Part shown: piece after piece, positions 1-5,923 of the stretch
How positions within the stretch are numbered: position 1 is the first letter of the stretch
Layout of the letters: every line of letters starts with the position of its first letter
Virus record (IMG/VR): IMGVR_UViG_2671180460_000007
Coordinates: 1-5,923 of that record
Source: a virus
Taxonomy: Duplodnaviria > Heunggongvirae > Uroviricota > Caudoviricetes
Strand: one strand, 5' to 3'
Length of the DNA stretch: 5,923 nt
The notes under the pieces: generated by a model
Told to the model about the DNA's origin: nothing
Databases searched by the model: none
What the model saw: only the letters and a program-made list of their open reading frames with translations
Program-made: the position numbers and the translations under genes

Positions 1-156
1 TCTCTGGGGACGATTTACCGACGTTTTTATAACGGACATTTTCTGCCTGTAGACCAGGAAAGCGCACAGGTTCTTTCTACACCAATGCAGCAGCCCCAGC
101 CGCGAAGATACAGTAACAAACGAACTGACAGCAGTAAGATGGAGCGTTTCTTTTGA
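1..156 (+). CDS. 3' end of an upstream ORF (partial, runs off the left edge); hypothetical phage protein
   Basis: Frame 1 is open from base 1 to TGA at 154-156 (ends ...[14 protein letters not shown]); the other two + frames hit stops within the first 52 nt. Its stop overlaps the TTG at 153 of the next ORF. No family recognised. Confidence 0.3.
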   Translation, partial: SLGTIYRRFYNGHFLPVDQESAQVLSTPMQQPQPRRYSNKRTDSSKMERFF

Positions 157-410
157 ACAACCAGACAATGACTTTTACCCCTGAACAATTACGTAAACAG
201 GCACAGGAAATGTTGCGACAAGCGGAACAACTGGAAAAAACAGGTGTAACAAAAGATACCATTCGTCGGGATATGGTTCCCGCGCTCAGAGAATTGATGC
301 AGGCGAAACACCGTGCACAAAAAGCGGTGGATGAGCTGGTGGATTGTGTGGCAGAGCTGGAAACCAAAGTTGGAAAGTTTGAAAAACTGGTGCATGAGGT
401 GCTGCGCTGA
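153..410 (+). CDS. Hypothetical small phage protein (80-85 aa), predicted coiled-coil rich, immediately upstream of Q
   Basis: Track ORF 153..410. Start is ambiguous: TTG at 153 has GGAG 8 nt upstream; the first ATG is at 168 with no clear SD. Protein is rich in E/K/R/Q/L heptad-like stretches ([19 protein letters not shown]...). Stop TGA 408-410 overlaps the ATG of the next gene (TGATG). Confidence 0.55.
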
Positions 411-793
411 TGCGTGATATTCAGATGGTTCTTGAGCGTTGGGGAGCGTGGGTGGCAAATAATCATGAGGATGTTACCTGGTCATCGATTGCAGCCGGAT
501 TCAAGGGGCTTATTCCTTCAAAGGTTAAATCGCGACCGCAATGTTGTGACGATGATGCGATGGTTATTTGTGGTTGCATGGCTCGTCTGAAAAAGAGCAA
601 CAATGACTTGCATGATTTGCTGGTGGATTATTACGTTTGGGGCATGACGTTTATGAGGCTGGCGCAGAAGCATAATTGCTCTGATGGATATATCGGGAAA
701 AGGTTACAGAAAGCAGAGGGAATAATCGAAGGTATGTTAATGGCATTAGACATTTGCTTAGAGATGGATATTGATGTTACTAAGCTTAATTAA
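410..793 (+). CDS. Late-gene antitermination protein Q (phage 82 / DLP12 QuuD-like family)
   Basis: 127-aa ORF starting [14 protein letters not shown] with a Cys cluster ([12 protein letters not shown]) consistent with a zinc-binding Q antiterminator; size and N-terminus match my recollection of the DLP12 QuuD / 82-type Q family. ATG overlaps the upstream stop; stop TAA at 791-793. Confidence 0.8.
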
Positions 794-925
794 TACGATT
801 ATTTTTTAATAAAAAACGGGGCGTAAAAACACCCCCAAGATAAAGGGTAATATATAACAGAAAGTTTAGATAGTAAGAAGCAGGGCTCTAATGCTTCTTA
901 AAGAAGTGGCTTGAGGGAGCCACTT

Positions 926-958
926 ATATGCTGAGAAGATAAAACCTTCTCAGCATAT
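926..958. terminator. Perfect 13-bp stem / 7-nt loop hairpin between the convergent Q and porin genes; probable (bidirectional) terminator
   Basis: atatgctgagaag (926-938), loop ataaaac, cttctcagcatat (946-958) is an exact reverse complement; followed on + strand by cctttatt. Two further hairpins lie just upstream (874-900, 9-bp stem; 904-925, 7-bp stem). Confidence 0.5.
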
Positions 959-973
959 CCTTTATTAACCAGA

Positions 974-2077
974 TTAGAACTGGTATACCATACCTACAGC
1001 AACGATATCGTCAGTGTTTACACCAAGAGCTTTAGTAAAGTCATTTTTGTCAAGCAGGTTGATTTTGTAATCAACGAAGGTAGACATATTTTTGTTGAAA
1101 TAATAAGTTGCGCCAACATCAACATATTTGACTAAATCCTGGTCACCAAAAATGCCAAGATCTTTACCTTTTGATTGCAGATAAGCAACAGACGGACGCA
1201 GACCGAAATCGAACTGATATTGTGCAACAGCTTCGAAGTTTTGTGCTTTATTAGCCACAAAGTAATCTGCGAATTTAGTCATATTCTGGGTTTCTGAATA
1301 GGTTGTTGCCAGATAAACGTTGTTTGCGTCGTATTTCAGACCTGCAGCCCAGACTTCTGCATTTTCGCCGGAAGCAAATACTCCTGGGAGAAGTTTACCC
1401 AATTTGACTTGAGTGTCGGTACGATCAGATTTCGCATACGTTGCACCAATGCCGAAACCTTCGTATTCATAGGTCGCAGAGAAACCAAAACCATCGCCAT
1501 TGCCTTTGGTGTAGTTATCTAAGCTACTACGATCATGATTATTCTTACCCTGGTACTGTGCAGCAAAATTCAGACCATCAACCAGACCAAAGAAGTCGTT
1601 GTTACGATAAGTTGCAACACCAGTGGTACGACCAGTCATGAATACATCTGTTTGGGTCCAGGTATCTCCACCGAATTCTGGCAGGACGTCAGTCCATGCA
1701 CCGATATCGTATGCTACACCGTAGTTACGACCGTAATCGACGGAGCCGTAGTCACCGAATTTAAGCCCTGCAAATGCAAGACGGGTTTTATCTTTGGCTG
1801 CTCCCTGTTCTTCAGTACGGTTTCCTTTGAATTCATATTCCCACTGACCGAAACCAGTCAGTTGATCGTTGATCTGAGTTTCGCCTTTGAAACCCAGACG
1901 AGCATAAGTTGTGTCGCCATCATTTGCATCGTTAGAGGAGAAGTAGTGCTTAGCATTAACTTTTCCGTACAGATCCAACTTGTTGCTGTCTTTATTATAA
2001 ATCTCTGCTGCCTGAGCAGACATCGCCATCAGTACTGATGCAGCCACAGCAGAAATTGCCACCGTTAATTTTTTCAT
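974..2077 (-). CDS. nmpC: General diffusion porin of the OmpC/OmpF family, prophage-borne NmpC / Lc / OmpD type
   Basis: Signal peptide [23 protein letters not shown] followed by [24 protein letters not shown]..., Gly/Tyr/Asp-rich beta-barrel composition and C-terminal ...VGMVYQF aromatic terminus, all hallmarks of enterobacterial 16-strand porins. The track start at 2080 is GTG; the adjacent ATG at 2077 with AGGG about 6 nt upstream is the more likely start. Stop TAA at 974-976 (minus). Confidence 0.9.
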
Positions 2078-2080
2078 CAC

Positions 2081-2584
2081 GAACCCTTTTTTTTGAACTA
2101 TTTTTAAAAAATGATGTCACTGCGCGATAAATATTCATCTAATCAATGTGGTTATTTCAAGAGTCAAGTTTAATTTAGTGATTGATAATATGATCAAGAT
2201 CTCATTTATGCGCGTTGGTATAATTTGTTGATATTTTTGTGTAATGCGGAATTTAATTAATGAAATACATTATTTACTCATTTTTCATTGAAAAATAACA
2301 ATGATGTATTTGATGTAATATGTGTTATTCGTATGTTTTGTTTTGTTATGTTGCATTAACATTTGAGTGGCGTATTTGTGGTTTACGTACGTAAAAATTC
2401 AATTATGATGTTAAGAGTGGTTGCTTCGACTCCTTCCTTAAAACCGCCGTCGGGCTGTTTTTTGTACCCGAAAAACGGCACAGGACGTTAAACGTGCTGG
2501 TGGTTGCGAATACTGGTCTTTCAGCTTGCTGGCTTTTTCGACAAGAGTTATTGGTATGTCACGTTAACCAGAAAGGAAAAAGAC
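2081..2584. promoter_or_regulatory. About 500-bp AT-rich intergenic region upstream of the porin gene and of the divergent small ORF; presumed porin promoter/regulatory region
   Basis: Very AT-rich, ORF-free stretch directly 5' of the minus-strand porin start. Porin genes of this family carry long AT-rich upstream regions with regulator sites (established knowledge); no individual binding site could be pinned by eye. Confidence 0.4.
2216..2224 (+). promoter_or_regulatory. Candidate extended -10 promoter element (TGgTATAAT) on the + strand, divergent from the porin gene
   Basis: ttGGTATAAT at 2215-2224 gives a perfect TATAAT hexamer (2219-2224) with TG at 2216-2217; no good -35, which extended -10 promoters do not need. 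Would transcribe rightwards toward the small ORF at 2585. Confidence 0.25.
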
Positions 2585-2782
2585 ATGCTAAAACAGCAGG
2601 ATATGACCGAAACTGCCAGAGTGGTGTTTAATGAATTAAGCGTCACCGAACCGGCGACCGTCGGGGAAATTGCGCAGAATACTTACCTTTCACGCGAACG
2701 CTGCCAGTTAATACTGACCCAGCTTGTTATGGCGGGTCTGGCAGATTATCAGTTCGGTTGTTACAGACGCCTTCCGCAGTGA
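2585..2782 (+). CDS. Small (65 aa) putative DNA-binding protein, helix-turn-helix / winged-helix-like
   Basis: Track ORF 2504..2782 begins at TTG; the first ATG is at 2585, with AAGGA (2573-2577) 7 nt upstream, which I take as the start. The segment ATVGEIAQNTYLSRERCQLILTQLVMAGL looks like a helix-turn-helix recognition unit. Lies 150 bp upstream of the methyltransferase gene on the same strand. Confidence 0.5.
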   Translation: MLKQQDMTETARVVFNELSVTEPATVGEIAQNTYLSRERCQLILTQLVMAGLADYQFGCYRRLPQ

Positions 2783-2932
2783 AGGCTTTTTAATTTGTGG
2801 TAATGGGCGGCTGGTGGGTGTTAGCGGCACCTGCCAGCCATCTGCTCATGCGTTGGGGTCACAAGCAAACCTCAGGCCCATCTGCTTTGCGCAAAAGCGG
2901 TATGAGCCTATCAGAGAAGTGCTTATTGATCT

Positions 2933-3997
2933 ATGGCTAATACTGTAAAAATATCCAGTTGTGAGTTAATCAACGCTGATTGCCTGGAATTTATCCGGAC
3001 CTTACCGGAAAACTCTGTCGATCTGATAGTCACAGACCCGCCATACTTTAAAGTGAAGCCCGAGGGCTGGGATAACCAGTGGAAGGGGGACGATGATTAC
3101 CTGAAATGGCTGGCTCAGTGTCTGGCGCAGTTCTGGCGGGTACTGAAACCTGCCGGAAGTCTCTACCTGTTCTGTGGTCATCGCCTGGCATCTGATATCG
3201 AAATCATGATGCGTGAACGCTTTAATGTGCTGAACCACATTATCTGGGCGAAGCCGTCCGGACGCTGGAATGGGTGCAACAAGGAAAGCCTGCGGGCGTA
3301 TTTTCCGGCAACAGAACGCATTCTGTTTGCTGAACATTATCAGGGGCCATACCAGCCAAAAAATGACGGCTATGCAACAAAGGGGCGCGAGCTTAAACAG
3401 CATGTCATGGCCCCGCTGATTTCTTACTTTCGTGATGCGCGCGAATCACTGGGGATAACGTCAAAACAGATAGCAGAAGCCACCGGAAAGAAAAACATGG
3501 CTTCGCACTGGTTTGGTACCAGTCAGTGGCAGTTACCGAATGAGGCCGATTACAGTAAACTGCAGGCGCTGTTTGCACGTGTGGCGGCAGAAAAACACCA
3601 GCGCGGTGAACTGGAGCAGCCACACCACCAGCTGGTCAGCACATACAGCGAACTGAACCGGCAATATGTCAGCCTGCTGGAGGAATACAAATCACTGCGG
3701 CGTTATTTTTCCGTATCGGCTGTCGTTCCTTATACGGATGTCTGGACGCACAAGCCCGTGCAGTATTATCCGGGCAAACATCCCTGTGAAAAACCGGCGG
3801 ATATGTTGCGTCAGATAATTACTGCCAGCAGCCGTCCAGGCGATTTGGTCGCAGATTTTTTTATGGGGTCAGGTTCCACGATAAAAGCGGCACTGTTGCT
3901 GGGACGCAGGGCGATTGGCGTGGAACTGGAAAAAGAACGTTTTGAACAGACCGTCGGTGAAATAATGGAGCAGGCAGAGAAACCAGGTAGTGCATAA
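2933..3997 (+). CDS. DNA methyltransferase, beta-class amino-methyltransferase (N6-adenine type most likely; N4-cytosine not excluded); orphan within this window
   Basis: 354-aa ORF with catalytic motif IV DPPY near the N-terminus (DLIVTDPPYF) and AdoMet-binding motif I FxGxG near the C-terminus (DFFMGSGST). This IV-before-I order is the beta-class permutation; DPPY rather than SPPY favours N6-adenine. No endonuclease-like ORF is adjacent. Confidence 0.88.
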   Translation: MANTVKISSCELINADCLEFIRTLPENSVDLIVTDPPYFKVKPEGWDNQWKGDDDYLKWLAQCLAQFWRVLKPAGSLYLFCGHRLASDIEIMMRERFNVLNHIIWAKPSGRWNGCNKESLRAYFPATERILFAEHYQGPYQPKNDGYATKGRELKQHVMAPLISYFRDARESLGITSKQIAEATGKKNMASHWFGTSQWQLPNEADYSKLQALFARVAAEKHQRGELEQPHHQLVSTYSELNRQYVSLLEEYKSLRRYFSVSAVVPYTDVWTHKPVQYYPGKHPCEKPADMLRQIITASSRPGDLVADFFMGSGSTIKAALLLGRRAIGVELEKERFEQTVGEIMEQAEKPGSA

Positions 3998-4280
3998 TAA
4001 GATAAGAACGGAAAACTTATTATCACGCAGAATGCGCGACGCGAACTAGGCAAGGTGACCGTACTGGCAGTTTCATTGCTCATCTGCCAGTTTTTGACAC
4101 AGGTTGTGTACTGGTTGCGAAAGCACGTGGTTGGATGAGTTCTGCGTTCACATACAGGGTGGTGTGAAGCCAGTTTTTTTCTGTGTATTCAGATGGCGTT
4201 CTGATTTTATGACGAGTTACGTGAACATCAGGGTGTTATGAGTTGGGACGTCATCTTAATGCAACATATTTAATTATGTG

Positions 4281-4379
4281 ATGCCTTATCGGGATAAGGC
4301 ATGATTTCTGGTGTTCTTTGCAATGCAGACATCTCATTTATCAGATAATCATGCTTTATCCCGATGATGCATCAGGCAT
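4281..4379. repeat. Long near-perfect inverted repeat (about 28 paired positions, 31-nt central loop) in the non-coding region between methyltransferase and tRNAs
   Basis: Arm A 4288-4306 (atcgggataaggcatgatt) pairs with arm B 4347-4365 (aatcatgctttatcccgat): 18 Watson-Crick pairs plus one G:T. Extended by tctg (4307-4310) with caga (4342-4345) and by atgcc (4281-4285) with ggcat (4375-4379). Each arm also holds a local 10-bp palindrome (atgccttatc gg gataaggcat at 4281-4302; tgatgcatca at 4365-4374). Confidence 0.55.
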
Positions 4380-4416
4380 TGTCTTATGAGGTTTCATTGT
4401 ACTCTTTTATTTGCGG

Positions 4417-4447
4417 CCCACTGGTTTTTTACTGGTGGGTATTTTTT
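4417..4447 (+). terminator. Candidate rho-independent terminator downstream of the methyltransferase gene
   Basis: cccactgg (4417-4424), loop tttttta, ctggtggg (4432-4439): 8-bp stem including two G:U pairs, followed by tattttttgg. Confidence 0.35.
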
Positions 4448-4519
4448 GGCTTTTTGTGAAATGCTGCAGTAAATAAAATTTTTATTCAAACAAATTTACA
4501 ATTGCGCGAGTAATAAATA

Positions 4520-4547
4520 TTGCATCCGGAATATTTATTAGTATTAT
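4520..4547 (+). promoter_or_regulatory. Candidate sigma70 promoter for the tRNA transcription unit
   Basis: TTGCAT (4520-4525), 16-bp spacer, TATTAT (4542-4547); AT-rich UP-like sequence upstream (aaataaaatttttattcaaacaaattt); predicted start about 60 nt upstream of the first tRNA. Confidence 0.35.
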
Positions 4548-4614
4548 TTCTGCGGTTCCGAGGGGATGGTACGATATGTATCGGGGCATCTCATCTCACG
4601 CCCGAGGAACCAAC

Positions 4615-4690
<76 letters not shown>

Positions 4691-4693
4691 TAT

Positions 4694-4768
<75 letters not shown>

Positions 4769-5033
4769 CAGTAACTAAGGCGAGATTGTTTCAGGCACTG
4801 ATGTAATATAATATATGTGGGGTGTTTTTTTCTGACTCCTTACCACGCCCTGTTCTGTAATGAGTGATATCAGTACAGTTCCAGTGCCACTTTTTTACAA
4901 CACCGGAATAATGCATTATTAGCCAGGATTTTGTTTTTTTCTTCTGCAAATGTATTATCCCGATGTTGTAAACATCGACAAAAACAAAACTGTGATTAGT
5001 CACATACTAAGTCAAGCCCGGAAATACATCCTT

Positions 5034-5059
5034 AACCGCCGCACCAGGCGGTTTTTTTT
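5034..5059 (+). terminator. Strong rho-independent terminator closing the tRNA transcription unit
   Basis: aaccgcc (5034-5040), loop gcacca, ggcggtt (5047-5053): perfect 7-bp stem followed by a run of 8 T (5052-5059). Confidence 0.7.
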
Positions 5060-5233
5060 ATTCCGTTTTTTATGGACCGTTCAGTCGGACCTTTTTCATA
5101 TCCGCGTCACGCCCGGCGCACATCAAAAACCACAGAGCCTTTCAGTGGCGAGCTTACGGGATGGTCAGTGTGACTTTCTCTGTGGGCTGGTCACCCCCGG
5201 GCGGAGGCTCACCCACTAAAAGGAAAAGTAACG

Positions 5234-5659
5234 ATGTTTGGTATTTTCAAAAAGAAAACCCGCAAGGCCATTACTGAAGTGAAGAAGATGGAGAACCGCG
5301 ACGCAGTGGAGGCGACCGTCTGGGGCGCGTATTCCATAGCATTCGCCGACGGCACCTGTGATGCGAAAGAAATCGCTGTGCTGGAGAAAACCATTGCAGC
5401 ACTTCCTGCTTTTGCGCCGTTCTCGGGTGAGATTGCACAAATGAGTGCAAATATCCGCGCCCGTTATGAAGCGTCACCTCGTAGTGCGAATGCTCAGGCT
5501 TTGCGTGAACTGGCTGATGTGGCAGGAACCACCGAAGCGGTTGATGTGCTGTGCCTGTGTCTTGATATTGCTGACCAGGATGGCATTGGTCCGGATGAAG
5601 AAGCACAGCTCAAGAAAATTGCTCAGGCGCTGCAGTTGCCGCTGGAGCAGTACCTGTGA
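5234..5659 (+). CDS. TerB-fold (tellurite-resistance TerB-like) small soluble protein, 141 aa
   Basis: Good SD (AAGGAAAAG) 8 nt before ATG. Two copies of the TerB-type signature: AFADGTCDAKEIAVLEKTIAAL and LDIADQDGIGPDEEAQLKKIAQAL (acidic ADG/DQDG motif followed by E and an amphipathic helix). No predicted transmembrane segment. Confidence 0.75.
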   Translation: MFGIFKKKTRKAITEVKKMENRDAVEATVWGAYSIAFADGTCDAKEIAVLEKTIAALPAFAPFSGEIAQMSANIRARYEASPRSANAQALRELADVAGTTEAVDVLCLCLDIADQDGIGPDEEAQLKKIAQALQLPLEQYL

Positions 5660-5805
5660 AAAGTGCGCGCCTTGTGCTGGCTGCCATCCTGCTGTTTCTG
5701 GTGGTGGTGGATTTCACCGGACGGCTGATGTCGGTGCTGGCAGATGGTGTGCTGGTGGCGATGGCGCTGGTCGTGCTCCGGCCTTTACTGCGTAAATCTG
5801 AATAG
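5656..5805 (+). CDS. Small hydrophobic ORF (49 aa, two predicted membrane-spanning segments), translationally coupled to the TerB-like gene; not in the supplied ORF track
   Basis: GTG at 5656 overlaps the TerB-like stop (cTGTGAaa; GTG 5656-5658, TGA 5657-5659); GGAG at 5644-5647 lies 8 nt upstream. Translation VKSARLVLAAILLFLVVVDFTGRLMSVLADGVLVAMALVVLRPLLRKSE*: basic N-terminus, two hydrophobic stretches, basic C-terminus. Stop TAG at 5803-5805. In this frame the nearest upstream stop is 5596-5598 and GTG 5656 is the first plausible start. Confidence 0.4.
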   Translation: MKSARLVLAAILLFLVVVDFTGRLMSVLADGVLVAMALVVLRPLLRKSE

Positions 5806-5855
5806 CACCACACAAAAGGTATCTGCGGGTGCCTTTGACGGGGTGTTTTTTTACG

Positions 5856-5876
5856 GGCCGACAGTGGCCTTTTTTT
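5856..5876 (+). terminator. Weak terminator-like hairpin plus T-run after the small hydrophobic ORF
   Basis: ggcc (5856-5859), loop gacagt, ggcc (5866-5869), followed by tttttttattt. The stem is only 4-5 bp, so this would be leaky at best. Confidence 0.25.
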
Positions 5877-5894
5877 ATTTACAGGAGAAAAAGT

Positions 5895-5923
5895 ATGTCT
5901 GAACCCTTATCCGGTTCCGGCAC
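5895..5923 (+). CDS. 5' end of a downstream gene (partial, runs off the right edge); product unknown
   Basis: ATG at 5895 preceded by a strong SD (AGGAG at 5883-5887, 7-nt spacing); reads MSEPLSGSG... to the window end. Not recognisable as a lambda- or 21-type holin or endolysin N-terminus. Confidence 0.4.

Follow-up and report, generated by a model that had tools for sequence, protein, structure and literature searches.

The late promoter pR' lies close behind the antiterminator gene Q in phages lambda, 21, 82 and 933W. In the Q cassettes of phages 21, 933W and JLK-2012, a Q of the PF06530 type is followed by a compact promoter and terminator, and tRNAs and cargo genes are located between tR' and the lysis genes. 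PF06530 has been given as the Q21/Q933W family (bioRxiv 10.1101/651190), and Q21, whose structure has been characterised, binds to a direct rather than an inverted repeat. It has also been reported that qut is located partly between the -35 and -10 elements of pR' (PMC6266700). In JLK-2012, as in phage P1, the TciA/TciB pair is made up of a protein with a TerB domain and, encoded by an overlapping gene behind it, a small DUF3927 membrane peptide; the JLK-2012 pair comes after Q and the tRNAs and before the lysis genes. M.EcoGII, which is borne by a prophage of E. coli O104:H4 C227-11, is described in the available text of its paper as a non-specific adenine methylase that is toxic if constitutively expressed and silent in lysogens (PMC5778455).

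The window, by which we mean the whole stretch of 5,923 nucleotides that was analysed, represents the interval from Q to the holin gene in a lambdoid prophage of the phiP27 type and is ordinary and mosaic in character (Table 1). All of its open reading frames are intact and of full length relative to their families, and the stop codon of the 85-aa reading frame overlaps the start of Q (TGATG). The preliminary description had placed the genes, the two tRNAs and its three terminators correctly. Its assignment of the region to the part of a lambdoid prophage between Q and the lysis genes, its view of the units as exchangeable modules, whose boundaries proved to be sharp in comparisons with related loci, and its statement that a toxin is absent were likewise borne out.

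Table 1. Features of the 5,923-nucleotide window
Feature	Position	Strand	Basis or remark
Replicative DNA helicase gene, 3' end	1-156	+	Homology; helicase genes of EC11 and phiP27 end here
85-aa ORF of unknown function	153-410	+	PHROG 2565, E 4e-32; hypothetical in EC11 and phiP27
Antiterminator Q, Q21/Q933W family	410-793	+	PF06530, E 1.1e-53; PHROG 79
Structured 3' UTR of porin mRNA	794-973	-	Three hairpins and intrinsic terminator 835-818 with T-run
OmpC/NmpC/Lc-type porin, convergent with Q	974-2077/2080	-	Porin_1, E 8e-152
Porin upstream regulatory region, AT-rich (26% GC); right end of module	2081-2374	-	Composition
Perfect 14-bp inverted repeat TTTACGTACGTAAA, candidate Q-binding element	2382-2395	+	-35 TTTACG at 2382-2387
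-10 TATGAT (2404-2409), then invariant TGTTAAGAGTGGT	2404-2422	+	Promoter scan; alignment columns A1, A3
tR' position, hairpin and T6	2440-2465	+	Hairpin degraded in window lineage
65-aa HTH protein, methylase partner	2585-2782	+	PHROG 331; weak TrmB match
T1, hairpin over HTH stop codon, then T5	2769-2791	+	-8.9 kcal/mol
M.EcoGII-family beta-class adenine (N6/N4) DNA methyltransferase	2933-3997	+	PF01555
tRNA module leader	4040-4614	+	Single block shared with 52F4 and C5
Hairpin and T5 in tRNA leader	4062-4095	+	
96-nt hairpin in tRNA leader	4279-4374	+	-50 kcal/mol, z -7.3
Terminator T2	4416-4447	+	Hairpin 4416-4440, -15.3 kcal/mol, z -3.6
Conserved promoter-like TTGCAT-16-TATTAT	4519-4546	+	In tRNA leader
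tRNA-Thr(UGU)	4615-4690	+	ARAGORN
tRNA-Gly(UCC)	4694-4768	+	ARAGORN
Second long hairpin	4894-4972	+	-24.7 kcal/mol, z -4.6
Terminator T3	5034-5061	+	Hairpin 5034-5053 and T8, -12.4 kcal/mol, z -4.2
TerB/DUF3927 ("TciA/TciB") cassette, clean indel	5128-5793	+	In 52F4, 5127 joins 5794 directly
TerB	5234-5659	+	PF05099; PHROG 632
DUF3927	5656-5805	+	PF13064; PHROG 1470
Conserved pre-holin junction	5794-5923	+	Common to phiP27, EC11, 52F4, L036, L040, L101 and L114
Terminator T4	5855-5877	+	Hairpin 5855-5870, -8.3 kcal/mol, z -1.5, weaker
Holin start codon	5895	+	Homology to EC11 and phiP27 annotations

Among phages, the nearest relative is phiP27, which carries Stx2e; its late-control region (L19-L28) shares with the window the helicase, the small open reading frame, the first 32 codons of Q, the pR' cassette minus the repeat, the HTH protein (100% aa identity), the methylase (91%), tRNAs placed after the methylase and before the cargo slot, and the pre-holin junction with the same holin type. 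However, the phiP27 Q is only 48% identical past codon 32, and the sequence differs exactly at the position of the repeat. Between Q and pR', phiP27 has a GIY-YIG nuclease gene on the + strand where the window has the porin, its tRNAs are Ile and Arg rather than Thr and Gly, and it carries stx2e at the place held in the window by TerB/DUF3927, retaining the 3' third of DUF3927 (window position 5711 onward). No stx or elt open reading frame is found in the window. DLP12 (qsr') and PA-2/434B-type phages (quuD-nmpC/lc-essD) have the same Q subfamily as the window (89% aa identity), a convergent porin with a structured 3' UTR, and the pR' cassette after the porin. In contrast to the window, their holin gene S is located ~120 nt past the cassette and they have no HTH, methylase, tRNA or TerB genes; in K-12, nmpC is interrupted by IS5.

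The window porin scored above the cutoff of the NCBIfam OmpC subfamily and is 93% identical in amino acid sequence to the DLP12/434B NmpC type. Upstream of the gene, homology to DLP12-type loci extends to about 2171-2207. The region between Q and the porin is not a neutral spacer; its minus-strand fold (-60.6 kcal/mol, z -8.5) and its collinearity with the 3' UTR of DLP12 nmpC in K-12 (87% column identity, with the first hairpin compensated; alignment A4) identify it as the 3' UTR of the porin mRNA. The ipeX gene is reportedly located in the nmpC 3' UTR; we take the DLP12 nmpC 3' UTR to be the IpeX region and hence that of the window porin to be IpeX-type. The whole porin module (794-2374, 1.6 kb) is missing from L007, L008, L013 and other loci, and as an indel with its own AT-rich regulatory region and a minus-strand terminator it has the properties of a moron. 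Contrary to the earlier placing of nmpC/lc and tRNA/stx in a single slot, there are two slots: one between Q and pR', which holds a porin, a GIY-YIG nuclease or a CPBP-like protein, and one from pR'-tR' to the holin, which holds tRNAs, toxins or TerB.

The late promoter, which had not been pinned previously, is predicted to be the conserved cassette at 2382-2465. This cassette is composed of the inverted repeat TTTACG-TA-CGTAAA, which includes the -35 element, the -10 element TATGAT, the invariant TGTTAAGAGTGG, and a hairpin with a T-run. The repeat occurs at one site in the window, versus 0.03 expected. In the promoter scan, the promoter TTTACG-16-TATGAT (2382-2409), on the same strand as Q, reached only 9 of 12 matches; the -35 and the TAnnnT of the -10 are conserved among 39 distinct cassette variants, and the predicted start site, at ~2416, falls within the invariant region after the -10. 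A clear -10-like pause element could not be recognised in the part of the cassette that would be transcribed first; AAGAGT after the -10 is weakly -10-like, and to regard it as a sigma-dependent pause element would be a guess. The tR' hairpins vary in sequence among genera while the stem and T-run are kept, but the window stem has only 3 G-C pairs (z -0.5), versus -12 to -19 kcal/mol for the other stem sequences of relatives, and a possible leader hairpin is also degraded in the window lineage. With its tR' stem degraded, the window lineage may have leaky pR' transcription in lysogens that reaches the HTH gene and perhaps also the methylase gene. The cassette of this lineage may be partly decayed or leaky, and T1 may act in place of the degraded tR'.

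Across the informative loci examined, which range from Escherichia to Xenorhabdus, this Q subfamily was always accompanied by the cassette. Among 113 loci selected by their Q, the exact palindrome was present as one copy on the Q strand in 94, and a symmetric variant, TTTACGATCGTAAA, was present in 11 further loci; those with neither form are truncated contigs or have Qs that are at most 48% identical. In the reverse test, a Q of this subfamily was found upstream in 95 of the 95 informative loci chosen by the motif alone, with a Q-to-cassette gap of 43 nt, ~1,055 nt, or, with a porin, 1.5-2.4 kb. In Trabulsiella, Citrobacter, Pantoea, Xenorhabdus and Providencia, which lack an insertion, the cassette is located 3-65 nt past the Q stop codon, and the minimal form, L007, has Q, the cassette, four tRNAs and the holin. 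Since adjacent DNA is co-inherited, this association alone is no proof of function.

Downstream of the cassette, the methylase is identical to M.EcoGII at 297 of 347 positions (86%) over its full length, with DPPY in the N-terminal part and FMGSGS in the C-terminal part, which is the beta-class motif order (DPPY/FxGxG) of M.EcoGII; judged by this similarity, it is an M.EcoGII orthologue. It is located directly behind pR'/tR' with an HTH partner, an arrangement that is not described in the available text of the M.EcoGII paper (PMC5778455). The HTH and methylase genes are linked directly behind Q/pR' from Escherichia to Xenorhabdus. T1 is conserved in Escherichia-type units, and in Xenorhabdus a different hairpin is found at the same place. 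The preliminary description had counted the two genes as cargo, but with this conservation they do not qualify as a moron and are an old, conserved part of the late operon.

Both tRNAs were supported by Rfam (66.9 and 64.9 bits for tRNA-Thr(UGU) and tRNA-Gly(UCC), respectively), and in 52F4 and C5 the shared leader block follows a DUF1133 Q-like gene. The three terminators named earlier, T2, T3 and the weaker T4, each consist of a hairpin and a T-run, and the structured character that had been ascribed to the non-coding DNA was confirmed by the folds at 794-973, 4279-4374 and 4894-4972. The whole-window scan found 15 terminator-like sites, versus 6.3 +/- 2.5 expected. The window TerB is only 43% identical to TciA of JLK-2012, so that the names TciA/TciB are given by homology. 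The TerB/DUF3927 cassette has neither a promoter nor a terminator of its own; no promoter-like site is found in 5060-5233, and T4 belongs to the pre-holin junction, which is also conserved in loci lacking the cassette. The earlier statement that every unit has a promoter and/or terminator to itself is only partly true: it held for the porin module and failed for TerB/DUF3927, and the HTH-methylase unit has no promoter except pR'. The promoter scan also found no promoter-like site upstream of the holin gene in 5794-5894; in EC11 and phiP27, holin, endolysin and terminase come next.

An alternative is that pR' lies directly after Q, within 794-973, in which case Q-modified polymerase would transcribe the porin gene in antisense and continue across all the + strand modules. 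The close Q-pR' spacing in lambda, 21, 82 and 933W and a strong + strand hairpin at 926-958 would agree with such a position. However, the T-run of this hairpin is poor, no + strand promoter-like site was detected in 794-973 by the promoter scan, and the region, being the porin mRNA 3' UTR collinear with that of DLP12, is missing in porin-less relatives, in which the cassette follows Q within the short distance given above. We consider this location of pR' extremely unlikely. With the porin module instead located between Q and the predicted pR', no antisense transcription of the porin gene by Q-modified polymerase is expected. The antisense transcription over 974-2077 that was proposed earlier conflicts with a late promoter at 2382-2416, 3' of the porin gene, and read-through past 958 is relevant to early (pR-derived) transcripts only.

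The cassette could also be a promoter whose repeat is the operator of another dimeric regulator, or -35/UP context, with Q acting elsewhere or showing linkage only. Perfect palindromes are a typical feature of operators bound by dimeric repressors, the Q-binding element (QBE) of Q21 is a direct repeat, and an HTH gene is located just downstream of the repeat. Against this, the inverted repeat is retained in 79 motif-selected loci without the HTH and methylase genes, so the HTH protein is not its dedicated partner; the repeat-Q pairing survives insertions of 1-2.4 kb and spans genera while the flanking non-coding DNA diverges, and in phiP27 the repeat changes exactly where Q changes. We consider this reading of the cassette unlikely. 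The possibility that the locus is a decaying prophage remnant, in which the modules are independent leftovers or morons, each expressed or silent alone, with no functional coupling to Q, appears very unlikely. It would be consistent with the degraded tR' and leader hairpins, the frameshifted terminase and portal genes of EC11, the closest complete relative, the cryptic state of DLP12, which has the same Q and porin, and a tRNA leader acquired from a phage whose Q-like gene is of another kind. Yet the open reading frames of the window are intact, Q matches its Pfam model from end to end (positions 1-118 of 118), the promoter hexamers, repeat and invariant start region are intact, and strong terminators are still present between pR' and the holin.

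The best explanation, which we regard as probable, is that the window comprises the late-control region of a lambdoid prophage resembling phiP27, with two insertion slots flanking one Q-dependent promoter. The analysis shows the identities of the genes, the boundaries of the modules, the strict association of Q with the cassette and the structures of the terminators; that the promoter is active, that Q binds the repeat, and that pausing and read-through take place is inferred. The porin module, with its gene, AT-rich promoter region and presumably IpeX-type 3' UTR, would have been inserted between Q and pR' and be transcribed towards Q, making the porin a conversion unit expressed in the lysogen and outside the late transcript. 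The repeat containing the -35 would be the likely Q-binding element, followed by the -10, the invariant start/pause region and, ~47 nt downstream, the tR' position. Once loaded at pR', Q would render RNA polymerase resistant to terminators, so that a single rightward transcript could cross the five terminator-like sites tR', T1, T2, T3 and T4 and include, in order, the HTH gene, the M.EcoGII-type methylase gene, two rare-codon tRNAs with a promoter-like site of their own, TerB/DUF3927 and the holin gene. Expression of the toxic methylase would thereby begin only after induction, together with that of TerB/DUF3927 and the lysis genes. Because the + strand genes between 2585 and the holin all point the same way and follow a series of terminators, coupling by Q antitermination is their natural reading, as had been suggested before.

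The window differs from the Q21/Q933W cassettes in that its candidate element is an inverted, not a direct, repeat and in that a 1.6-kb insert separates Q from the cassette; its Q is only distantly related to the Q21 of the PDB (6jnx/6p18; E 2.7e-8, over 79 residues). As a joint proposal, it is possible, though doubtful, that this Q subfamily is recruited through the symmetric 14-bp TTTACG-NN-CGTAAA overlapping the -35 and that pR' is leaky in the window lineage. The subfamily is widespread, in Escherichia, Citrobacter, Pantoea, Trabulsiella, Xenorhabdus, Providencia and Morganella. If the proposal is true, the Q proteins of this subfamily would be loaded through an inverted-repeat geometry distinct from that of Q21, whose QBE is a direct repeat, and from that of the lambda QBE, and the repeat would tolerate 1-2.4 kb of foreign DNA separating it from the Q gene.

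Comparison of the window with related phages points to a candidate for the late promoter, pR', which the preliminary description had left unplaced. In 434B/DLP12-type phages, the likeness to the window besides Q and the porin is limited to an 89-nt block (2375-2463), which in those phages precedes the holin gene S by approximately 120 nt. Among 110 loci fetched for a Q related to that of the window, the block begins approximately 50 nt past the stop codon of Q, without an intervening porin, in E. coli/Shigella flexneri (L007 and L008) and in Citrobacter pasteurii (L013). In the alignment of the cassettes, a perfect 14-bp palindrome, TTTACGTACGTAAA (2382-2395), contains the -35-like sequence TTTACG, which is separated by a spacer of 16 nt from a -10 sequence of the form TAnnnT (TATGAT, 2404-2409), also found by the promoter scan; a stretch without variation, TGTTAAGAGTGGT, follows the -10 sequence, and a G+C hairpin with a T-run is located approximately 45-60 nt downstream. 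The chance expectation for the palindrome motif in the window is 0.03. It has been reported that qut lies partly between the -35 and -10 sequences of pR' (PMC6266700) and that the Q-binding element of phage 21 is located within -40 to -1 (bioRxiv 10.1101/651190). By these known positions, pR' would be placed at 2382-2416, with promoter activity and pausing predicted from the sequence, and the inverted repeat is likely the element that Q would bind. When the primers of a published reporter (PMC7918800) were mapped as an experimental reference for the DLP12 promoter, the forward primer fell in the porin signal-peptide region and the reverse primer had no match in the strain compared; since the implied "+1" is near the porin start, that promoter is probably not pR'. 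For a putative hairpin in the leader RNA (+2 to +17), pairing holds in 85% of cells and covariation in one pair, with controls that were not decisive.

The association of the cassette with this type of Q was observed in both directions. Of 113 loci, 94 have a single copy of the palindrome, located on the Q strand, and 11 further loci had TTTACGATCGTAAA, likewise a perfect palindrome, the change being confined to the self-complementary centre; the loci with neither form are truncated contigs or encode Qs with 48% identity or less. The repeat was found 3-65 nt past Q in Trabulsiella, Citrobacter, Pantoea, Xenorhabdus and Providencia, and the terminator hairpins, which vary in sequence across genera, retain the stem and the T-run. 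When viral contigs were scanned by the motif alone, without selection for Q, a Q of this type was located upstream on the same strand in all 95 informative loci. The gap between Q and the motif was 43 nt (n = 6), approximately 1,055 nt (n = 8, with a CPBP/Abi-like membrane protein in the gap) or 1.5-2.4 kb (n = 81, with a porin). The Q of phiP27 is just 48% identical to the window Q beyond codon 32, and phiP27, unlike all other loci, has CTTGCGGAATTCCAAAAA at the palindrome, with the remaining cassette retained; a search for relatives of this Q returned three loci only, with an identical Q in all.

This placement changes how the interval between Q and the holin gene is read. The preliminary description had proposed a single cargo slot after Q, with Q-driven read-through running antisense across the porin gene, and we found two separate slots. 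The slot between Q and pR' is occupied by the porin in the window and in DLP12, by a GIY-YIG nuclease in phiP27 and by a CPBP-like protein in others, and the slot between pR'-tR' and the holin gene by tRNAs, stx2e, TerB/DUF3927 or, in JLK-2012, yjhS. In two viral contigs selected by the motif (L211 and L214), the product of the insert of approximately 1 kb in the first slot is a CPBP/Abi-like polytopic membrane protein in which EExxxR and FxxxH motifs are present, a third alternative for this slot. With pR' located beyond the porin, the porin module should be outside the late transcript and Q-modified RNA polymerase should be kept off 974-2077, and antisense RNA over this region, if any, would come from early transcripts passing Q. 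The proposed transcription path thus does not hold for the porin, and beyond 2416 it stands in its main lines. Furthermore, the spacer at 794-973 is more than a neutral boundary: on its minus strand it is the 3' UTR of the porin mRNA, with three hairpins and a terminator whose end lies approximately 20 nt away from the stop codon of Q. It aligns collinearly with the nmpC 3' UTR of DLP12 in K-12, the first hairpin being compensated. The latter UTR is reported to encode IpeX (Castillo-Keller et al. 2006). IpeX is a repressor of OmpC and OmpF; the K-12 feature annotation examined has no ipeX entry. No PADLOC defence-system match was obtained for the porin, TerB or DUF3927.

The genes and tRNAs of the preliminary description were all recovered by the ORF list, the tRNA scan and family searches over the window. 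The three terminators that it named are true hairpin and T-run sites, strong structure was found in the non-coding spacers, and the likeness to toxin-converting phages was correctly recognized. The sequence TGATG at 407-412, in which the Q start codon is overlapped by the stop codon of the upstream 85-aa ORF, suggests that Q is translationally coupled to that ORF.

Genes, tRNAs and terminators of the window
Feature	Position	Strand	Remark
Replicative helicase gene, 3' end	1-156		
85-aa ORF	153-410		
Q antiterminator	410-793		PF06530, E 1.1e-53
OmpC/NmpC-type porin gene	974-2077	minus	convergent
tR'	2440-2465		hairpin + T-run
HTH protein, 65 aa	2585-2782		
T1	2769-2791		
N6/N4 methylase, 354 aa	2933-3997		
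T2	4416-4447		
tRNA-Thr(UGU) + tRNA-Gly(UCC)	4615-4768		
T3	5034-5053		
TerB-domain protein	5234-5659		overlaps DUF3927 gene
DUF3927 membrane peptide, 49 aa	5656-5805		
T4	5855-5877		
Holin gene, first codons	5895 onward		

The HTH and methylase genes had also been counted as cargo. In Xenorhabdus, the pair is located directly behind the same Q/pR' cassette (HTH 41-45% and methylase 65-67% identical), and it is therefore an old component of the late operon, not cargo. The methylase is identical to M.EcoGII at 297 of 347 positions (86%); M.EcoGII is a non-specific adenine methylase from an O104:H4 prophage that is harmful under constitutive expression and unexpressed in the lysogen (PMC5778455). 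The most suitable reading of the pair is a Q-gated protection of phage DNA. The position of the methylase gene, with no other long ORF between it and pR'/tR', would explain why M.EcoGII-type methylases are silent in lysogens. The stop codon of the HTH gene is spanned by a hairpin in the Escherichia and the Xenorhabdus types alike, followed by a T-run (T1) in the Escherichia type. The single-sequence AlphaFold model of the HTH protein had a pLDDT of 53.

In the lineage of the window, the cassette is altered. The tR' stem is cut to three G-C pairs in the window, strain EC11, L034 and L037-L039, with a folding energy of -8.6 kcal/mol (z -0.5) in the window against -12 to -19 in relatives; a leader segment within 2429-2465 is GACTCCTTC in place of GCCACACAG, and the putative small leader hairpin is also broken. 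The promoter variant of this lineage also occurs in L035 and L036, where the terminator is intact. Due to the degraded stem, pR' may be leaky in this lineage, so that transcription would enter the HTH gene in lysogens and stop at T1. The leader after tR' (TTTTTTGTACCCGAAAAACGGCACAGGACGTTAAACG...GTTATTGGTATGTCA, window 2458-2575) recurs in E. coli C5 (approximately 4880-5010 of L117) after the terminator of a DUF1133-type Q-like gene; it is thus shared by phages with different antiterminators, and may act as a substrate for recombination or have a function as a leader.

In the tRNA block, a promoter-like sequence, TTGCAT-16-TATTAT (4519-4546), is conserved, with the strong T2 before and T3 after. 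In L007, the cassette is followed within 48 nt by four tRNAs, which can only belong to the late transcript. In E. coli 52F4 and C5, a promoter-like stretch and a terminator belonging to the DUF1133 Q-like gene lie within the ~120 nt that follow it. A second, imported pR' was considered for the tRNA leader (4040-4614); it was rejected because this stretch and terminator are missing from the window. Directly upstream of T2 is a 96-nt near-perfect hairpin (4279-4374, ~38 bp, -50 kcal/mol, z -7.3), which together with T2 is an indel relative to C5; it was rejected as a dispersed MITE, since only 3 of 5,426 complete E. coli genomes have it, each with one copy. No viral contig matched an exact 30-mer taken from the tRNA leader. 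Past tRNA-Gly lies another long hairpin (4894-4972), which has in common with the first the motif ATG(C/T)(T/A)TTATCCCGATG (4281, 4351 and 4950), and its loop may be a recombination breakpoint, since the homology of L007 and L114 stops there (4917-4919). At the start of the leader, a hairpin kept in 52F4 and C5 (4062-4095, 8-bp stem, 13-nt loop, -12 kcal/mol, z -2.5, then T5) may be a further terminator. Rfam matches to mir-983, MIR4387 and Plastid-ycf2 were far under gathering scores and merely reflect hairpins or tRNA. For the usage of ACA, GGA and GGG, the window ORFs contain just 38 Thr and 44 Gly codons, too few to judge.

The nearest phage is the Stx2e phage phiP27, which has segments 1-504, 2393-3954 and 5711-5923 in common with the window, and the nearest complete E. 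coli prophage is that of EC11 (1-3965 at 97%, 5090-5923 at 93%); the whole window was not found in any one complete E. coli genome. The module boundaries, for which an alignment check had been proposed, showed sharp edges in pairwise comparison with 12 loci: the porin module extends from ~794 to 2374, the methylase 3' end (position 3965) is a recurrent breakpoint, and the tRNA pair (4602-4774) is an independently moving unit. E. coli 52F4 has 4040-5127 as a single block, flanked by the DUF1133 Q-like gene and the holin gene, and joins 5127 straight to 5794, making the TerB/DUF3927 cassette (5128-5793) a clean indel; the pre-holin junction (5794-5923) is kept in all phages compared. Downstream of stx2e, the 3' third of the DUF3927 gene is still present in phiP27 (L001 9591-9685, window 5711-5805), which suggests that in its ancestor the cassette was replaced by the stx2e operon. 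The promoter/terminator scan and the indel comparison gave no promoter or terminator of the cassette's own, and thus TerB/DUF3927 should be expressed along with the lysis genes. The names TciA/TciB would apply to the two proteins by homology only, and no PDB relative was found for TerB. In EC11 (L002, 17690-21381), the portal and terminase large subunit genes are annotated as frameshifted, reflecting either a defective prophage or indel errors in the assembly. In C5 (L117, NZ_CP010122.1 3780345-3790984), two prophage late regions meet head to head at tRNA-Gly, in the order DUF1133-leader-tRNA-Thr/Gly and then inverted tRNA-Gly-methylase-HTH-porin-Q, which looks like an inter-prophage inversion through recombination at tRNA genes. 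A 2.1-kb contig binned in a 'Candidatus Nanosynbacter' MAG (L032, JARKOR010000135.1) encodes the enterobacterial Q type at 79% identity; most likely it is a piece of an enterobacterial prophage that was mis-binned.

The locus, real but ordinary, is the late-operon leader of a lambdoid prophage, mosaic in structure and rich in modules, and the prophage is a toxin-less relative of phiP27 with a DLP12-type porin. The current understanding of lambdoid phages is not overturned, and the main value of this work is a correction and a map that locates the predicted late promoter for the DLP12/phiP27-type Q subfamily; the useful products are this location with its signature, the picture of two slots and the assignment of the methylase. 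With a simple sequence signature, annotators can tell genes that Q would control (methylase, tRNAs, toxins, TerB and lysis genes) from those outside its control (the conversion porin), which helps to predict the prophage cargo that is induced with the lytic cycle. In phiP27-like phages, Stx2e is in the slot that Q would control, but the porin is not.

Follow-up and report, generated by a model that had tools for sequence, protein, structure and literature searches.

An intact NmpC/Lc-type porin gene as a probable accessory cassette between the Q gene and the late promoter of a lambdoid prophage

Organization of the locus

The window analysed here is the whole stretch of 5,923 nucleotides at positions 1 to 5,923 of the IMG/VR virus record IMGVR_UViG_2671180460_000007 (Caudoviricetes). 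A porin gene and a Q antiterminator gene face each other in its first half and are followed by the start of the putative late operon. The features of this region are as follows.

410–793, + strand: Q antiterminator gene, 127 aa, Q21/933W family (full PF06530 model, E 1.1e-53)
808–835, − strand: predicted intrinsic terminator of the porin transcript, stem 818–835 and U run 808–817 (terminator scan, fold)
874–958, − strand: three conserved hairpins of the porin 3′ UTR, 874–900, 904–925 and 926–958 (folding z-score −7.1)
974–2077, − strand: porin coding sequence, 367 aa plus stop, probable start ATG 2077
2078–2204, − strand: conserved region of the predicted porin promoter and 5′ UTR (80–83% identity to DLP12-type alleles)
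2095–2121, + strand: sigmaE-like motif GAACTA-N16-TCACT, read from the sequence, at the counterpart of the DLP12 essD promoter position (+1 near 2127)
2131–2160, − strand: candidate porin promoter hexamers TTGAAA-N18-GAATAT, placed with the guidance of conservation
2189–2204, − strand: candidate CRP-like site
2205–2375, no strand: very AT-rich spacer, not conserved, that separates the predicted porin and late promoters (GC 0.26, about 46% identity)
2382–2463, + strand: putative late promoter pR′ and Q-loading site (promoter scan match, conservation)
2382–2395, + strand: 14-bp palindrome TTTACGTACGTAAA, candidate Q-binding element, containing a −35-like TTTACG
2404–2409, + strand: putative late −10, TATGAT
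2410–2428, + strand: conserved initial transcribed region of the late block
2440–2463, + strand: weak terminator hairpin and T run of the late block
2585–2782, + strand: ORF of 65 aa, the first in the leader of the late operon (phiP27 homologue L23, a "TrmB family transcriptional regulator" in RefSeq)
2769–2786: terminator-like hairpin after the 65-aa ORF
2933–3997: DNA methyltransferase gene

The nearest relatives of the window are E. coli EC11 (97% identity over 1–3965) and IMG/VR contig L006 (99% over 1–3517).

The porin gene and its product

The gene lies in an uninterrupted ORF on the − strand (974–2080 in the list of open reading frames). ATG 2077 is most likely the true start: an AAGGG ribosome-binding site is located 6–10 nt 5′ of it (2084–2088) and RefSeq starts the identical gene of EC11 at its counterpart. 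GTG 2080, one codon upstream, was rejected because it is too close to the ribosome-binding site, and the ORFs on the + strand within the gene (e.g. 1535–2038) were set aside as antisense shadows of a strongly conserved coding sequence.

The protein matches the whole Pfam Porin_1 model (PF00267, positions 1–337 of 337, E 8e-152) and scores 530 bits against the NCBIfam OmpC subfamily (cut-off 484). Mature chains of solved porins align with it from residue 24 (AEIYNKD...) through the final YQF, which places the signal peptide at residues 1–23 with cleavage after AQA. The PEFGGD constriction-loop motif is present, residues 132–139 being invariant, and the matches to solved OmpC/OmpK36 chains (E 1e-137) suggest that the product is a sixteen-strand β-barrel trimer forming a diffusion channel. 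The C-terminal Phe is intact and there is no IS element in the gene, unlike the K-12/434B copy, in which IS5 is inserted after codon 346. An earlier sequence-only reading of this DNA had described an intact general porin, free of IS interruption and convergent with Q, and in these respects the full-length profile match, the signal peptide, the C-terminal residue and the gene order agree with it.

BLASTP and MAFFT comparisons gave 93–94% identity to the clusters named NmpC and Lc, and about 80% (77–80% by the two methods) to the representative of the Salmonella OmpD cluster. The description as a prophage-borne porin can accordingly be refined: at 93–94% identity, clearly more than to OmpD and OmpC, the protein belongs to the NmpC/Lc clade. 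An identical protein is encoded by EC11, where it is annotated "porin OmpC", and by five IMG/VR contigs (L006–L009 and L011). Compared with four other alleles, dN/dS is 0.06–0.09 at a dS of 0.5–0.8 and the gene is under strong purifying selection. The amino acid changes between alleles are clustered (residues 88–94, 180–191, 225–238, 268–274, 309–310 and 342–363).

A porin gene on the opposite strand between Q and the late/lysis genes also occurs in 434B/DLP12 and in about 120 IMG/VR loci of the same Q type. NmpC of DLP12, a defective prophage of E. coli K-12, is 94% identical to the window porin and is intact in strain NCM3722. Its gene occupies the same place, flanked by quuD (the Q gene) on one side and the late/lysis genes on the other, in the same orientation, with the same four-hairpin 3′ region and a late-promoter block that carries an identical palindrome. 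The two loci differ in other ways. Synonymous divergence is high (dS 0.54), the promoter-proximal 120 bp are 80–83% identical whereas the distal AT-rich spacers are unrelated, and the terminator behind the late promoter is weaker in the window. Moreover, essD lies directly downstream in DLP12, while the window has the small ORF, the methyltransferase gene, tRNA genes and a TerB-like gene instead.

Proteins labelled "outer membrane porin protein LC", after the Lc (protein 2) of lambdoid phage PA-2, are 93% (BLASTP) or 94% (MAFFT) identical over the full length. Lc is the classical case of lysogenic conversion by a porin: lc maps close to Q and the lysis genes, and its product, made in lysogens, reduces the level of OmpC, which serves PA-2 as receptor. 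This receptor-exclusion logic is not transferable to the phage of the window. OmpD of Salmonella enterica and OmpC/OmpK36 of enterobacteria belong to the same fold family, and solved OmpC, OmpK36 and Omp36 align over the full length, PEFGGD motif and terminal YQF included; residues that differ from the window porin sit in short clusters. However, these are chromosomal core genes whereas the window porin is prophage cargo. Our literature search returned nothing relevant on PA-2/Lc or on prophage-encoded porins as a general topic. Knowledge of NmpC/Lc-type prophage porins, of their site beside Q and of their regulation dates back to the 1980s; as far as the porin is concerned the finding is an ordinary one and changes little.

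The regions flanking the porin gene

The convergent Q and porin genes are separated by 180 bp, in which their predicted 3′ ends overlap. The stem at 818–835 would act only on − strand RNA, since its G–U pairs become A–C mismatches on the + strand. Eight base pairs of the 3′ hairpins are preserved by two-sided changes among six alleles. Read on the + strand, the hairpin at 926–958 is followed by a T-rich tail (959–968) and was flagged as terminator-like by the terminator scan; it may stop transcripts arriving from Q. No known small RNA was found by Rfam at E ≤ 1 in the porin 3′ region or in the late leader, the matches being two tRNAs and chance matches to microRNA models.

Upstream of the porin, the GC content at 2078–2380 is 0.27, below that of every other 300-bp stretch in the window; it rises to 0.42 at 2381–2470 and to 0.51 in the next ORF. 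The sequence-only reading had proposed an AT-rich control region of 500 bp. Very AT-rich DNA is indeed present but extends over only about 300 bp (2078–2380), and the last ~200 bp of the proposed region (2381–2584) appear to be the promoter and leader of the late operon. The upstream DNA is a mosaic: 2078–2200 is 80–83% identical to the DLP12-type nmpC promoter region, 2201–2375 is essentially unalignable with other alleles (about 46% identity) and conservation returns at 2376–2420 (82–87%).

The similarity over 2078–2200 points to a porin promoter homologous to PnmpC of DLP12. In a study of PnmpC in K-12, deletion of −199 to −1 abolishes activity, CRP activates, OmpR, IHF and MprA repress, and RyhB acts post-transcriptionally on nmpC (PMC11677980). 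The binding of regulators upstream of the gene, which had also been suggested, agrees with that study, but there the sites are confined to the roughly 200 bp next to the start codon and do not extend over 500. A consensus promoter scan of 700–3000 returned two sites only, fewer than in shuffled sequences, and none for the porin, so that the hexamers listed above are a guess guided by conservation. Scans for the H-NS nucleation motif and the CRP consensus were at or below chance (6 matches against 7.4 expected and 24 against 26, respectively).

Expression in the lysogen

Close homologues have a promoter of their own and are expressed in lysogens. NmpC of prophage Perceval in strain LF82 is expressed 10-fold over background (PMC9928086), and in E. 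coli NCM3722 intact NmpC amounts to about 2% of the proteome and is the main porin under carbon limitation (PMC8144880); a further source on the expression and regulation of NmpC homologues is PMC12890032. By analogy, a lysogen carrying the window prophage would make the porin as a trimeric outer-membrane channel, most strongly when carbon is limiting and at 37 °C. By partly replacing OmpC and OmpF, the porin would alter permeability as well as the set of receptors available to other phages.

We consider it very improbable that the porin is instead a silent passenger, kept off by nucleoid proteins bound to AT-rich DNA and contributing nothing to the lysogen. The low upstream GC content would fit such a state, as would a CGATAAAT core at 2124–2133 that resembles the H-NS nucleation motif and the fact that the K-12 gene is dispensable and disrupted by IS5. 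Yet matches to that motif are at chance level and the homologues are abundantly expressed. In addition, the low dN/dS has been maintained over deep synonymous divergence and the identical protein recurs in several independent genomes.

A conserved, putative late-promoter block beyond the porin

By definition, the canonical Q cassette has pR′, a pause element and a terminator behind Q (bioRxiv 10.1101/651190). In phage 21, whose Q belongs to the same Pfam family as the window Q, a −35 is followed by a spacer that contains the Q-binding element, then by a −10, a transcribed region and a terminator, and the putative elements of the window block at 2382–2463 come in the same order. There are three differences. 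The phage 21 pR′ starts 7 nt after Q, whereas the putative window promoter is displaced by 1.6 kb; the phage 21 Q-binding element consists of two directly repeated 8-bp subsites, whereas the window candidate is a palindrome; and Q21, which is structurally characterised, has 162 aa and is too divergent from the window Q of 127 aa for detection by tblastn at E 1e-8. QuuD of DLP12, in the copy found in 434B, is 89% identical to the window Q.

The motif nAnnnT-GTTAAGAGTGGTTACTTCG...terminator is common to all the short-Q phages examined, at 0.04–2.9 kb downstream of Q. In five loci the block begins 59–68 nt past the Q stop, the same layout as that annotated for phage 21 pR′. In the cargo-free locus L098, Q and the late block are accompanied by the small ORF and methylase of the window, and the porin cassette is absent. 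By contrast, the DNA immediately 3′ of Q is unrelated between short-Q phages with different cargo, and cargo between Q and the late block varies even within one Q subtype. Phages with a Q of 250 aa share only the terminator and the DNA beyond it with the short-Q block. In the window about 1.6 kb separate the Q stop from the predicted late promoter (1,619 nt when counted up to the conserved transcribed stretch), which directly adjoins Q only in cargo-free relatives.

The palindrome between −35 and −10 agrees with the Q subtype in all 182 loci that have a Q gene (182/182). It reads GCGGTCCGC in the cdtI type and GCGTACGC in the Stx2a_1447 type, while phiP27, whose Q is 48% identical to that of the window, has GGAATTCC. 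This subtype-specific palindrome occupies the place of the phage 21 Q-binding element and is therefore a candidate for the same role, although its co-variation with Q could result in part from physical linkage. The −35 hexamers of the block are weak, as is the terminator in the window lineage (−13.9 kcal/mol, z −0.7), which is weaker than that of phiP27. No convincing −10-like pause element was seen downstream of the predicted late start. We found no paper that includes the conserved transcribed sequence, nor one on essD, quuD and promoter together.

Behind the block, the same small ORF and methylase occur in L098, phiP27 and Stx2 phages. PhiP27 (Stx2e) and related Stx2 phages share with the window the Q family, the late block, these two genes and the placement of tRNA genes before the cargo and lysis region. 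In phiP27, however, a forward GIY-YIG nuclease gene is found at the place of the window porin and stx2e at that of the TerB-like gene.

Direction of late transcription

Because the block is conserved, abuts Q where cargo is absent and carries a palindrome that matches Q, we interpret the porin as a 1.6-kb insert between Q and the late promoter. A phiP27-like lambdoid prophage would carry it as a self-contained accessory cassette (about 794–2375). The cassette would have a sigma-70 promoter of its own, no more than about 200 bp away from the start codon, and its leftward transcript would end in the structured 3′ UTR and the intrinsic terminator just before Q. The late promoter (2382–2416, terminator near 2440–2463) would lie past the porin start, on the far side of the cassette, and would fire rightward, away from the porin, so that late transcription enters the small ORF, the methyltransferase gene, the two tRNA genes and the lysis genes. 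With the late promoter beyond the cassette, late transcription would therefore diverge from the porin without crossing it. The porin thus most likely lies upstream of the late promoter and not inside the late operon, and we regard the combination of an intact NmpC/Lc allele with its own promoter between Q and a diverging late promoter as probable.

This is at odds with the sequence-only reading, which had placed the porin antisense to late transcription. That model requires a pR′ directly after Q, from which Q-modified polymerase would cross the porin after induction and shut it off. It follows the textbook cassette and the annotated phage 21 arrangement, and the hairpins at 818–958 would be ignored by Q-modified polymerase. 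But the promoter scan found no promoter-like site on the + strand at 794–973, where the sole match is on the − strand; this DNA is not common to short-Q phages with other cargo, whereas the block that adjoins Q in cargo-free loci and matches the Q subtype is the one at 2382–2463. Furthermore, the fragment used to drive a lux reporter from the DLP12 lysis-operon promoter extends from about codons 18–24 of nmpC to essD (PMC7918800) and lies past nmpC. We find a pR′ beside Q in the window scarcely credible, and since the porin would be outside the late operon, experiments built on antisense late transcription would be misdirected.

The DLP12 literature numbers the essD promoter from the position of the sigmaE-like motif, not from the conserved block. 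Rueggeberg et al. are said to have described, in 2013 and 2015, a dependence of this promoter on both Q and RpoE. When the primers of the "−121 to +650" fragment (PMC7918800) are mapped on locus L001, +1 falls near L001 position 5921, an approximate value as the reverse primer maps only with mismatches, and corresponds to about 2127 in the window. It coincides with GAACTA-N16-TCACT, which the window also has at 2095–2121. Were this element the functional late promoter and the conserved block only leader and terminator, late transcripts would again run away from the porin gene, although from a promoter that overlaps the porin promoter and competes with it. Since the reporter fragment includes the conserved block as well, it fits both candidates alike. 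Allele L012 has an altered version of the motif. Being part of the porin cassette, the motif is also missing from short-Q phages with other or no cargo, which still need a Q-dependent late promoter. This makes the sigmaE-like element an improbable late promoter.

With late transcription diverging from the porin, antisense transcription of the gene could come only from early read-through past Q. Transcripts that start at the early rightward promoter and make Q would run past 793 into the porin after induction, as the convergent arrangement and the overlapping 3′ ends (818–835 and 926–968) would permit. N-modified early transcription is terminator-resistant in lambda, which would favour such read-through. 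In its way, on the other hand, stands a 15-bp + strand hairpin whose T-rich tail ends close to the porin stop codon (926–968); the hairpin is conserved with compensatory changes and has the tail CTTTTT in DLP12. Opposition from early rather than late transcription is possible but unlikely. A reporter fusion of the whole of 2081–2584 would mix at least two, and possibly three, promoters in opposite directions.

The Q/late-promoter junction as a site for cargo

The junction between Q and the late promoter is a by-product of this analysis of more interest than the porin itself. Where a lambdoid phage has a short Q (113–131 aa) of the Q21/933W family, this junction may be a dedicated insertion hotspot for cargo expressed in the lysogen, a proposal for and against which we see the chances as balanced. 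Cargo there is reverse-oriented in 29 of 31 cargo types. The subtype-specific palindromes would guide Q to its displaced promoter, and convergent cargo terminators would shield the late promoter from early read-through; the porin itself may then be an interchangeable payload of a defence or accessory slot, with no special regulatory arrangement. A role of the site as a defence hotspot is only partly documented, because PADLOC gave a strong match for two of ten cargo proteins, a marginal one for a third (NYN/HEC-09, E about 5e-4) and none for the other seven.

If confirmed, the junction would be a predictable target when E. coli prophages are searched for new anti-phage genes, and the palindromes would constitute a simple sequence code for which Q serves which late promoter. 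Such a code would be relevant to Stx phages, which have the same backbone.

The cargo observed at this position is varied. Besides the NmpC/Lc porin it includes a Kiwa-like pair, a PDC-S20 KAP NTPase, an OLD-like ATPase with a cytosine methylase, pairs of NA37 with a membrane protein and several unknown two-gene sets.

Organisation of the region

The 5.9-kb window comes from a phiP27-type lambdoid prophage and has the following features:

Left edge, ahead of the small ORF: replicative helicase gene, 3′ end only
153-410: 85-aa ORF, no family match, ending in ATGA
410-793 (+): Q antiterminator gene (PF06530, E 1e-53)
974-2077 (-, opposite to Q): porin gene
Between the porin and the 65-aa ORF: AT-rich spacer
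2382-2463 (+): block consisting of TTTACG within the palindrome TTTACGTACGTAAA, a 16-nt spacer, TATGAT, then GTTAAGAGTGGTTGCTTCG and a hairpin with a T run
2585-2782: 65-aa ORF, right of the AT-rich spacer
2933-3997: N6/N4 DNA methyltransferase gene
4615-4768: tRNA-Thr (TGT) and tRNA-Gly (TCC), in the late leader
5234-5659: TerB-like gene (PF05099, E 1e-6)

The nearest complete genome is that of E. coli EC11 (97% across 1-3965), whose counterpart lies in a prophage, with holins, an endolysin and terminase after it. The phiP27 backbone is the same, but there a GIY-YIG nuclease gene replaces the porin, and stx2e, just ahead of the holin genes, replaces the TerB-like gene. In EC11 and phiP27, too, the 85-aa ORF stands ahead of Q. 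The overlap of its stop codon with the start codon of Q (410-413) suggests translational coupling of the two genes.

An intact porin of the NmpC/Lc type

The porin ORF is uninterrupted, covers the entire Porin_1 model (E 8e-152) and scores above the NCBIfam OmpC-subfamily cut-off and below the PhoE and OmpF equivalog cut-offs. Its most likely start is ATG 2077, with AAGGG 6-10 nt ahead; the start given by ORF prediction, GTG 2080, lies one codon upstream. Solved OmpC, OmpK36 and Omp36 chains align with the protein from residue 24 through the final residue, which places signal-peptide cleavage between AQA and AEIYNKD, and the alignment shows a PEFGGD loop motif and a terminal YQF. In the K-12/434B copy (434B shares the IS5-split nmpC of the defective prophage DLP12) IS5 splits the gene after codon 346, in contrast to the window copy, which has no IS5. 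The sequence-only reading of an intact, prophage-encoded porin convergent with Q is thus borne out. Clade placement, which it had proposed, is also clear: a search of 5.8 billion proteins gives NmpC and Lc as the nearest relatives with a name (93-94% identity), above a Salmonella OmpD representative (77-80%). Lc of phage PA-2 reduces OmpC, the receptor of PA-2.

EC11 and several IMG/VR contigs encode a 100% identical protein. Compared with four other alleles, dS is 0.5-0.8, dN 0.03-0.07 and dN/dS 0.06-0.09, so that the gene is functional and old rather than a decaying remnant. Replacements cluster at residues 88-94, 180-191, 225-238, 268-274, 309-310 and 342-363.

Given its homology and published data on close relatives, the porin is expected to be expressed in the lysogen. 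In LF82, NmpC of prophage Perceval reaches 10-fold over background (PMC9928086); intact NmpC amounts to ~2% of the NCM3722 proteome, is the main porin at carbon limitation and trades off with OmpC (PMC8144880); and the CFT073 nmpC genes are induced at 37 C (PMC12890032). To call it a prophage porin with the capacity for lysogenic conversion was right; such porins are already known and the finding is ordinary. More attention is merited by the palindromes matched to Q and by the accessory slot that separates Q from pR′.

The late promoter probably lies beyond the porin

The porin had also been read as antisense to late transcription. This reading finds no support: a conserved block at 2382-2463 lies past the porin and points away from it. 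The block is found directly upstream of essD in DLP12/434B; in phiP27, cdtI, PhiR40_1 and Stx2a phages it precedes the small ORF and methylase. Each of these has a Q of 113-127 aa from one family. SfV and mEp460, with an unrelated 250-aa Q, differ: they have only the terminator and downstream part in common with the block, and their own promoter-like sequence directly after Q. The DNA just 3′ of Q is unrelated between the phages with short Q proteins. Searching viral contigs with the conserved transcribed stretch yielded at least 120 further stretches, and the adjoining hexamer is nAnnnT in all 199 loci. In five loci the block starts 59-68 nt past the Q stop, a layout like that of the annotated pR′ of phage 21. 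In the clearest case, L098, Q, the block and the window's small ORF and methylase follow one another without anything intervening; the window has this layout plus a 1.6-kb porin cassette.

These comparisons make it very probable that the block is pR′ with a Q-loading site, which would place the porin upstream of, and diverging from, the late operon. Late transcription would begin beyond the porin coding sequence and head away from it.

A second rightward promoter is a candidate. The cloned DLP12 lysis-operon promoter of PMC7918800, which refers to Rueggeberg 2015, spans '-121 to +650'; the primers map to nmpC codons ~18-24 and to essD, so placing the +1 ~49 nt from the nmpC ATG, directed away from nmpC. 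A sigmaE-like GAACTA-N16-TCACT lies at this mapped +1 and recurs in the window at 2095-2121. As part of the porin cassette, this element is missing in phages without the porin, which excludes it as the general Q-dependent promoter; the reporter fragment includes both it and the block. Whether transcription starts at the block or at the sigmaE-like element, late transcription leaves the porin; early read-through from Q is the only route by which antisense RNA over the porin might arise.

The terminator at 2440-2463 is degraded in the window lineage (AAAACCGCCGTCGGGC--TGTTTTTT versus the consensus AAACCCGCCGnnnnGCGGGTTTTTT). Its folding energy is -13.9 kcal/mol (z -0.7), compared with -24 (z -3.1) in phiP27, so that more transcription may pass into the small ORF, the methylase and the tRNAs without Q.

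Palindromes matched to Q and a variable cargo slot

In each of the 182 loci with a Q gene, the palindrome found between the -35 and -10 positions agreed with the Q subtype; cargo lying between Q and the block, in contrast, varies inside one Q subtype. The palindrome occupies the place of the Q-binding element of phage 21, which is instead a direct repeat. Lying at the same position in 199 loci (2382-2395 in the window), it is a candidate Q-binding element.

Palindromes by type
Window/DLP12 (window 2382-2395): TACGTACGTA
PhiR40_1: TACAATCGTA
cdtI: GCGGTCCGC
Stx2a_1447: GCGTACGC
phiP27: GGAATTCC
phiP27-like (59% identical): TGTTATAACA

The slot from Q to the block (window 794-2375; comparison loci L003, L004, L088, L089, L093-L207) measures 0-2.9 kb with a GC of 0.31-0.46. 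It holds one to three genes in low-GC DNA, and 29 of the 31 cargo types are reverse-oriented. Several cargo proteins, including pairs, had no match.

Identified slot cargo by comparison locus
L099: KwaB-like protein and membrane partner
L164: PDC-S20 KAP NTPase
L201: OLD-like ATPase and C5 cytosine methylase
L093: NYN-domain protein
L096, L174: NA37-family proteins and membrane partners
L089: DUF6731

This company is consistent with, but no proof of, a porin that protects the lysogen or benefits it.

Flanks of the porin gene

A 500-bp AT-rich control region had been proposed upstream of the porin. The AT-rich DNA is real, but only 2078-2380 has a GC of 0.27 (the window's lowest 300-bp stretch), rising to 0.42-0.51 from 2381 onward. 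Next to the gene, other porin alleles match (80-83%) only over the first ~120 bp (2078-2200); 2201-2375 is unalignable and conservation resumes at 2376-2420. Alignment thus reveals a mosaic, not a single control region. In K-12, PnmpC is a sigma-70 promoter no more than 199 bp from the start codon, activated by CRP via two sites and repressed by OmpR, IHF and MprA, and RyhB targets the nmpC mRNA (PMC11677980). Candidate porin promoter hexamers, TTGAAA-N18-GAATAT, lie at 2131-2160 and a candidate CRP-like site, its position kept in DLP12, at 2189-2204; motif scans gave chance-level results. The leftward candidate would start near 2125 and the sigmaE-like rightward motif near 2127. With overlapping DNA (2095-2160) and back-to-back starts, both promoters, if real, should compete.

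On the other side, the 180 bp from the Q stop to the porin stop contain four hairpins (folding z = -7), and eight base pairs are preserved by two-sided changes among six alleles compared. Only on the porin strand does a U run follow the Q-proximal hairpin (818-835), whose G-U pairs become mismatches on the opposite strand; these features identify it as the porin terminator. The porin-proximal hairpin (926-958; 15 bp) is followed on the Q strand by a T-rich tail, which reads CTTTTT in DLP12, and may stop transcripts leaving Q. With a stop signal for each convergent gene, the predicted 3′ ends overlap by ~150 nt (808-968), in a highly structured and conserved segment, and the two RNAs could pair there when both are made after induction.

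The late leader

Two inverted repeats with the common core TTATCCCGAT flank the tRNA pair in non-coding DNA (4279-4374 and 4894-4972; arms of 28 nt, 89% complementary, and 24 nt, 88% complementary); the second gave only chance-level matches to a microRNA model on both strands. In the place of this tRNA pair, ileZ/argN/argO are found in phiP27 and Stx2 phages, and tRNA-Asn and tRNA-Thr in phage 21. Further on, the TerB-like protein and a small hydrophobic ORF (DUF3927 in the EC11 annotation) occupy the stx2e position of phiP27 (5234-5805).

Follow-up and report, generated by a model that had tools for sequence, protein, structure and literature searches.

Gene content and probable late-operon setting

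The window analysed here, a 5,923-nt stretch of a Caudoviricetes record (IMG/VR IMGVR_UViG_2671180460_000007), contains a small open reading frame (ORF) of 65 aa that is followed, exactly 150 bp downstream (spacer 2783-2932), by an intact 354-aa methyltransferase gene (Table 1). The ORF listing agrees in this with an earlier reading of the DNA made from its sequence only (hereafter the sequence-only reading). The order of the locus is Q antiterminator, porin moron, pR'-like promoter, small ORF and methylase (the module), tRNA-Thr/Gly, TerB and lysis genes. The late region begins with the Q gene, and many related loci likewise have a Q-type gene upstream of the module.

Table 1. Positions of genes, signals and RNA elements in the window
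Feature	Position	Strand	Basis or remark
Q antiterminator gene, 127 aa	410..793	+	Pfam Phage_antitermQ PF06530, E=1.1e-53
pR'-like late promoter (putative function)	2382..2421	+	promoter scan match
14-bp palindrome TTTACGTACGTAAA, candidate Q-binding element	2382-2395	+	sequence
-35 element TTTACG	2382-2387	+	pR'-like promoter
-10 element TATGAT	2404-2409	+	pR'-like promoter
Conserved initially transcribed sequence GTTAAGAGTGGT	2410-2421	+	pR'-like promoter
tR' terminator position, degenerate	2438..2479	+	alignment with relatives, fold
Conserved non-coding block CTTGCTG-N12-ACAAGAGTTATTGGTATGTCAC	2525..2562	+	upstream of small ORF
Stand-alone winged-helix protein, 65 aa	2585..2782	+	PHROG 331, AlphaFold model, purifying selection
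Hairpin P0 (GCCTTC-CGCAGT-GAAGGC), then TTTTTAATTT; terminator-like	2769..2796	+	terminator scan, fold
Structured RNA leader	2802..2903	+	folds, covariance model, covariation
Leader P1	2804-2808/2876-2880	+	three-way junction
Leader P2	2809-2820/2828-2839	+	three-way junction
Leader P3	2841-2846/2864-2869	+	three-way junction
Leader P4, hairpin or palindrome	2884-2888/2894-2898	+	3' of three-way junction
Methylase translation initiation region, no canonical Shine-Dalgarno	2904..2932	+	sequence, fold
Beta-class N6-adenine DNA methyltransferase, M.EcoGII family, 354 aa	2933..3997	+	ORF, Pfam, homology
Strong intrinsic-terminator-like hairpin	4416..4447	+	terminator scan; between methylase and tRNA genes

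The block formed by the -10 element and GTTAAGAGTGG occurs once in the window and is also found directly 3' of the Q gene in phage 1720a-02 and in Salmonella L021 and L031, preceded by a different palindrome in each. At the tR' position, relatives carry strong CCCGCCGCGAGCGGGTTTTTTTAT-type terminators, whereas the window has a weak stem with a T-run (2438-2463) and an alternative hairpin (2454-2479), a less convincing fold than that of the relatives (z = -1.5). The conserved block upstream of the small ORF is weakly palindromic and is kept from Escherichia to Photorhabdus and Xenorhabdus; the window differs from the consensus of its relatives, ACCAGAGTTATCTGTATGTCAC. Within this block, neither a promoter scan nor the alignment gave a convincing sigma-70 promoter at acceptable spacing. 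The hairpin that follows the methylase is stable (-15.3 kcal/mol, z = -3.6). The module appears to be the first cargo of a lambdoid prophage late operon, with a predicted dependence on Q. Since tR' is degenerate and the block at 2525-2562 is a possible internal promoter, the methylase may also be expressed in the lysogen.

The same module occupies the same Q-proximal position in phiP27, 1720a-02 and Stx2a/Stx2c phages, with 80-92% DNA identity to the window over a stretch that begins ~175 bp before the small ORF and runs almost to the end of the methylase gene. In the Stx phages, stx lies downstream of the module (the order in 1720a-02 is Q, small ORF, methylase, stx2), whereas the window has tRNA-Thr/Gly and TerB there and, unlike these phages, a porin moron between Q and the module. 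In a survey of Stx2a phages, too, putative methylases of 352 aa were recorded downstream of Q (PMC10462455). Comparison with the StxS/pR'-tR' region of Sakai Sp5 was uninformative because Sp5 lacks the module (Q is followed by tRNAs and then stx2).

An orphan methyltransferase of the M.EcoGII family

Motif order, Pfam and homology agree that the 354-aa protein is a phage-borne, beta-class methyltransferase of N6-adenine type, as the sequence-only reading had it. DPPY (residues 35-38, within VTDPPYF at 33-39) lies near the N-terminus and FMGSG (310-314, within FFMGSGST at 309-316) near the C-terminus, which gives the beta order of motif IV, target recognition domain (TRD) and motif I, with DPPY and FxGxG both intact. 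PF01555 (N6_N4_Mtase) matched residues 29-340 (E=6.6e-45), and solved beta-class enzymes align with the protein in two conserved halves separated by an insert of ~165 residues. Identity to M.EcoGII is 86% (297/347) over the full length, including the TRD, a figure that is approximate because the reference sequence was machine-read from a PDF (Supplementary Table S1, PMC11551740) and carries a few OCR errors. The phage 1720a-02 methylase, which has been named as a methyltransferase very similar to M.EcoGII (PMC5778455), shares 85% identity with the window's enzyme, and still closer relatives are found in databases (94-97% identity). M.EcoGII and M.EcoGI of E. coli O104:H4 C227-11 have the same beta order and are likewise prophage-borne orphans located just downstream of Q; M.EcoGII has 349 aa, and the window's enzyme has a C-terminus that is 5 residues longer. 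PADLOC returned its generic type II methyltransferase model and no further defence-system assignment. Judged by homology, the protein is an ordinary, orthologue-level member of the prophage M.EcoGII family, and the enzyme itself is not new but a further allele of a methylase that is very common in prophages.

No cognate endonuclease accompanies this enzyme. A nuclease-like ORF was absent among the other ORFs of the window (ORF listing, Pfam and PHROG), and no endonuclease partner was found among the conserved neighbours in 49 related genome loci, which were Q antiterminators, DUF968 and DUF1367 upstream and lysozyme, Rz, holin and terminase downstream. Nor was an endonuclease annotated in the 30-kb EC11 prophage of the closest complete genome. 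The earlier description of the methylase as an orphan is therefore upheld.

Several lines of evidence bear on its target. M.EcoGII, from E. coli prophages, has been characterised as a non-specific N6-adenine methyltransferase with DNA and RNA substrates (Murray et al. 2018, PMC5778455). Its closest site-specific relative, M.PflMI, is 27% identical to it (PMC11551740), and Anc284/SUPREM, a reconstructed non-specific deep ancestor, is 72% identical to the window's methylase. Given this identity, the ~86% identity to M.EcoGII and the remoteness of M.PflMI, phylogenetic bracketing predicts that the window's enzyme would modify adenine irrespective of sequence context, also in ssDNA and RNA. Target specificity had been called unknown from sequence, but the two identities point to non-specific activity. 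The sequence-only reading had also offered two roles, anti-restriction and epigenetic control: the former is the most plausible role, while motif-specific epigenetic control is unlikely because methylation is expected to be context-free.

Alternatively, the protein could be a site-specific orphan methyltransferase that controls host or phage genes epigenetically in the lysogen. NCBI records label the family 'site-specific DNA-methyltransferase', ~14% of the residues (~50 substitutions) differ from M.EcoGII, several of them within the TRD, and the possible internal promoter at 2525-2562 and the weak tR' of the window are in keeping with activity in the lysogen. Because of the TRD differences, the window's enzyme might have a preference shifted relative to that of M.EcoGII. 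However, the identities to M.EcoGII and Anc284 bracket the methylase inside the non-specific clade, far from the closest site-specific enzyme, and homologues are silent in lysogen methylomes and harmful when expressed constitutively. M.EcoGI and M.EcoGII are unexpressed in the lysogen and deleterious if constitutive, with no mechanism offered for this silence (PMC5778455). Homologues in O111 STEC were catalogued as orphan and 'nonspecific', and no methylation motif matching them was detected in the lysogen methylome (PMC6602927). We therefore regard a site-specific epigenetic regulator as improbable.

Silence could also mark the methylase as a decaying remnant of a cryptic prophage without current function. 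M.EcoGII was reported on a cryptic prophage and as not expressed (PMC5778455), the window has a porin gene between Q and pR' and a degenerate tR', and frameshifts interrupt terminase, portal and capsid genes in the closest complete genome. Against this, the reading frame and catalytic motifs of the methylase are intact, synonymous changes in its codons exceed non-synonymous ones by ~2:1 across genera, and the module is carried by bona fide inducible Stx phages (phiP27 and 1720a-02), which makes a functionless remnant very improbable.

A winged-helix gene and a structured RNA leader

The small ORF is a genuine gene. AAGGA lies 8-12 nt upstream of its ATG (2585), its product matched PHROG 331 (E=1.4e-37) and has homologues in 334 protein clusters, and comparison with homologues in other genera gave a ratio of synonymous-only to non-synonymous codon changes of ~2.5:1, indicative of purifying selection. 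AlphaFold predicted a canonical winged helix (pLDDT 89.9; H1-H2-H3 and a beta-hairpin wing) whose best structural matches are the winged-helix domains of IclR regulators, O-methyltransferases and SelB. Sequence searches said less: Pfam gave a weak TrmB match (E=0.006), a PDB search with the winged-helix profile gave marginal matches (E=0.06) to O-methyltransferase dimerisation domains, and PADLOC gave none. Relatives of the protein are annotated 'TrmB family' or 'DprA-like winged helix'. The gene accompanies the methylase in 73/74 viral loci and in ~37/49 genome loci with a full-length methylase. As a conserved partner of the methylase, at a fixed distance from it, the gene is not the unrelated moron that had been proposed as one possibility.

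The 150-bp spacer holds an unannotated structured RNA that is supported by covariation. Its three-way junction recurred in most of 38 distinct sequences folded independently (MFE), and a covariance model of the leader found a single match in each locus, always on the sense strand, with scores of 68-119 bits (antisense <20). Pairing is kept in 95.3% of cells, compared with 28-45% in slid controls, and two-sided changes occur at 21/32 pairs (0/500 shuffles). Covariation was also present on a MAFFT alignment that was not fitted to the structure. RNAalifold recovered part of the structure from the raw MAFFT alignment, the recovery being partial because the P2 bulge shifts between lineages. The folding z was -3.7, and the distance from the leader to the methylase ATG is fixed at 45-46 nt in about 120 viral contigs. 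Measured by nucleotide identity to the window, leader and coding sequence are about equally conserved (74% versus 73%). Rfam 15 covariance models gave no match to 2783-2932 up to E=1; across the whole window at E<=1 they matched two tRNAs and, spuriously, miRNA-type families on hairpins, and nothing else. A literature search for the characteristic sequence strings of the leader returned nothing relevant.

The stop codon of the small ORF (2780-2782) lies within the loop and 3' arm of P0, the terminator-like hairpin. Its stem is kept through two-sided changes in other loci, including loci without the small ORF. Leader, P0 and P4 all persist where the winged-helix gene is missing; the protein is therefore not required for the leader and P0. 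Some loci carry methylase homologues without the leader (L018, L035 and L260-L268). Two further candidates were rejected. A leader peptide with tandem Trp codons (ATG GGC GGC TGG TGG GTG TTG TAG) is an unconserved mini-ORF, which in L033, L040 and Gilliamella is cut by stops or shifted in frame and which shows common single-base indels, and a pseudoknot (GGUCAC::GUGAGCC) is broken by one-sided changes in several lineages.

Conservation of the spacer might instead reflect DNA-level signals (a Chi site, operators or a promoter). A Chi site (GCTGGTGG, 2810-2817) lies within the 5' arm of P2, Chi is strongly over-represented in the window (6 sites versus 0.15 expected) as well as in related prophages, and P4 is a DNA palindrome. 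However, the pairing of P1, P2 and P3 is kept by compensatory changes in L269, L033, L040 and Gilliamella despite wholly different sequence, Chi included, and the G-U pairs make the structure strand-specific, as do the sense and antisense scores given above; single-base indels exclude a conserved ORF. An origin in DNA signals rather than RNA structure is thus improbable. The sequence-only reading had treated the spacer as possible operator DNA, which on its own is too narrow a view of a sequence that encodes a conserved structured RNA.

Proposed control and role of the methylase

The leader may also adopt a second fold, over the methylase start: TGCTT (2920-2924) can pair with AAGCA (2863-2867) and TGATC (2927-2931) with GGTCA (2857-2861), both of P3. 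Full-length MFE folding gave this sequestering fold for the window, L021 and most relatives, and it is 94% pair-compatible (24-37% in slid controls). Among enterics it shows one-sided changes only, with no double compensatory changes; Gilliamella-type leaders follow the same pairing logic with other sequences (GGUCAU::AUGACC and GAGUAU::AUAUUC). Because the alternative fold pairs the translation start region, these folding models suggest that the leader may be a translational switch that works by two mutually exclusive folds. Translation is controlled by mutually exclusive leader folds in riboswitch expression platforms and, through kinetic folding, in the MS2 maturation gene and hok mRNA. By analogy, a first-formed 5' structure would free the start and a stabler long-range pairing would then occlude it; the window's leader differs in that it matches no Rfam family.

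The 65-aa protein might be a C-protein-like transcriptional controller that acts at 2525-2562 or at the P4 palindrome (2884-2898) and times or represses the methylase. The gene is tightly linked to the methylase at a tightly kept spacing, its product has the fold of DNA-binding regulators (IclR/MarR-type winged helix), conserved non-coding DNA flanks it on both sides, and P4 forms, in many loci, a perfect palindrome of 16 bp, with symmetric changes in Gilliamella-type loci. In C protein-regulated type II restriction-modification (R-M) systems, too, a small DNA-binding-type protein is encoded just upstream of the methyltransferase on the same strand. These systems, however, have an XRE helix-turn-helix protein and an endonuclease, whereas the window has a winged helix and no endonuclease whose expression would need delay. 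No C-box or C-box-like repeat was found, and the conserved block upstream of the small ORF is only weakly palindromic. A controller of the R-M kind, as suggested earlier, is thus not what the gene encodes. Furthermore, leader, P0 and P4 remain where the small ORF is absent, and winged helices also bind RNA (SelB) or are reported to sense m6A DNA, so that binding to a DNA operator is one of several options. We consider a transcriptional controller of this type rather unlikely.

The locus as a whole is best explained as an M.EcoGII-family late-operon cargo under layered control with an anti-restriction role, to which we assign a probability of about three in four. Its likely role would be late, induction-only hypermethylation of phage DNA as a broad anti-restriction measure. 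In the lysogen, pR' transcripts would halt at terminators and leave the methylase off, and an M.EcoGII-type enzyme is toxic under constitutive production (PMC5778455). After induction, Q-modified RNA polymerase would pass the terminators, the methylase would be made late, and most adenines of replicating or packaged phage DNA would be methylated; the progeny would therefore resist the many restriction enzymes of types I, II and III that are blocked by m6A. Searches of a literature library found no paper on the regulation of the EcoGII gene (induction, riboswitch, UTR) and none showing M.EcoGII-type induction or hypermethylated virion DNA.

What is new here is the association of the methylase with a small winged-helix gene and with a folded RNA leader that is conserved, and these two elements probably keep the toxic methylase under tight control. 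One extra lock could be the upstream 65-aa protein, whose stop codon lies inside P0, and another the two folds of the leader: the three-way junction would leave the start region free, whereas the other fold would pair positions -13 to -2 of the AUG and restrict translation, either kinetically or via a factor. More tentatively, and with somewhat less than even confidence, we propose that a new ~80-nt cis-regulatory RNA, the 65-aa protein and P0 together give the M.EcoGII family a multi-layer, lytic-only safety lock. In such a lock, the protein could be an RNA binder, a DNA operator protein or an m6A reader, and the ribosome terminating on the small ORF would melt the P0 terminator hairpin. Candidate control layers for this toxic methylase are thus the placement behind pR', P0 over the stop codon and the two-fold leader RNA. 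If this is true, the leader would be a novel regulatory RNA motif of enterobacterial prophages, Stx phages among them, and could aid controlled expression of M.EcoGII-type enzymes. M.EcoGII, the prototype of the family, is already sold as a reagent for chromatin footprinting.

Phages also carry orphan N6-adenine methylases of Dam type, with a presumed anti-restriction role (M.EcoVT2Dam of Stx phages and T4 Dam). These belong to a different motif-order class from the beta-class enzymes. Phage Dam-type methylases are GATC-specific (PMC6602927), whereas the window's beta-class enzyme is expected to be sequence-independent. The early region of phage 1720a-02 contains a separate Dam-type 'DNA adenine methyltransferase'.

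Methylase identity and predicted specificity

On the plus strand of the window a 65-aa ORF is followed, after a spacer of 150 bp, by one of 354 aa, and the ORF listing and Pfam agree with the coordinates, lengths and motifs that the sequence-only reading had assigned to this small ORF and methylase. The 354-aa protein has VTDPPYF towards its N terminus and FFMGSGST towards its C terminus, matches Pfam N6_N4_Mtase (E=6.6e-45) and aligns in both conserved halves to the solved beta-class adenine methyltransferases M.RsrI, CcrM, M.MboIIA and the 283-aa enzyme 8urk; the ~165-residue central insert between these halves is the target-recognition domain (TRD). The module (small ORF plus methylase gene) shares 80–92% DNA identity with a "hypothetical protein + DNA methylase" pair of phiP27, 1720a-02 and many Stx2a/2c phages. 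Phage 1720a-02 codes for an enzyme very similar to M.EcoGII, a characterised non-specific N6-adenine methyltransferase with the layout DPPY, central TRD, FxGxG, whose family is very large in E. coli prophages (PMC5778455). The window methylase shares 85% identity with the 1720a-02 enzyme and 86% (297/347) with M.EcoGII, a value that may be slightly low since the M.EcoGII sequence was machine-read, with a few OCR errors, from a supplementary table of PMC11551740. The methylase, correctly noticed earlier, is a member of this already known family, and near-identical enzymes (94–97%) are common in E. coli.

Its target specificity, previously taken to be unknown from sequence, can instead be predicted by homology. 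Reconstructed ancestors along the M.EcoGII branch remain non-site-specific, and the site-specific enzyme closest to M.EcoGII, M.PflMI, has only 27% identity with it (PMC11551740). Because M.EcoGII and the deepest characterised ancestor, Anc284/SUPREM (72% identical to the window protein), are both experimentally non-specific and bracket the window methylase, the best inference is that it would methylate adenine whatever the sequence context; a site-specific epigenetic regulator is improbable. The M.EcoGII gene is unexpressed in the lysogen and deleterious under constitutive expression (PMC5778455), and a methylome study of O111 STEC, which classed M.EcoGI/GII homologues as orphan and "nonspecific", saw no methylation matching them in growing lysogens (PMC6602927). 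That the methylase gene is a decaying, cryptic one is highly improbable.

Proposed late-region setting and the winged-helix partner

Among complete genomes the closest is E. coli EC11 (96% identity over 81% of the window), which continues with DUF3927, holin, endolysin, terminase, portal and capsid genes; no endonuclease is annotated in its prophage. In 49 genome loci, spread over various Enterobacterales genera and including some metagenome bins, clustering was run on every ORF up to 3.5 kb from the methylase; Q-type antiterminators, DUF968 and DUF1367 recurred upstream and lysozyme, Rz, holin and terminase downstream, and a restriction partner was absent from these recurrent neighbours. Both results bear out the earlier proposal of an orphan, phage-borne methylase.

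The pR'-like promoter has a perfect 14-bp palindrome (TTTACGTACGTAAA) spanning its -35 region. In 1720a-02, a Salmonella locus (L021) and a further related locus (L031), this -10 and start block comes immediately after the antiterminator gene Q, with a different palindrome before it and a strong terminator behind it. Among relatives, different palindromes go with different Q types. We interpret the site as a putative pR', the late promoter, whose binding element would be specific to the Q type. In the window this element does not recur after Q, and the equivalent of the late terminator tR' is weak or degenerate there (region 2382-2479) and strong in relatives. In the best-supported account, a sequence-independent adenine methylase would be produced only after Q-mediated antitermination and would hypermethylate progeny DNA, conferring broad anti-restriction at the price of sensitivity to m6A-dependent nucleases, while the winged-helix gene and the leader may limit leaky or excess synthesis.

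That the small ORF is a real gene follows from the match of its product to PHROG 331 (E=1.4e-37), its 334 protein clusters of homologues (mostly 63–65 aa, annotated "TrmB family" or "DprA-like winged helix"), 26 invariant columns across 26 aligned homologues (81–98% identical to the window protein) and a ~2.5:1 excess of synonymous-only over non-synonymous codon differences. The AlphaFold model (pLDDT 89.9) comprises H1, H2, H3 and a beta-hairpin wing, and Foldseek matched only generic winged-helix domains (E ~1e-3), of IclR/MarR regulators, O-methyltransferase dimerisation domains and SelB RNA-binding domains. Of the 49 genome loci whose methylase is full-length, ~37 have the small ORF ~155 bp before that gene, and methylase-linked forms from Photorhabdus and Xenorhabdus go down to 40% identity; among loci fetched solely via the small protein, 73 of the 74 with downstream room had the methylase at a gap of 153–154 nt. 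This tight linkage marks a conserved partner and contradicts the suggestion of an unrelated moron. The other suggestion, a controller-type regulator, is only loosely apt: restriction-modification controller (C) proteins have an XRE fold and a linked endonuclease, whereas the small winged-helix protein has neither. A C-protein-like transcriptional role would be compatible with Q-dependent anti-restriction, though we consider it rather doubtful; DNA operator binding, RNA binding and methylated-DNA sensing are candidate roles. We could not find an earlier description of a winged-helix partner of this methylase.

Features of the window and of the methylase leader
Feature	Position	Remarks
PHROG-unknown ORF	153-410	
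Q antiterminator	410-793	
Hairpin	926-958	
OmpC/NmpC-like porin	974-2080	opposite strand
Porin upstream region	2081-2380	AT-rich, 31% GC
pR'-like promoter	2382-2421	14-bp palindrome, -35 TTTACG, -10 TATGAT, block GTTAAGAGTGGT
Conserved non-coding block	2525-2562	CTTGCTG-N12-A(C)CAGAGTTATCTGTATGTCAC
Small ORF	2585-2782	+ strand; ATG to stop, 65 aa
P0 hairpin and T-run	2769-2796 (hairpin 2769-2786)	terminator-like; small ORF stop codon in loop/3' arm
Structured leader	2802-2932	
P1		UGGGC/GCCCA
P2		12-13 bp hairpin
P3		UyNGCU...AGCNrA
P4		small hairpin or palindrome, after three-way junction
Methylase	2933-3997	+ strand; 354 aa
Terminator-like hairpins		between methylase and tRNA genes
Inverted repeat	4279-4374	28 nt, 89% complementary
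tRNA-Thr(UGU) and tRNA-Gly(UCC)	4615-4768	3 nt apart, downstream of methylase
Inverted repeat	4894-4972	24 nt, 88% complementary
TerB-family gene	5234-5659	141 aa; tellurite-resistance-like moron, PHROG 632
Chi sites	335, 619, 2496, 2810, 5751 (+); 3625 (-)	five of six on + strand

A structured leader and a proposed switch

Beyond what the sequence-only reading had reported, the DNA immediately preceding the methylase encodes a structured leader. Of 38 distinct sequences folded independently by minimum free energy, most adopted one and the same three-way junction, and a covariance model built from 22 sequences found exactly one match per locus, always on the sense strand (68–119 bits; antisense <20 bits). 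Among ~120 viral contigs retrieved by leader sequence pattern alone, the methylase starts 45–46 nt 3' of the leader wherever room permits, except in the deletion variants L075 and L123. These two contigs carry deletion or duplication variants of the module: L123 has two small ORF and leader units ~3 kb apart (337-365 and 3322-3351), one preceding a truncated methylase, and in L075 the leader precedes only the last ~60 methylase residues.

The leader is also kept in loci without the small ORF. In a model-fitted alignment of 59 distinct sequences, itself biased towards structure, 95.3% of cells pair versus 28–45% with slid partners, and both sides change in 21 of 32 pairs versus 4.5 in shuffles (0/500). 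Covariation in P1 and P3 persists on a plain MAFFT alignment (0/500), where one P3 pair occurs as CG 18, AU 8, UA 8 and UG 4. Divergent leaders are particularly informative: the related locus L269 keeps the junction with a wholly different P2 (GAUCGGAGAG/CUCUUCCGAUC), and Gilliamella-type leaders have compensatory changes in P1, P2, P3 and P4. By this comparative evidence the 150-bp spacer is a structured RNA. Across genera, leader and coding sequence are about equally conserved (74% versus 73% nucleotide identity to the window), which could also reflect constraint at the DNA rather than the RNA level; beside the covariation, we consider this unlikely. No Rfam 15 family matches the leader, a literature search for its characteristic strings found no paper, and we could not find an earlier description of such a structured, possibly bistable leader.

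Extending the fold through the start codon makes a different structure the most stable one, both in the window and in L021, L269 and the majority of relatives. The P1 5' strand (AUGGGC) then pairs with GCUCAU, the P3 5' strand, and the P3 3' strand (GGUCA-CA-AAGCN) with NGCUU-AC-UGAUC at -13 to -2 of the AUG; the energy gap between the two states is about -3 to +9 kcal/mol. The alternative pairs show 94% compatibility in enterobacterial sequences (24–37% in slid controls) and vary on one side only (G-U to G-C, G-U to A-U), which leaves them unproven by covariation. Gilliamella-type leaders make the pairing with other sequences, GGUCAU with AUGACC (the start codon itself) and GAGUAU with AUAUUC, in our view the strongest argument for the alternative fold. 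A canonical Shine-Dalgarno sequence is lacking before the methylase; GAUCA, near the 3' end of 16S rRNA, is the complement of UGAUC. The junction would form first during transcription, allowing a brief window of translation, and refolding would then block the methylase start unless a factor holds the junction. This RNA-switch reading is tentative, at somewhat less than even odds. The P0 hairpin is kept, with both sides changing, even in loci without the small ORF. Since the small ORF stop is inside P0, a terminating ribosome would melt the hairpin, and we hypothesize that this may couple read-through to small ORF translation.

Other features of the window

The porin moron with its upstream region (974-2380) is an insertion that separates the Q gene from the putative late promoter. 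Conservation of the non-coding block immediately preceding the small ORF reaches from Escherichia to Photorhabdus and Xenorhabdus; the block yielded no clear promoter or hairpin. The TerB-family gene overlaps the start of a 49-aa ORF (region 5234-5805) that matches the position of the EC11 DUF3927 gene, just ahead of the lysis genes.

The tRNA set differs from that of Sakai Sp5 (ileZ-argN-argO), and in one related locus (L025) the Thr(UGU)/Gly(UCC) pair lies upstream of the module instead of downstream. Long imperfect inverted repeats flank the tRNA genes, the second of which gave spurious Rfam miRNA-family matches on both strands.

The 5.9 kb contain six exact Chi sites (GCTGGTGG), against 0.15 expected, and one of them is inside the 5' arm of P2. 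The Sakai Sp5 stretch has none; related prophage loci have the same plus-strand excess, with 14 on the plus strand and none on the minus strand in 13 kb of one of them (L013).

Follow-up and report, generated by a model that had tools for sequence, protein, structure and literature searches.

We identified a long RNA hairpin, hp1, in the non-coding gap upstream of the tRNA genes of a lambdoid prophage, together with a paralogous hairpin, hp2, downstream of the same tRNA genes. The inverted repeat at 4279-4374 that forms hp1 is genuine, and the structure of hp1, its strand bias, its family membership and the covariation in the family are established. The family itself is a structurally conserved and previously unlisted hairpin of approximately 100 nt, located next to tRNA genes in some E. 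coli lambda-like prophages, and hp1 is, by sequence and model comparison, a diverged, atypically placed extra copy of this hp2-type hairpin. We tentatively favor a role for hp1 as a cis-acting + strand RNA stem-loop, most likely an RNase III processing site or a stabilizing stem in the late/tRNA transcript. Phage tRNA clusters are common, and their expression and excision from long late transcripts in temperate phages are little studied; a conserved, covarying hairpin of ~100 nt at a fixed distance from the last tRNA and absent from Rfam offers a testable handle on tRNA-cluster expression.

The window (the whole stretch of DNA analyzed, 5,923 nt) is the late region of a lambdoid prophage, with Q, an antisense porin, a DNA methylase, a non-coding gap, tRNA-Thr/Gly, and TerB. 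The gap, described from the sequence as ORF-free and roughly 600 bp long, measures 617 bp from the methylase stop (3997) to tRNA-Thr (4615), and its sole + strand ORF of at least 40 aa (4104-4241, TTG start) is disrupted by indels in relatives and was rejected as a small protein. The methylase, tRNAs, and late operon are all read from the + strand. The features of the region are as follows:

4040..4270, + strand: conserved non-coding block 5' of hp1, on a basis that includes 58 of 5426 genomes
4063..4096, + strand: T1, putative terminator-like hairpin (8-bp stem, 13-nt loop, T5) just 3' of the methylase gene
4142..4180, + strand: T2, putative terminator-like hairpin followed by T7, stem kept and loop variable in all four locus types
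4279..4374, + strand: hp1, long hairpin with 5' arm 4279-4313, apical region 4314-4338, and 3' arm 4339-4374
4281..4302, no strand: P1, local palindrome in the 5' arm, ATGCCTTATC GG GATAAGGCAT, perfect 10+2+10
4351..4372, no strand: P2, local palindrome, ATGCTTTATC CC GATGATGCAT, degenerate in the window and near-perfect in RM8082 and AREA_497
4416..4447, + strand: T3, intrinsic terminator, stem 4416-4425/4431-4440 then ATTTTTT, 41 nt 3' of hp1, -15.3 kcal/mol
4615-4690, + strand: tRNA-Thr(UGU), bracketed, with tRNA-Gly, by hp1 (5') and hp2 (3')
4694-4768, + strand: tRNA-Gly(UCC), second gene of the flanked pair
4888..4979, + strand: hp2, paralogous hairpin, stem 4894-4972, 119 nt 3' of tRNA-Gly
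5034..5061, + strand: intrinsic terminator downstream of hp2, where the tRNA operon probably ends, sequence conserved in relatives

T2 was missed by a simple terminator scan because of its internal loop. Comparison of the window with 52F4 shows a compensatory replacement of A-T by G-C in T3, and RM8082-type loci are without T3. The block at 4040..4270, hp1, and T3 together form an optional insert of ~430 bp that is absent from most methylase-tRNA prophages. A scan of 4000-4600 found no sigma-70-like promoter, and the candidates picked by eye were poor. Two further ORFs were rejected as small proteins: 4386-4472 (28 aa, hydrophobic, toxin-like) is not conserved, with CTG for ATG plus a frameshift in 52F4 and CTG replacing ATG in RM8082 types, and 4950-5219 overlaps hp2, includes the terminator, and has no Pfam match.

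The repeat search identified arms at 4279-4306 and 4347-4374, each 28 nt, 89% complementary, and 40 nt apart. The sequence-only reading had correctly paired 2 arms of 19 nt, 4288-4306 (ATCGGGATAAGGCATGATT) with 4347-4365, of whose 19 pairs 18 are Watson-Crick and one is G:T. Its outer helices of 4 and 5 bp have to be redrawn as 2 pairs and, beyond a C.T mismatch, a further 6 (4279-4284/4369-4374), and its 31-nt loop shortens to ~25 nt (4314-4338), with 7 further inner pairs at 4307-4313/4339-4345 and a bulge at 4346. The apical region holds a small stem of its own (4317-4321 with 4325-4329). The predicted + strand helix comprises 6 + 21 + 7 pairs, interrupted by a single mismatch and a single bulge, and thereby provides, by prediction and on the strand of the methylase, tRNAs, and late operon, the near-continuous double-stranded RNA of at least ~20 bp (two turns) that characterizes an RNase III substrate. 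As + strand RNA, 4270-4390 folds at -50.1 kcal/mol, compared with a mean of -26.9 +/- 3.5 for 200 dinucleotide shuffles (z = -6.6), none of which (0/200) was as stable; the - strand RNA folds at -39.2 kcal/mol (z = -5.1).

Each arm had also been said to overlap a local 10-bp palindrome, which is exact for the first (4281-4290/4293-4302) and imperfect for the second (4351-4372), where, of 10 possible pairs in the window, 8 are Watson-Crick, one is a wobble, and one is mismatched. Together, P1 and P2 make the paired duplex dyad-symmetric about 4291/4292 : 4361/4362. A switch between 2 local hairpins and the long one was considered and rejected: the P1 hairpin alone reaches -10.6 kcal/mol and the complete local form -14.5, against -50.1 for the long form, and the local form is therefore no credible equilibrium alternative. 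Intrinsic termination by hp1 was likewise discarded, with GGCATTGTCTTATG and no T run after the 3' arm; within hp1 the terminator scan listed only the small local hairpin 4281-4302, weakly terminator-like with the tail GATTTCTGGT, and the true terminator, T3, lies 41 nt further 3'.

A blastn search identified hp2 in 28 of 5426 E. coli genomes, and ~33 IMG/VR prophage loci carry it as well. In more than 35 prophage loci a family member follows the last tRNA at a distance of 102-129 nt, invariably on the tRNA strand. Off-position copies occur at L143:747-847 and L060:4298-4402, and second copies in L225, L166, and L201. Covariation among 30 distinct sequences supports the family fold. In an alignment of 8 hp2 sequences, 95.4% of cells were paired and 4 pairs had changed on both sides, with a covariation of 0.280 against 0.219 in shuffles (0/500 reached it) and at most 0.149 in slid controls. 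With all 30 sequences, 96.8% were paired and 8 pairs (29 cells) had changed on both sides, and covariation rose to 0.293 against 0.219 +/- 0.007 (0/500), with slid controls at or below 0.114. The family keeps the core CGGRAU..GCAU / AUGC..AUYCCG, most hp2 copies also keep an unpaired GGCAGGG segment near the apex, and the hp2 helix contains small internal mismatches. At the gathering threshold, the Rfam 15 families gave no match to hp1 and none covering hp2 in seven related loci. The sequence-only reading did not mention the related hairpin hp2 downstream of the tRNA genes.

A covariance model built from hp2-type hairpins (R1) matched hp1 at 4274-4380 on the + strand of the window with 30.4 bits (23.1 on the - strand). 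It found hp1 in all five loci at 30-38 bits on the + strand (31-38 in the four homologues) and 23-28 bits on the - strand, and 982 kb of unrelated viral sequence yielded 0 matches at E <= 1; this negative control was drawn from a first viral scan with a loose pattern, which had returned at least 119 loci, mostly by chance. Unrelated long hairpins with the core pattern (L213, L209) also reached 31-38 bits, and an R1 score by itself is therefore no proof of homology. An end-to-end local alignment of hp1 with an hp2 variant (L152:396-497) scored 53; the best of 2000 dinucleotide shuffles reached 40 and the best of 2000 hairpin-preserving randomizations 37. The window thus carries both copies, hp1 5' of the tRNA module and hp2 3' of it, with hp1 away from the usual family position, 240 nt 5' of tRNA-Thr and upstream of T3 and the tRNA promoter region.

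The pattern of change in hp1 and its better + strand fold suggest an element that works as RNA, on the strand of the tRNAs and the late operon. In 5 of 5 homologues the + strand gives the more stable fold, by 6-15 kcal/mol, and 97% of the cells in their alignment are paired. All five one-sided changes (5/5 pairs) remain G:U or U:G on the + strand, one more G:U is invariant, and no A.C was found among the non-standard cells, the same positions being A.C mismatches on the - strand or in DNA. The 22-nt core is perfectly paired in RM8082 and AREA_497. No pair of the 5 sequences shows two-sided compensation, and the stems diverge by ~10% between the two hp1 lineages, about as much as the flanks; the case for selection on hp1 therefore comes mainly from the wobble asymmetry (roughly P = 0.01-0.03).

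Among the roles proposed from the sequence, an RNase III processing or stability hairpin fits best, through this + strand RNA-level signature and the covarying family, with cleavage itself a prediction. RNase III is a homodimeric, double-strand-specific host enzyme with little sequence specificity, and a near-continuous helix of ~35-40 bp with a dyad-symmetric core would be the type of substrate it takes. The region would be transcribed most plausibly by Q-antiterminated late transcription running past T1, T2, and T3; the hairpin would then fold, and RNase III could cut near the dyad center at 4291/4292 : 4361/4362. Such a cut would split the transcript into an upstream part, with methylase and leader, and a part with the tRNAs and lysis genes, and the stem-capped ends left behind may affect stability and tRNA maturation and, through these, tRNA and lysis expression. 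hp2, if cut likewise, would free the tRNA cassette from the long late transcript. hp1 lies between T2 and T3 with no convincing sigma-70 promoter just upstream, and it may hardly be transcribed in a lysogen. RNase III processing sites are on record for the lambda late transcript through Daniels et al. 1988, as cited in PMC7547250 (reference 49); a full-text literature search for RNase III sites in the lambda late transcript returned nothing on such sites in lambda.

Known RNase III substrates resemble the hairpins in several respects. Like the RNase III hairpins of T7 (R0.3 to R18.5) and of the lambda late and N-leader RNAs, members of the family are sense-strand and intergenic in a phage operon, with several similar copies per genome, sufficient helix length, a dyad-symmetric core, and, in hp2, small mismatches; the position of hp1 upstream of the lysis genes also resembles that of the lambda late leader. 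No sequence similarity accompanies these likenesses: blastn of 4030-4470, 4260-4400, and 4860-5010, covering the hp1 block and hp2, gave no match in 50,697 phage records, and R1 gave none in the lambda Q-S region. Compared with the T7 sites, the helices here are longer, more perfect, and tied to temperate-prophage tRNA clusters, with cleavage predicted. In rRNA precursors, long stems flanking 16S and 23S are cut by RNase III, releasing the rRNAs. As with hp1 and hp2, the stable-RNA genes within a longer precursor have structured double-stranded RNA to either side, but the rRNA stems pair 5' with 3' gene flanks, whereas hp1 and hp2 are each self-contained and most prophages have only the 3' hairpin.

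The hairpin could instead form the main part of a small RNA, stable or regulatory, rather than a processing signal, which we consider possible but somewhat unlikely. Here hp1, the 41-nt spacer, and T3 (~4279-4447, roughly 170 nt) would form one RNA, and hp2, its spacer, and the terminator at 5034-5061 a second, freed from the tRNA operon transcript. Both copies share the layout of a long hairpin, 40-60 nt of single strand, and an intrinsic terminator with a U tail; the compensatory change in T3, the location of hp2 within the tRNA transcription unit ahead of its terminator, and the family's conserved sequence core with the unpaired GGCAGGG motif are all consistent with such RNAs. However, the interval between T2 and hp1 has no sigma-70-like promoter, T3 is absent from RM8082-type loci, the spacers that follow hp1 and hp2 lack homology, and no Rfam sRNA family matches. 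A near-perfect helix of ~35-40 bp would moreover itself be an RNase III substrate in E. coli, and its intact persistence is therefore unlikely. The lambdoid late-leader region does yield Hfq-bound sRNAs, namely lambda 6S RNA and LPR2 (bioRxiv 10.1101/2024.10.31.621285) and StxS (PMC7547250). These resemble hp1 and hp2 as non-coding RNAs between Q and the lysis genes that end at intrinsic terminators; they differ in lacking sequence similarity to them and in starting at PR' directly after Q, whereas hp1 and hp2 lie kilobases beyond, beside tRNA genes and with no mapped promoter of their own.

Because RNase III is not very selective for sequence, the retention of a specific core and, in most hp2 copies, of GGCAGGG counts against the processing reading and hints at a further, more selective partner. 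The broader proposal that the hairpins are a new structured RNA class confined to tRNA operons in temperate phages of enterobacteria, whether a small stable RNA, a riboregulator, or a specific protein-binding RNA, seems unlikely on present evidence; protein binding could occur through the CGGRAU/AUYCCG core and the GGCAGGG loop. Were it true, the RNAs would be made together with the phage tRNAs and act on host or phage tRNA maturation, translation, or defense, and hp1 with T3 would represent a further gene copy with a terminator of its own. Phage T4 encodes small stable RNAs (species 1 and 2) within its tRNA cluster, whose function has long been unknown. By description, these resemble the present hairpins as structured, co-transcribed non-tRNA RNAs beside phage tRNA genes, T4 being a different type of phage. 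We tentatively prefer T7-like RNase III punctuation around the tRNA cargo of lambdoid prophages to a new small RNA.

We regard it as doubtful that hp1 is functionless, a slowly decaying duplicate of a functional hp2-type tRNA-trailer hairpin in a mosaic non-coding insert. The distribution of hp1 is compatible with decay: a 141-nt query found one copy each in 3 of 5426 complete E. coli genomes, and one further copy lies in an IMG/VR prophage contig. A scan of genome contigs anchored on the upstream block added only one misbinned contig, and a metagenome scan with both arm cores only 4 unrelated inverted repeats. Related prophages retain the flanks without hp1, K_EC180-type loci hold just a degraded version (MFE ~-25 kcal/mol for the 150-nt segment around it), and the lack of two-sided compensation and the flank-like stem divergence noted above point the same way. 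Against decay stand the five one-sided changes that all preserve + strand G:U without an A.C mismatch, a helix still 97% paired despite ~10% divergence, and the perfect 22-nt core pairing in RM8082 and AREA_497. hp1 is rare and dispensable, an observation that also weighs against the processing reading: C5-type prophages keep the same flanks and the tRNA module without it.

The related loci also bear on a recombination junction, which had been suggested for the repeat. Two module boundaries do fall nearby, one at the left base of the hairpin (near 4284) in C5-type prophages and one in the T3 loop (~4431) in RM8082-type loci, and they agree with the suggestion loosely. A tRNA cassette bounded by direct repeats, formed by the 3' arms of hp1 and hp2, was rejected: the type A/B breakpoint lies in the T3 loop and not in an arm, and the flanks of hp1 and hp2 are not homologous.

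Use of the two 22-bp palindromes as a double-stranded DNA operator pair, at which a dimeric regulator might form a DNA loop or keep transcription from entering the tRNA and lysis module, is improbable. A dimeric regulator site, also raised by the sequence-only reading, keeps a weak possibility because each arm is palindromic, P1 perfectly and P2 nearly so in RM8082 and AREA_497. The palindrome centers are 70 bp apart in the window and 73 bp in RM8082-type loci, local dyad symmetry is a family tendency (local 4+4 pairs 84.6% paired, compared with 20-53% when slid), and upstream of the methylase there is a small ORF (2585-2782) of winged-helix type, matching TrmB weakly (E = 0.0026). Yet 52F4 carries hp1 with neither the winged-helix ORF nor the methylase, its 50-kb prophage holds no other copy of a palindrome or half-site beyond chance, and hp1 loci share no gene except the lysis cassette, so that recurring sites and a co-occurring regulator gene are both missing. 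Complementarity runs 7-13 bp past the palindromes into non-palindromic sequence, family covariation lies in the long-range pairs and not the local ones (481/500 shuffles reach the local value), the hp2 of the window has no local palindrome while keeping its long-range pairing, and the wobble asymmetry would be meaningless for DNA binding. Resemblances to Fur, DnaA, and LexA boxes, all judged by eye, were partial.

The sequence-only reading had noted a REP/BIME resemblance and suggested a miniature mobile element remnant. Identity with REP/BIME, ERIC, or any MITE-like mobile repeat, whole or remnant, is rejected for E. coli and is very improbable overall: hp1 shares with REP/BIME and ERIC (IRU) elements the form of an imperfect, RNA-hairpin-forming palindrome in transcribed intergenic DNA (~96 bp, with 28-nt inverted arms) and a short GCCTTATC resemblance, which we take as a lead and no further, but those elements have tens to hundreds of dispersed copies per chromosome, whereas hp1 is single-copy, prophage-specific, absent from 5423 of 5426 E. 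coli genomes, and found in one genomic context throughout. A search with the 30-nt arm at E <= 10 in E. coli returned the same 3 loci and one chance-level 24-nt plasmid match, the plasmid and isolated-phage collections gave no matches, and no direct duplication flanking hp1 is visible in the sequence. The inner helix core (CGGRAU..GCAU) is kept and the outer stem ends vary, TGATGCC in hp1 against TTTACAACA in hp2, the opposite of terminal inverted repeats. The repeat is thus settled as neither REP nor mobile element, and an operator pair has been made unlikely.

hp2 was first flagged by a chance match to a miRNA model; the chance, sub-threshold Rfam miRNA-precursor matches were to MIR4387 at 26 bits (threshold 84) and to mir-983 at 42 bits (threshold 100).

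The late regulatory region of a lambdoid prophage makes up the window, and among named phages the Stx2e phage phiP27 is the closest, with a Q / methylase / tRNA arrangement that resembles that of the window. The following features were annotated, including the inverted repeat under study (hp1), a second, related hairpin (hp2), and 3 terminators or terminator-like hairpins around hp1 (T1 to T3).

410-793, Q antiterminator, 127 aa (PF06530, E = 1e-53)
974-2080, antisense, porin gene (PF00267)
2585-2782, winged-helix ORF, 65 aa (weak TrmB match, E = 0.0026)
2933-3997, N6/N4 DNA methylase (PF01555)
617 bp between the methylase gene and tRNA-Thr, non-coding gap
4063-4096, T1, terminator-like hairpin
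4142-4180, T2, terminator-like hairpin with conserved stem, variable loop, and T7 (U7) run
4279-4374, + strand, hp1, predicted RNA hairpin
4416-4447, T3, strong intrinsic terminator
4615-4690, tRNA-Thr(UGU)
4694-4768, tRNA-Gly(UCC)
4888-4979 (stem 4894-4972), + strand, hp2, long hairpin 119 nt 3' of tRNA-Gly
5234-5659, TerB-domain ORF

Terminator-like sites are in excess between 700 and 5300 (14 versus 4.2 +/- 2.0 expected), which is compatible with a late operon of self-terminated cargo modules read through under Q.

A repeat search of the window identified hp1 as 2 arms of 28 nt (4279-4306 and 4347-4374) with 89% complementarity. Folded as RNA, the + strand of 4270-4390 reached a minimum free energy of -50.1 kcal/mol (z = -6.6, equaled by 0 of 200 dinucleotide shuffles) and the - strand -39.2 kcal/mol (z = -5.1, 200 dinucleotide shuffles). 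The long inverted repeat described in the sequence-only reading thus exists and outfolds shuffled controls on both strands, and its 19-nt core is exact in sequence, with 18 Watson-Crick pairs plus a single G:T. The outer and inner helices and the loop needed redrawing, with a longer helix (from the outer end inward, runs of 6, 21, and 7 pairs, the first two separated by a C.T mismatch and the last two by a one-base bulge) and about 25 nt, not 31, in the apical region.

Across 5 hp1 homologues, 97% of stem cells are paired, and no pair has changed on both sides. All 5 of the pairs changed on one side still pair on the + strand via G:U or U:G, one additional G:U pair is invariant, A.C is absent from the non-standard stem cells, and in each homologue the + strand fold is more stable than the - strand fold by 6-15 kcal/mol. 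Transitions in a helix are expected to give + strand and - strand wobbles equally often, so the asymmetry (roughly P = 0.01-0.03) suggests selection on a + strand hp1 RNA, for which it is, taken alone, modest evidence.

Alignment with relatives placed hp1 in an optional non-coding insert of ~430 bp (roughly 4040-4470), ordered 5' to 3' as T1, a conserved block including T2, hp1, and T3; comparison of the window with the E. coli genome 52F4 shows a compensatory A-T to G-C change in the T3 stem. The conserved non-coding block (4040-4270) was found in 58 of 5426 E. coli genomes, and it is independent of any single Q specificity because 3 different antiterminator-position genes precede it (the 127-aa Q type, a Q of 221-229 aa, and a DUF1133 protein). 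This block also includes a GCGAAAGC stem-loop and, with the U7 tail of T2, could therefore yield a short sRNA or 3'-UTR-derived RNA. C5-type prophages retain the block to about 4284, have ~60 unrelated bases in place of hp1 and T3, and resume homology near 4474, in the tRNA promoter region. RM8082-type prophages retain hp1 and diverge from inside the T3 loop, K_EC180-type prophages have a degraded hairpin only, and common methylase-tRNA prophages (e.g., UMNF18 and SE11) lack the whole insert. A module boundary thus falls at the left base of hp1 in the C5 type and in the T3 loop in the RM8082 type, which gives the suggested recombination junction loose support at most. A 28-codon ORF at 4386-4472, spanning T3 and encoding a hydrophobic peptide (MRFHCTLLFAAHWFFTGGYFLAFCEMLQ) of type I toxin-like appearance, is probably spurious, since the 52F4 and RM8082 types have CTG as its start codon and a frameshift is present in 52F4 as well.

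The 10-mer TTATCCCGAT, present in a third exact copy (0.29 expected), and a chance match to an Rfam miRNA model led to hp2, a paralogue of hp1. It is the commoner of the two, identified in 28 of 5426 E. coli genomes (70-94% identity, blastn) and, by pattern scan and covariance model, in ~33 IMG/VR prophage loci. Wherever flanking sequence was available, the last tRNA of the phage cluster is followed on the same strand, 102-129 nt further 3', by the first copy. Covariation supports the hp2 fold: in an 8-sequence alignment, 95.4% of cells are paired and 4 pairs changed on both sides (covariation 0.280 versus 0.219 shuffled, reached by 0 of 500; slid controls at most 0.149), and among 30 distinct sequences fitted to the model, 96.8% are paired and 8 pairs (29 cells) changed on both sides (0.293 versus 0.219 +/- 0.007, 0 of 500; slid controls at most 0.114).

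On sequence comparison, hp1 belongs to this tRNA-associated family. A covariance model trained on hp2 sequences only matches hp1 on the + strand in all 5 loci (30-38 bits; - strand, 23-28 bits) and found off-position copies at L143:747-847, L060:4298-4402, and L003/L004:5183-5283, along with second copies in the prophage loci L225, L166, and L201. It had no match in the lambda Q-S region or elsewhere in the 50-kb 52F4 prophage, and 982 kb of unrelated viral DNA gave none at E <= 1. Because unrelated hairpins picked by the core pattern also reach 31-38 bits, hp1 was compared directly with hp2, and its end-to-end alignment with the L152 variant of hp2 scored 53, against no more than 40 for any of 2000 dinucleotide shuffles and no more than 37 for any of 2000 hairpin-preserving randomisations; the sequences flanking hp1 and hp2 have no homology. 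The copies in L060, L003, and L004 (RM8082 type) follow hp1 by ~60 nt with a different outer stem, so these loci carry 2 tandem hairpins, and no tRNA genes were identified within the fetched stretch. Neither hp1 nor hp2 matched a family in Rfam 15, from which the hairpin family is absent.

Homodimeric RNase III cuts near-continuous, dyad-symmetric double-stranded RNA helices, and intergenic hairpins of this kind occur in phage operons, as at the T7 sites. The predicted hp1 helix is near-continuous and dyad-symmetric, of about 35-40 bp, and the best-supported reading of hp1 is a cis-acting + strand RNA stem-loop. We infer that RNase III would cut hp1 5' and hp2 3' of the tRNA module, and cleavage at these flanking positions would thus cut the tRNA cassette out of the late transcript made under Q antitermination, with products keeping stem-capped ends. 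RNase III-type hairpins in the lambda late transcript are attributed to Daniels et al. 1988 (cited as reference 49 of PMC7547250). In its presumed working, hp1 resembles phage intercistronic processing or stability hairpins, as a new and rare example, with no indication of a categorically new mechanism. As a rare extra copy, hp1 led to a conserved, testable RNA motif adjoining prophage tRNA genes.

The main rival is that hairpin, spacer, and terminator form a small RNA of ~170 nt each, hp1 with T3 and hp2 with 5034-5061. Both units share this layout, late-leader sRNAs are known (lambda 6S RNA; LPR2, bioRxiv 10.1101/2024.10.31.621285; StxS, PMC7547250), and the conserved sequence core, plus a GGCAGGG loop in most hp2 copies, suggests that some partner with greater specificity than RNase III is involved. 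Possibly, hp1 is a dispensable duplicate of a functional hp2-type element, decaying slowly; stem divergence between 2 hp1 lineages is ~10%, not below flank divergence.

Each hp1 arm is locally palindromic (perfectly so in the 5' arm, 4281-4290 with 4293-4302), so the duplex is dyad-symmetric about 4291/4292 : 4361/4362, and a dimeric-regulator site had been suggested. Local symmetry is a tendency in the hairpin family (84.6% of cells paired versus 20-53% in slid controls) but does not covary, since 481 of 500 shuffles attain the observed value, and hp2 of the window has lost it while keeping the long-range pairs. As RNA, the 2 local hairpins of hp1 combined reach -14.5 kcal/mol versus -50.1 for the long hairpin. 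The 50-kb 52F4 prophage has no further copy of the palindrome and carries hp1 without methylase or winged-helix ORF. Covariation, hp2, folding energies, and 52F4 argue against a pair of DNA operators, and the palindrome evidence is compatible with a symmetric double-stranded RNA site.

The suggested REP/BIME-like element, along with ERIC and MITE, was rejected because copies are so few: a 141-nt query found one per genome in 3 of 5426 complete E. coli genomes (52F4, 95.6% identity; RM8082 and AREA_497, 85%) and none among 50,697 phage records, the 441-nt block 4030-4470, repeat included, had no match among 72,556 plasmids, a 30-nt single-arm query (E <= 10) added one chance-level plasmid match to the same 3 loci, and IMG/VR and JGI metagenome scans for both arm cores added one prophage contig, L060, the remainder being unrelated repeats.

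The winged-helix ORF, conserved directly 5' of the methylase gene in many prophages, may be a controller-type regulator for the methylase. A perfect 11-bp inverted repeat at 4511-4540 (TAATAAATATT, 8 nt, AATATTTATTA) overlaps the probable tRNA promoter (TTGCAT, 16 nt, TATTAT, about 4519-4546) and could be an operator or else mere AT-rich symmetry. The leader hairpin immediately 5' of tRNA-Thr (4554-4611, GGTTCC...GGAACC, -23 kcal/mol) has ends conserved in UMNF18- and SE11-type prophages and may therefore be a precursor-processing structure. Related prophages gave sub-threshold Rfam matches, with no counterparts in the window, to STnc100 just 3' of an hp2-type hairpin (L158:675-838 and L149:1803-1998, - strand; 27.9 bits, gathering score 47) and to isrJ just 5' of the tRNA cluster (L149:2628-2700, - strand; 29.3 bits, gathering score 37). 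tRNA-like calls of 82 nt whose anticodons are odd (Val aac, Tyr ata; L149:1469-1550, L201:3299-3380, L166:795-876, and similar), about 430-650 nt past the hp2-type hairpin and, in L201 and L166, between its two copies, may represent unusual or degenerate elements of tRNA-like type.

What the first reader, a model, noticed from the sequence alone, without database searches (positions are those of the whole stretch)
5234..5805. TerB-like protein translationally coupled to an unannotated 49-aa two-helix membrane peptide in the Q-downstream cargo slot
Seen in sequence: a 141-aa protein with two TerB-type acidic repeats ends in a TGA that overlaps a GTG opening a 49-codon ORF with two hydrophobic segments and basic termini. 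The pair is bracketed by a strong terminator upstream (5034-5059) and a weak one downstream (5856-5876), so it behaves as a self-contained two-gene module. The small ORF is below the length cutoff of the ORF track and would be missed by routine annotation. Inference: a soluble sensor or chaperone-like TerB protein paired with a tiny membrane protein, sitting where lambdoid phages keep lysogenic-conversion, exclusion and defence cargo, is a plausible abortive-infection, superinfection-exclusion or membrane-stress module (the small protein could be a holin-like or membrane-depolarising effector, or an anchor for the TerB protein). I cannot place this pair in any described system, but that is not evidence of novelty.
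Basis: partly seen in the sequence, partly recalled or inferred. Interest (0 to 1): 0.7.

Follow-up and report, generated by a model that had tools for sequence, protein, structure and literature searches.

The report
Known phage tciA–tciB gene pair
This is a lambdoid-prophage copy of the phage P1 tciA–tciB pair, named in 2004 and never tested for function: a TerB-fold protein whose stop codon overlaps the start of a ~50-residue membrane hairpin peptide (Pfam DUF3927). The sequence observation is real, but the pair is neither unannotated nor new.

Summary
A 141-aa TerB-family protein (5234-5659) ends in a TGA that overlaps the GTG of a 49-codon ORF (5656-5805) with two hydrophobic segments. 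A terminator lies upstream and two hairpins lie downstream.

The pair is not unplaced. It is the phage P1 tciA/tciB pair. TciA is 86.5% identical to the window protein. The peptide is Pfam DUF3927 and PHROG 'TciB-like'. NCBI's pipeline annotates the same trio, TerB / DUF3927 / holin, in many complete E. coli genomes.

The stop/start overlap is kept in 80 of 80 close relatives and 13 of 13 species-level relatives. The pair recurs in lambdoid, P1/P7, P2-like, virulent N4-like and jumbo phages. In each case it lies co-directionally inside genes of the lytic programme, with no promoter of its own detected. That argues against an abortive-infection or lysogenic-conversion role.

No function has been shown experimentally. 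P1 tciA/B/C are non-essential in a CRISPRi screen.

My best guess is a membrane-associated TerB-plus-partner complex made during lytic growth, analogous to TerB–TerC. Pseudomonas phages couple their TerB gene to a different small membrane protein, which fits that idea.

Verdict: already known, function open, low to moderate interest.

The parts
5034..5061 (+). Intrinsic terminator (stem AACCGCC/GGCGGTT plus T8) upstream of the module
   Evidence: Found by the scan. Only 5 of 80 close relatives have a terminator-like match to a pattern modelled on this hairpin within 600 nt upstream. The six relatives inspected have a different terminator hairpin (GGCTCGC..GCGGGCC plus T-run) at the 5' edge of the leader.
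5086..5233 (+). Conserved ~150-nt leader of tciA. It includes the hairpin GCGTC-ACGCCC-GGCGC and the ribosome-binding site AAGGA (5220-5224).
   Evidence: More than 90% conserved columns across 54 distinct upstream sequences. 77-94% nt identity in lambdoid relatives, including JLK-2012 (84%), whose TciA is only 43% aa identical. No promoter-like site. Only weak covariation for a fold.
5234..5659 (+). tciA: 141-aa TerB-family protein with a polybasic N-terminus (MFGIFKKKTRK) and two DGx(4-5)E acidic motifs
   Evidence: Pfam TerB and PHROG_632 at 2e-65. 86.5% identical to P1 TciA. A profile of relatives hits solved Klebsiella TerB 2JXU at E = 3e-18 over the full length. AF2 model has pLDDT 88 and six helices. 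pN/pS is 0.075.
5644..5659 (+). Coupling junction: internal GGAG (5644-5647), then the GTGA stop/start overlap (5656-5659)
   Evidence: GTG start with a 4-nt overlap in 80 of 80 IMG/VR relatives. Overlap of 4 nt (GTG/TTG) or 1 nt (ATG) in 13 of 13 species-level relatives. P1 and P7 use TGATG and TAATG.
5656..5805 (+). tciB: 49-aa DUF3927 peptide. Basic N-terminus, hydrophobic helix, conserved D-F-T-G-R...S-x-x-x-D-G, second hydrophobic helix, (W/R)-P-L-L-(R/K)-K tail.
   Evidence: Pfam DUF3927 at 4e-14 and PHROG_1470 'TciB-like' at 1e-22. 174 homologous clusters, named 'DUF3927 family protein', with the same start. pN/pS is 0.46, against 0.72 and 1.27 in the other two frames. Hydropathy.
5815..5876 (+). 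Two hairpins with T-runs (5815-5836 followed by T-run 5846-5852; 5855-5870 plus T7) between tciB and the holin gene
   Evidence: One search finds the second hairpin. Compensatory GGCA/TGCC versus GGTA/TACC changes in relatives support the first.
5896..5923 (+). Start of the first holin gene (runs off the window end). This is context, marking the right boundary of the module.
   Evidence: PGAP 'putative holin', followed by 'phage holin family protein' and a GH108 endolysin, in E. coli EC11.

Best explanation
Identity (shown). This is the lambdoid-prophage version of the phage accessory pair tciA–tciB, first named in P1.

Gene products (shown). tciA encodes a soluble, all-helical TerB-fold protein. 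It has two DGx(4-5)E acidic motifs and a conserved hydrophobic and polybasic N-terminus. tciB encodes a ~50-residue hairpin membrane peptide of the DUF3927 family.

Translation (inferred from sequence). tciB is translated by coupling to tciA, through the GTGA overlap and the internal GGAG.

Timing (inferred from context). The pair has no detectable promoter of its own and is fenced by terminators. It would therefore be made when Q-modified RNA polymerase reads through from the late promoter, together with the holin genes next to it. This matches the P1 pair, which lies in the C1-repressed ban operon, and the pairs in the early operons of P2-like phages and in virulent N4-like phages.

Mode of action (inferred). 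TciB sits in the inner membrane with both basic ends in the cytoplasm. It serves as the integral-membrane partner of TciA, much as TerC is for TerB and as the transmembrane helix is for the TerB-like domain of DjlA. The complex acts on the inner membrane of the infected cell.

Role (guess). It guards membrane or ion status against damage, for example from pore-forming colicins, superinfecting phages or premature loss of membrane potential. Such damage would mistime holin-dependent lysis. It is a dispensable fitness factor, not a core phage function. The biochemical activity is unknown.

The stated confidence of 0.55 is for the explanation as a whole. By step it is about 0.97 for identity, about 0.55 for a membrane complex made during lytic growth, and about 0.3 for the protective role.
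For: Identity:
- TciA is 86.5% identical to P1 TciA.

TerB fold:
- A profile of relatives hits solved TerB 2JXU at E = 3e-18.
- The AF2 model has pLDDT 88.
- The top Foldseek hit is the TerB-like protein 2h5n, probability 0.99.

Coupling and reality of tciB:
- The overlap is kept in 80 of 80 and 13 of 13 relatives.

Obligate association:
- 10 of 13 small proteins immediately downstream of diverse phage TerB genes are DUF3927.
- Every DUF3927 locus I inspected has a TerB gene directly upstream.
- DUF3927 is a small family of 88 clusters among 1.84 billion representatives, essentially always a stand-alone protein of 40-70 aa.

A membrane partner as a general principle:
- Pseudomonas phages AF and Zuri and a P. 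juntendi prophage couple TerB to an unrelated single-TM protein, phrog_27356; the overlap is seen in AF and the P. juntendi prophage, while Zuri has a 4-nt gap.
- A Vibrio phage has TerC next to TerB.
- Literature: TerB binds TerC and the inner membrane. DjlA is a TM helix plus a TerB-like domain.
- TciA residues 1-20 carry net charge +5 with a conserved MFGxFKKK motif.

Lytic timing:
- No promoter is detected, and terminators flank the pair.
- P1 and P7 tciAB lie downstream of the C1 operators of Pban.
- The P2-like pairs lie in the early region between the cox/CP76 and repB/gpA genes.
- The pair is present in virulent N4-like and jumbo phages.
- TciA peptides were detected in P1 virion preparations.

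Dispensable:
- CRISPRi scored P1 tciA/B/C as non-essential.
- About half of one P1-like subgroup has lost the operon.
Against: - No experiment on TciA or TciB function exists in the searched literature.
- Complex formation is not shown. AF2 on a naturally frameshift-fused TciA-TciB (P0178) gave pTM 0.66, against 0.82 for TciA alone. That is no confident docking, and the test was weak.
- Recombination breakpoints fall inside tciB. P1 and P7 share TciB from residue 16 onward, yet their TciA alleles both differ widely from the window protein (86.5% and 35% identity to it). TM2 is mosaic among close relatives. Any contact therefore cannot be allele-specific.
- TciB is under only moderate constraint (pN/pS 0.46).
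- The alternative Pseudomonas partner probably has its soluble domain in the periplasm, which fits a simple 'anchor' idea poorly.
- A weak or non-canonical promoter in the conserved leader cannot be excluded by a consensus scan.
Confidence: 0.55

Rival explanations
1. Superinfection exclusion. TciB, with TciA as cofactor, modifies the inner membrane of an already infected or induced cell so that DNA of later-arriving phages cannot enter. This would work in the manner of small early membrane proteins such as T4 Imm (comparison from my own knowledge).
For: The ter operon, whose TerB is the homologue, confers phage inhibition and colicin resistance according to literature quoted. The pair is expressed in lytic programmes, including those of virulent phages, where exclusion is useful. 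It is variable, dispensable cargo.
Against: No homology to any known exclusion protein was found. P1 already has sim for exclusion, according to the gene list quoted. No phenotype has been reported.
Confidence: 0.15
2. One reading: a prophage-encoded defence or abortive-infection module. TciA senses infection or membrane damage, and TciB is a depolarising, holin-like effector that kills the cell.
For: TerB domains occur in the defence systems Bunzi and Shango, which have been proposed to survey the membrane. The pair sits in the moron slot between Q and the lysis genes. TciB is a two-segment hydrophobic peptide with basic termini.
Against: No PADLOC model matches either protein at E <= 1. No own promoter is detected, and an upstream terminator shields the pair in a lysogen. 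The pair is present in strictly lytic N4-like and jumbo phages and in early lytic operons. P1 knock-down has no effect. The 50-aa peptide has no holin family match.
Confidence: 0.08
3. Lysis-timing regulator. TciB acts as an antiholin-like membrane peptide, with TciA as its cytoplasmic cofactor, and tunes the adjacent holins.
For: In lambdoid relatives the pair lies immediately upstream of two holin genes and in the same late transcription unit. The inferred topology, with both ends in the cytoplasm and two helices, is shared with class II holins and antiholins (my own knowledge).
Against: In P1, P7, P2-like, N4-like and jumbo phages the pair is far from the lysis genes. It pairs with unrelated lysis cassettes. 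No holin or antiholin family match was found.
Confidence: 0.1
4. The small ORF is a chance reading frame or an annotation artefact, and only the TerB gene is real.
For: It is short, uses a GTG start and is GC-rich. Its pN/pS of 0.46 is much higher than that of tciA. A few relatives carry truncated or recombined versions.
Against: Pfam DUF3927 at E = 4e-14. A conserved motif and position are seen from Escherichia to Pseudomonas, Erwinia and Aeromonas phages. The overlap is kept in 93 of 93 relatives. pN/pS is lower than in the alternative frames.
Confidence: 0.02

Closest known systems
Phage P1 tciA–tciB(–tciC), and the P7 equivalents terB–upf69.4–upf69.6
   Same: TciA is 86.5% identical at the protein level and 80% at the nucleotide level. 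TciB belongs to the same Pfam/PHROG family and has a stop/start overlap. tRNA-Thr lies upstream in both. Function has been assigned only 'by homology'.
   Different: TciB is only ~45% identical and has 49 rather than 54 residues. It uses a GTGA (4-nt) overlap instead of TGATG (1-nt). There is no tciC. The pair sits in the Q-to-holin late region of a lambdoid prophage rather than in the C1-controlled ban operon.
TerB of the terZABCDEF tellurite / colicin / phage-inhibition operon (solved structure 2JXU), which works with the membrane protein TerC
   Same: Full-length homology (profile E = 3e-18). Both have the two DGx5E motifs, an all-helical fold and a size of ~150 aa. TerB is membrane-associated and binds an integral membrane partner.
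   Different: No TerC, TerD, TerZ, TerA or TerE gene is nearby. The partner here is a 49-aa hairpin peptide. Single-sequence search does not detect 2JXU. A tellurite phenotype has not been tested.
DjlA (inner-membrane DnaK co-chaperone: TM helix + TerB-like domain + J domain)
   Same: A TerB-like domain is held at the cytoplasmic face of the inner membrane by a short membrane element. There is a weak NCBIfam match to the DjlA TerB region (E = 0.03).
   Different: There is no J domain. The membrane element is a separate, co-translated peptide rather than a fused helix.
Bunzi and Shango anti-phage systems (TerB-domain proteins proposed to survey the membrane)
   Same: A TerB-type domain combined with membrane association, in a phage–host conflict setting.
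   Different: No PADLOC model matches. There are no helicase, ATPase or other effector genes. The pair is encoded by phages, including virulent ones, inside lytic operons.
Pseudomonas phage TerB + phrog_27356 pairs (phages AF and Zuri, P. juntendi prophage)
   Same: A TerB-like gene of the same subfamily (30-38% identity) is directly followed by, and in AF and the P. juntendi prophage overlapped by (GTGA-type), a small membrane protein.
   Different: The partner is not homologous to TciB. It has one N-terminal TM helix plus a ~45-aa Cys-containing domain (CxWYGYQTERxT...GWxPR).

Membership tests
TerB family (Pfam PF05099) | Profile match above the curated cut-off | tested here: met
   29.4 bits against a cut-off of 24.4, E = 1.1e-6, two stretches. 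PHROG_632 'tellurite resistance' at 2.3e-65.
TerB family (Pfam PF05099) | Full-length homology to a solved TerB and an all-helical fold | tested here: met
   Profile of 12 relatives against 2JXU gives E = 3e-18, aligning positions 13-138 to 19-145. AF2 gives six helices, pLDDT 88. Foldseek top hit is 2h5n, probability 0.99 but TM only 0.51.
TerB family (Pfam PF05099) | Two acidic D-G-x(4-5)-E motifs | tested here: met
   D39/G40/E46 and D116/G117/E122 are invariant or nearly invariant across 50 sequences.
ter operon (terZABCDEF) system | TerC, TerD/TerE and TerZ/TerA genes adjacent | tested here: not met
   No such genes are in the window or in EC11 flanks. The neighbours are tRNAs, a methyltransferase and holins.
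ter operon (terZABCDEF) system | Tellurite, colicin or phage-inhibition phenotype | not testable with these tools
   No experiment on TciA/B was found.
P1 TciA/TciB/TciC module | TciA orthologue followed by an overlapping DUF3927 gene | tested here: met
   86.5% identity to P1 TciA. DUF3927 at E = 4e-14 with the GTGA overlap.
P1 TciA/TciB/TciC module | Third small gene, tciC (35 aa, phrog_23152) | tested here: not met
   tciB is followed by 90 nt of hairpins and then the holin gene. No such ORF is listed.
DUF3927 (Pfam PF13064) / PHROG_1470 'TciB-like' | Profile match above the cut-off; ~50 aa; stand-alone | tested here: met
   52.7 bits against a cut-off of 25. PHROG_1470 at 1.3e-22. The family is almost entirely stand-alone proteins of 40-70 aa.
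Holins / antiholins | Match to a holin family; membership of the lysis cassette across relatives | tested here: not met
   No holin family hit in Pfam or PHROGs. The pair lies away from lysis genes in P1, P2-like and N4-like phages.
Known anti-phage defence systems (PADLOC-DB 2.0, including Bunzi, Shango, TerY-P) | Match to any component model | tested here: not met
   Zero families at E <= 1 for either protein.

The most novel reading that the evidence does not exclude
TciA–TciB, together with the analogous TerB + phrog_27356 pairs, is a widespread minimal phage 'membrane guard'. It would be a TerB-fold sensor or buffer docked on a tiny membrane partner and made during lytic growth. It would keep the infected cell's membrane potential from collapsing under pore-forming colicins, superinfecting phages or host abortive-infection pore-formers. 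It would thus act as a counter-defence or lysis-clock insurance. That would also give the first concrete function for the TerB fold.
Probability: 0.2. Interest if true: 0.6.

Novelty: already known. Interest (0 to 1): 0.25.

Why it matters
As a finding it adds little. The genes are named, belong to Pfam and PHROG families, and are annotated in many genomes.

What remains of value is that the function of TciA/TciB, and of the TerB fold in general, is still unknown about 20 years after the genes were named. The comparative picture assembled here narrows the hypotheses:
- TciA and TciB are obligately coupled.
- The pair sits inside lytic transcription units of temperate and virulent phages alike.
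- An unrelated small membrane partner replaces TciB in Pseudomonas phages.

Together these point to a membrane-located role during lytic growth, and away from a lysogen-expressed defence or conversion gene. That is cheaply testable in P1 or in an inducible lambdoid lysogen.

Tried and rejected
- Single-sequence search of the PDB found nothing. A profile was needed.
- NCBIfam has no specific model for either protein.
- PADLOC gave no hit.
- An alignment of very diverse TciA sequences was too divergent for the locus scan. The narrower alignment returned only 14 genome loci.
- A 196-aa TerB–DUF3927 'fusion' (P0178) looked like a Rosetta-stone clue. It is a single P1-like Logan contig with a 1-nt indel at the junction, so probably an error. 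The longer DUF3927 hits in the 1.84-billion-protein search also look like frameshifts or chimeras.
- I tried to co-fold TciA and TciB using that fusion. MAFFT misplaced the TciB rows, so only TciA rows were used. The result (pTM 0.66; TciB predicted as two helices broken at the conserved D-G) says nothing reliable about docking.
- Rfam found only the two tRNAs. The miRNA-model hits at 4891-4975 are spurious matches to a long hairpin.
- The conserved leader has no convincing fold: z-score -1.3 and a covariation term of -0.48.
- I could not read Lobocka 2004 or Anantharaman 2012, as they are not held. Statements about them come from GenBank notes and from papers that cite them.
Full report
**1. 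Observation**

The window is the late regulatory region of a lambdoid prophage. In order it holds:
- an antiterminator Q gene (410-793, PF06530, E = 1e-53);
- a porin gene on the opposite strand (974-2080);
- a small winged-helix-like ORF;
- an N6/N4 DNA methyltransferase (2933-3997);
- tRNA-Thr and tRNA-Gly (4615-4768);
- the two ORFs of the finding;
- the first codons of a holin gene at 5896.

The 141-codon ORF (5234-5659) and the 49-codon GTG ORF (5656-5805) overlap in GTGA. A GGAG lies 8 nt upstream of the GTG. The scan tool finds terminator-like sites at 5034-5053 plus T8 and at 5855-5870 plus T7. A further hairpin at 5815-5836 shows compensatory changes in relatives. The sequence part of the finding is therefore correct.

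**2. Identity of the two proteins**

The large protein:
- It passes Pfam TerB above the curated cut-off and matches PHROG_632 over its full length at 2e-65.
- Alone it finds nothing in the PDB.
- A profile of 12 diverse relatives aligns end to end with the solved Klebsiella TerB (2JXU) at E = 3e-18.
- An AlphaFold model built on 50 sequences has pLDDT 88, pTM 0.82 and six helices. Its best Foldseek hit is the TerB-like protein 2h5n (probability 0.99, TM 0.51).

The small protein:
- It matches Pfam DUF3927 (E = 4e-14) and PHROG_1470, which is described as 'TciB-like inhibition of cell division or resistance to colicin'.

**3. It is the P1 tciA/tciB pair, and it is routinely annotated**

- A translated search of phage genomes gives P1 TciA at 86.5% identity.
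- The P1 record lists tciA, tciB (54 aa, overlapping tciA by 1 nt) and tciC (35 aa). [quoted passage not shown]
- RefSeq's pipeline labels the same three genes 'tellurite resistance TerB family protein | DUF3927 family protein | putative holin' in all 20 top-listed complete E. coli genomes. In all, 539 of 5426 genomes match this 924-bp stretch.
- The protein database holds 174 clusters of the peptide with the same MKSARL start, mostly 50 aa. The window copy lacks one Val codon from a GTG run.
- 789 plasmid records carry the TciA gene. Of these, 771 are non-mobilizable, and the listed examples are mostly 90-120 kb, which fits P1-like and SSU5-like phage-plasmids.

So 'unannotated' and 'cannot be placed in any described system' are both wrong. 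Some older phage records do omit the small ORF.

**4. The small gene is real and the coupling is conserved**

- In 80 IMG/VR loci with 93-99% identical TciA, the GTG start and the 4-nt overlap are present in all 80. The peptide is 50 aa in 64 of them.
- In 13 species-level relatives (Citrobacter, Enterobacter, Erwinia, Pantoea, Rosenbergiella, Buttiauxella and others), a DUF3927-type ORF overlaps the TerB stop by 4 nt (GTG/TTG) or 1 nt (ATG) in all 13.
- pN/pS is 0.075 for tciA. For tciB it is 0.46, against 0.72 and 1.27 for the two other frames.
- The conserved pattern is: basic N-terminus; hydrophobic helix; (V)D(F/S)xx(R/K)xxSxxxDG; hydrophobic helix; WP(L/I/V)xKK.
- From the positive-inside rule (my inference), both ends face the cytoplasm.
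- AlphaFold on a frameshift-fused relative predicts two helices broken at the conserved D-G.

**5. Distribution and context**

The pair occurs in:
- lambdoid phages between Q and the lysis genes (window; JLK-2012; Evi; Klebsiella phage 5 LV-2017; E. coli EC11);
- P1 and P7, downstream of the C1 operators of the ban promoter;
- P2-like prophages of Pectobacterium and Aeromonas, between the cox/CP76 and repB/gpA genes;
- the virulent N4-like Salmonella phage SP076;
- Erwinia jumbo phages, Pseudomonas phage phiK7B1 and Pantoea phage LIET2.

Ten of 13 small proteins found directly after diverse phage TerB genes pass the DUF3927 model. Conversely, every DUF3927 gene I inspected follows a TerB gene. 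A search of 1.84 billion representatives finds only 88 DUF3927 clusters. Nearly all are stand-alone proteins of 40-70 aa, and the few longer ones look like frameshifts or chimeras.

Where DUF3927 is missing, another membrane protein takes its place:
- Pseudomonas phages AF and Zuri and a P. juntendi prophage follow TerB directly with an unrelated single-TM protein, phrog_27356. In AF and the P. juntendi prophage the start overlaps the TerB stop, and in AF the ORF is unannotated.
- A Vibrio phage has TerC next to TerB.

**6. Expression logic**

- No sigma-70-like site is found between the upstream terminator and the start codon.
- The inspected lambdoid relatives have a terminator hairpin at the 5' edge of a conserved ~150-nt leader. 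The window instead has a terminator about 30 nt further upstream.
- Two hairpins with T-runs separate tciB from the holin gene.

In a lambdoid late operon such terminators are read through only by Q-modified polymerase (established lambda biology). I therefore infer that the pair is made with the late genes after induction. This matches its placement in repressor-controlled or early lytic operons elsewhere, and its presence in phages that cannot lysogenise. PADLOC also gives no hit for either protein.

**7. What is known experimentally**

Nothing direct.
- P1 tciA, tciB and tciC score as non-essential in a genome-wide CRISPRi screen (PMC10695390).
- TciA peptides were seen in P1 virion preparations and dismissed as non-structural (PMC9024508).
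- About half of one P1-like subgroup has lost the operon (PMC9603915).
- The genome announcement of the N4-like phage Pollock states that the role of TciA in a lytic phage is unknown (PMC4319500).
- For the wider family, papers report that TerB forms a complex with the integral membrane protein TerC and is attached to the inner membrane (PMC12054061, PMC11003894, 10.1101/2022.05.11.491447).
- DjlA carries a TerB-like domain behind a membrane helix (PMC11451591).
- The defence systems Bunzi and Shango contain TerB domains.

**8. Most likely mechanism**

Shown:
- homology of both proteins;
- translational-coupling architecture;
- obligate synteny;
- the hydrophobic hairpin;
- the polybasic and hydrophobic N-terminus of TciA (net +5 in residues 1-20, and -10 in the rest).

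Inferred: TciB is the inner-membrane partner of TciA, and the complex is produced during lytic growth and acts at the membrane.

Guess: it protects membrane or ion status, and thereby the holin clock, from colicins, superinfection or other damage. This echoes the colicin-resistance and phage-inhibition phenotypes of ter operons.

Against a tight complex:
- Recombination breakpoints lie inside tciB. P1 and P7 share TciB from residue 16 onward, although the two TciA alleles are 86.5% and 35% identical to the window protein.
- The second helix is mosaic among close relatives.
- The fusion model gave no confident docking.

My confidences:
- identity, about 0.97;
- membrane complex during lytic growth, about 0.55;
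- protective role, about 0.3.

**9. Novelty and score**

The pair is already known, named and annotated, although its function is not. The window copy is a close allele: 98% identical proteins exist in the databases. A specialist would not be surprised by it.

The residual interest lies in the comparative regularities, namely coupling, lytic context and partner replacement. These make the old question 'what does a phage TerB do?' more testable. Interest 0.25.

Noticed in passing
window 5086-5233: The ~150-nt leader upstream of tciA is 77-94% nt identical in lambdoid relatives. That includes JLK-2012 (84%), whose TciA protein is only 43% identical, so the non-coding leader is better conserved than the gene behind it. 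No promoter-like site and only weak covariation were found. It could be a regulatory 5'UTR or a conserved recombination linker. Its first ~60 nt also occur in PPompW-type prophages with other downstream content.
   Followed up: partly
window 4769-5085: A ~317-nt insertion relative to JLK-2012 lies between tRNA-Gly and the leader. It holds a long imperfect hairpin at 4894-4972 (-24.7 kcal/mol, z = -4.9; spurious miRNA-model hits on both strands) and the terminator at 5034-5053. It may be a small mobile or sRNA-like element.
   Followed up: partly
window 4615-4768; L001, L003, L004, L006: tRNA genes sit just upstream of tciAB in several otherwise unrelated phages. The window has Thr-Gly, JLK-2012 has Asn-Thr-Gly, P1 and P7 have Asn-Thr (and Ile downstream), and an Erwinia jumbo phage has Trp-Cys. 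The window tRNA pair is 90.5% identical to JLK-2012's, and the tRNA-Thr is ~75% identical to P1's. Whether this is linkage by co-transfer or a functional link was not resolved.
   Followed up: partly
L008 1932-2153; L012 1943-2146; L109 3441-3644: Pseudomonas phages AF and Zuri and a P. juntendi prophage follow their TerB-like gene directly with a different small protein, overlapping its stop in AF and the P. juntendi prophage. It is phrog_27356, with one N-terminal TM helix and the motif CxWYGYQTERxT..FVGCMV..GWxPR. The ORF is unannotated in phage AF (NC_019923).
   Followed up: partly
L001 3426-3590 vs L004 2435-2599: P1 and P7 carry very different TciA alleles (86.5% and 35% identical to the window protein). 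Their TciB peptides are identical from residue 16 onward except for one substitution. A recombination breakpoint therefore lies inside tciB.
   Followed up: no
L002 4001-4591 (protein P0178): A 196-aa TerB–DUF3927 single-chain 'fusion' occurs in one P1-like Logan contig. It is caused by a 1-nt indel at the stop/start overlap, so it is probably a sequencing error rather than a natural fusion.
   Followed up: yes
hits H21/H100 (PP818812.1); L093, L098, L106: Near-identical copies of this E. coli-type module appear in records labelled Actinobacillus phage vB_Apl-pPE4, a 'Bacillota' MAG (2.7-kb contig), Kocuria sabuli (700-bp contig) and Pseudomonas lundensis. Contamination or mislabelling is likely.
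   Followed up: no
window 974-2080 (-) and 2933-3997 (+): An OmpC/NmpC-like porin gene lies antisense to the late transcript, and an orphan N6/N4 DNA methyltransferase (PADLOC MTase_II, 9e-154) also lies in the Q-to-holin interval. This is classic lambdoid moron cargo. P1 likewise has a methyltransferase (dmt) upstream of its tRNA–tciAB block.
   Followed up: no
window 5700-5712: The window tciB has 49 codons where most relatives have 50. It lacks one Val codon from a GTG/GTT run in the first hydrophobic segment, which looks like a slippage-type indel that keeps the frame.
   Followed up: yes
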